DNA of 64,000 nt. It comes from Octopus vulgaris (Eukaryota). The translations under genes and the position numbers were made by a program. Of the stretch, positions 1-64,000 are shown one piece after another (the first letter of the stretch is position 1; the number at the start of each line of letters is the position of its first letter). The stretch is from positions 73,098,001-73,162,000 of the forward strand of contig OX597830.1 in the NCBI GenBank assembly GCA_951406725.2, read 5' to 3'. The notes beneath the pieces are model-generated. The model was not told the DNA's origin and searched no databases. It saw nothing but the letters and a program-made list of their open reading frames with translations.

Positions 1-292
1 CAGAAGCGTATTAAAGTCCTTTTCGGGCTATTTTATTTGAATTCTTACTTTCGGGTAACTAATTTCATGTTATTACATAACTGACTTCAAAATTTGGGTA
101 TTCATAACTTATTGGAACTTCCTAAAAAGAAGATCTTGTGTAAGACAACTGAAGATTCCCTGTAAATGCACAAAAAGCCGTTTTACGAGCTATATACTTT
201 GTATTGTTGTTATTGGATTATCGAAACAATTATGAGACTGGAACCAAGGGATAAGCCCCGCTTCCTCGGGAATTACCGGATGCGTCATCTAG

Positions 293-372
<80 letters not shown>

Positions 373-375
<3 letters not shown>

Positions 376-560
376 GCTCAAGTTTATATATAGTTCAGAT
401 TTACAGAAAAAACAAAAGACAAAGACAGGTGTAGAAACAATAAGCAGGTTTGACGCTCGGGAAAAATGGAAAAGTCTTTTACGTTTCGCACCTACGTTCT
501 TCAACAGAAAGAAATACGATGAAAAAAAAAATGGAGAGAGAATGAAAGAAAAAAACATGG
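373..560 (-). mobile_element. Penelope-like pLTR/3' fragment with degenerate minimal hammerhead motif
   Basis: Minus strand TCTTT-CTGTTGA-AGAACGTAGGTGC-GAAA-CG-TA-AAAGA (about 475-512). Helix I TCTTT/AAAGA; the fragment runs into (TA)n. Confidence 0.45.
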
Positions 561-847
561 ATAGAGAAAAAAAACTGTAGAGTTCAGCGCTCCCACAGAG
601 GCATATGACTGGAAAAGCATGCTGGAAAAAGGAGAAAAAAAGTTAATAAGGAGAGAGAATGGCAAAGTTATTAATGTACGGAGTTTAAGAGTTCAGTAAG
701 TTGTGAAAGTTCAAAAGTCGTGGTAGATTAGAGAGATTTACATGTACGAAAATAGCCAGAGAGATCTGAGAAAGTAGAGTCGAAAAGTGTACGAAGATCC
801 TGTTGGTAATCCGGGTGGAGTACTGGTATGTGGGTGAGGAGTGGTGT

Positions 848-849
848 TA

Positions 850-927
<78 letters not shown>

Positions 928-1039
928 GTGAAGTCTGGCGTAGCATGGTAAATTCCATTGTCTCGACCACGGTCGAAGAATGATGATGATGATGATCTAT
1001 CTATCTATCTGGCTATCTATCTTTCTATCTATCTATCTG

Positions 1040-1088
<49 letters not shown>

Positions 1089-1160
1089 TTATCTATCAGT
1101 CTTTCTGTCCGTCTGTCTGTCTGTCTGTCTCTCTCTATCTCTCGCACTCTCTATCTATCT
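848..1160. repeat. (TATC)n/(TGTC)n microsatellite containing a short RTE-type 3' end
   Basis: Long TATC tract interrupted at 927-996 by ...GTCTCGACCACGGTCGAAGAA(TGA)n. The same tail recurs at 41147-41177. Confidence 0.75.
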
Positions 1161-1650
1161 ATTTATCTATCTATCTATACACACAAATGTATACCGTATA
1201 CATGCATGTGTATATTTATGTTCGTGTATTTATGAGCGTGTTTGTGTGATGTGTATGTGTATGTGTGTGTGTGTGAGGTGTGTGTGTGTGTTTGTGTGTG
1301 TGTGTTTGTGTGTGTGTGTTTGTGTGTGTGTATGTGTGTGTGAGATGTGTTTGTGTATTTGTGTGTGTGTGTGTATGAAGGGACACTCTTGTCCTTGCTA
1401 TTTACTAAAATCAATCACGTTTGCCACTACTCGAAGGATCAGCTCGAGGTTACACGAAAGAAGACAGTCAAACGCACTCAGCCATTTTACCTGGAGAAGC
1501 CACGTACGAAAAGCCACCGTTGGTTCCCGGAGATGGAGATTCTAGGATATTTACTTCGCTTGCTTGTAATGTTTGTTGTCGCTTTCACTGTAGCTGTTGT
1601 TTTTGCTATAGTTTTGATTTAACCACTGTTTAACCTAACTGAACATCTAT

Positions 1651-2097
1651 GGGATCTTTTCGGTTTGACCGGCAGTTTTTTAAATAATTTCCACGTAACT
1701 AGACACTTTTAAACTTTGTATACTGGTAGAATGTATTTATAAAACATCTTTTTCTCTTGGCTTTATTGAGAAAATTCTATAGTTTGTAAGATATTTGTTG
1801 TTTTTTCTTCAGTTTCTGCAATTTCAAACAATCAATGACGTCTATTGAGATAAAACACATTCTGTGCCGTATGAATATGTCCCTCGTTTAAGAAACAGAT
1901 TGGATTTATTTACATTTGTGAAGAAAAAAATATACCCTTCCCCCCACCCCTAACCCTAATTAACCCTAACTAACCTTAAATAACCTTAATCCTAAGTCAG
2001 GTTGAAATGCAATAGATCGATACTAGGGTCATAATTATGGGTGACAAATTTTATATGACACCGCTAGAAAAACTGCCGTTCAAACTGAAAAGATCTC
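1651..2097. mobile_element. Non-autonomous DNA transposon (MITE) with ~30-bp TIRs and 6-bp TSD
   Basis: Left end GGGATCTTTTCGGTTTGACCGGCAGTTTTT; right end reverse-complemented GAGATCTTTTCAGTTTGAACGGCAGTTTTT. ATCTAT is duplicated at 1645-1650 and 2098-2103. Internal CCCTAA-like repeats at about 1948-1995. Confidence 0.85.
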
Positions 2098-3376
2098 ATC
2101 TATAGTCAAAGACAATACATCCGTGACAATGCTTTTTTTCTGTTACCGAACAGTGACTGAGTATAGTATAAATTGTGCTACTATTTCTAGCGAGTCGAAC
2201 TACCGGTTACATAGAGACTTCCACATTAGATTATCCATTCTTGCTGCTACTGCCACCGCTGCTGCCTCTGCTTTTGTTCCTATCGATATCGTCGTCATTG
2301 CTTAGCCCCTAGTCCAGATTAATCAAGCATATAAGCAAAGTCATTCCATCCATGGCCGTCACGTTTTTATTTTGTTTTTAAGATAGCAGGTTGTGATGAT
2401 ATGAGTGTAATTTAGGAACAAGCAGGTGGAACAAATGAACTACCGACCGACCAACCAACCAACCACATAAAATCATTCTCCTTCACTCACCCACGGCACC
2501 CCACTGCGTGGCTTGTCTGTTTAAAGTTATGCAAACTAGGCGGAAAGGATATATGGATTCTTGTAATTTTAAAAGGATTAATTTAACATGCGTTAACATG
2601 TTAGAAGCGTAGGCGAGTATAACACAATTTCAGAAGAAAAACACATACAAAAAAAAAAAAATTCTTAACTCTGAGACTAATGTTCCGTCCTCATCCACGT
2701 AAAATACTGTATGGAAAAAAAAAGACTAACAAGCAAACTAACAATAGAAAACATCCAAATTCCCTCAAAACACACACAAAAAATACAAAAACACTCACAC
2801 ACACACACACACAAACATTTAAAACATTGAAACAAACAGACTTGGAACAGTATCACCGTCAGTATTCAGAGAACAAGAAGAATTAAAAATAAAATAAAAA
2901 TAGGAAATAAAAAAAAATTAAATAAAATAACAAAAAAAAAATGGTGAGCTTTAACGGGCTGATCCTTTATGATCTCTGCGATCCCTAATTTCACACTGTA
3001 CTGCAATAATATCGTAATCGCATTTGACCCCTATTTCAATAAATAGCCATGTATTTCACACTTGTACTGAGAAGGAAATAAATAAAGGAACAGACAATAA
3101 ATTTTAATGGTTAAAGAAACAAAATACACACAAAAATATCACACAAAAAAAAAAAAGAATTAAAAAAGATTAAGAAAAAAAAAAGTCTCCTCTTCGTTCA
3201 AACATAAAACAACAGCTACCATTAACAACAAATCATTTTAAATCCCCGGTTAGGAAAACCATAATAAACCTACCGCACACGTTCTCACCCCAACCCATAG
3301 CAAACACAGATGCATAGAAACACCTCTGTATACACATATCGTCAGGCCGATACTAGTATACTTAGTTCATACAATC

Positions 3377-3416
<40 letters not shown>

Positions 3417-3477
3417 GTATGTATGTATATATATATATATATGTGTGTGCGTGTGTGTGTGTGTGTGTATATATACA

Positions 3478-3536
<59 letters not shown>

Positions 3537-3564
3537 TTGTGTGTGTATATATATATGTGTATAA

Positions 3565-3602
<38 letters not shown>

Positions 3603-3617
3603 TTGTGTGTGTATATA

Positions 3618-3692
<75 letters not shown>

Positions 3693-3922
3693 ATATAAAC
3701 ATATGCAGAAACACATGTATGTGTATGTATGTGCGCGTATATATATAAATATAACCATAAACATATAGTCAGACAGAAACACTGTGTGTAAGTATTTGTG
3801 TGTGTGCGCGCGTGTGTGTGTGTGCGCGTGTGTTGCTGAGCAATTACATACTAGCATACGTAAATTATAATTCCAGTACATATGCATCTATACAGCTTAT
3901 ATATATATATGTGTGTGTGTGC

Positions 3923-3976
<54 letters not shown>

Positions 3977-4699
3977 TTGTGTGTATGTGTGTGTGTGTGC
4001 GTTTGTGCGCATGTACGTACGTATATACAGAATTATAAAAGACATACCGAAAACACATGTCGCGTACATATACAGACATATACATACATGCGTTTATACA
4101 CACACAAACGCATGCGATCCTAGATATACACGCATACATATATTACACTAATACATTATTATCGCACATAGGATCCTGGAATTTTGAACTCAATTTGGCG
4201 TATACACGCATGACTGAATACATACACGCGCAAATACATACTCACACACATACTCCCTACAGAGAAACATAATTTCACATTAAACAATGCATTTTGAGAG
4301 AGACACTACTTGGTCAGACGACCAGCTAGAAGCGAGAAAAAGACAATGCGGGTTATATGAGGATTGGGGTTAAGTGGAAATAACATGAATACTCAGACCT
4401 CGGAAATATATACATTCATACATGTATACATATATAACTACCCATGTAAATATATATACATGTATGTATATATATATATCAATCACTAAGGTGGCTATCC
4501 TCAATTCAAGAACCAAGTGGCTGACAGTTATTTTGACTCATATTTCTAGCTACGCTGGTACTAATTTGCACCCTTAGTCACTTTAATGATGTTTCTACTT
4601 CGATATGAGTAAATTTATAACAATCCATCTGCTATCCGCCCACTGCAAAATTCGAACTCGGTACACATAAAGTAAAACTACGTGACAATTACTTTACCT

Positions 4700-4915
4700 C
4701 AACCAGTCGAGCTCCCTTTAATGCCATACCAAAATACGTCAAAACGGAAACAGATCACATAAAATTCAAATGTTCACTGGACAAATTTCTTCAAAAAATC
4801 CTGGACCAACCTCCTACATTCGGATACGTCTCCAACAATAACACTTTGCTACATTCGGATATGTCTCCAACAATAACACTTTGCTAGAGTGGGCCATGAT
4901 GCCCTATATGACTAA
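4700..4915 (+). mobile_element. CR1-clade-like LINE 3' fragment
   Basis: Translates to FNAIPKYVKTETDHIKFKCSLDKFLQKILDQPP..., matching the FK..LDKFL...PDQP C-terminal motif. Contains a 35-bp tandem duplication (4814-4848/4849-4883). Confidence 0.6.
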
Positions 4916-4925
4916 AAAACTTCAC

Positions 4926-4980
4926 CAGGTGGTGCTATGGTCAGTATGGCCTGGGCCTATACTGACCATAGCACCACCTG
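4926..4980. repeat. Perfect 22-bp inverted repeat (hairpin)
   Basis: CAGGTGGTGCTATGGTCAGTAT, an 11-nt spacer, then ATACTGACCATAGCACCACCTG. Confidence 0.95.
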
Positions 4981-5053
4981 TATCAAAGTTATATACTACA
5001 ATAGCCCGGGTTCGACCAATAACCTTGTTAGTGAACTTGTAAGACGAAAACTA

Positions 5054-5057
<4 letters not shown>

Positions 5058-5152
<95 letters not shown>

Positions 5153-5461
5153 GTGTTTGACACACTGGAAAAAAAACCCCAGGAATATACACTACAAAGT
5201 GACATAAAGTGAGATGGCTGTCAAAAGCGCGTGTCGCAAATATTAAGAGATTTTCCTTTCGAGATCAAATCTCGGAGAATGAAGACTTTGAGCCTGTAAT
5301 TGCATTTTATCTGTTTGCAATGTGTGTTTGTACATACATACATACATACATACATACATACATACATACATACATACATACATACATACATACATACATA
5401 CATACATACATACATACATACATACATACATACATACATACATAAATACATACATACATAA

Positions 5462-5492
<31 letters not shown>

Positions 5493-5637
5493 CATACATA
5501 CATACATACATACATACATACATACATACATACATACATACATACATACACACATACATACATACATACATACATACATACATGCATACAAACATACATA
5601 CATAAACATATGCGTACATATATATATATTTCCATAC

Positions 5638-5682
<45 letters not shown>
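5058..5682. repeat. (TG)n, (TACA)n and (TA)n microsatellite cluster
   Basis: Directly visible tandem arrays. Confidence 0.95.
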
Positions 5683-5685
<3 letters not shown>

Positions 5686-5897
5686 CTCTTCTTTCCTCTT
5701 TCCCTGTTAAACAGCCATTAAAAGTTGATAGCGTTGAAACGGGAAGAAAAATTAGTTTCCTTCGCGACGTTGTGGAACGCTCGCCATAAGAAGTAAATAT
5801 TGGGTGAAAAAGAAAAAGCATTAACAATTATGTCTTATTTTTACTTCTCACAATTTCTCATTTGTCATACTTTCTTACATATCATTTACTAGTACTA

Positions 5898-5941
<44 letters not shown>

Positions 5942-6124
5942 GGTTACTTATATTTTGTTCCAGTGTTTGTTTGCCCTTCTTTATGATATTGCCCCCGTCA
6001 GGTTTATTGTTCTTCCATCGTGTCTTGAAATATACTTGGCTGCGAGATTAGATGTTAAGTATCTTTGTTTATATATGAATATATGCGGATGTGTACGTAT
6101 CTAAACACATACGTACATAAATAC

Positions 6125-6187
<63 letters not shown>

Positions 6188-6243
6188 TGTGAATATGAAT
6201 TAGTATTGCATTTCTTGAGTATATTATGCATAAATATATGCTA

Positions 6244-6620
<377 letters not shown>

Positions 6621-6774
6621 TTTGTCCGTTCAATTACGATTTTATTATAATGTAGTGGTTCGGCAATAGGAAACATACAGGATCTCGACTAAAATTCTTC
6701 AAGGCGATGTCCCAGCATGGCTGCAGTCCAACGACTAAAACAAGTAAAATGTTAAAAAAGATAAAAGAATATTG

Positions 6775-7041
6775 ATTTCAAAATTCGGCACAATGCCAGC
6801 AATGAATTATTTCTTTGTTGCCCACAGGGGGCTAAACATAGAGGGTACAAACAAGGGCAGACAAAGGGATTAAATCAATTACATCGACTCCAGTGCATGA
6901 CTGGTACTTATTTAATCGATCCGATCTCGAAAGAGTGAAAAGCAAAGGTGATCTCAGCGGAATTTGAACGCAGATCGTACAGACGGACGAAATGCTGCGA
7001 AACGTCTTGACCGGAATGCTAACGATTCTGCCAGCTCGCCG
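6775..7041 (-). mobile_element. SINE family A (tRNA head plus Nin/Deu-like domain)
   Basis: Reverse complement begins GGCGAGCTGGCAGAATCGTTAGC and carries the family A body and tail. Confidence 0.8.
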
Positions 7042-7061
7042 ACATTATAAGCTAATGTATT

Positions 7062-7270
7062 CTTTTGTTCTTTTATTTGCTTCAGTCATTTGACTGCAAC
7101 CATGCGGGAGCACTGCCTTTAGTCGAAGAAATCGACTCCAGGACTTGTTCTTTGTAAGTTTAACACCTATTCTAACGGGTTATTTTGCCGAACCACTCAG
7201 TTCCGGGGACGTAAACACAGCAACATCGGTTGTCAAGTGATGGGGGGGGGGGGGCAAAGACAGACATGCA
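7062..7270 (-). mobile_element. SINE family B, 3' half
   Basis: TTCAGTCATTTGACTGCAACCATGCGGGAGCACTGCCTTTAGTCGA... matches the family B tail. Confidence 0.75.
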
Positions 7271-7370
7271 AACACACACACACATATGTATATATATATA
7301 TATATATATACATACAAACACACATATATATATATATATACATAACACACATATATATATATACATACAA

Positions 7371-7403
<33 letters not shown>

Positions 7404-7412
<9 letters not shown>

Positions 7413-7478
7413 GGAGTTCTACAGGACTAGTACTGTTTCATGAAACAGTACTAGTCCTGTAGAAGCTCCTTCTATATA
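7404..7478. repeat. Loopless palindrome with ~37-bp arms
   Basis: Centre CA|TG at 7440/7441. 24 bp are perfect, followed by one bulged G and 13 further bp. Confidence 0.95.
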
Positions 7479-7548
7479 ATAAATTAATTTTACTCTGCTA
7501 TGTATTGAGTACCTTACTTACTGTGGTTAACCCCGAATCAACCCGGGA

Positions 7549-7588
<40 letters not shown>

Positions 7589-8643
7589 CAAACACACATA
7601 TATATATATATCTTTCACTGTTTATCTTTCACTTGTTTCAGTTATCAGACTGTGGCCATGCTGGGGCACCGCCATATACATATATATATATAAAGTAGAA
7701 GACACTGTAGTAGAAGGCACTTGCCCAAGGTGCCACGCAGTGGGGCTGAACGCGGAGCCATGTGGTCGGTAAGGAATTTACTAACCACGCAAAGATTTTG
7801 CTAGAAATCTCCCAAATCAACCTTCGTCCATTGAAGGAAACGTTCACAGCAGAAAACAGAATACATGAGTTAATGAGGTAAGCGTCATTTGGCTACTCCC
7901 TACGCTCGCTTACACACACTGAGCAACAGATAATTTAATGAGCAATAAAGAGAGCAAGCCATCAGTGTATAAGTACTTTGCCATACTAAATGCCTCATAA
8001 AACTGGAACTAAATAAGCTTACTGTATAAGCCACACCTCATCACGAGAGCAGCGAACATTAAAATCCCCAAATGATCGTTAGGTATGGTAGAAATAGCAG
8101 CCAAATAGCATCTCGTAATTTTGCGTTTACAGCTATGAAGAGTTTAAACAGAAGTCTCGTTTTAACTTTTTATCATACCGTGGCCAATATTACGCAAATG
8201 CGTAGTCTTGCTATTTACCATACCATGCCGAATGCTACGCAAATGTATTGTTTTCTTTGTTTATTTTTATATTCTTCGTTTAACAAGTTCGTATCAATTT
8301 CTTCACAAAAGTGTATCCTTACTTTTACCAAACCGTGCCGAATGTTATGCCAAAGTGTATATTTACTTTAAAACGGGCTGTGATGAATGCAGTGTGTAAA
8401 CGTATCGGATAGATAGACAGGTGGATGGAGAAAGAGAGAGAGAAAGATAATGAGAGAGGAGGAAGAGGAAGAGAGGGGGAGGGGGAGGGTGGAGAGGGAA
8501 AGAAACAGTCAGACAGAGACAGAGATACACAGAGAGAGACAGAAAGACAGACCCAGAGGGGAGAAAGAGAGAGAAAGAGTGAGAGGGGGAGTGAGAGAAA
8601 GCCAATATTGAATGGAAACACGATAAATAGACAGATGACAGAG

Positions 8644-8677
<34 letters not shown>

Positions 8678-8849
8678 AGGGCTTCGAATGTCCCGTCCTG
8701 TGGTTCTTGTGTCGTCTCCTAGGTGTTTCCAACCCGGACCCCACAAAATATACATATTCCCTACAGCAGACCCAAAATTGCTGCACTTTTAAAAGTGCAG
8801 CCTGGTGTGGACCGCTCCTACTGCCCCTCACCTTAGCTACGCTAGCGTT

Positions 8850-8906
<57 letters not shown>

Positions 8907-8915
8907 TATATAAAT

Positions 8916-9701
8916 ATCATTATTATCATCATCATCGTTTAACGTCCGCTTTCCATGCTAACATGGGTTGGACGATTTGACAGAGAACAGGCGAACCAGA
9001 TGGCTGCACCAGGCTCCAATCTTGATCTGGCAGAGTTTCTACAACTGAATGCCCTTCCTAACGTCAACCACTCCAAGAGTGTAGTGGGTGATTTTACTTG
9101 CCACCGGCACGAGGGCCAGTCAGGCAGTATTGGCAACGGCCACGCTCAAATGGTGTTTTTTACGTGCCACTGCACAGGAGCCAGTCCAGCGGCACTGGCA
9201 ACGACCTCGCCCGAATATTTTTTCACGTGCCACCAGCATAAGTGCCAGTAAGGCGAGGCTGGTAACGATCACGCTCGAATGGTGCTTTTTGCGTGCCACA
9301 GGCACGGAAGCCAGTCAGCTGCTTTGGCAACGCGCACGCTCGGATGGTACTCTTACCGCTCCACTAGCACGGATGCTAGTCATCAAATTTGATTTCGATT
9401 TCACTTGCCTCACACAGATCTTTGCAAGCAGAGTTTAGTGTCCATTGAAAGAAAGGTACGCATAAGTGGGCTGGTTACACCTCTGGCATAGACCTTGAGT
9501 TATGGTCTCACTTTGCTTGCCTGGTCTTCTCAAGCACAGCATATTTTCAAAGTTCTCGGTCACTAGTCATTGCCTCGGTGAAACCTAATGTTCGAAGGCC
9601 GTGCTTCACCATCTCATTCCAGGTCTTCCTGGGTCTACCTCTTCCACAGATTCCCTCAACTGGTAGGGTGTGGCACTTTTTCACACAGCTATCCTCATCC
9701 T
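8916..9701 (-). mobile_element. RTE-clade LINE, 5'-truncated 3' end
   Basis: Minus strand DEDSCVKKCHTLPVEGICGRGRPRKTWNEMVKHGL (RTE GRPRKTW motif) with an in-frame stop. Long 3' UTR with ~60-bp internal repeats and a (GAT)n tail. Confidence 0.8.
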
Positions 9702-9797
9702 GTCATAAGAAATTTTAGTCTTTCTAGAGAACGTGAAATAATTTTTGTTGGAACAATGGGTTCGTAGCACCCAAAGCCTTAAATATTGTGAATATGT

Positions 9798-10045
9798 AAG
9801 CGCGTGGCTTAGTGATTAGCCTGTTGGACTCTGGATCGTAAGATTGTGCTTTCGATTCCTAGAATGGGCGACGCGTTTTGTTCTTGAGCAAAACATTTCA
9901 TTTCGCGTTACTCCAGTCCACTCAGCTGGCAAAAGAGAGTAACTCTGCGATGGACCGGTGTTCCCCCCAGGTGGGGTTTATATACTGGATGGAATCAGGG
10001 AAGCCGGCCCTACGAGTTTATATGGCTCGGAAAGGAACCTTACTT
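9798..10045 (+). mobile_element. SINE family D (tRNA head, central CTGCGATGGAC domain)
   Basis: A-box-like TGGCTTAGTGATT and B-box-like TTTCGATTCC. A related decayed copy lies at about 51165-51360. Confidence 0.6.
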
Positions 10046-10289
10046 AGCGTACTATTGTAAATATTGGGGTAAAAACCTCTTTGTGACAGAAAACTTAAAA
10101 GGCTACGCATGGGACAAGACAACACGTCTATGGAACGTCTGCCATGGCTATACGGGATGTGAGTTCGTTTCCTTTGTGGGACTTTAATATTTTCTATCCA
10201 AAAGGGTTTTTCAACCCAGTATTGATTATAGCATTATATGCTTTGTGATCATTGCTCCAAAGACCAAAGAATTATAGCAATTACTATTA

Positions 10290-10590
10290 TTTGTTAAAAA
10301 TTGTTGTTGTTGTTGCTGATGATGATGATTGCGTTATAGCTGCAGCATTTGTATTTGTTATCGTTACTGTAATTATTGTAATAATGTTTGTTACCGTCAA
10401 AGAATTTCTGGAAGATATCACGGTTGCTCTGTTCTTATCCCACATAGTTATCATTATCATTATCACCATCATCAGTAACGTCATCAGCAATATCAGCATC
10501 ATCGAAAACAGCGCCGCCGCAACAGACCCGTTTGCTCTCTTTCTCATAATTTGCTTTTAACACCACCACCATCATCATCTTCCTCCTCCA

Positions 10591-10635
<45 letters not shown>

Positions 10636-10745
10636 TATCATCCTCATCATCGTTGCTATCATATCAATCATCAACAATTTGTGTTTCATCAGAAACATCA
10701 TCTTTTCTATTGTCAGCAACATTATGGTCGTCGCCATCAACATTA
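10290..10745. repeat. Degenerate (CAT)n/(GTT)n trinucleotide low-complexity tract
   Basis: Direct observation; this tract produces the poly-M and poly-S ORFs. Confidence 0.85.
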
Positions 10746-10800
10746 TGAATAGTAAGATAAAGATGTGTGTATGTGAATGTACGCATATATGTATGTGTAT

Positions 10801-10845
<45 letters not shown>

Positions 10846-10961
10846 TAACAAATTGATAAATAAAACATTATATCATAACAAATTGATAAATAAAACATAT
10901 GCATATATACATACATATATGTACATACCTACATCTATATGTATATATACATGCGTATATG

Positions 10962-11406
10962 TGTACAGGACATCAAAAAAACGTTGAAAACAAAGAGAAA
11001 CGAAAACATAACGACAAAACATAGAAACGGACATTTTTAAATAACGAAAAAACATAGCACAAGACATACAACACAAGGAATATTCCCCTTCTCCAGCTGC
11101 CCCTGTTTCGGCTACTCCGTGTTTCGAAGGTAAGGGCAAGACACGACTTCAATGAAACAATCCTTCCCGCAAAGCAAATTAAATAGAATTTGAGATTTTT
11201 TGCGGAGGGGTAAAAGTGGTAACAAGAACAGGACAATACAAACAAAACAAGACAGTAAAAACAATACGAATAAGAATAGTAAAAAACAGGACAAGGAGAA
11301 TAACACACACACACACACACATATACATATATATATATATATATATATAGATCGATAGATAGATATATAAATAATATGAATAAAAAATATATATGCATAT
11401 ATACAC

Positions 11407-11471
<65 letters not shown>

Positions 11472-11640
11472 TATATGGGTACAGGACGTCACAAAACGTA
11501 AACAGCATGAAATACAAAGATAAACTTTGGTATGCGAACAACGAGAGAAACAAATGGAAAACAAGACAAGTAACATAAAGAACGACCCTTCATCAGTTGT
11601 CGGCTGTCCATCTACTCCTCATTTCGGGCACCAGAATGGA
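10962..11640 (-). mobile_element. Two related PLE-like cassettes in (TA)n
   Basis: Both end GAYGTCCTGTAC-(TA)n on the minus strand and share a GAAA...GGAGTAG...CTGRNGAAGGG motif (11085-11130, 11586-11628). Confidence 0.5.
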
Positions 11641-11831
11641 TGTTTGTGGTGTGTGTGAAAGACAGCGGCATGGTCCTTTCTACACACCAGTTTTATTTAC
11701 ATTTACCAATTAATTCATTTATTAATTAATATCATCATAATTATCATCATCATCATCATCATCATCGTCGTCATTAAGAGTTTTCGCTTCTATCCAATTG
11801 TCATTGGCAAAGAATACATTGTGAATAACTG

Positions 11832-11870
<39 letters not shown>

Positions 11871-11971
11871 ATACTACTACTACTACCACCACTACTACTA
11901 CTGCTACTGCTGCTGCTGCTGCTGCTACTACTACTACTACTACTACTACTACACACATATGCATACAAACA

Positions 11972-12006
<35 letters not shown>

Positions 12007-12016
12007 AGAGAGAGAG

Positions 12017-12053
<37 letters not shown>

Positions 12054-12055
12054 TG

Positions 12056-12090
<35 letters not shown>

Positions 12091-12222
12091 TGTACATGTG
12101 TGTGTATGTGTGTCAGTTGGCACGTGCTGAGTGAGTGTACATCTATGAAATATACGTATTATAAAATAACAAACAAATAATTTATGATTTAGTGCATAAT
12201 ATTTTTTATGTTATCAGTTGCA

Positions 12223-12287
<65 letters not shown>

Positions 12288-12798
12288 TCCTCTTACGCTG
12301 GCATCAACGCTGCCCGTCCTGCCATTATCGTAATCGACATCAACTTCATTTCATAATGATCCCCATCTTTATCATCAATCGTCATAGCCTCATCAACAAC
12401 GTCGTTATCGCCACCAACACCACCACCACATATAACACACCCCCCCGCATACACACAAAACCCCACATCATCATTAGTAGCAGCACCGGCGCCCACCATC
12501 AGCACCACCATCTCCACTTCAAATATCCTCATCATCATCATCATTATGATCTCGTGATTACAGCTTCTTTCTACTCACATTATATAATAAAGAAAAGTGC
12601 GTATTCACACGCATGTATATATGTATAGATTTACGTCTATGTATGTATGTATGGATGTATGTATGTAAGTATTTATGTATGTCTATATGTATGTATGGAT
12701 GGATGTATCTATCTATCTACATACATATATTGAGAACATAGTTATATATAGTTATATATATATATATATGCATATATATATATGTATATGTATATGCG

Positions 12799-12839
<41 letters not shown>

Positions 12840-12851
12840 CATATGTATATA

Positions 12852-12887
<36 letters not shown>

Positions 12888-12905
12888 TGTATGTATGTAT
12901 GTATG

Positions 12906-12947
<42 letters not shown>

Positions 12948-13027
12948 CTGAATATATGTATGTAGATAGATAGATACATCCATCCATCCATACATACATA
13001 TAGACATACATACATACATACCTATAT

Positions 13028-13126
<99 letters not shown>

Positions 13127-13915
13127 TATATATCGTGAAATTAGGTTCTGAATTTTTTCTTGTTCTCCGTTATTTCGTTTCTCGTTAATTATTTATTTAC
13201 TAAACAAAATTATTCCTATCTCCGCCCGCTACTCTTTTTCCTGCACTTCAACTTTCACTCCTCTCCCCATAATCCGTCCTCCTCCTCCCCCTCCTGCTCC
13301 TTCCTTCCTTGCTTGCTTCCCTCGTCTCGTTGCTCAATTCCTCCGCCATCTTTCTTTCTTTTTCCACCCCCACCCCCAACCATCGTCTCACCTATGACTG
13401 GTTGATTAGTTCATTGGCCGGTTAGATTCGTTGGTAAGGGTGACAAGGCTAGCTGACTGTTTGTTAGTTGGTCGGTCGATCGGTCGGTCGGTCGGTCGGT
13501 TGGTTGTTCGGCTTGTGGGTGGGTTTGTTCGTTGGTTATTATAAACATACAACAACTTCCAAAGGTGCAAATCAAACTGTAATGCCGATAGCGGGTTCGT
13601 TTCTAATAAAACATTGATAAATACAGATAAAGGACTTAATAAGCTATGGTGAATTTTGATAAGACTAGCGTCTCCTTCCTCTCTTTCTCTCTGTGCATGT
13701 TCTGCAAAAAGAAAAAAAAAAACACGCACACACACAAACACGCACATACACACACATACACAGTCGAAATACGTCGAGACATAAGAAAAATAAAAGCTAC
13801 AAAAAACTACAAGTGGACACAAACGTACGTACACACCCATGCGCGTCGAAGCGGCGTGTCTGTGCTTGGCGTAATTATGAGAGGCAGATGCATGGTTCCC
13901 TGTTATTGATGGCAG

Positions 13916-13980
<65 letters not shown>

Positions 13981-14056
13981 TATATATGTATATAAATGTT
14001 TATATACATATAACACACACACATATATACGCACACACATATATATCTATATTCAG

Positions 14057-14121
<65 letters not shown>

Positions 14122-14770
14122 TTATACACATAAATAATAAATGTACATACATGCGTACGCGCACGCATATATACATGTATATGTATATATATACATACTA
14201 ATATACAAGTATATGTATACATACATTTTAATATACATATATTTGAGCGTGCATCTATTAAAATTTCTTTTACTTATACACAAAGAAAATTATACATGAA
14301 GATGTACAAATGGGTGATGTATGTGTATATGCCGTGTGTGTGTGCATGTGTCTGTGTGTGTGTTTGAGTTTGTGTGCCACCGCGTGCGTGTATGCACGTG
14401 TGTGCGTATGTGCGCGTGCTAGTATGTGCGTGTGCTAGTGTGTGCCAGAGAGTGTGTATGCGTGTATATAGATACAAACATGCATACACCCACACTAACA
14501 TTCGCACGAAACTCAGACTGTATGTGTGTGTCTATTGTATACACACATATACAATCATACTTACCCACACGCATAGACGAAATATGCACACACACAATTG
14601 TATAGATACATATTCATGTAAAATTAAGCAATTGTACATTGTATATACATGGGTATGCAACCACTCACACAAAAAAACGTCTTTATATACGTACACAAGC
14701 ACAATCACGCGAGGAGAACCACACAAAATCCACTCAAATTCAGATTTCAACAAAGTATCATCGGAAGTAA

Positions 14771-15120
14771 GGCGGCGAGATGGCAGAAACGTTCTGTGTT
14801 CAAATTCCGCTGAGGTCAACTTTGCCTTTCATCCTTTCGGGATCGATTAAATAATTACCAGTTACGCACTGGGGTCAATATAATCGACTTAATCCGTTTG
14901 TCTGTCCTTGTTTGTCCCCTCTGTGTGTAGCCCCTTATGGGTAATAAAGAACTAGGTATTTCGTCTGTCTTTATGTTCTGAGTTCAAATTCCACCGAGGT
15001 TCACTTTGACTTTCATCCTTTCGTGGTTGATAAATTAAGTACCAGTTACGTATTGGGGTTGATCTAAACGACTGGCCTCCTCCCCAACAATTCAAGGCCT
15101 TGTGCCTAGAGTAGAAAAGA
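14771..15120 (+). mobile_element. SINE family A, composite (unit-tail1-unit-tail2)
   Basis: GCCTTTCATCCTTTCGGG... domain occurs twice, joined at AAAGAACTA|GGTATTTCG (about 14955). Confidence 0.85.
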
Positions 15121-15508
15121 TTAGATATCGGAAGACTTCTTTCTTTTATTCTTTCTTCGTTTTTATCTGCCTTTTTCTCTCCCTATTTCGTTCTTTCTTT
15201 ATTTATTTATCTATCTATCTATTTATTTATTTAATTTAGTAAATCAAATGATGTCCCGAATTTTCGTTTCTGAATTCCACATACAAAGATAAAGAAGTGA
15301 TTTTTAAAAATTCTCAAACGCAGGATAATGCTAATAATATAATCTGACCAGGATAAATTACCCCTATTTTGCACCAAAAAGTGTTGGCGGCCAGCTATGA
15401 GACACGAACAGACACTACTGTGATTAAAAACCTAGTTATATACATATACACACACATAAACTTATATCTATCTATATATCTATCTATTTATCTTTCGAAC
15501 TATGTATG

Positions 15509-15600
<92 letters not shown>

Positions 15601-15601
<1 letters not shown>

Positions 15602-15708
15602 ACAGGAGTAAGACATAAATATGAAACAAGTTGGAAAAAAGAGTACTCAAATACCAGAGGTAGAGTAATATGCTTTATTTAAAAGCAGCAGAAATATAAC
15701 AAAAGCTG
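15601..15708 (-). mobile_element. Truncated copy of the HHR-bearing cassette at 58460-58610
   Basis: Reverse complement CAGCTTTTGTTATATTTCTGCTGCTTTTAAATAAAGCATATTACTCTACCTCTGGTATTTGAGTACTC is nearly identical to 58502-58570. Confidence 0.85.
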
Positions 15709-16306
15709 ATATGCATATACATATCCAAACACACACACATATGTTCACACACGTACAGCCAGGAAGAGGTAGACAAAGAACAAAGGAATGGGTAAGAGTG
15801 CGAGAGAGAAGAAAAAAATGTGGACCTCTATGCAATATTGTTTGTTTCTATTAGAATATTTCCGTGTACGTGTATGTGTTTTCATGTGATTGTGTGTGCA
15901 TGTGTGCGTCTGTGTGTGTGTACGTGTATGTGTATGTGAGTGTATTGTTTGTGAGCCTGTGTGCGTGCGCCTGTTTATATGTGTGTGTCTGCGTGACTGC
16001 GTGACTGCGTGACTGCGTGTGTGTGTGTGCCTGCGTGTGTGCCGACACCCGCCGTCATCCATTCTAAACCGGAAGGCTGGGTTGGCTATTATAGAAGTAA
16101 TTCCTGATAGATTTGCTTAATGATGTATTCATCCAGACGGAGTTTTCCATACCGTGTCTGCCGACCACTGTTCAAACCCTTTACATATGCGCTTAACATA
16201 TGCACACACATTTTCACATAAACATATACATGTATGTATATGTACAGTAGCATACACTCATGCATATATGTGTATGTGTATGTAGATGTACGCGTGTCTG
16301 TGTGTA

Positions 16307-16718
16307 TATTTCTTTACTGCCTACAAGGGGCTAAACACAGAGAGGACAAACAAGGACAGACAAACAGATTAAGTCGATTACATCGACCCCAGTGCGTAAC
16401 TGGTACTTAATTTATCGACCCCGGATGGATGAAAGGCAAAGTCGACCTCGGCGGAATTTGAACCCAGAACGTAACGGCACACGAAATACCTATTTCTTTA
16501 CTGCCCACAAGGGGCTAAACACAGAGGGGACAAACAAGGACAGACAAACGGATTAAGTCGATTACATCGACCCCAGTGCGTAACTGGTACTTAATTTATC
16601 GACCCCGAAAGGATGAAAGGCAAAGTCGACCTCGGCGGAATTTGAACACAGAACGTAACGGCAGACGATATACCGCTAAGCATTTCGCCCGACGTGCTAA
16701 CGTTTCTGCCACCTCGCC
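16307..16718 (-). mobile_element. SINE family A, tandem dimer
   Basis: Two ~180-bp units joined at AAAGAAATA|GGTATTTCG, with a single tRNA-like 5' head. Confidence 0.9.
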
Positions 16719-16741
16719 GACTTTTCGTGTCCGTGTTTATA

Positions 16742-17093
16742 GACGGCGAGCTGGCATCATTGGTACCGCGCCGGTCAATGTAATTAGCCGTATTTCTTTC
16801 GTCTTTACGTTCTGAGTTCGAATGCCGGCAGGGTCGAGACTGCTTTTCGTCATTTCGGAGTGGACAAAAAGTGTACTAGTTGAGCACTGGAGTCAATGTA
16901 ATCGGTTTACCCTCTACCACGAAACTGCCCGCCTTATGCCAAAATTTGAATCGAAGGCGTGGCTTTGCAACCACATGGTTCTCGTTTCAGTCCCACTGCG
17001 TGGCACCTTGGGTTAGTGTCTTCGCCTATAGCCTTGGGCCGACCAAATCCTTGTAAGTGGATTTGGTAGACTGAAATAGAAAGAAGTCCGTCG
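16742..17093 (+). mobile_element. Decayed SINE A followed by a SINE B head
   Basis: GACGGCGAGCTGGC... then CAACCACATGGTT...GTGGCACCTTGGG...GTGGATTTGGTAGAC. Confidence 0.7.
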
Positions 17094-17095
17094 TT

Positions 17096-17203
<108 letters not shown>

Positions 17204-17421
17204 TGTATGCAGGTATGTATGTATGTACATATGTGTGTGTGTGCATTTGCATAGTCGTTAATTACATACACACTTATATACATTTTATCGCTTGTTAACT
17301 CATTCGATTACACACACACATATACGTGTGTGTGTGCATATATATATACATACATACACATATACACACACATATATATATATATAAATATATGTATTGT
17401 GCAGGTATATATATGCGCTTA

Positions 17422-17471
<50 letters not shown>

Positions 17472-17914
17472 CATACATATATGCGTGCGCGTGTTTGAGA
17501 GAGAGAGAGAAACAGAGGGAGAGAGAGAGAGAGAAACAGAGAGAGAGACAGATAGACAGAGGGACATGTTTCGGGTAAAAGGGATCAGCAATAGAACGAT
17601 AACAAAAGTATTATTTACTGACTTAAGATTATTTATAATTGCAAATCTGGTCCTTTGTGTTTTGAGACGTCAGATGTACTTACCTCTTATGCACTTCTAT
17701 CCAGAGAATTTGTATGTGCCTTTGTGTGTATATGTGTGTGTGTGTGTTTGTGTGTATGTGTGTGTGGGTATGTGTGTGTGGGGGGGTGTACATGTGTGCG
17801 TGACTGCGTGTAAATATGTGTTTGTATGCGTGTGTGTATAACATAAGTTTGTTCTATGCAGTCAACATTTAAATCGTAAGAAACACTATTGGAATATTTG
17901 TTATCTGTTCATGC

Positions 17915-18301
17915 GGAAGGCGCAATGGCCCAGTGGTTAGGGCAACGGACTCGCGGTCATAGGATCGCGGTTTCGATTCCCAGACCGGGCGTTGTGAGTG
18001 ACTATTGAGCGAAAACACCTAAAGCTCCACGAGGCTCCGGCAGGGGATGGTGGTGATCCCTGCTGTTCTCTTTCACCGCAACTTTCTCTCACTCTTACTT
18101 CCTGTTTCTGTTGTACCAGTATTTCAAAGGGCCGGCCTTGTCACTCTCTGTGTCACGCTGAATATCCCCGAGAACTACGTTAAGGGTACACGTGTCTGTG
18201 GAGTTCTCAGCCACTTACACGTTAATTTCACGAGCAGGCTGTTCCGTTGATTCGGATCAACCGGAACCCTCGTCGTCGTAACCGACGGAGTGCTTCCATC
18301 C
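17915..18301 (+). mobile_element. SINE family C, full length with 12-bp TSD
   Basis: tRNA-like head (TGGCCCAGTGGTTAG; GTTTCGATTCC). ATCTGTTCATGC is duplicated at 17903-17914 and 18302-18313. Confidence 0.92.
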
Positions 18302-18344
18302 ATCTGTTCATGCAGCGTAAAAAAATTAATTATATATCCGTATT

Positions 18345-18545
18345 ATTCAAGTAAATTTTGCGTTACGTAAGCATTCTGTTTCTGAAAATGTTGCCGTAAC
18401 ACTGGATTTCGTAATGGCAAGCGTAATTTCCCATACACATTCATATCACTGGAAGTCAATGGAAACATGTTTTTACGATATGGACTCTTGCGTTACGGCA
18501 AGGTTAGTATGAGCTCGACAGTTCCGTAACATGGGGGCTTTCTGC
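18345..18545. mobile_element. Possible Tigger/pogo-type MITE remnant
   Basis: Repeated CGTTAC/CGTAAC sub-palindromes; termini are not clean. Confidence 0.3.
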
Positions 18546-18589
18546 AATTATTTAGCAGATGATCTGATCTCGTATCGTTTGTAAATACT

Positions 18590-19256
18590 GAGGACAGAAT
18601 CGTTAGTACGCCAGACAAAATGCTTAGTATCAATCTTTCCGATTTTAAGTTCTGAGTTCAAATGTCGCGCGGGTGGACCCGACCTGGGGTGCAGTCTCGG
18701 TGGTCGTAGCAAATATTCGATCTATACACATTTCATCCTTTCCAGGTCGGTAAAATAAGTAGCATATGAACACTGGGGTCGATGTAATTGACCTTAGCTC
18801 TTCCTGCAAAATTGCCAAAATTTGAAATTAATACAGAAGCAATTTCACCGTGTAAATGTCATTAGGACCTTTACAGATACAATATTTCCCTTTATATTTT
18901 CATTTTCTAATTGTATTATAGTAATTTAGGGACTCTCGTCCCTCAGTGTTATTGCTTTCCTGACTCCTAGGACTCATAAGGCCAGTTGCTCGGGTTACAT
19001 ATTGCATAACTTACTGAGATCAGAACGTTCCTGCTGAATGGGACACCATTTCAAGGCTAGCAATTTTGAAGGGATTAGTTGATGTGGGACCAGTCGATTA
19101 CGTCGAACCCAGTACTTGACTGGGTCTTTATTTTATCGTCCCCTATGGTATGAAAGGCAAAGTTGACCTCGTCTGGACTTGAATTCAGTTCGTAGGGGAT
19201 CCGGAAGAGACGCCGCTAAGCATTTTGCTTGACGTGCTAATGACTCTCCCAGCTCG
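18590..19256. mobile_element. Decayed SINE A copies (+ at 18590-18830, - at 19051-19256)
   Basis: TTTCATCCTTTCCAGGTCGGTAAAATAAGTA and the reverse-complement GAAAGGCAAAGTTGACCTCG. Confidence 0.65.
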
Positions 19257-20027
19257 TTGTCACTACTGTCTTTGTTGTTGTTGTTATTAGTATTGTTGTT
19301 CCTACTGCTGTTATTATTATTGTTACTGTTTTTTTTTTCGCCCCTATTGCTGTCTTCTTGTTCTTTTAGTCCTTTTAACCCCAGTTCAAATCCGCTCAAG
19401 AACACAATAAAAAATGCATTCCAGCGATGAGCAATCATTTTATTTTAGAGAATACACCTTAGACTGCATCATCTTCCAAGGGCCCTTTTTAATATTTAAC
19501 ATAGCATTCATGGTGTGATTCGATATTGATTTGACTGTTATTTCTAGAAGGCGGTTCAACGAATTTTATACCCTTTAAAACATAGTACAACAATCAGCAA
19601 AGGGAATCATCTTTAATTTGCCATCTTAATTCACTGTTTCACCAGTCGAACGCTTTAATCAGTTTGTGTGAGTAACCAATATATTCTGCAAGGTTAACGT
19701 CATGCCCACTTAAGAATGAGAATATCCTACTCAGATCTCCCTTAATGCCTACGTGTAATTAACAGAGGGTGAGGTGAGACTACGTTTCATGATGTCGATG
19801 AGAGTCTTGTGACGATCGATGCATTCATTATTACACTGCGTAAGCTCTTAAGCACTTGCCAACAATTTTTATGCCACCAGAGAAATAATTATGGAAATCG
19901 TAAAGAAATCGTGTATGTTTATGTGTGTGTGTGTGTGTATGAGTGTGTGTGTGTGTGTGTATATGTGTATGTGTTTGTGTGCGAGTGTGTGCATGTTTAT
20001 ATCAATATATATATATATATATACATG

Positions 20028-20064
<37 letters not shown>

Positions 20065-20139
20065 GTATATCCATATATACAAATGTGCATGTGTAAATAC
20101 ATAAATATATATATGCATATATACATACATATATACATG

Positions 20140-20201
<62 letters not shown>

Positions 20202-20489
20202 TGTATATATAGATATATATGTATGTATATATGTGTGTGTGTCCTCATTGGGTGAGAATCTTTTTTTTATGGTATTGCTGTTGCAACCAAGGCTGCTACT
20301 GCTTCTGTAGTTGTTTTTTATTGTTATTGTTGTTGTTGTTGTTGATGATGATGATGATGATGATGATGATGTTGATCATGAGCATTTTTGAAACGTGAGC
20401 GCCAAGTAATAGTTGAGATTTTGTTATAAAGACAGACAGGAAAAAAAGGGTGATAAACTAGCATGCATTCTGACTTCGTGTATTTATGC

Positions 20490-20577
<88 letters not shown>

Positions 20578-20815
20578 GTGCAGGCATGAGTATGCCGTTA
20601 AGACGATCGCGAAGTAACCATCTGTTTTCGAGTTCCGCCCGCTTCATGTCACCTTTGGCAAGTGTCTTCTACTGCATAAATACGGGCTAATGACGAATGC
20701 CAGGTGATGTAAAGCTGTCGGAAAGTCCGTAGTATAGCTGTTAAAGTGACTGAAAAGTCACTCAAGTCGCATCTAACCACCAGGTTGAATAAAATATTAT
20801 TATCGACAGAAATAA

Positions 20816-21081
20816 GTCGGCGAGCTGGCAGAATCGTTAGTATGCGGAACGAAGTGCTCAGCGGTATTTCGCATGTCGCAACGTCCTGACTTCAAATTTC
20901 GCTGAGGTCAACTTTGCCTTTCATCCTTATGCACTGGGGTCGATATAATCAACTTAATCCGTTTGTCTGTCCTTGTTTGTCTCCTCTGTGTTTAGCTCCT
21001 TGTGGGTAGTAAAGAAATAGGTATTTCGCACGTCGCTACGTCCTGACTTTAAAAACCGCTGAGGTGAGACTTTGCCTTTCA
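20816..21081 (+). mobile_element. SINE family A with partial second unit
   Basis: tRNA head, then tail1, then the AAAGAAATA|GGTATTTCG restart. Confidence 0.8.
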
Positions 21082-21102
21082 TATATATATGTATGTATGT
21101 AC

Positions 21103-21178
<76 letters not shown>

Positions 21179-21193
21179 ATATATGTATGTATG

Positions 21194-21235
<42 letters not shown>

Positions 21236-21281
21236 GGTCACTTTAAATAAAAACATTCGACCCTGCAACACTATGTTTACA

Positions 21282-21324
<43 letters not shown>

Positions 21325-21325
<1 letters not shown>

Positions 21326-22563
21326 CACATGCAGGAAATAGACACCTTTAATTTTCAAAATCTTTTATTTAAAACGCAAAGCGAACAATTGAAATGTAAT
21401 CGATAGGTAGGACTGCATACTTTAGTATTAAGTTAACATTCCCTTTGCAGTTTTTAATTCAGAAACTGTTTTTGGCATTGAACTTATGAGCTTTGTGATT
21501 GTCTCTTGTGAAATTTCCGCCCACTTTTCACGCAACAATCGAAACAATTCATCTTTAGATTTAGGTTTCTGTCGAGTTTTTCGTAATGCTCTTTCTAGTA
21601 TGCTCCAAATATTTTCAGTTGGGTTCATGTCAGGAGATTGACTCAGCCAAGGAAGCTTTTTGATCCCATTTTCAGTCAGTCACTGTCGATTCCTTTTCGC
21701 CGTGTGGCATGGAGCCACTTCTTCCATGATTAAAAACTCATTTTTTGTCATGTTATTGTGTGAATACATCGGAAGTAGTCCTTGCTTAAGTATTTTGATG
21801 TATTTTTCAGAGTTTATGACACCAACACATTCGATCAGCTCAGAACGACCATTGCTGGTGATAGCTCCCCATACCATTACAGAGATCCTGCCATGTTTCA
21901 CAGTTGGTTGGAGTCGTTTCAAATCAAATTCTTGATTGGGAAGCCTTCAAACCCAAACACGTCCACTGTCCGAAAATAATGCAAATCTGGATTAATTTAA
22001 GAAAATCACTCTATCACAAATTGAACTGGATTTTTCTGACATATTGGCCCAGTTCTTTCTTTTCATGATATTAATTGGTTGAAGGAGAGGTTTTCTTCTA
22101 GCTGCTCGTCCATAATACCCATGCTTATGCCGATATGTTCTTGGACTAACTTCTAGCTGTTTTGCAATGTCAGAAGCTTTTGAGCGGAGTTCGATTCCAC
22201 AATTCACTTCAAACAGCGAAGCTTTCTTTCCGAGGGCCCAGGTCGACCGGGACGAGAATTCGTTGATTCATTCCTTGGCGTTTGAATTGTTATTAACAGT
22301 AGCAAGAGGAATTTGAAGATGTTCGGCAATTGGTCGCTGGCTAAGACGAGCCTCAGATTGCCCAACAATCTTTGAAAATCTGATAGTTCTGCTGAATTTT
22401 CTCTTCGTGGTATGGTTACTCTTTGCAAATATTTAATATAATGGCATATGTAAGGAAAAAGAATAATTACATTGTAAATTCTACACCGCTGAAAACATAT
22501 TAAGACGCTTAGATCAGAAATTTTGAAAATTAAAGGTGTCTATTTACTTCCTGCATGTCTGTG
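21325..22563 (-). mobile_element. Tc1-family (DD34E) DNA transposon, decayed full-length copy
   Basis: TIRs ACATGCAGGA..AATAGACACCTTTAATTTTCAAAA at both ends, in TA context; about 1.24 kb. Confidence 0.9.
21428..22413 (-). pseudogene. Tc1 transposase pseudogene
   Basis: Fragments [58 protein letters not shown] and KLISSMP, with multiple stops and frameshifts. Confidence 0.9.
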
Positions 22564-22597
22564 TATCTATATATGTGTGTGTGTGCGTGTGTGTGTG

Positions 22598-22955
22598 TGG
22601 CTGTGTGGTAAGTAGATGCTTCCTACCACATTGTTTTGGGTTCGGTACCACTGCGTGGCACTTTGCGGAAGTGTCATCTACTACAGCCACAGACTGACAA
22701 AACCTTCTGAGTGGATTTGGTAGACAGTGACTGAAAATAAGCCCGTCGTGTATATATATATGTGTGTATATTTATGCGTTTGTCTTTGTGTCTGTGTTTG
22801 TCCCCACCACCAACGCTTGACAACAGATGTTGGTGTGTTTACGACCCCAGCAGAAGAGGGCGATAGGATATGTTCCATTCTTACAAAGACTAAATCCTGG
22901 GGTCGATTTCTTCGACTAAAAGGCAGTGCTACAGCATAGCTGAAACAAGTAAATG
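22598..22955 (+). mobile_element. SINE family B, decayed
   Basis: TGGCTGTGTGGTAAGTAG...GTGGATTTGGTAGAC...CGACTAAAAGGCAGTGCT. Confidence 0.8.
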
Positions 22956-22978
22956 AATATATATATATGTATATACAT

Positions 22979-23015
<37 letters not shown>

Positions 23016-23366
23016 GCGGCGTACGTACACTTTATTCTCTTATATATATATCGGATTCCTTACATGTATAATGCGTACCGGCACAACACTACAGATAAGC
23101 TTAAAAGTCTAACATCACATCACATCGCTTCCGAATATATCGTTTGTCTCCCTTTGCTTTGTAGATGTTCTAGTTGTTTGCCATTGCCGCTTCTTATGGA
23201 TATTAAAGCCGACACTGCCAGTCAATGAAGTTAGATTCTAATAGACCTAAATGACTTTTATATTGATTTTTTATGGCGTTTCTGTGGCTCCAGCTAGCTT
23301 ATCGTCGTACCCCTTTATGTTGATGTGTACATATGTGGATGTGTGTATGCGTGTGTGTGCGTGTAA

Positions 23367-23412
<46 letters not shown>

Positions 23413-23564
23413 ATATAAATATAAGTATATATATATATGCATATATTTACATATACACTTACTATGAATGTACACATATTTGTGTGTAGACATACACCCA
23501 TACATACACACACACGCACACAGACACACACATATATTTGTACATGTTGTCTCTATATGCATCG

Positions 23565-23595
<31 letters not shown>

Positions 23596-23642
23596 TCTGC
23601 ACATATAAATATATATGTGTGTAATGTGTGTGTGTATATATT

Positions 23643-23689
<47 letters not shown>

Positions 23690-24022
23690 GTGTGTGTGTG
23701 TATGTGTGTATAAGAGAGAGGGAGAGAGAGTCATATGCATGTCTGTTTATTTTCTTTTGTGTGTGTTATGTATGTGAATATTCGTATTTGTGTAATATTG
23801 TTTTTTTTTATCTTCAGCATATTTTCGGGATGGATAACTTTTTAATGCTTCTATAATCTTATTTGTTCTTTTTAACGTTTTCCTTACTACGTTCTATTTT
23901 ATACATTTTCTTGTATCTAAAAAGTTTTACTTATTTTTTATTATTATTTTTCTATGTTTTTACTCTTTGTTATCATTCCTCATGTTAATACTCTTGTGTT
24001 TATAATATTCTTATGTCAGTAT

Positions 24023-24703
24023 GGCGGCGAGCTGGCAGAAACGTTAGCACGCCGGGTGAAATGCGTAGCCGTATTTCGTCGAGGTCGAATTCCGCCGAGG
24101 TCGACTTCGCTTTCATCCTTCCGCGGTCGATAAATTAAGTACCAGTTACGCACTGGGGTCGATGTAATCGACTTCATCCGTTTGTCTGTCCTTGTTTGTC
24201 CTCTCTGTGTTTAGCCCCTTGTGAGTAGTAAAGGAAAAAAGGCGGTGAGCTGGCAGAGACGTTAGCTCGCCGGGCGAAATGCTTAGCGGTATTTCCTCTG
24301 CCGTTACGTTGTGAGTTCAAATTCCGCCGAGGTCAACTTTACCTTTCATCCTTTTAGGTTCGATAAATTAAGTACCAGTTACGCACTGGGTTCGATATGA
24401 TCGACTTAATCCCTTTGTCTTTCCTTGTTGTACCATCAGTGTTTAGCCCCCTGTGGGCAATAAAGAAATAAATAGTCGCATGTTAAAAAGGCGGCGAGCT
24501 GGCAGAAACGTTAGCACGCCTTGCGAAATGCCTAGCGATATTTCGTTTGTCGTTACGTTCTGAGTTCAAATTCCGCCGAGGACGACTTTGCTTATCATTC
24601 CTTCGGAATATTTAAATTATGTACCAGTTGCGTACTGGGGTCGATCTAATCGACTCAACCTCCTCCCAGAAAACTTCGGCCTTGTTCCAGGAGTAGTAAA
24701 GAA
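24023..24703 (+). mobile_element. Head-to-tail trimer of SINE family A
   Basis: Three GGCGGYGAGCTGGCAGA heads at 24023, 24241 and 24490, each followed by the Nin/Deu-like domain. Confidence 0.9.
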
Positions 24704-24835
24704 TATTCTTGTTAAAGTAAATTTTTTTCTTCTTCGTCACTTTCTGCTCTTTTATTTCTTATCTTTCTCCTCATCTATCTCTGCTACTCAAAATGATGTC
24801 TATATATATTTTATATTTATTTTATTGGTTCAAGG

Positions 24836-24869
<34 letters not shown>

Positions 24870-25497
24870 CGCAATTACACACACGCACACACAAGCACGC
24901 ACGTACACACATACACACGTATTCGTGTTTGAAATAATGTGTTTGTGTGGGTGTTTCTGAATGCATGTGCGAGTGTGTGTATATGTGTGTATGTGTATGT
25001 GTGCGTGTGTGTGTGTGTGTGTGTGTTTGTGCTTGTGAAAGTGTGTGTGTTTGTGTTTATGAATGTGTGTGCGTGTGTCTGTTTATGAACATGTGTGTGT
25101 GTTTATTCATAAATGTATGTGTATGTATGTGTTTGTGAATGTGTGCATGTGTGTGTGTCTCTGTGCGCGTTCATGTCACTGGCACAGTTTCACTGAATGT
25201 GTAGAAAACCAGTTTCTTGCCATATGTTATAAACCTCACGAGTTCCATCCCCACCCCTCTTCATCTTTTTACTTCAAAATTTTACGCGTTTCAGTCACTA
25301 GACTGTGGTCAAAAATGGACGCTGTCTTCAAGAATTTATCGGACAAATCTTGCCCAGTACCTACTTTTCAAATCTGGTACATGTTATATCGGAATTGTTA
25401 TGCCGAACTTGCTACGCTACAGAGAATAAATAAAGGAAACCGGGAAACTGGTCCTATGAACAAACAATTTATATGATATGCATACCCACACATACTT

Positions 25498-25878
25498 GGA
25501 AGCACTCCGTCGGTTACGACGACGAGGGTTCCGGTTGATCCGATCAACAGAACAGCCTGCTCGTAAAATTAACGTGTAAGTGGCTGAGCACTCCACAGAC
25601 ACGTGTAACCTTAACGCAGTTCTCGGGGATATTCAGCGTGACACAGAGAGTGACAAGGCCGGCCCTTTGAAATACAGGTACAACAGAAACAGGAAGTAAG
25701 AGTGAGAGAAAGTTGTGATGAAAGAATACAGCAGGGATCACCACCATCCCTGCCGGAGCCTCGTAGAGCTTTAGGTGTTTTTGCTCAATAAATACTCACA
25801 ACACCCGGTCTGGGAATCGAAACCGCGATCCTACGACCGCGTGTCCGCTGCCGTAACCACTGGGCCATTGCGCCTCCT
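25498..25878 (-). mobile_element. SINE family C, full length with 12-bp TSD
   Basis: Close reverse complement of 17915-18301. CCACACATACTT is duplicated at 25486-25497 and 25879-25890. Confidence 0.92.
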
Positions 25879-26058
25879 CCACACATACTTATAATAGAGT
25901 GCTAAGACATTCGATGTTTTACCCTGAAATACCCTGTGAAGAGACAAAAGGATAAAGAAGAGAAAACAAAACAGAACGGAAAAGATATTCAGTTAATTTA
26001 AGTAATTTGACACGAATCTAAATCAATCTGAAATTGTGAGTACGCACACACACACGCG

Positions 26059-26108
<50 letters not shown>

Positions 26109-26144
26109 TATACACATATACACAAACACATATACACATATACA

Positions 26145-26367
26145 CTCTTTTACTCTTACACTTGTTTCAGTCATTTGACTGTGGCCATGCTGGAGCACCG
26201 CCTTTAGTCGAGCAAATCGTCTGCAGGACTTATTCTTTGTAAACTTAGTACTTATTCTATCGGTCACTTTTGCCGAACCGCTAAGTTACGGGGACGTAAA
26301 CACACTACCATCAGTTTGTCAAGCGATGTTGGGGGGAACGAGCACAGACACACAAACATATACACAA

Positions 26368-26400
<33 letters not shown>

Positions 26401-26563
26401 CGACGGGATTCTTTTAGTTTCTATTTACCTATTCCACTCACAACTCTTTGGTCGGCCGGAAGCTGTAGTAGAAGACACTTACCCAAGGTGCCACGTAGTG
26501 GGACTGAACACGGAACCATATGGTTCGTAAGCAAGCTACTTACCACACACCCACTCCTACGCT
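26145..26563 (-). mobile_element. SINE family B, full length
   Basis: Reverse complement of the 42091-42494 architecture, from head to tail. Confidence 0.88.
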
Positions 26564-26575
26564 ATAAACATATCG

Positions 26576-26665
<90 letters not shown>

Positions 26666-26825
26666 CATATATATATATTCATATACATATATATATATTC
26701 ATATATATATATATATATTTACATATGTATGTATTCATATATATATTCATATACATATATATATATTCATATATGTATATATATATATTTACATATGTAT
26801 GTATTCATATATATATATATATATT

Positions 26826-26908
<83 letters not shown>

Positions 26909-27701
26909 TGAGAGAGAGAGAGAGGGAGAGAGAGAGAAGGGGGAGGAGAAAGTGAGACAAAGTGTGTAGGAGTATAGAAATCACAAAGGTCTATAACTAT
27001 TGTATTTGTTTGGAATAAATTTGTGGATACTATACAATGATCACGATCACGTATATTGGTAATATTTTCCCCGTTTATTGTTGAATTTTACGTGTTCTAG
27101 CGTTCTCTCATCTACTTAGCTCAAATGAATACAGTTGATTACTCGTAAGTGCTTTCATATATACTTTCCAAGATATCGATTGAACAGGGTGTCTGTCCAG
27201 TTGAATGGACTTCGAGCGAAGACAGTGAAGCAATCAGAAATGCTGAGTTCTCCTAGGGTGTTGTGGAAATCGACGCGTAGCTTTCTGCGACACAGGAGGG
27301 ATCGCCCTATACAAATGCAAGCCAAAATATTTGGCACTAGACAGCGATGAGAGTTATAAAGCAGAAATCACCTACTGAGGAGGGCGCGCTAAGCTTTGGG
27401 AGTGATGTTGGTCAAAAGGTTGAGAAACAAGAGTTCAGGAGACGGTGTTGCGGAGGTCATAATATATTTTCACTTTTACATTTTCTTGTTTCGTTGTTGA
27501 ACTGTGGTCTTGCTTATATAGTTCTTCACTATATTCAGTGCGGTGTTTATTTTAGACCATATCACGCTTGTGAGGTGGTTGGCGGGCAATTTTGACTGGT
27601 CTTGTACATACGTGCATATATATGTATGTATGGACGTTCGTATATGTAAGTATAATGTATGTTCTGTATATATATATATATATTTGTATTTATGTACCCA
27701 G

Positions 27702-27774
27702 CTGGTATATTCAACTGACGAAGGCAGTGCTTATTTGAAGCAAATCCAGAAATCCAGGATCTTGAATTATCCAG
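27702..27774 (+). ncRNA. Candidate type I minimal hammerhead ribozyme
   Basis: CTGG-TAT-ATTCAA-CTGACGA-[A GG..TGCTT/AAGCA..CC A]-GAAA-TCCAGGA-TC^TTGAAT-TAT-CCAG. Canonical core, helix I of 6 bp plus an internal loop plus 4 bp, and a palindromic helix III. Confidence 0.65.
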
Positions 27775-27914
27775 TAAAATCTTTTTTGCTAATTTATTTC
27801 GTCCCTCTGTCTTATCTCATGGCGCAATATGAACATTTAAGGTGGTTTTTGGAGTCGGGGTCTTGACTGCTATTTCGGCATATATGTTAAATACTATCAG
27901 TTGAATATTTAACA

Positions 27915-27967
<53 letters not shown>

Positions 27968-28389
27968 CATATATGTTAAATACTATCGGTACTTACTCAC
28001 AAGGTACTGGAATATTATATGTATACCATTCTGCCTAAATAATGGTTCTACAGATGCAATATCCCAACATATCTCATGTCTATTTTCATTCCTCCACTTC
28101 ACTCTCAATTTCAATCCTTATTTAGAATAATTATTGCTTAACCATTTTCTCACACCGTCTGCAATGAAGGGATATAGAAAATACATTTCACAGTCTTGGA
28201 TTTTTATCATATTCTGAAAATTTTAATATATGCATATACTAATATATGTCCTATGATGGACCCCTCATTCGTATAATCACCGAAACTGAAGTTTAAATAT
28301 ACTCTGTCTATAGTACTTATTCAGCATTACCTGACACCTTTGGGTCTTATTGAAACCATTACCTCTCATAACCTCTCTCTCTCTCTCCC

Positions 28390-28432
<43 letters not shown>

Positions 28433-28459
28433 AAGGTCACGCATCCATTTCTAAGTGTG

Positions 28460-28500
<41 letters not shown>

Positions 28501-28504
<4 letters not shown>

Positions 28505-28862
28505 CTCAAGGGAATTCCAACTCTATCTGTTTTTATGTTTTATTTATATTCTTATAATATTAATATAGGATATAGAATATATAGTGCGAAAGAAATGGAA
28601 TGAAATATTGATTGGCTTATTGAACAAATGAAATATTGAAAATTAAATATTAAATGTCTATTCTCATTGAACTAGTATAATTTCTTGCATTAAAGCATTC
28701 ATCAGGTTCAGATTGTGACGGGAATGCTTCGACTGTCAATAAGACAATCAATACTTCATTTCATTTCTTGTTTACTATATATTCTATATTTTGTATCCTA
28801 TATTAATATTATAAGAATATAAATAAAACATAAAAAACAGAGTTGGAATTCCCTTGAGTAAT
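28501..28862. mobile_element. Long inverted-repeat element (~125-bp imperfect arms): MITE or head-to-head PLE ends
   Basis: ATTACTCAAGGGAATTCCAACTCT...CTTATTG versus CAATAAG...AGAGTTGGAATTCCCTTGAGTAAT, flanked by TA repeats. Confidence 0.8.
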
Positions 28863-28925
28863 ATATTATTCTATACACAATCATACAAACCCCTTTGTGT
28901 GTGTATATATATATATATATATATA

Positions 28926-30215
28926 CGAGAGACGTTCAATAAGTAATGCCCCTGACCCACTTCCCATAGCAGTAGAGCAACGAAACTTGGCACAGCTATT
29001 AGTCTTTTTCTACATAGGAACCACCCAGAGTTACGCATTTCTCCCATTGTTTGATGCAGCTCTGAAGACCGTTTTTGTAGAAGACTCCAGCTTGGTCCTC
29101 CAACCTGAACGTGACTTCAGAAATCAAGGCTGCATCATCTAGGAAACGCTTTCCTTTCAAAAACAACTTCATGGCTGGGAAGAGGTGAAAATCAGAGGGT
29201 GCAAGGTCAGGAAAGTAGGGGGATGGGGGAAGAGTTCATAGCCATACGCCTGTGCTTCTGATCTGGCGACAAGCGAGTTGTGGACCGGAGCATTGTCCTG
29301 CAGGAGGAGGATGCCTTTGCTGATCTTGCCCCGCCTCTTGATTTTGATAACTTCTCTTAATTTACTCAAAAGTGAAGCATAATAGGCTCCTGCAATTGTG
29401 GTACCCTTTGCCAGGAAATCTGTCATCACTACTCCGTCATGGTCCCAGAAGACTGTGAGCATGACCTTGCCAGCGGAGGGCTGCACCCTTGCCTTCTTTG
29501 AAGGGGGTGAGTCACGGTGCTTCCACTGCATTGACTGGGCTTTGGTCTCTGGATCATCGTGATGGACCCAGGTTTCATCCTGTGTAATCAGTCTTTTGAA
29601 AAATCTTGACTCATCTTCTTGGCACATCTCCAAATTCACCCTCGAGCACTCGACGCGTTCTTGCTTCTGGAAAGGCGTGAGCAACCTGGGAATCCATCTG
29701 GCAGACACCTTTTGCATATGCAAATGGTCACGAATGATAGTTTCCACAGATCCGGTACTAATCTTGACCTCATGGGCTATTTGGCGAATAATTATGCGTC
29801 GATCTTCCAAAATGGCAGCCTCAACTTGACGGACAGATGCCTCATCAATGGCAGAAGGGGCGACCAGATCTGGGAGCTGTTTCCACAGAGTTCCGACCAT
29901 GTTTGAATTGACGATGCCAGCGTTTTACAAGGTCATATGATGGGGCATCATCACCATAAGTTACTTTCATTTCATCAAAAGTCTCCCGTGGTGTGCGTCC
30001 TTTCAAATACAAAAACCGGATCACTGCTCGACACTCAACAGGCTCCATTTCACACTTGACTCGGTTCAAATACCTGTAAATCAGAAACCGCAATTAATTC
30101 AGAGTTGTAATTTGCCACTTACTCTATAGAGATATAAATGATTGCACATGCAAAATTTCAGCTAGATCAAACAACTGCAAGTGGGTCAGAGGCATTACTT
30201 ATTGAACGTCCCTCG
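28926..30215 (-). mobile_element. Mariner (DD34D) DNA transposon, full length, 1290 bp
   Basis: 37-bp TIRs CGAGRGACGTTCAATAAGTAATGCCYCTGACCCACTT (2 mismatches), with TA on both sides. Confidence 0.96.
28999..30048 (-). pseudogene. Mariner transposase with two frameshifts (~350 codons)
   Basis: MEPVECRAVIRFL...RSGRP, frameshift, ...WIPRLL...TQDETWVHH...LLQDNAPVH...HPP, frameshift, YFPDLAPSDFHLF...GGSYVEKD*. Confidence 0.95.
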
Positions 30216-30639
30216 TATATATATATACAGGGAAAAAATCAATTTATATAATAGTCAATTTCATGTTGCCTACGAACGCTTCAATTTCTTACCTTTATTC
30301 ATATTTTGCCATTAAGATTGCATTATGAATTTGAAAGGAAAAGCTCTCTTCATGGCAAAAATTGACAAAAATTCATTCCCATCCTAACGGATGGAGAGTT
30401 ACTTACCAACTGAAATAGCAGCATGCTTTTGTGTGTTTGTTTGTGTCACCATCTGTGTCTTTTGGATTCCTTTCTAAAAAAAATAGCTTGAAGTTAATCT
30501 ATGACCACATTGGACAATGGCTACTTGTAGTTTTCAGGAACTGGGTCATACCATCATTCCTCTTAATGGAAATTAGGTCGGTTTCATAAAAGTTGGGTGC
30601 CACTCTTTTCTCTACTTTGAAAGGAATACATACATATAA

Positions 30640-30691
<52 letters not shown>

Positions 30692-30783
30692 ATTTATATA
30701 TATATATGTATTTATATATATATATATATGTGTATATATATATATATATGTGTGTATTTATATATATATATATATATATACAT

Positions 30784-30838
<55 letters not shown>

Positions 30839-31644
30839 CATATATGTATGTATATATATTACCAGGAATCCAAATTGATATATCATTTAACGTCTACTTC
30901 CTAGTTGTGAGAATTTCAATTCTTATTAGAATTTTTATTTGTTTTAGATGTATTAGTTTTATTTGTTGATAGTTTAGCTTACTATATATATTTTTAGTTG
31001 AATTAATTCTTATAAAATTCCTTATGTGTAATTTCCTATATATAATTTCACATATATAAATTTTTCTAATTTCCTTTATATTATCTTATTAAAATTCTGT
31101 CCTCCTATATGAAATGGACGAAAACATCTATAGCGACTACGGGAATTTCATATGTGTTAACACTAATACTAACGCAAGTTAATGAATTCCAAGTATATTA
31201 ATCGATATGGAGCTAATATTGTGATGAACTACATTTACCAACATGATGACAGATCTCCGAAACCCCGGAATCATCTGTTCAACTTATACTTACTCCCATT
31301 TAATTTTCTCTGTCTTTTCTACTCTGTGTATGTTGAGTCTGTTAATATAAATATATAGATATTTATACTTAAATATTCATCGTCTGAAGGTCTTCACTCT
31401 TTCCCTTCTCTCGTTTTTCATGTTTACGTATATACATATTTTGTATTCCATACCCAAGCTACTTTATTTAACCTATTCAATTTGTTTATCCCCATAAATT
31501 TGCTCCATATCTACTCAATTTGATCCCTCATATAGGCATTATTTGCTCCGCCAAATTGATCCCTAGTTATGGCATCGGAGTTTAAGTTTGAGTCATTTCA
31601 GCGCTACTGTCTATAATACTGCTAATCTCTGAATCTCATCTGTT

Positions 31645-31717
<73 letters not shown>

Positions 31718-32112
31718 GTAATATAATATAATATTAATCTAATATGTTATAAAATAATATAATACGTATAATAAAATACAGGCATACCTCAACCTACGTC
31801 ATTCATTGGTTCCAGGAGACATGACTTAAATCGAATTAACTTGTCTCTTGTCTAGGGTAGACCGATAATAACCATTCCCAGTTCTGTACTTTATTTATAA
31901 GTGGATTTTCAATAATACATGTTTAATAAAAACCTATTTGAAGCTTACAAACAAATCATTTTTATTTTTTAATACAGTACAGTAAAAATGTAAACGAATC
32001 TGAATTCAAAGCAATCGCGGGAATCACGAGTGACAGCGTCGCCTAACGGTAGGTATTGGAACAGCAGTGCAATATGAGCTCCGAAAGACTGATAAATATC
32101 ACACACACACAC

Positions 32113-32181
<69 letters not shown>

Positions 32182-32474
32182 TATATACATACACCCATAT
32201 TTTTATATTTACGGGTGAGTGGACTAACTCAATATTCCTGATGTGAGGTCGTGTGTTGGAACAGATATTGTTGTATTTTGGGACGGATATTTTTTTTGCC
32301 AAATGAACACACGCACTGTATATATTCATTCTTCACACGTTTATTACTGTTCTTATTCTAACTCATATCCATTCATGAGTTAGAAGAAGAACATTAATAA
32401 ACGAGTGAAGAATGAATTCATAGTGCATGTGTTTATTTGGAAAAAATAAGACCACCCCGAAATACAACAAAGCA

Positions 32475-32525
<51 letters not shown>

Positions 32526-32929
32526 ATAAAATCAGGAGGTTTGCGAGATGAATACATATTTATTTATTTAACAAAGTGACTCCCATAGGAATACGGTCGT
32601 ATCTAGAGCCACTAAGCTAGTAGATAGAGAACTGCCACAGAATAGCTTGAGTTATATTGTACATTGAGTTTGAGGCAGATATTTGCACCGCCATTCTTCT
32701 ATCAATATTTCCACAAAGTGAGATTAGTTCTGCACCCACCTACAAATAATCTCTGTTAGTAATCTAACACTTATAATATTGGTTGTTAGACTCCTCATAG
32801 GTGGGAGATGATGGGAGAATTCCTGGTACATACATACATACATACATATATATATATATATTATTTACATATATATGTGTGTATTTTATATGTATATATT
32901 AATATCTATCTATCTATCTATTTATCTAT

Positions 32930-33063
<134 letters not shown>

Positions 33064-33129
33064 TACATATATGTATATTTGCATATATATATATATATTT
33101 ATATGTATATATGTATATATATATACATA

Positions 33130-33261
<132 letters not shown>

Positions 33262-33928
33262 AAATATATATATATAAGGCCTTTTACCAGTATTATGATT
33301 CCGTGTCTTGATATACATCTCTGCAGATTTCTCTACTAAACTGTCTTATCTATGAAAAATCTTTCAACACTGAATATTTTCTTCAACGTCACGTTATCTA
33401 TGTGTGTGAATATGTGTACGTGTATATGCTTGTGTGTGCATGTGCTTGTATATGTATGTCTATGTATGTGTGTGTGTGTGTGTGTGTGTGTATCTCTCTA
33501 TATATATGTGATTATATATGTACATATGCTTATGTATATGGGTGGTGTGACTACCTTTAACAACCAGGAGGTTCCGAAAGTAATCTTCATAGATACTGAC
33601 AGCTGTATAAACAAAGTTTATGTATTTATGTATATATTTATTATCTCAGTATTTATATATTTATTTATTTACATATTTATTTTTGCATCTATTTTTTACC
33701 AATTCCATATTAGCCTGTTCTTGGAGTCGAACCTGAGAAAATCTTTACTAGCCTTACTGACAGATTTAGTGTCTTATCCTTAATAATGCCGCTGAATGCA
33801 ATTTAGATATGGCGGCCACGTCACAAAAGTCACATGACATGCCTTGTAGGAGGATTCTGCGTAGTAGCCAGCTCCGAAAAAAATAGTAGCTAAACACCCT
33901 TAATTGACTTCTTACCATCTTGAAAACA

Positions 33929-34303
33929 CTATATTTTCCGGCATGCCAATCGGTGTAATATAGCGTTAACATATAGGTTAAAAATTCCAACTTTGCCACT
34001 GTATTTCTCCAAATCTTGCTGCATTACAAATGGAGGTTTTGGTCCGCCATCGCCGTCTTGATCAATAAGTTGTTCCGCCTTATTTTGGCTGTAAATTTTT
34101 TCAATTTTATATTTAAGAGATGAGGAATTATTTACATTATTTACATTCGACGGATATTTGTCCTCATCTTATTTGTTATTAACAAAACGTTTCGCCTGAT
34201 ATACCCTCCAGCCATCTTCAGGTGTCTTGAGGAAATTTCGAACCTGGGTTCTCATTCCTAAAGTATTTTTCAATGTTTTTGTTGTTGTTGTTGTTGCTGC
34301 TGC

Positions 34304-34340
<37 letters not shown>

Positions 34341-34351
34341 GCTGCTGCTGC

Positions 34352-34409
<58 letters not shown>

Positions 34410-34437
34410 ATTATTATCATCTTCCTCCTCCTCCTCA

Positions 34438-34480
<43 letters not shown>

Positions 34481-34975
34481 CATTGTTATTGTTCAGGTCA
34501 CTGCTTGGAATCGAACTCAGAATCTTGGGGTAACACGAGTAGATATTGATAAATCGGGTAAAGCTGATCATGTATGGAAAAATGGAGACCAGGAGACCAC
34601 CTCCTCCCTGTGGGATGAAGTTAAAATAATAGACAGAGAACACCACTGGAAAATACGAAAACTAAAAGAAGCAGCACATATGCTAGGTCACAACAACCTC
34701 CTAAGCAGACCGAGCGCAGATATTAGCAGCATATAGGAACCAGTATTAAGGAAGGATTGAAAAATATTAGATTTATGAGCCCTAAAATTCACTCCATAAT
34801 TGCCCACGGGCATATTGCGTAGTAGTTAAGAGCGCGGCTACTCACCCCAAGATGGAGGCTATATCATCCGAAACGTTGTGTTAACAACAAACAAGATGAG
34901 GACAAATATCCTTCGAATGTAGATAATGTGTAAATTTTTTGTCACAAAATTCGATTTGTATGCCGGAAAATACGA
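33929..34975. mobile_element. Tc2/pogo-like MITE split by the Penelope-like insertion
   Basis: Imperfect TIRs CTATATTTTCCGGCATGCCAATCG / CGATTTGTATGCCGGAAAATACGA flank the PLE. Confidence 0.5.
34115..34929 (+). mobile_element. Penelope-like element, 5'-truncated with inverted pLTR
   Basis: GIY-YIG C-terminal-like peptide KSGKADHVWKNG...WDEVKIIDREHHWKIRKLKEAAHM (about 34540-34736). The 3' sequence GAAACGTT.TGTTAA.AACAAA.AAGATGAGGACAAATATCC is present in both orientations. HHR core CTGAAGA...GAAAC on the minus strand at 34181-34226. Confidence 0.8.
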
Positions 34976-35599
34976 TATCGATATTTTAATTAACGTTTTA
35001 GACATGACATGACAGAAAATGCGGTATAGTCAAAAATTGAACGCTTTTGATTATTGGTCTTGTCATTCAGAGCTAACTTGAGATTAGACTGACTGCAGTA
35101 CCAACTACAACGAAACCAACGTGGTTAAAGTTATGCTGTCGAAAGTTTAGAAAGCACCCAGTTCGATATAATTGCGTTAACGAAACCAAGAGAAGGAAAT
35201 TTTGTCCGATGCTCTAATCTTTTGTCAATTCACCATCCCTTTCCGAAAGAAACTATTGAAATATTTTCTCCACAAAGAAAACAAGAAAACGAGGTTTATA
35301 TTCACTGAAACTACAGACTTATGGACAATACAGTCTCCTCTGCCGATTTAGCATTTATTCTCTAGAGACATATTTCCAAATTAAGGCGCCATGTGATGGT
35401 GGCAAGCGATAGCACACTGACAGGAAAATAATTGGAACACAAGTAACTTGGTTGGACGTTGAAATATCAGCCTTGCTGTAGCAAAGCTATAATCAAAGAT
35501 GTTACCGCTGCGACTACTACGTCTTTGGGTTTAAAAAAATTTCGTTGCTTCTAGCAGAATAATTTGAAGTCAAAGCGAAGTGAGCCAGATCGCATGCCC

Positions 35600-36548
35600 G
35601 CAAGGCTTTCTCTCTAACCCTCTAAAGTTACTGTCGATTCTTATCATACATACATACACTCATCATACATAAATAAAGACCATGCATGGGTATGTTGTCC
35701 TGAAGCTTTAAGAAAGCAGTGGAATTGACACGAAGCGCAGTTTCTCTTGGACACAAGACCACTACATCGCATCTCCCTTTGAAGGCTATGTGGTTGCAAT
35801 CCACAAAGCACCTGGTGAACAAGAGAGACAGTGACGCTCTTGTAATCCCAAGGTGCAACCGCATGTGTAGGCTAGGTCATGTTTCTGTGGAAGAAATTAT
35901 GCATGAGCTGTCCAAAAATGTCGTCACTACCTCCCTAGGTGGCACGATGTTGTTGCTAAAACAATTTACAATGCCATCCGAAAAAATGATTGTATGAAAT
36001 AAACTTAGAAATTTCCTGTTATGGAATACATTCATAAACACCAACCCAAAGAATACTGGTGGAATATTCTCATAAAAACTTCAAATATAAACATAACAGC
36101 CCGGCTATTGTTGTTTGGAACAGAGATGCAAAGGCATGTACCATCATAGAGGTCAGCTGCCCAGCAGATATAAATATCCCTTTGAAAAGATAAAAAGATA
36201 AAAAGAGGTTATCTATGGACTACTGCTTCGAAACTCTAGCTTCTTTATCCAAACTATGAATTCATATTCATGCCAATAATAATTGGAGCACTAGGTTTTG
36301 TTAGAAAATGTTTAAAAGATAATCTGGATAAATTGGGATTTTCAGAAAGAGAAATTGACTGGCTGATTCTTACATTACAAGTGAAATCTGTGAGTGGAAC
36401 AGTAAAAATATGCAAGACTTTTTTCAAGTTCCAAATGTTAATTTGTCTGTGATAACTGCATCCCAAAATGGAGCGTTGTTCCTTTGTTGGAAACCGGCTT
36501 CCTCCTCAGTGGAAGATTAATAATAATTAAGAAATAAAAGAGAAATGC
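35600..36548 (+). mobile_element. R4/NeSL-type (restriction-like endonuclease) LINE 3' fragment ending in (CATA)n
   Basis: Decayed zinc-knuckle region (CRLGH..EEIMH), IVVWNRDAKACTIIEVSCPADINI and PIIIGALGFV...LQVKSVSGTVKI, with frameshifts. Confidence 0.75.
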
Positions 36549-37542
36549 ACACATACATACATACATACATACAAACATACATACATACATACATACATAC
36601 ATACATACATACATACATGCATGCATGCATACATACATACGTACATACATACATACATACATACATACATGCATGCATGCATGCATACATACATACATGC
36701 ATACATACATACATACATACATACATACATACATGCATACATACATACATACAAGCAGACAGATAGACATACGCAAAGACATCAGATTATGTTTTATATG
36801 TGTATACATGCACCTTTCAAAGCTATGCAAATTAACTCATAGTGGCCAATGGCACGCATTTGAACATAAACATATACAGATGTATCAAATACCAAACCAC
36901 AAAACTTTTTATTTTTTAAAGTTATATATGTATCTTAGGGGCAATTAAGATCAACTCCACATGAAAAGTGGGGCTAATGATCAGATTAAAAAGAATTATC
37001 CAGAGTTATCGGGATAAGTTATCGGTCTGTTGTTTGGAGGTAAGTGAATACTTGTGGACAAGTATTTCTTTATCTATAGCTCTCATCAGCATGACAAAAG
37101 TCAGATATTCTCCAGTAGCCAACGCAGTTATTACTGTTTATTTGAGCGTGTGCATTGAAAGATGTGCAAGTAGTGTGTTTATGTAACTGTCTACAATCAA
37201 ATGTATGTCCCTTCCCATACGATGGAATATTCATACAAATTTACAAAAGAAGCACCAGGTATATGCGTACATAAATAGGCCTGGCTCACCGTCCGTTTCG
37301 ATGACGAATGTTCCTGAGGATTTGATCAAAGCGAAAAGCCTCTTCGTGGAATTAATGTGCAAGTGGTTGAGTGCTCCACGGAAGCAAGTACTCTAAACGT
37401 AGCTGTCAGGGAAGCTCAATGTTAAATAAAGTACTTTTCTCAAAGAGCCACGCTGCACGACTTTACTATCGTAAGCCAGATAACCTAACCACTAAGCCAC
37501 TCGCCTTCACGCATATATGTATATTGAGAGAGAAAGAGAGAA

Positions 37543-37573
<31 letters not shown>

Positions 37574-37601
37574 TAAATGTCTGTGCGTATGTGTCTGTTT
37601 G

Positions 37602-37636
<35 letters not shown>

Positions 37637-37918
37637 ATGTGTTATGTATGTATGTATGTAGGCATACGAACATACATACGTCATCGCGTCTATGGTGAAA
37701 GCTGAAGCTACTCTTGCCTGGCATTCGTCATTTTCTGTTCATGCAACATTAAACATTATAGCCGCGTTTGTGTTTGTGTTGTGACATCTGCTTAAACAGC
37801 ACCTGCTCTCTGTATATCTGTCTGTTTGTCTCTATGTTCGTCTGTCTTGTCTGTTTATCTGTCGGTTTGTCTGTCTATATTGTGTTTATCTTGCTATCTC
37901 TCTTTCCTATACTGTCAA

Positions 37919-37952
<34 letters not shown>

Positions 37953-37977
37953 CCTCTCCACCACACTTTTCCAGTTC

Positions 37978-38009
<32 letters not shown>

Positions 38010-38542
38010 TTATCTATCACATCATGATATAGCTATAAATACTACTCGCCATAAATGCTATTCGCCATCACCATTTATGTGCAGCATAAATGCCTTTTGG
38101 TTGGGGTGGTCACAGCTCCTTCTCTACAGATTTTTGTTGTCCACCCACTTGTACCGATTACTGAAAAACTAACCGGGTCACAAGACACTGGATACGTACA
38201 TCAGCCGGCAGGCGTCAACATCGACCCTACAAGCCGATTAAAGTAAGGGAATCATCAAAACAGATAGAATGGCTTGCAGTATTCGTACCGGTTCCCTGCA
38301 CTTTCACTTTATATTCCGTTGGGGTTAAACCACTCAGCATTGTTCTGAGATCGATGAAGAAAGTATTAGTCAATTACTAGTGTCCATTCGTCTCTCATCT
38401 TTATTCTCTGTACCTGAGTTGTCTATCTTACTCCCTTTCTTCCACTCTGTACCTCTTTCTCACTCTCTCTCGCTTTCTCTCTCACCCCTTCTTTATCTGA
38501 AACACTCATGCAGAATCCTTCACCACGATACCTTTTAATATA

Positions 38543-38911
38543 CTATTAGCGCTATGACCCAGCAACGCCGGGTCATAGTGCTAGTGCATGCATATACAGC
38601 TGCATGCATGCGCACATACACGCGAGTACTGTCCAAATCGCCAACCAATCACATACAGCTAGCTGGCATTCAATTGGCGTATCAAGTATCGGGCATTTTG
38701 ATTGGGTTTTGGATAGAAAATTCACAAAAAAGTCACTTCTATTGATTTTTTTAATGGCTTTGCAGAGTGACTGGGGAAATGTAAAGATGTGCACGACCAC
38801 CCTTGGACGGTTTTGAATGACCATAGAAAGTGCGAACCCTCTAACTGAAAAAAGTGTGGATTTGTATAAAGGCCACACTCGCAAACATTTTGCCGTTTAT
38901 ATATATAGAGA
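38543..38911 (-). mobile_element. Non-autonomous Helitron-like element
   Basis: Minus-strand 5' TC(TA)n start; subterminal hairpin TAGCGCTATGACCC...GGGTCATAGTGCTA near a degenerate 3' CTRR. The end is shared with 58675-59404. Confidence 0.65.
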
Positions 38912-39615
38912 TGTTACACCTTCAGCTGGGCGGAGGATAACTATTCACAATGACCCTTTCTTTAGAAAGGTACAAGAGGTGGAGTGATGGCCTTGCGACT
39001 TCTATCATAAAATAATAAAACTGCTAAGCAATGGAAAGGTCCAAGGATGGTCTGTTGCGCGGTACAGCACATAACGAAAATAGTAACAAAGAAAATAAGT
39101 GCTTGATTAAAAGTTTTTTTTTATATCGGATATGGAACGGCCGAGAAGTTGAACGTGAAGAACCATGATTGAAATCACGTGATTTGAACAATAGAAGTTC
39201 GCCCTGTTCTAACGTATTTTTTATCTGATTTTTGTCAGGTTTTCGCCAAGAGTTGCGACTGACAGACAGTATCAGAAGTTTTGAAAATAGAAAACAGAAC
39301 GTAAGGTTTCCTTGCTTTAAACGATGATGTCGAAGACGACGGCTATTATGTCCTCCTCCACCTCCTCCACCGATGTCAACACTGCCACCATCACCGCCAC
39401 TGCAGCTACCGTCAGCACCAACACTACTGCTACGAGCATCACCACCACTACCACCGCCGCCATCACCACCACTACCACAACCTCTACCGCCAGCGCTACC
39501 ACCACTACCAACAACAAAACCTCCATCAACATCCCTAAACATCATGACCATCATCAACCTGGGTACATAAGAAAACAAGACGGGAATTTCAAAAAGGGAT
39601 CTTTTCCAATCTAAG

Positions 39616-39756
39616 AACAAGGCCCGAAATTTGTGAGGAGGGGGCCAGTCGATTAGATCGACCCTAGTACGCAACTACTGCTTAATTTACCGACCTGGAT
39701 AGGATGAAAAGCAAAGTCGACCTCGGCGGACTTTGAACTCAGAACGTAGAGGCAGA
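39616..39756 (-). mobile_element. SINE family A fragment (tail2 type)
   Basis: GGATGAAAAGCAAAGTCGACCTCGGCGGACTTTGAACTCAGAACGTA. Confidence 0.8.
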
Positions 39757-40127
39757 TGATCAAGAATGGATAGCCTCTCAACTTATGTCTGCTCGATCAG
39801 TGTTTTGATTATTTATTTAGTTATTTCCGGTTTCTTCGTTCTTTCATTTATCGATTTATCGATTTAGAGAGGGAGAGTGGGGAGGAGAGAGGGGGAGAGG
39901 GATTGCTGTCAACCTAAAATAATGCCTTGAAGGGTTAAGTTGGATAAAATTGAACGCATTATGTGTTTTAGGTTTGGTAAGTATTCTAATATATATTTTC
40001 GCCGAGCCGCTAAGTCACAAGGACGTAAACAAAAAAACACCGGCTGGCAAGCGTTGCGAGACAAATACAAACACAAGGATGTAAACACCCACGCTCAAAT
40101 ATATAAATATACACACACACACTTGTG

Positions 40128-40406
40128 AAAGCACATGCTTACGAACACATTAGGAGCCGGGTTCAGTCCCACTGCGTGACACCTACTATGGGCTCGGTCA
40201 GACCAAAGCCTTGTGAGGGGATTTGACAGACGGAAACTGAAAGAAAACCATTGTGTGTGTATGTGTGTGAGTGTGTGCTTGCTTGTGTGTTGGTGTGTGT
40301 GTGCCTGTGTGCGCGTGCGTGTGTTTGCGTGTGTTTGTGTGTTGTGTGCGCGCGTGTGTGTATGTATGCATGTGTTTGTGTGCGCACGTGTGTTGGTGTG
40401 TGTGTG

Positions 40407-40438
<32 letters not shown>

Positions 40439-40600
40439 CGCCTTTGTGTTTGTGTTTGTTCCTACTACCGTTTGACGGCCAGTGCTGTTGTGTATGAGTC
40501 CTCGTAACTTAGAGGTTCGGCAAATGAGCCCAACAGAATAAGTACCAAGCTTAAATTTACAAAAAAAAACGTACTGGTGTAGATTCATTCAATTAAAAAA
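40128..40600 (+). mobile_element. SINE family B, decayed with expanded (TG)n
   Basis: GGGTTCAGTCCCACTGCG...GACGGAAACTGAAAGAA...CGTAACTTAGAGGTTCGGCAAA. Confidence 0.7.
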
Positions 40601-40604
40601 ACAT

Positions 40605-40655
<51 letters not shown>

Positions 40656-40870
40656 ATAAAACTGGCTCCCATCTACCAAGTACAATGAGACGTCAGTCAT
40701 CGGACTGGAGGTCCAGTGGAAAATTTTTGCCTAATGTACTGAGCTGAAGGATCGAAACAGAATCTACGTGGGAGAGAAGCAAAGTTTTTCAAAAATCAGA
40801 GTCATGCCTGATCCTAGGTATCATAACTATATGGAGTGCATGAGGATGAGAGCTAGGATGGCTGTGTGTG

Positions 40871-40905
<35 letters not shown>

Positions 40906-40908
<3 letters not shown>

Positions 40909-41018
40909 CTGCTCGCTTAGCCAGCGGGGTGGTGTCATTCGAAGGCTAAAACAATGCGAACGCATTGTGACCAGCGATGTGTAACAACATCTGATGGACT
41001 GGTCGGTCACGTGATGAT
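40906..41018. mobile_element. ~110-bp structured interspersed repeat, copy 1
   Basis: Closely similar to 56313-56424 with the same start; both sit inside microsatellites. Confidence 0.8.
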
Positions 41019-41111
41019 ATATATATATATATATAAATGTGTATACACACACGCACACAAAATGTGTATGTGTATATATGTATATATATATATACATATA
41101 TATACATACAT

Positions 41112-41148
<37 letters not shown>

Positions 41149-41173
41149 GTCCACGGTCGAACAATGATGATGA

Positions 41174-41265
<92 letters not shown>

Positions 41266-41781
41266 ACGATAATATTACCTGCGTGCTTCTGGCCAGAGCT
41301 TTTCATTTATTGACCAGTGGTCGGAAAAACCAACATTTGTGGAACTGACGCCCACTGTGTTTACGATCACACTTCTGCATGTTAGATGTCAGCCCATCAC
41401 AGCGTTTCGTTACGAAGATGCATAGTTCCCAGTTTCTGTGTTTTCTCTTTCTCTTTTTCTTTTGTTTTTTTTTTCTTTGTTTTTCTCATGAATATTCCGG
41501 ACATTGTCCATTTGAATCCCAGATTGTCATATTATGGTATGAAGAGGTTGAGTGGCTTGAATGCATGATCGTTTCCAATAACATCAGCATTTCGCAAACT
41601 TCTACAAGCAGAGAAATAGATATACCGCATGTAGTGAACGTGTATGTCTGTGTGTGTACGTATGTATAAATATGTACGTAACCTATCGAAGGACGAAGGA
41701 AAGGATGAAAGTATGGTTAGGCATATAGAGATCTCTCTATGGTACACACATATAGAGATCTCTCACAATCTCTGTTTCTCT

Positions 41782-41881
<100 letters not shown>

Positions 41882-41883
41882 TT

Positions 41884-42036
41884 AAAAGTAATATGTGACA
41901 ATTATTCGGTAGCCAAGACAAAAACTCCGAGTTTCGGATGCCGAATAATTGTCACGTATTACTTTTACAGATAAATTCCTCTATTTACATAATATCGAAG
42001 TCTCTTTCATTCTTTTGTTATTTTTACCATTTTTAT

Positions 42037-42040
<4 letters not shown>
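41884..42040 (+). mobile_element. PLE-like cassette with fold-back 5' end
   Basis: AAAAGTAATATGTGACAATTATTCGG / CCGAATAATTGTCACGTATTACTTTT flank AAACTCCGAGTTT; the cassette ends in (TA)n. Confidence 0.55.
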
Positions 42041-42090
<50 letters not shown>

Positions 42091-42093
<3 letters not shown>

Positions 42094-42494
42094 CGCAGGA
42101 GTGGCTGTGTGGTAAGTAGCTTGCTAACCAACCACATGGTTCCGGGTTCAGTCCCACTGCGTGGCATCTTGGGCAAGTGTCTTCTGCTATAGCCCCGGTC
42201 CGACCAATGCCTTGTGAGTGGATTTGGTAGACGGAGACTGAAAGAAGCCTGTCGTATATATGTATGTGTGTGTGTGTTTGTGTATCTGTGTTTGTCCCCC
42301 TAGCATTGCTTGACAACCGATGCTGGTGTCTTTACGTCCCCGTCACTTAGCGGTTCGGCAAAAGAGACCAATAGAATAAGTACTGGGCTTACAAAGAATA
42401 AGTCCCGGGGTTGATTTGCTCGACTAAAGGCGGTGCTCCAGCATGGCCGCAGTCAAATGACTGAAACAAGTAAAAGAGAGTAAAAGAGAAAGAG
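42091..42494 (+). mobile_element. SINE family B, full length (tRNA head, CORE-like segment, internal microsatellite)
   Basis: A box TGGCTGTGTGG, B box GGTTCAGTCCC, CORE-like GTGGCATCTTGGGCAAGTGTCTT, tail ACTGAAACAAGTAAAAGAG. Confidence 0.9.
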
Positions 42495-42514
42495 ATATAT
42501 GTATATATATATAT

Positions 42515-42632
42515 ACAAATTGACAGAATGAGATAAAAAATCCAAGGGTGTAAAAATTTTCAGAACATTTATACAGAAAAAGGTCTGACATCTGTTTCCG
42601 AAATATCTTATATATCCCTTCATCAGAAATAG
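42515..42632 (-). mobile_element. PLE-like cassette with minimal hammerhead motif
   Basis: Minus strand CTGATGA-AGGGATAT-ATAAG-ATATTTCG-GAAA-CAGATG-TC; helix I is weak. Confidence 0.5.
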
Positions 42633-42691
42633 TGAGAAAAATACGCTTGAGTATTAATTATTGTATAGCAGATATGAAATATATATATATA

Positions 42692-42928
42692 CAGAGTGTG
42701 GTGAATAAATTGTCGTCTAAATTCCGCAAAAATGAAAATAACTCGGTCTTCTTGTTTTGATAGATATATTTACCAAAATTACATAAAAACATCATGAAAT
42801 ACTAAAGAGGAAATGTATTCAATAAAATCGCCATTGGCTTCAAGCACAGCCTCCAGACGACTTCCGAATCTTTAGCAACTAGCTTGTTTAAGTTGGTGAC
42901 TACTGCCATAATCCTTGCCTTCAATTCA
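42692..42928 (-). mobile_element. Tc1/mariner (maT/DD37D-like) 3' terminal fragment
   Basis: TA|CAG end; minus strand encodes ELKARIMA... and RLEAVLEANGDFIE*. Confidence 0.6.
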
Positions 42929-42934
42929 TATATA

Positions 42935-43125
42935 GTTAATCCAAACATGAAAGCACAAAAAAACACAACAACGCGAGGACGTGGAACAAATATAGTATTA
43001 TTGGACGCTGAGGAAAGATGGAAAGAAGGAGGGTTTAAATTTCGAGTGGAGCTCTTCGTCGGAAACATAGGAGAAGGAAAGATCCAGAGAAGGGAAGACA
43101 GAGGAAATCGCCAACGGTACACACG
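42935..43125 (-). mobile_element. PLE-like cassette with CCGACGA-core hammerhead-like motif
   Basis: Minus strand GTTT-CCGACGA-AGAGCTCCACTC-GAAA-TTT-AAAC. A second copy of the downstream part lies at 46522-46620 (+). Confidence 0.55.
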
Positions 43126-43131
43126 CGTATA

Positions 43132-43184
<53 letters not shown>

Positions 43185-43199
43185 ACTTATAGATTAGAT

Positions 43200-43272
<73 letters not shown>

Positions 43273-43887
43273 CAGATATCCATACTTATAAGAGTTTAAA
43301 GATTGTTATACTCAAATGAATCAACTCAAGGATTTTTTAAGGCCCGGTTCTTATTCCATCACTCTATTTTGCCACTCTACCAAATCCACTAACAAGACAA
43401 TGGTCGAACCATTGCTATAGTAAAATACACTTGCCAAATGTGCCCCGCAGTCGGACTAAACCTCGAACCATTTTCTTGTGAGCAAGCTTTCAACCACACA
43501 GCCACGCTTGCACCTATAAATAAAAAGTAGTATTATTACCGTTATTTTTAGTAATAATAAGGTGGCTAACAAGTTCACACCTTTACAGGCACAACATGAG
43601 GTAATTTAAGATTAGGTAGGGTGTATAATACCACTTGTTAAAATCAGAGACATTGGTCCAAAAACCACCATTACTTTTTATATGTATGTATATTTAATAT
43701 GTGTATATATACCTAAATATCAAACAATGAGAATGAGTGCTTAACATCGCATTTGTGGATAAAGATTATTTATTTGTGTATTAATTAATACACAAATAAA
43801 GTGTGTGCGTATGTGTGTGTATATATATATATATACACATATATATATACATACATATATACATACACACACACATATATATATCTA

Positions 43888-43920
<33 letters not shown>

Positions 43921-43960
<40 letters not shown>

Positions 43961-43990
43961 TATTATTATTATTATTATTATTATCATTAC

Positions 43991-44088
<98 letters not shown>

Positions 44089-44105
44089 TTATTATTATTA
44101 TCATT
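43921..44105. repeat. (AAT)n switching directly to (ATT)n
   Basis: About 13 AAT units followed by about 45 TAT units; self-complementary. Confidence 0.95.
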
Positions 44106-44108
44106 ATC

Positions 44109-44483
44109 GGCGATCTGTCAGAAACGTTAGCACGCCGAGCGAAATGCGTAGCCGTATTTCGTCTGCCGTTACGTTCTGAGTTCAAATTCCGCCGAGGTTG
44201 ACTTTGCCTTTCATCCTTTCGGGGTCGATAAATTAAGTACTAGTTACGCACTGGGGTCGATATAATCGACTTAATCCATTTGTCTGTCCTTGTTTGTCCT
44301 CTCTGTGTTTAGCCTCTTGTGGGTAGTAAAGGAAATAGGTATTTCCTCTGTCTTTATGTTCGGAGTTCAAAATACCGTCAAGGTCGACTTTGCCTTTCAT
44401 TCTTTCAGAGTCGATAAATTAAGTACCAGTTTCGTACTGCTGTCGATGTAATCGACTGGCCCCCTTCCCCCTAAAATCGAGCC
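44109..44483 (+). mobile_element. SINE family A, composite (unit-tail1-unit-tail2)
   Basis: Same GGAAATA|GGTATTTC junction (about 44338) as the 14771 copy. Confidence 0.88.
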
Positions 44484-44502
44484 CTGTGCCTATACTACAA
44501 AA

Positions 44503-44546
<44 letters not shown>

Positions 44547-44859
44547 GTGTGTGAGTGTGTGTTTGCATAATATATATATTTACATCTTAACATATTTATA
44601 TACTTAGTACATCAAAGTCATACACATAGTTACTTTAAAGATTTGTTATTAATTATTCTCTTGTCTTTTCCAGATATTGCTTTGTAGATTGATGTATTAA
44701 TTAGCGATCGAGTGCTACTAATTAACACCTAATAATTAACTGCTGTTTTTGCCTTCATGTATCTTTACAGTTATAGATTAATAAGAACTACGAGATGGGG
44801 TAGGTAGGGAATGGGGTATCGGTGAACCGAAATTTAAATTGATAGTTTATGATAACGAT

Positions 44860-45545
44860 ACTGGTGAAGTGGGGTGATGCTGGTTATTGTTGCTGTTGTT
44901 GTTGTGGTGGTGGTGGTTGTGGGTGTGATAGTGATGGTTGTAGTGGTGATGGTGATGATGGTGATGGTGTTAATGATGGTGGTGGTGATGGTAATGATTG
45001 TAGAGCTATTGCTGCTGCTGATGGCATTAATGGTGGTGGTGGTGGTGATGGTCACGATTTTGGTGCTAGGGATTAGGTTGATTGGGTGGTGATATAAATA
45101 TGTTGGCGGCGGCGACGGTGGTGGTAGTGGTGGTGGTGTCTTTAGGCAGTGTTAATGGTAGTTATTACAGTGATGGTACGAGTGATAGTAATTGTAAATG
45201 TGGTGGTGGTGGTGAAGATGTTGTGTTCTTGTTGTTGAGGTAGTAGTTGTGTTAGTGGTCGTGGTTGCGGAGGAGGTGGTGATGGTGGCGATGATATTGT
45301 TGATACTGTTGTTGTTATTGGTGGTGGTGGTGGTGGTGGTGGTAGCTCTGTTGGTGGTCGTGGTTGAAGAGATGGTGGTGATGATGGCAATGATATTGTT
45401 GTTGATGTTGTTACTGATAGTGATGGTGGTTGAGGAGTCAGTGGTGATGGTGGCGATGTTGTTGTTGTTGGTGATAGTTGTGTTGGTGCTAGTGGACGCG
45501 GCGGCGGTGATGGTGGTGGTGGTGGTGGTGGTTGTGGCGGAAATG
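44860..45545. repeat. Degenerate (GGT/GAT/GTT)n trinucleotide tract
   Basis: Direct observation. Similar tracts lie at 12290-12550 and 39345-39555 on the other strand. Confidence 0.85.
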
Positions 45546-47980
45546 GTGTATATCAGTGTTTTGATATCTTTAATGAAGGGGCAAGTTAATTGGAATCCGT
45601 GAAAGAGTAATGCTTGTTTTGTTTTCTTAAAAACCCTTAGTTCAGGCTGATTGGTTGGTGTTACAAGCCAGAAGATTTTTAAAGATCAAAGGAGAAAACG
45701 AAAGCGACCAAAAAAAAAAAAAAGGAATCAAAGAAAACAAATATAAAACAGGAAACAGAACAGAAAATGGTGAAATGGTAAGATAAGATTTGAGCCGTGT
45801 AGACATTGCTAATAGTTTTATAATTATTTCTTATATTTGCAAAAGGTTGGTTCTTGTTTTTGGCGTTGACTTTCCTGCGGTTCCTGTTACTGCTGTTATC
45901 GTTGTTGTTGCTTCTGCTGATTATTCTCGGTTCAGTATTGGTCAAGTTGGCGAGCTGGAAAAGTCTTAAAGCGTCGAATTGATTAATACCCTGCTGTCGT
46001 TTTTCCGCCTGTCTGCGCTCTGAGTGTAAGCCCAGCCGAAGCAATCTTAGCTTTTAATCCTTTCAGAGTCAATAAATAAAGTGGCATCAAATTTTGAAAC
46101 AGGGCTAGTAATCTTGAGGGGGAGTGGTTTAGTTGATTTCATCGTCCCCAGTACCCGACAGGAACTTTATTTTATCGACCCCCGCAGTGATGTAAGGCAT
46201 AGTTGACTTCGGCAGGATTTGACCTCAGGATTGATGAATAAGATACCAATTAGGAATGATGGCGTAGTTGCGTGAATTTCCCTCCTTCACACTCCTTCTC
46301 TCTTCCTTTCTCTTCCTCTCCTCTATTTCTCTCCCCCCTCTTTCTCCTCTTTCTCTCGACGGAAGCTTATATCCAGGTCTGCAGCATCTTTGAAATTCTT
46401 TTCTTTATTGGGAAGAGTGAAGGAATTTATTCTATAGAGAATTTATTCTCTCAGATTAGTGGAACTTGATTATCAATTAACACAGTACGTAGCTTTAGTA
46501 TAAATACATTATCCACATACACTCCTTCTTCCCTTCTTTCCTGAGCGTCCAATAATACTTTATTTGTTCCACGTCCTTGCGTTGTTGTCTTTTTGTTTTC
46601 TTGTTTGGATTAACTTTATATACCTACACATATATGCACATATACAGGTATATATCTATATACATATATACATATATACATATATGTGTGTGTACGTGTG
46701 TGTGTACGTGTGTGGATGTATGCATGTGCAAATATAAATACACACGCATACATTTATGCTTATATACCTGCATATATACGTATGTTTAGATAACTAGTTG
46801 GCTGTGTAATGACTGATAAAATCCTTAGCTTTTCAGTTAATCCGGGTACATTCTAGTGACTTTTCAGACAAACGAAAAGAGAGGGAGTTATCTTGAAGAC
46901 AAAAATGATAAGAATTGATGGTTTCGTTATTCAGAGGATGATATAGATTCCGAATTTTGTTTCATTAGAATTATATCTGTATAGATGAACGTTTGTGACA
47001 CTAGGTGTTGTCACTTTAGTGGGATGACTTTAGTCCAGTGGCTAAAATATTATAAAAGGGGGTGTATATTTCTACTTGATTAATAAAATTCTTCTGAACG
47101 ACATCATTGTCAAGATTTATGAAAACAGATATGTTTGGATAATTGAACAATATTGAAGAGGAAGAAATCCTTTATTGAAAATAAGAGAAAAGAATGATCA
47201 CGTCGCTACATATGTAAATACATATATAACTGTAGCAAAGAGACTTGTGTTGGAAGCAGTTGGGCTCGAGATCATTCCAACTGCGCGGCACCTTCTTCTA
47301 TACATCTGAACCGTCCAATGTTTGACGATAATCCTGTGGAAGCCAATCGTGCAAACGCGCGCGCATAATACATATATACATGTACTGACACCAAACACTG
47401 CACATATACACACAAACATGCAACAATATCATGTTGATGCTGTTGAAATTCCAATGAAGGATCCTTGAAGCTAGGCTAGAAATTGATTCTTTCACTATTA
47501 GCAAACTATTATTATTATTTACAGAATTGTTACTCGTCACAGCTTCTACATTTAACACACACACACACGCACACACACACACACACACACAAATACACAC
47601 ACACATACATAGATGGAGGAGCAATGAGGAGTGACAATTGTGTAAATAATAATAGTAATAATGAGCTTAAAGCTTATAAGCGATTACTGCGTATTAGCTA
47701 AAGAAAATAGTTTTATATTGGGGCAATAAACCCGTGACAGTAAAAATGTGTTTTTTTTTGTACGTACGAGTAAGTTTGTATAATCGGTTAGCACACTTAT
47801 CGCGAATACAAGAGGTACGGGTTCGATTCACATGCGTACTCGTTTTTGGCATCGAATTGGAAGTGGGGAGGAAAAATGGATCTATTTTCGTATTCCTGAT
47901 AAGAGGAATCGGTGGCTTCGTTCCGGCTATGCCTCATAATCTGTTGCCAAGCTAAGGCGGATTGAAAAGAATATTATATT

Positions 47981-48613
47981 TTGTGTTTGGTGGAATTTCG
48001 AGAGTGTTTTGTGTGTGAGGAAATTTCGTACTTTGCCAGAGGTAAAATATTTGGGACGATAGAAGTGCAGTTCGAAAAGGTAGCTACTGCCAGGCTGAAA
48101 ATGAATGAGGTAGGTCTTCTACCCATATACCTTGGGAGGCGTGCTTCCAGGATTAAGGTGGATGAAATACCTCCAGAGGTGGATGTAGCCTGGCTGGTGG
48201 CTGCTATATTACTTGGAATGGAGGAGAAGGTGGTGGTTCTACAGGCAACCAGAATATCTCACAGGAACTGGAAGGGACAAACCCATAACATGGTGGTGCA
48301 AATCGCGAAGGAGAACATCTACAAAATGGTCGAAATTATCACAGTGGGAGAGTCGACTTTAAAGGTCAGAGTGGAAGGGATGATCTCACGATGTTATAAA
48401 TGTGGCCTGAAAGACCACATGAGAGCGAAGTATCCTCCACCACTAGAAAAGGACAAGGAAAAACAGCAGGAAAAAGTGGTTGGTGCTACACTGCTCGTGG
48501 AGGAAAAAGTAAGCGAGGTAGAACCACAGAAGAAGACAGACACCAGCGTCGAGGAGGAGGAAGAATCGAATACCAGCTGGAAAATGGTGGAGGGAAAAGA
48601 GCAGGAAGAGTAG
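47981..48613 (+). pseudogene. LINE ORF1/gag-like remnant with zinc knuckle
   Basis: 210-codon non-repetitive ORF with RCYKCGLKDHMRAKYP (CX2CX4HX4C with the last C changed to Y) followed by an E/K-rich tail. No RT is seen downstream. Confidence 0.6.
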
Positions 48614-50036
48614 GAAAAAGACACTCATGGTAAAAGATGACTTTTAACCCACCCACCCCACACGGCCCTTACCCACATCCACTTTACCCCAACCGCTCCC
48701 AACAAACACCAACCCTCCCCAGTCTAACAAAAAGGAAATTGCAACACACAGGAGCTCCAAATTTCTCCATCCTTGACCGGTAATGAAAAATATGTAATAC
48801 TATATGACGGAGGAAATGAAAATCTTGATAACGTGATAAACTCGTGGAATGGAATTGTTAAGGTGGATTTAACGAGAATGAAGGGTTTGCCCAGGCATTT
48901 GCGCTGTGTTTTGGCAGACCCGGGGTGCCTTGCAAAATTTACGGATTATGAGGAAGACTGCAATAATGAGTGGTGGATCAAGAGGATAGATACCAGAACA
49001 ATGGCAGAACTGGTAAGCCCTATTGATATTTAAAAAAATACTTAATATAAACATTTTGTCAAAAAAAAAACTAGCAATACAAAGGCAAGATTAATGGTAT
49101 TTTAAATTAATATTTTTGTTTTTAAAAACATGGGTTGTGTAAATTAGTTATTGCAAAAGTTTATGTAAATGGTGTTGCTATAGGATCAATGAAGTCGCTC
49201 GGAGATGGGGCCGAAGGGCTTCATTTCAGTTTTCATTGTAAAAAAAATAATCAAAAGACAGTTGCCCTAGGTGCTGCGCAATGAGACTGGACGCGAAACA
49301 ATTTTGATGGAAGGCAAGCTTCTTACTACACAGCCATACATATATACATACATACATATGCACACATATACACACACATACACACATAGATACTTACATA
49401 ACATTTAAGTATATATGAGCGTGTCTAGGTATGCATGAGAATACATAAAACAACACACAAAGCCGCACGTATACATACATACATACATACATACATACAT
49501 ACATACATACATACATACATACATACATACATACATACATACATAATACATACATACATACATACACACATATATACATACAAAAATATCTTGTTGATAT
49601 AGAAATTCCAATGAAGGAGGTTGGATCTCGGTTAGAAACTGGCTCTTTCTCTATTGGCAAGAAATCTTGAAATAAAACTGAATAATGGCATACATACTTA
49701 CTTAAATAAGCATATATATATTTGAATGTGTGTGAGTCTGTATATGTATTTGGTCTTAAATTATATATTGGTAACAGGGGAAATACTTACCAAATGAAGT
49801 GTGCCTGTTACACGTATGTTTTATCCATTACCCTTCTGAACACTAATGAACTAGAACCGAAAAACAAATATGAACACAACTTATTAAATCATAATGTTTA
49901 ATACAGCGAGAGGCAGGACACACGCTCCTTTCATAAATATACGCTTACATTAAAGTCAGCGGGATCAGTTCACATAAGGTGAGAGTACCACGCTCGTTTA
50001 AACATATACGGATATTGTGTGTTTGTGTGTATGTAT

Positions 50037-50094
<58 letters not shown>

Positions 50095-50382
50095 GCGTCC
50101 TCTCCTGCACTTGAGTCTGATTCTTTCACTCTTACTGTGAGTGTATGTGCGTGTATCGGTTATTTACTCATTGCCTGCCACTAAGTTACTTATATGCACT
50201 CACACTTTACCGTATGCATTAACTCTCTCACCCTGTATCTATTGTTACACTCCCGTCCTTATCTTTATGCAGTGTAAAGCGTCACTGGAGAAATCCATCA
50301 ATCAGCCAACCAACAAACTAGCATTTATATGATCTATAATTATTTAGACATATTCAATAAATACTAGATTTGGTTAATAATC

Positions 50383-50782
50383 CTTTCGACTATAGGCACA
50401 AGGCCTGGAATTTGTGGGGAGGTGGAAAACCGAATACATCAACCGCAGTACTTGACTGGTTGTCAATTTATCTATCCCGAAAGGATGAAAGCAAAGTCGA
50501 CCTCGGCGGAATTAGAACACAGATCACAGCGACGGACGAAATACTGCTAAGTATATCGTCCAGCGTGCTAACATTTCTTATTTCTTTATTGGCCACAAGG
50601 AGCTATACATAGAGGGGGCAAACAAGGACAGACAAAGTGTGTAACTGGTACTTTATTTATCGACCCCGAAAGGATGAAAGGCAAAGTCGACTTCGGCGGA
50701 ATTTGAACTCAGAACGTAACGGCAGACGAAATACCGCTAAACATTTCGCACGGCGTGCTAACGATTCTGTCATCTCACTGCC
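50383..50782 (-). mobile_element. SINE family A, composite dimer
   Basis: Two GGATGAAAG(G)CAAAGTCGAC units, with tail1 between them and tail2 at the end. Confidence 0.85.
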
Positions 50783-51480
50783 TTCTAGATTTGATTCCTA
50801 ATAATTATAACCAACATTAACGGGCTTCTTTCCGAAAATGCTTTCTCCCATTCTTTGGTGATGGTTACTTGCTTGTGGAGTATATTGAATATATGCATTG
50901 TAACTGTTTGAAATTCCGTCTGATAGATTATACCAGTTATTCCTATAGGCAACTAGCCTTCATATGCATGGACCATGTGATGAAGATTTTACCTAAGGAT
51001 TTGCGGGTCAGTGGAATACTCAACCACTTGGTAATAAACATTACACACAACCGTATTCGGGGGTCTGTGGAATTCTCAGCTACTTGACAATGAACATCAT
51101 ACGCATCAGTGAAGGCATAAACTGAGTAGACCTACAAAATGTATTATACTTACAATTGTAAACGGGTGTAGCTGAGTGGTTAGGGTATTGCCCTCACGAT
51201 CGTAACATCATCTTTGCGATTCCCAATGCATTGTGTTCTTGAGACCAGCACTACATCTTACGTTGCTGGTGTCCACTCAACAGTAAATTGGTAACAATGT
51301 GACGGACTGGCGTTTCATTCAGGAGAAATATTGGATTGCTTGCTTAATAAGCAGGGTAACATCATTCGGATGTTATAAAAATGCGACAAAAGTGCATTGT
51401 AAGGAATGGTGTATAAAAGAAAAAATCGCTAGTCCGGTCGATATTCACAAATACATTATCTAATATTTGTAATACTCATA

Positions 51481-51690
51481 AGGTAGCGAGCTGACAGATT
51501 CGATACTGCACCGGGCAAAACACAACATGCTTAGCGGAATTCCGTCTGTCTTTACATTCTGAGTTCAAATTCCGCCGAGATCGACTTCTTTCAGGGTTGA
51601 CAAAAATAAGTAACAACTGAGCACTGGGACCTATGTATTTGACTTTACCTCCCCACCAAAATTACTGATTTGTGCCAAAAATTTGGAATC
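51481..51690 (+). mobile_element. SINE family A, decayed
   Basis: AGGTAGCGAGCTGACAGA...TTCTGAGTTCAAATTCCGCCGAG. Confidence 0.75.
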
Positions 51691-52137
51691 CATATCTGTA
51701 ATGCTCATACAGCATTTTTTTGAGAGGAAGAATGCTGTTATTTCTAGCAAATTGTGCGGTCATATAGAGGTCGACTTCATCTGCTAGATCGCACAGTATT
51801 TCTATAAGATGACGATAATGATGAGAAGGACAACGATGTAAATGACGACTTCCAGATACATCTATAATGGCTAAAGAAACTAATAAAGCATAACATAAGA
51901 ACGATTTATATATATATATATATAGGATATAATGAGTAAAACACGTGTGTATATGATGTATATAATAACATTGATACAGTGGTTACTGTATAAACATACA
52001 CATACACATGTACACTCACATATAAGTATGTATGAATATATGAATGCGTATGCTGTATAAGTTTATTTAAATGTCGATTATATTTGTATGGCGATACAAT
52101 TTAATGTGTGTGTGTGTGTGTGAGAGAGAGAGAAAGG

Positions 52138-52173
<36 letters not shown>

Positions 52174-52289
52174 ACATGGGATATACAAAAATTCATTCAT
52201 ATATATACGTATACGGACATCCGACATATTTATGGCTTCCAATGAACTGTGACAACACAGCAGGATAGAAAGATCATGTGCACGCGTGC

Positions 52290-52346
<57 letters not shown>

Positions 52347-52533
52347 ATTAATACATATAATATGCCGAAAGCAGTCTTGTCATCTACTTTGTAATCAAAA
52401 CCATACTTAAAATATTATTATTACTGTGTACACTTGTTCTTCTTGTTGTCGATGCGTGTGTCTTGCTGTTCTGATTGTTAGCGATACATCTGCAGAAAAA
52501 TATACAAAGGAAATTAAGCAAATAGTCATGGAA

Positions 52534-52597
<64 letters not shown>

Positions 52598-52603
52598 TAA
52601 TCA

Positions 52604-52789
52604 TTTCTACTGGATGCACAAGGCCTGAAATTTTTGGGGAAAGGAATTAAGTCGATTTCTTGGACCACAGTGTTTAACTGCTGTTTATTTAATCGACCCC
52701 AAAAGGATGAAAGTCGACCTCGGCGGAATTTGAACTCAGAACGTAAAGACAGGCGAAATACTTCTAAGGAATTCGTCTGGCGTCTTAGC
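52604..52789 (-). mobile_element. SINE family A fragment
   Basis: GTCGACCTCGGCGGAATTTGAACTCAGAACGTAAAGAC. Confidence 0.75.
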
Positions 52790-52811
52790 AATAATAATAA
52801 TAATAATAATA

Positions 52812-53133
52812 GTCGATAGATAAGACAGGTTAGCTTGGGAGTCGATAGATACGACAGTTTAGCTTGGGAGGTAAAGCAGTTGTGGTGGATGAAAAAGGTG
52901 GTAGTGGTACCAATAATTGTAGGAGCTCTGGAAACAGTGAGTAAAAATCTTGAGAAGCAAATGAAACAGATAGGGGCTGCAATAAGGGTGGAGCAATTGC
53001 AGAAAACGGCACTGATTGGAACCGTTCGAATACACCGGAAGGTGCTCGAAAAATTAGAGGTATTACCTTAGTTCACTGGTAGTGAACAGCTGACACCGTA
53101 GTACATCTCCAGCGTTAGAAGCTGTGCAAAGGC
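52812..53133 (+). mobile_element. Dong/R4-like LINE 3' fragment inserted in (TAA)n
   Basis: RYDSLAWEVKQLW..KKVVVVPIIVGALETV...LQKTALIGTVRIHRKVL, with (TAA)n on both flanks. Confidence 0.82.
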
Positions 53134-53150
53134 AATAATAATTGTAATAA

Positions 53151-53210
<60 letters not shown>

Positions 53211-53904
53211 TAATAATAATAATAATAACACTAACAATAACGATGATAATTCTGGGTTCATTGCAATCGACTTCCTGTCGATTACATAACTTGCTGCCTT
53301 AGTGCCAAGAATAACAGACAATTTTATCATTATATCCACTAAAAGCTCGTAAGCTGCTGAATTAGAACACTGACTGATCAAATGATTTCAGGCTGTTGCA
53401 AATGTTTATTCCTGTATCAAGCTATAATCAAGGAGAACTATCACAAAAATCAGTGCAGCTTTGAACATCAGGTCTTTTTCCTATCTGCAATGATCCTAGG
53501 ACGACATTGTCGGCCGTCCCTTTCGATTCTAAAAGTGACAGTTCACAAAAATTTCCTAGCTATTTCTAGCAGCTTGAAGAACCAAGCAATATTTCATCCT
53601 TGATTCGCATTATGCATTGCTCTAAGTAATATAAATCTGAGGTGGACCTTGTCTTTCATAAACCGGGGATCGATAATATAAAATACCAGTGATGTACCCG
53701 GGTTAATTTATTCTAAAACTTGAAGCTTTGTGCCTAAATTTTTCAAACGAAGGCAATTACGGAAAAGACGGATGTTTTAGACGTACAAATGACGTTATTA
53801 ATATTCGAACACTAAACATGGTCAAAAACAACCTAACTGGGCAAACTATTAGCTTAGCAAAATTTTTATTAAAAAAGGGGTGGGGGAGAAGCTTTGCCAG
53901 AATC

Positions 53905-54185
53905 CTTCCCCGATGACGAATGTGCTGCAACCTACTTGCAGCCGTCAAAAAAGAACGGCTGCAGGGGTTGCATCTGAAGAAAAACTGAGTAGAACCGAAG
54001 GAAGGCACACCACATGTACCACCGCACTTGCCAACGTGACACCTCATAGAATGCAGGTGCCCGCTCTCCCTACTATATTTACTACATCTGTAGACCGGCT
54101 TCACGCCGTGCCTACAGTCCAAATGTTTTCACCAACGGCGGGGAGAAGAAAAGCGCAGAGGACATAGCGGACAGGCTATGGAGCA
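53905..54185 (-). mobile_element. R2-like retrotransposon N-terminal zinc-finger fragment
   Basis: ACPLCPLRFSS, frameshift, HLDCRH; YRCSKYSRESGHLHSMRCHVGKC; FRCNPCSRSFLTAASRLQHIRHR. Confidence 0.55.
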
Positions 54186-54568
54186 GGAAGTTATCTTTTC
54201 GTTTAGAATTTTGACTTCGAGTCAAATGAATTTGAGTACATTTACGAGAAATAGTGTACACTTTGGGAATTGTTTCCTTTGACGAGTGACTCATTTAGTA
54301 AAAATGAACTTGAAGGCAACTGACCTAGTACTTTTGTTTTTGGTACCTTTGTTTTTGACGCTGAAAACATGAAGAGAAAAAAATATGAACTCAGGATATA
54401 AAGAACCAAAAACTCTTTCTGGATTCAAATTACCCTTCTATTCAAGAACTTTACTATATCTGAAAAATCAATAATAATTCTGCCAGTACATCAGAACACT
54501 TTTTCATTTTGTCTTGCAGGTTTAGGATCGGTGTATACGCGTGAACACACAGATAGGTAGATACACAG

Positions 54569-54599
<31 letters not shown>

Positions 54600-54622
54600 C
54601 ATACATACATACATATATACAT

Positions 54623-54670
<48 letters not shown>

Positions 54671-54699
54671 TATATAATAATATAATAATATATATATAT

Positions 54700-54749
<50 letters not shown>

Positions 54750-54750
<1 letters not shown>

Positions 54751-55250
54751 TATTGAAAATACAACATGGACAGAACGTATATAGAAGACGACACATAACA
54801 CGGGGACATAACCTAGTCTTCATCAGAACCGATCATGTAGTATTTGTGATAATCTTGAGATTACTAGATACGCCACCTCAAGAACAAGACATTAGAAAAA
54901 CTGCTGGAGCTAGATTTCTGGAAGGATCGAATGATAGAACACGGACAAGGACAGATATAAAACAAAAACAATATGAATACGAAACATGAAATAGAAGATA
55001 TATATATATATATATACCTGTAGTGCATATATATATATATAAAAAGAGAAGAGAGAGACAAACAGAGAGTCGACCAATTAAGAATTGTCACAATGTTAAG
55101 GGGAGGGGCCTGGAATATATTTAAGTGAAAATACAACATGGCATAACCTTAGAAGACGACACAATAAACACGAAGGACATTGAAACCCCGTTTGTCAAGA
55201 ACCGGATATCGTAGTATCGCTGATTTCTGAGATTATAGACATTATATATA
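54750..55250. repeat. Two related cassettes in (TA)n
   Basis: GAAAATACAACATGG...TAGAAGACGACACA...ACACG..GGACAT occurs at about 54756 and about 55127. A related reverse-complement motif lies at about 8688-8724. Confidence 0.6.
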
Positions 55251-55252
55251 AC

Positions 55253-55321
<69 letters not shown>

Positions 55322-55334
55322 GAAAAAAAGGATG

Positions 55335-55367
<33 letters not shown>

Positions 55368-55430
55368 AATAGATAGATAGATAGATAGACAGAAAGACAG
55401 ACAGGTAGACTGATTGACTGACAGATAGGC

Positions 55431-55505
<75 letters not shown>

Positions 55506-56015
55506 AAAATAAATAGATAGATGGATGTATAGATAGATAGAAAAATTTAGCATTAACAAGCCGGTACAGCACCATGTTCATCAAGGTAACATTGACAGTG
55601 TTCACTAAATTTTTTAGAGTTATCTGCTATGTTTATAACGTTTCGGTTAATTATTTTCGTGATATCGGACTCAAAGCCATATATCATATGTACCATTTAT
55701 AAAAGTCGTTCTAGTTTGTTACGGCTACATAGATTTATCTACCGGTAGACAACATATATAAAGCAATTTCAAAATATCATACAGTTTTCTTTATTCACGG
55801 TAGTATATTCAAAAATCTGTCAATCACTCAATGTGTGACTGTGTGAGTGTGTGTAAGTGTGAGTGTTTTGTGAGAAAGAGAGGGGGATGGCGTTTGTTTG
55901 TGAGAGAGGGAGATTGTGTGTGCGTATTGAAGTTACAAATAAAGAGAATTTGACATTAACATGAAAGATTACCAATAATTTGTTCAAGAGTGCGTATCTA
56001 TAAACTTTTACATAG

Positions 56016-56175
56016 AAAAGATTGATAGTGACTTCGAAGTTTCAGCTTGCACACCTTCATCAAACTCTTTAGTGAAGACGGGGAAAAGCGAAACTCCGAA
56101 GTCACTGCCAACCTTTTCAGTATCAAACTCTCTCTCCTTCTCCCATTCTCTCACTCTGACACTGTGTATTCATAT
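56016..56175. mobile_element. Head-to-head pair of hammerhead-like PLE ends
   Basis: Minus strand TTGATGA-AGGTGTGCAAGCT-GAAA-CTTCGAAG-TC; plus strand GTGAAGA-CGGGGAAAAGC-GAAA-CTCCGAAG-TC; ~29-bp imperfect inverted arms. Confidence 0.5.
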
Positions 56176-56177
56176 AC

Positions 56178-56221
<44 letters not shown>

Positions 56222-56225
56222 ATAT

Positions 56226-56310
<85 letters not shown>

Positions 56311-56312
56311 TT

Positions 56313-56424
56313 GGCCTGACCGCTTAGCCAGCGGGGTGGTGTCATTTGAAGGTTAAAACAATGCGAAGCGCAATGTGACCAGCGATGTGTAGCAACATCT
56401 GATATCCTGGTCGATCACGCTGAT
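56313..56424. mobile_element. ~110-bp structured interspersed repeat, copy 2
   Basis: Matches 40906-41018. Confidence 0.8.
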
Positions 56425-57067
56425 ATATAGAGATAGATAGATAGATAGATAGATAGACAGATAGATAGGAAGATAGATAGATATTGATATACATATAAGT
56501 ATACATGCATGCACACAACACACACATACACACATGCAGACACGTGGCCAGGTGTACTTCTGTATATATCTTCGTGTGTAAATATATACGAATATATATA
56601 TATATATATGTGTGTGTGCGTGTGTATGTATGTATAAGCGTATAAATATATACAAATAGACACGCACACACATACAAACAGACACACGCAAAGACATGTA
56701 TACAAACACAGAAGCATACACATAAGCACACATATACATATTACTATGCTCATACCTATATATATTGTCCTTACATATTTTTAATCTAATTTCATTATTT
56801 TTCTGCTTGCTCTACTGCTACATGTGAACTGAAGCGATCACTCTATGGTGTTGGCTGCGACTATGGTTGAACTCATAGTTAATGTCGCAGTAACATTATA
56901 CAAAGTAATGATATATAATTATAAAAGATAATTCTGTAGTCCGACATTAAGCAAAACGTAAACTTTTCAACTATGTTAGATGTAGAGCGTGTAGGAGAGG
57001 AAGAAGTAAGAGGGGAGAAGAAAAAAAAAAGAGAGAAAGTGATTGAAAGAGCGAGAGAGATTGGAAG

Positions 57068-57107
<40 letters not shown>

Positions 57108-57866
57108 AAATATTGAAAACTTATTTCAAAATAGTTATTTTGTCTTATTTGGCTAGTTGACAGAACACGTTTGAGTTTTTGAAGAGGACACCTTGGAATG
57201 CGGATACTGCGCCAATACAAGTGATGGAGGCTCTGAAGATGTATAAGTATGTGCGCGTTTGTTTGAGAGTATCTGTTTTCGTGTTTTGTGTATGAGGTGG
57301 AGGTGAGCGTGCGTTTACAGCTTGATATGTTTGCAAGCACGCATGTACATACATATAATAATAATTGATTCAAATTTCGGCTTAATGCCATCAATTTCAG
57401 AAGAGGTGTTTAGTTAATACCCCAGTGCTCAACTAGTACTTCTTTTATCGAGCCCAAAAGGATTAAAGGCAAAGTCAGATCTTTGAAATAATTGTAACTT
57501 TATCTTTGCATCTGAAAATCTTAATGTCTGCAATAACACTCTTAGGGCGTGGAGAAAATTACATTGGTCAGACGGGAGGGGAGCACACGACAACGTATAA
57601 CTCTGCATAGATTACAAATTAAACTACTGGAATAATGACAAATAGGACTCCGTGAACTTATAGAGACATGCTCCGGCAAGAACCTGTCGAACTATAGAAT
57701 TTTTCCTCGATATAAGCTTAGTAATAACATAACACAACGTCAAGGCATCAGCAAATAAATATCCTTCATAACCAAACACCACCCACATTTAAATGCCTGT
57801 GGTAGAGTGAAGGAGACGATTACTACTACCAGTACTAGTGCAGTTTTAGTATATACGACACAACGT

Positions 57867-58067
57867 GGAGGCACATGGCCTAGTGGTTAGAGCAGCGGAC
57901 TCGCGGTCTCGAGATCACAGGTTCGAATCTCAGACTGGGTGATGTGTGTGTTTATGAGCGAAACACCTAAGCTCCACGCGGCTCTGGCAGAAGGTAATGG
58001 CGAACTTCTGCTGACTCTTTCACCACAACTTTCTCTCCCTCCTTCCTCCTGCATCTTGCAGCTCACC
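57867..58067 (+). mobile_element. SINE family C-related, 5' half
   Basis: GGAGGCACATGGCCTAGTGGTTAGAGCAGCGGACTCGCGGTC...GGTTCGAATCTC...GAGCGAAACACCTAAGCTCCACG. Confidence 0.8.
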
Positions 58068-58459
58068 TATTTCACAACAGTATATACTCATACTAAACCA
58101 TCAATATACATATATACATCAAAATGCACAGATAGATGTACATAGATCACATACATATGCATACATATAAATGCAAAACGTAAAAGTGAAATATATTAAT
58201 ATAATTTATTTTTATATATTAATTGTATTAATCGAATTATATTTTTCTATATAATTAATGACAATATGTATTTTAAATCCGCTCTTCAATTTAAGGTATT
58301 TCCTCGATTTTTTGTAATTAATATCGAATTAATTTATTTTGTCTATTTTGTTTATCGCATGCTTAAGACCGTTATTTGAAAGGACCAATGAAACAAATCC
58401 ATTTTTAAAGGTGTATCCTTTAACTAGTTTTGATCAAATAGTTATTTCTGTTCTATTTT

Positions 58460-58512
58460 AACAAAACTGTCCGACGAACGGGAACGTGAAACTCTGAGTA
58501 ACAGCTTTTGTT
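58460..58512 (+). ncRNA. Candidate type I minimal hammerhead ribozyme (U4C core variant)
   Basis: AACAAAACTGT-CCGACGA-ACG GGAA CGT-GAAA-CTCTGAG-TA^ACAGCTTTTGTT. Helix I 11 bp with one bulge, helix II 3 bp, palindromic helix III. Confidence 0.65.
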
Positions 58513-58636
58513 ATATTTCAGCTGCTTTTAAATAAAGCATATTACTCTAACTCTGGTATTTGAGTACTCTCTTTTCCATCTTGTTTGAGTATTCATGTGT
58601 TTACTCCGGTATATACATATATATGTGTTTATATCC

Positions 58637-58674
<38 letters not shown>

Positions 58675-58675
<1 letters not shown>

Positions 58676-59329
58676 TAGCATGGAAGACCCGTCGTTGCCG
58701 GGTCATAGTGCATGTGTACATATTACATGTACATCTATATATATATATACATCTACACATAAAATGCAAAATACAAAGTTATATCTTGATATCGCTAGTG
58801 ATAACAATACTCAAAATATATAACAGACTGGAATTGTTAGCTCTTCTTTTTTCTCTACATTGTATACTTTATAGACAATAGTCTTTTCTTTAATTTAATT
58901 TTTTATTATCCATCTGGATTATTCCATTTCTGCACGTTAATTTTATTTTTAATTTATTACCATTCATGTGAAACCACTTATTCAAGTTCAAATCATTGAT
59001 GTAATTTTATACCAATTGCTATTTTTACTTTTTTTTATGTTACGATTATATTATACTTTAATTGATTTTAATTATTACTTACTACATATAATTCAATTGT
59101 TATTATTATTTTTATTGTTAAAGTGAAAGTATCTGACATAAAATAGAGAAATGTTTTTGTTTCATTTTAACACGTGATATAGTTGAGAAGATATGATATT
59201 GCTATGGGCTCGCTCTAGGTAAGAAGTTGAACATTTTTTTTGCCCATGAAACTACATGGACACTATGTAAGGCATGTGTAAAATTTGAATGAAATTGGTT
59301 GTGTAGTTCTCAAGTTTTAGGGAACACAC

Positions 59330-59376
<47 letters not shown>

Positions 59377-59404
59377 CACATTCTCAGTTTTATATATATA
59401 AAGA
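58675..59404 (-). mobile_element. Non-autonomous Helitron-like element with (ACAG)n
   Basis: Minus-strand A|TC start at 59404, hairpin GACCCG-N7-CGGGTC, 3' CTAG|T at 58675, internal (GACA)n. Confidence 0.8.
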
Positions 59405-59852
59405 TTTACATTTTCTGTGAAGCTAACAAGTTTTTAAAGCCTGTTATAAGACTGTGCATCATTAGAGAACTTTGGAACTCTGCTTACTATCTAAATTTGC
59501 TTTTTATAAAACTATCTTCGATACTTCATGAGTGTAGCCTCACCCCCTAGGATGCTTGGAGAACTCATATGTGTTTTGGCTGATGAGTACGGGACACTTC
59601 TATTTGCTGCAATATTTGCAGCTTTTAATAAAGCTGGTCTTCGTATGAAACAAGCGTACTGAAAAACTAATCCATTCTTGTTGCTTTTTTCTTGTTTATA
59701 ATCACCCCGCATTATTTTATGGTTAATATCATAGAGGTTTCTGGTGCATCTAAGTTAAGTACCGCATTCATGTGAATTCAATAGAACTCACTTGAATCTT
59801 AATTGCTTTTACTGAATTATAAAGATATATATATATATACATGTATATGCAT

Positions 59853-59907
<55 letters not shown>

Positions 59908-60164
59908 CATATGTGCTTATGTATATGGGTCACAAAAGTGACGGAGTGTGCTGGTTAGCACCGATTATGCTAACATAAGTGTTAAATTAACTCTAAAGCA
60001 AACTTTTTAATGACTGACAAAGGGAGGTAAATCCCTAGCATATGAAGCCGTATCACGATTTCGAACTCATATACCCACGTATATAAATGTAAATCTATCT
60101 GTATATGTGTGTGTATTCTGTGTAGATATACATATGGATCTATGTATATCTATCTATCTATCTA

Positions 60165-60195
<31 letters not shown>

Positions 60196-60254
60196 GTCTA
60201 TCTATCTATATATCTATATCTATCTGTCTATCTATCAATATGTCTGTCTGTCTG

Positions 60255-60366
<112 letters not shown>

Positions 60367-60385
60367 TATATACATATATATATAT

Positions 60386-60416
<31 letters not shown>

Positions 60417-60424
60417 CTTTCTAA

Positions 60425-60600
<176 letters not shown>

Positions 60601-61347
60601 GCGCGAACACATATTGTGCTCAAACGTATGTAAATAGGGATGTATGTTCCTCCAAATTCCCTAATATTTTTTCCTTTCCCTATCTGACATTGATTGAATA
60701 GTGCTCACTTATTTGACATATCTGTGGTTTATTACTAAATAACACTTTCTCGGACTCGGAATTGCTTCCATTGTTTCCTCTTAGCTTATTGGTTTCTATC
60801 TTGTATTGTTTGTTTTGACTACACGTGAAAATACATTAGTAAATGTTTTATACATGTTGTCGTTTATCAAAGATGACGAATTATCGTCCGGGTATATGAC
60901 TGACTACAAATACATGCCACTAAAAAGGTCTAAAATGGTTGAAATGAATGTAGCCTTCTCGCTGGAGGCTTCAGTGGTTAATCTTCATCTCTCAATGACA
61001 TTTTTATTGTGTTTTTCGCACTGAAAGGTCATAAGAGTTGCCATCTTTGTACGAATAATTCAGCAACTGGCTTGCCAAATCCATGCGTACATTAAGTTTG
61101 ACACATAGATGACTGTTTTGTTTTAATATTGTTTCAATTGTGTATAACGGATTTTATTCAGCTGGGAATCTATTCGCAATATCAGTAGATGTTTTGTTTC
61201 CTCTTTCGTATGTCATAGGCAACGAACTCCCATCCGAGCATGTGGCTGTCTGCAAGCACGTATTATTAAAAAAGTTCCAAATGGACGAAACACTTGTGGC
61301 GTTCATGCTGTCCGCTTCTATGACGAATCTTCATCTCTCCCTCTCTC

Positions 61348-61388
<41 letters not shown>

Positions 61389-63210
61389 TTCTCTGTCTTT
61401 GATATTTATTATAATTTTAATACATCAAGTCCATGACAGGCGTCGGCACAAATAATGCAGTAACTGATCTGTTGACTCTGTGTATACATTAGATATGATA
61501 TACAGAAGCAATTTTTGTCACACGTAAATTGTTGTTATTCTCAATCCTATATCACAGTTTCGAATCACTGCTCTTCAGCATGTTGGCAAGTTATCCCTTA
61601 GAGTATCCTGAACACCCGCGCTCCTGCACGCTTTGTCGTCCGATTGTTCGGTGGTATTTTTTCCCGACTTTGGTGACGACAACCTCAACCTCCTAGCCAT
61701 CCACCTCGAACCAACGCGTTCCTTCCTACATTGTTCGCCGTCCACCGCAGCTGGTGCAATTGACTGCAGAAGAATTAACTTTGATGGCTGGAAATAGCTT
61801 CTAAATCTGCCTCAAATAATATCTTGTCTTAAATCACAAAGAGATAGACTAGATAACTCATTCTTACATAACCCTTCAAAAAGAGCTTTATTCGTGAATG
61901 GGATACATTTATATAAGTTTGCTCGAGTTAGGGTGAATGAGGCTAAACAGTCACATAAACAACAATAGAAGGGCATCGATAAAATGAGCCTCTGTGCGGT
62001 CACTCGACATGCTAGATATCATAGCCGCTGAAATCACTCACGAATCAGATATACCATGTAAGAAAACGAAACACGTTGGATAGTATAACCCCGTCTTTAC
62101 TGCTTGGGAAAAAGACGGGTTGAAGTGAGTTTAATGGAGAGGATATAAGTACATCACAAGGCTAGAGGACAAATTAGAGGATAGTATATATGGTTTCATG
62201 GATTTCATTGTTCCGGCTCTCATAGCTTGGCGTTCATATCCTGATTTTCCTTTCACCTATGCCAGCCATTCTTTTGGGAGCCGATAAGATGTTTCTATCC
62301 TTTTATTAATTCTTTCAGTCTATTTAGTCTCTACTTTGTTAGGAAGTGATCAGATGTGGGCAAACATGGAGATGGATAAGCTACACCAGATCTAGAATTC
62401 CCTCAAGATACGCCTAATGTCCCAACGGTGCTTTTGTGACTCTTGGAATGAACAGAGGACCTACTGTAAGGCAAACCATATTACAGGATAACAGGATACT
62501 TTTGATCATGCAGAATGCCTTTCAATGCCCACTCGATCATAGCTGATCTAAGGGTTAAAATAATAGCAACATCAACCACAGCAACAACAAGACCCTCCAC
62601 AAAAACACATCCTCATAAATATAAAGACGTCATATGTAATATTCTCAAGTTACAGCTTCCGTTAATCTCGCGATGAGGTTCACAAGAAATGGGACAGAAC
62701 TTGTGATAAGCTTCCTTGATTTCCGGTTTGAACCAGTTTTGTATATGCCCTTATGCCAAGGATACCTCTAATAAGATATGGTTTTCATAACACTTAATTT
62801 TTTCCGATATGTGAATATCTATGTGTGTGATTGTGTGTGTGTGTGTGGGTATGTAGTTTGTAAGCATGCGTGTATATGTATATATACATATATATATATA
62901 TTCACACACACATACATATATAAACATGCATGTATATATAAAGTACATGTATATATATATATATACATACATATCGTTACTATTATGTTGTGTATCCAAA
63001 TTTCTCCAAATGCGGTTTTTTTTATCTATATCTATATTTATATATATGTATATACTGTATTAATAAAGATTCAAAAACATCACAAAAACTGTTAAAATCT
63101 GAGTAACAGTTTTTGAATGCATTTTCAGCTTTATTAATAAAACAAATTATATAAAGCATATTTATATTAATAAAGCATGTTTTATCGTTTCACATTTATG
63201 TGCTTACTCT

Positions 63211-63275
<65 letters not shown>

Positions 63276-63295
63276 GGTATTTTACCCGCCCTATA

Positions 63296-63340
<45 letters not shown>

Positions 63341-63409
63341 TTTATAGTATTATTTGATTGAACGACACGCAACCATTTCCAAGTAAGTTTATATTAATAT
63401 CTGCGTGTG

Positions 63410-63592
63410 TGTGTGTTTGTGTGTGTGTATCTGTATTTCTCCTCTCACTGCTTGACAACTGGCGTTCTGTAACTTAGAATAAATACCAGCCTGAAAACAT
63501 AATGCTGGGATCGATTCGTTCGACTAAAATTCTACAAAGCGGTACCCCAGCATGGCCGGAGACTAATGACTGAAACAACTAATGGACAAAAG
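63410..63592 (+). mobile_element. SINE family B, 3' half
   Basis: GCTTGACAACTGG...CGACTAAAATTCTACAAAGCGGTACCCCAGCATGGCCG...ATGACTGAAACAA. Confidence 0.75.
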
Positions 63593-63846
63593 ATACGCGC
63601 GCAGACACTCGCACACAAATACAAGATTGAGTGGACAAACGAAAGAAAAAAGCACTCAGCACATTTCGTAGAAATTACATGAATTATTTAAAATAATTTG
63701 ATTCAGTTCAACGAGATTTAAATTTTAGCAGGCGTGTAACCGAATCCAATCTCTTTCAGACTATGGCTAACCGAATCGCTCACATTTTACTATTGGATCG
63801 GTAATCTAAAACAATTATATGTGTGTACATATGTACTTGTGTAGAT

Positions 63847-64000
63847 AAGGGGTTCTCAACCATATTGTATCTATGGGCCCCTTTGATATTACTATTTTAT
63901 TCTGATGGATCCCCCACCCACCATTCGCTGTTTAAAAACTAAATTCATTGATATTTCTTTCAGAATTCCTATTTCGTTTTACACACATCAACTTTTGTAG
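63847..64000 (+). mobile_element. Possible hAT/Charlie-type MITE left end (cut by window edge)
   Basis: AGGGGTTCTCAACC resembles CAGGGGTTCTCAA TIRs; the partner end is not visible. Confidence 0.35.

Follow-up and report, generated by a model that had tools for sequence, protein, structure and literature searches.

A Penelope-like element (PLE) in the genome of Octopus vulgaris appears to have captured a tRNA-derived module, including A and B boxes, at its pLTR, and this module is probably a polymerase III (Pol III) promoter for the whole protein-coding element. Transcription of the entire element by Pol III is suggested because a tRNA-like promoter starts the unit and is followed by a 2.3-kb gene without T-run terminators; as far as sequence comparison can speak to the matter, the pile-up of copy ends at the edge of the tRNA-like head and the depletion of TTTT both support this reading. 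In the usual model of retrotransposons, coding elements belong to Pol II and short parasites to Pol III. If our reading is correct, a high-copy element breaking the Pol II rule would allow long read-through by Pol III and translation without a cap to be tested in nature, and it would exemplify one way in which short repeats with a tRNA head can come about.

The window, by which we mean the whole 64,000-nt stretch of octopus DNA that was analysed, contains at 34102-34928 a decayed inverted insertion of this PLE, bounded by a 12-bp target duplication (Table 1). In its + arm, the ORF carries premature stops at 34734-34736 and 34758-34760, ahead of the family stop at 34776-34778, and an internal deletion has removed the B box, the microsatellite, the start codon and the 5' half of the hammerhead. 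The motifs named in a first-pass annotation of this DNA (A-box half, B-box half, microsatellite, hammerhead core and GIY-YIG-like C-terminus) are all present where it had placed them. It had also recognized that the + arm lost its intervening part, but the AAGAT microhomology proposed for this loss does not give a clean fit, since the alignment needs a further 4-nt gap and the T of the motif in the - arm differs from the family state. Similarly, the base directly before the + arm head, 34807, is C and not the G that had been read there. The flanking 12-bp duplication had gone unnoticed in that annotation. Elsewhere in the window, a 251-codon frame at 29169-29924 (-) resembles, judging from its motifs, a fragment of a mariner-type transposase, and just downstream of the insertion lies a degenerate coding-like stretch (35704-36450, +), possibly an old LINE 3' end.

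Table 1. Parts of the inverted PLE insertion and its flanking duplication (window positions)
Feature	Position	Strand	Remark
Target-site duplication, left copy, 12 bp	34090..34101	.	identical to 34929-34940
Long tail of the inverted arm; codons of the ORF 5' region	34102..34180	-	end point at about +154, counted from the start codon
Minimal hammerhead motif, type I, within the ORF	34181..34226	-	predicted motif; stems I and II carry substitutions in this copy
Leader end and ORF start	34227..34276	-	start codon 34255-34253
Microsatellite of (AAT/AAC)n type, separating head and start codon	~34277..34489	-	expanded at this locus
tRNA-like head, 3' half with B box	34490..34531	-	5'-truncated arm; truncation point within the head, where the inversion junction lies
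PLE ORF C-terminus (GIY-YIG region)	about 34532..34778	+	5'-truncated
29-nt spacer from stop codon to next head	34779..34807	+	last bases and head start form an imperfect palindrome
tRNA-like head, 5' half	34808..34853	+	mutated A box at 34815-34825
Hammerhead 3' remnant and short tail end, after the internal deletion	34854..34928	+	alignment to - arm
Target-site duplication, right copy	34929..34940	.	

A tRNA-like head on a coding element

The insertion belongs to a very large family. Searches of the 2.8-Gb genome returned thousands of relatives of the ORF end plus head at ~90% identity, and the ORF C-terminus of the window is likewise ~90% identical to copies that continue into the RT domain. 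Exact 29-base patterns matched 6,982 times for the tail, 2,211 times for the head, 642 times for the ORF end plus spacer and 550 times for the endonuclease, against 0 matches in the genome for reversed control patterns, which excludes chance as the origin of the motifs. Because the exact head pattern is kept in just 4 of 27 independent copies, the head can be loosely estimated to occur ~15,000 times genome-wide. The head is fixed in ORF-bearing copies: among the first 30 endonuclease-pattern matches, two of which are arms of a single insertion, 28 pass from the spacer straight into the head and the other two, an internal fragment and a copy ending before the head, simply stop short of it, while no passage from the ORF to the hammerhead without a head remnant was found among the 30.

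Full-length copies reveal how the unit is arranged. Their tail passes directly into the ORF body, and a start codon lies just after the microsatellite, with the frame staying open across hammerhead and tail and on into the body in one copy (L262), interrupted by single stops in two others (L275, L269), and an ORF N-terminus that aligns with a database homologue (P0007). From the run of the tail into the ORF body and the open frame behind the post-microsatellite start codon, it follows that the unit consists of head, microsatellite, ORF and spacer. In full, it runs from head, microsatellite and start codon through hammerhead, tail, RT and GIY-YIG region to the stop, the 29-nt spacer and then the head again; L424 is a complete pLTR-ORF-pLTR unit, L265 and L273 are arranged in tandem, and the microsatellite occurs in nearly all copies at variable length. 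The intact repeat is a tRNA head, a microsatellite and a minimal hammerhead, just as the first-pass annotation had proposed, but its placement of this module in the 3' region of a Penelope element has to be reversed, since the head starts the unit and the ORF begins, at its 5' end, with the hammerhead and tail. Given that the segment after the microsatellite is the ORF start, and that sequence variants are common to copies with and without the ORF, the module represents the promoter end of an autonomous element.

The coding sequence is that of a PLE. Pfam RVT_1 matches a 465-aa frame of L212 at E=5.5e-10, and the ORF has 891 homologues at E<=1e-30, the closest database proteins being 60-72% identical. 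A GIY-YIG motif region is visible and common to three homologues (P0003, P0005, P0026), two homologues carry PF01541, and Pfam yielded no GIY-YIG match on the window fragment or on L027. When a distant PLE protein served as query, only the tRNA-headed family was returned (30/30 loci). Partial-tandem pLTRs, an inverted 5' copy and a one-sided tail, the marks of EN+ PLEs, are all present, and a Penelope/Poseidon assignment seems appropriate in view of the architecture, in which a hammerhead overlaps the beginning of the ORF like that of PAc, and of features characteristic of the clade. A divergent copy, L243 (78% identity, three TTTT runs in 1.45 kb), could belong to an older subfamily, which would be of use in dating when the head was captured, and L184:1-3496 is a tandem array of ~535-bp units with >99% identity adjoining a long copy. 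A candidate deletion-derivative subfamily (L252, L255; L389, L390) was discarded, as its one junction from early ORF to head start has only two copies in the genome; the junction common to L252 and L255 is probably a segmental duplication.

The tRNA origin of the head rests on its end-to-end alignment with the genome's own tRNAs, the best match to the intact head being tRNA-Arg(TCG) (L373; z=7.8 vs shuffles) in a comparison set of 30 sampled loci covering six isotypes only. The head is in register with the tRNA +1 and keeps both the A and B promoter boxes, as recognized by the usual box consensus. The cloverleaf fold has been lost and the acceptor and T stems are broken; ARAGORN called no tRNA in the 64-kb window, and Rfam found neither a tRNA nor a hammerhead in window positions 30000-40000 or in the intact copy L095. 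For the predicted minimal type I hammerhead, the core and stems are present in the family majority, as had been anticipated, and the full core pattern is kept in 89 of 249 copies. One locus among 60 (L073) contains a direct triple repeat of the hammerhead part.

Copy ends and their proposed origin

The 5' ends of copies are concentrated at the head edge. Among 30 consecutive head matches on one chromosome, six have upstream element sequence and 24, including two duplicated pairs, do not; by eye, 21 of these 24 end within ~+4 to -10 of the tRNA +1 or fold back there, and the remaining 3 start at +8. Exact-pattern counts drop 3.4-fold across the head 5' edge (2,211 to 642), compared with 1.2-fold across the 150 nt that follow (642 to 550). 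In a biased mix of 239 distinct head arms pooled from all searches, 97 extend at least 20 nt upstream and 5 extend 10-20 nt, while 53 end at +1 to -6 and 3 at -7 to -9; a further 33 are symmetric fold-backs centred on the spacer/head junction and 48 start inside the head. Two copies (L260, L264) start at -2 to -4 and then continue into the ORF, from which it follows that an ORF-containing template RNA also begins at this point.

The 3' ends of 179 arms are bimodal, at ~+120-130 and ~+150-160, and roughly match the initiation distances of PAc, a Poseidon element of Anolis carolinensis whose ORF begins within the hammerhead and whose RT has two internal initiation sites in the 5' part of the ORF (Frangieh et al. 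2024, PMC11167929). Short and long ends are paired in 81 of 89 inverted insertions, and duplications of at least 8 bp flank 58% of these 89 vs 4% of shuffled pairs. The family also supplies in vivo support for priming at two sites and on two strands, as observed for PAc in vitro.

Several steps can be proposed from these features. A tRNA- or SINE-derived promoter would have been captured by the element at its pLTR, and transcription would start 2-6 nt upstream of the tRNA +1 in the upstream repeat, with Pol III presumably continuing past the terminator-free ORF to reach the downstream repeat. RT would then initiate internally at either of two tail sites, as in PAc in vitro. Initiation at the first tail would copy the tail-to-5'-end portion only, yielding the abundant short, SINE-looking copies, and initiation at the second would yield ORF-bearing, 5'-truncated copies like the + arm at the window locus. 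Two cDNAs primed on opposite target strands, one with a long and one with a short end, would join into an inverted pair flanked by a duplication. The protein could alternatively be supplied by host Pol II read-through.

Terminator content and competing readings

The ancestral or majority body of the family has 0 TTTT in 2,329 nt, and the 21 TTTT found in 56 copy segments (49.7 kb) include no site common to more than 2 copies; the two runs of the complete unit L424 are consistent with post-insertion decay. As a same-genome control, a single, distantly related family of young headless PLEs has 10 TTTT in 2,433 nt at a similar T content (0.23; binomial P=0.001). Among 80 metagenome PLE segments, not sorted by head presence, there are 586 TTTT in 132.7 kb; none of the 51 segments of at least 1.5 kb is TTTT-free, and three short ones had none. 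The absence in the octopus family, which is a property of one ancestral sequence and one evolutionary sample, reaches P=0.015 against base composition and is not significant against order-1 Markov (P=0.13), order-2 Markov (P=0.25) or synonymous-codon shuffle (P=0.14) nulls. GGGG is depleted as well, with an observed/expected ratio of 0.24 vs 0.66 in controls. The control family itself, located at L418:3438-5870 (+), L419 and L420 and found from L037:2226-2429, has many intact frames of ~811 codons and 150 scored matches that are nearly identical and often in inverted pairs, and it has likely been active recently; its 3' end showed no tRNA head. For a second candidate control family, 2 matches were obtained.

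Some features count against the Pol III reading. The translation of an uncapped Pol III RNA is left without explanation, the hammerhead lies inside coding sequence, 48 of the 239 arms start inside the head, and the hairpin at the spacer/head junction, the chief competing account, could itself concentrate cDNA ends. In three RNA-seq runs from one study of a related species, together with contigs X1, the family is present equally on both strands and mirrors copy number, with no start or end peaks along it; the step in read depth at the edge of the head follows the copy profile of the genome, which indicates that the architecture is common to both species and is uninformative on the polymerase. 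A more far-reaching version of the Pol III reading, to which we would give a little less than even weight, has an autonomous coding retrotransposon transcribed by Pol III from end to end, with a terminator-purged 2.3-kb gene and capless translation via the microsatellite leader, whose 5' read-outs would have spread Pol III promoters in their thousands through the genome; it would amount to a SINE observed as it is being born from a pLTR.

The first-pass annotation had envisaged a separate Penelope-dependent SINE, and one alternative accordingly treats the solo units of head, microsatellite and hammerhead as a Pol III SINE that propagates itself and is mobilised in trans by the PLE, and the ORF itself as a Pol II product. 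Units of head and hammerhead without the ORF are indeed the majority (24/30 head copies), and they carry both boxes, the 5' tRNA-derived head with A and B boxes being typical of tRNA-derived SINEs. Furthermore, of 29 copies with a downstream TTTT, 26 have it at least 181 nt from +1, beyond the unit, such that solo copies could be transcribed as short RNAs. However, no diagnostic lineage is apparent. Across 207 head arms, non-CpG variants occur at similar frequency in ORF-linked and free copies (27/65 vs 53/106 at head position 64; 20/66 vs 29/85 for a hammerhead T/A variant), and both classes show a similar divergence of 6-7%. At two head positions that do differ, the bases are those private to the query copy, an effect of ascertainment; a tail position 140 variant (P=0.04) and a hammerhead-region gap (P about 0.005) are further differences that are unaccounted for. 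L260 and L264 begin at the same 5' point as the short copies and run on into the ORF, and the segment after the microsatellite is the first 40-50 codons of the ORF itself, so a distinct non-autonomous family is not what the unit represents, but rather the pLTR of the autonomous element plus its ORF start. Solo copies also stop at the presumed RT start sites, and PAc needed ORF RNA beyond these in vitro (PMC11167929); the sole internally deleted tandem form occurs just twice, and the TTTT-free ORF would be left without account. Because their polymorphisms are common to the ORF copies, the short copies look like read-outs of the 5' end of the element RNA. We therefore reject an independent SINE lineage on balance and consider the self-propagating SINE unlikely, while some solo copies may possibly act as secondary sources. 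Tandem arrays of hammerhead monomers, as in non-LTR retrozymes, were likewise set aside, the copies being mostly single or inverted.

A different objection concerns the head itself, which might be a passive SINE fragment residing in the pLTR of an element with a Pol II promoter, where a palindrome stalls RT or anneals opposite cDNAs and thereby piles up ends. The junction does form a hairpin of -11.5 kcal/mol (copy L005), on which the 33 symmetric fold-backs are centred; for other PLEs, the pLTR is described as containing a LINE-like internal promoter (PMC2377424), and the loss of TTTT is non-significant under the Markov nulls. Even so, we regard a passive head as rather improbable, since the 53 arms ending at +1 to -6 have no long palindromic partner and almost none end just beyond, both boxes have been retained while the cloverleaf was lost, and the TTTT contrast with 81 control segments stands. 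It is more doubtful still that the RNA 5' end at the head is made in some other way, either by a head-directed Pol II start or by RNase P-type cleavage at the tRNA +1. The largest end class scored does lie at +1 (22/56), though it includes CpG-decayed -2 ends. RNase P-type cleavage would have to act on broken acceptor and T stems in which Rfam and ARAGORN call nothing, and the extra G expected at the junction from a copied cap occurs at just 1 of 9 clean -2 junctions.

Relation to known elements

The octopus family shares many features with Penelope/Poseidon PLEs, represented by PAc (PMC11167929) and Drosophila virilis Penelope (Schostak et al. 2008, PMC2377424). These include a single ORF with RT plus a putative GIY-YIG domain at the C-terminus, partial tandem pLTRs with an inverted 5' copy and a one-sided tail, a minimal hammerhead overlapping the ORF start, and two internal RT start sites, which are presumed ones in the octopus family; the PAc hammerhead cleaves only with protein (PMC11167929). 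The difference lies in the promoter, which in PAc and Penelope is described as LINE-like and internal to the pLTR, whereas in the octopus family a tRNA-derived A/B-box module opens the pLTR and Pol III terminators are missing from the ORF. The TRIMp3 elements Cassandra, Helenus and Ajax likewise have, inside the terminal repeat, a Pol III promoter that derives from a small RNA and was possibly acquired via SINE insertion (Kojima 2024, PMC10886601). According to that paper, these are short non-autonomous LTR elements whose autonomous partners must use Pol II, Pol III being weakly processive, while the putative octopus promoter sits on an RT-encoding element.

Two further parallels involve hammerheads. 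The schistosome SM-alpha and Sj-alpha repeats likewise combine a Pol III-type promoter and a hammerhead in one unit, but as summarised by Weinberg et al. (2019, PMC6765202) they are non-coding tandem repeats with an active canonical hammerhead, as opposed to the minimal PLE type within the coding sequence of a partner ORF. The non-LTR retrozymes derived from PLE pLTRs are also short hammerhead-bearing repeats. In the accessible part of their description (bioRxiv 10.64898/2026.07.22.740005), they are defined as tandem arrays and no tRNA promoter is mentioned, whereas the short octopus copies lie dispersed, as single or inverted insertions that carry target duplications. Our literature search returned no description of a tRNA-headed or Pol III-transcribed PLE, and repeat databases (Repbase, Dfam, the PMC13282606 library) may already hold the consensus of this family.

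Repeat libraries would wrongly split the family into a SINE and a Penelope family. Its microsatellite also hosts other sequences, as the 3' ends of two other repeats are found repeatedly and immediately within the (AAT)n tract, one in L139, L140 and L149 and the other in L104 and L137. These may belong to microsatellite-targeting LINEs such as Dong/R4.
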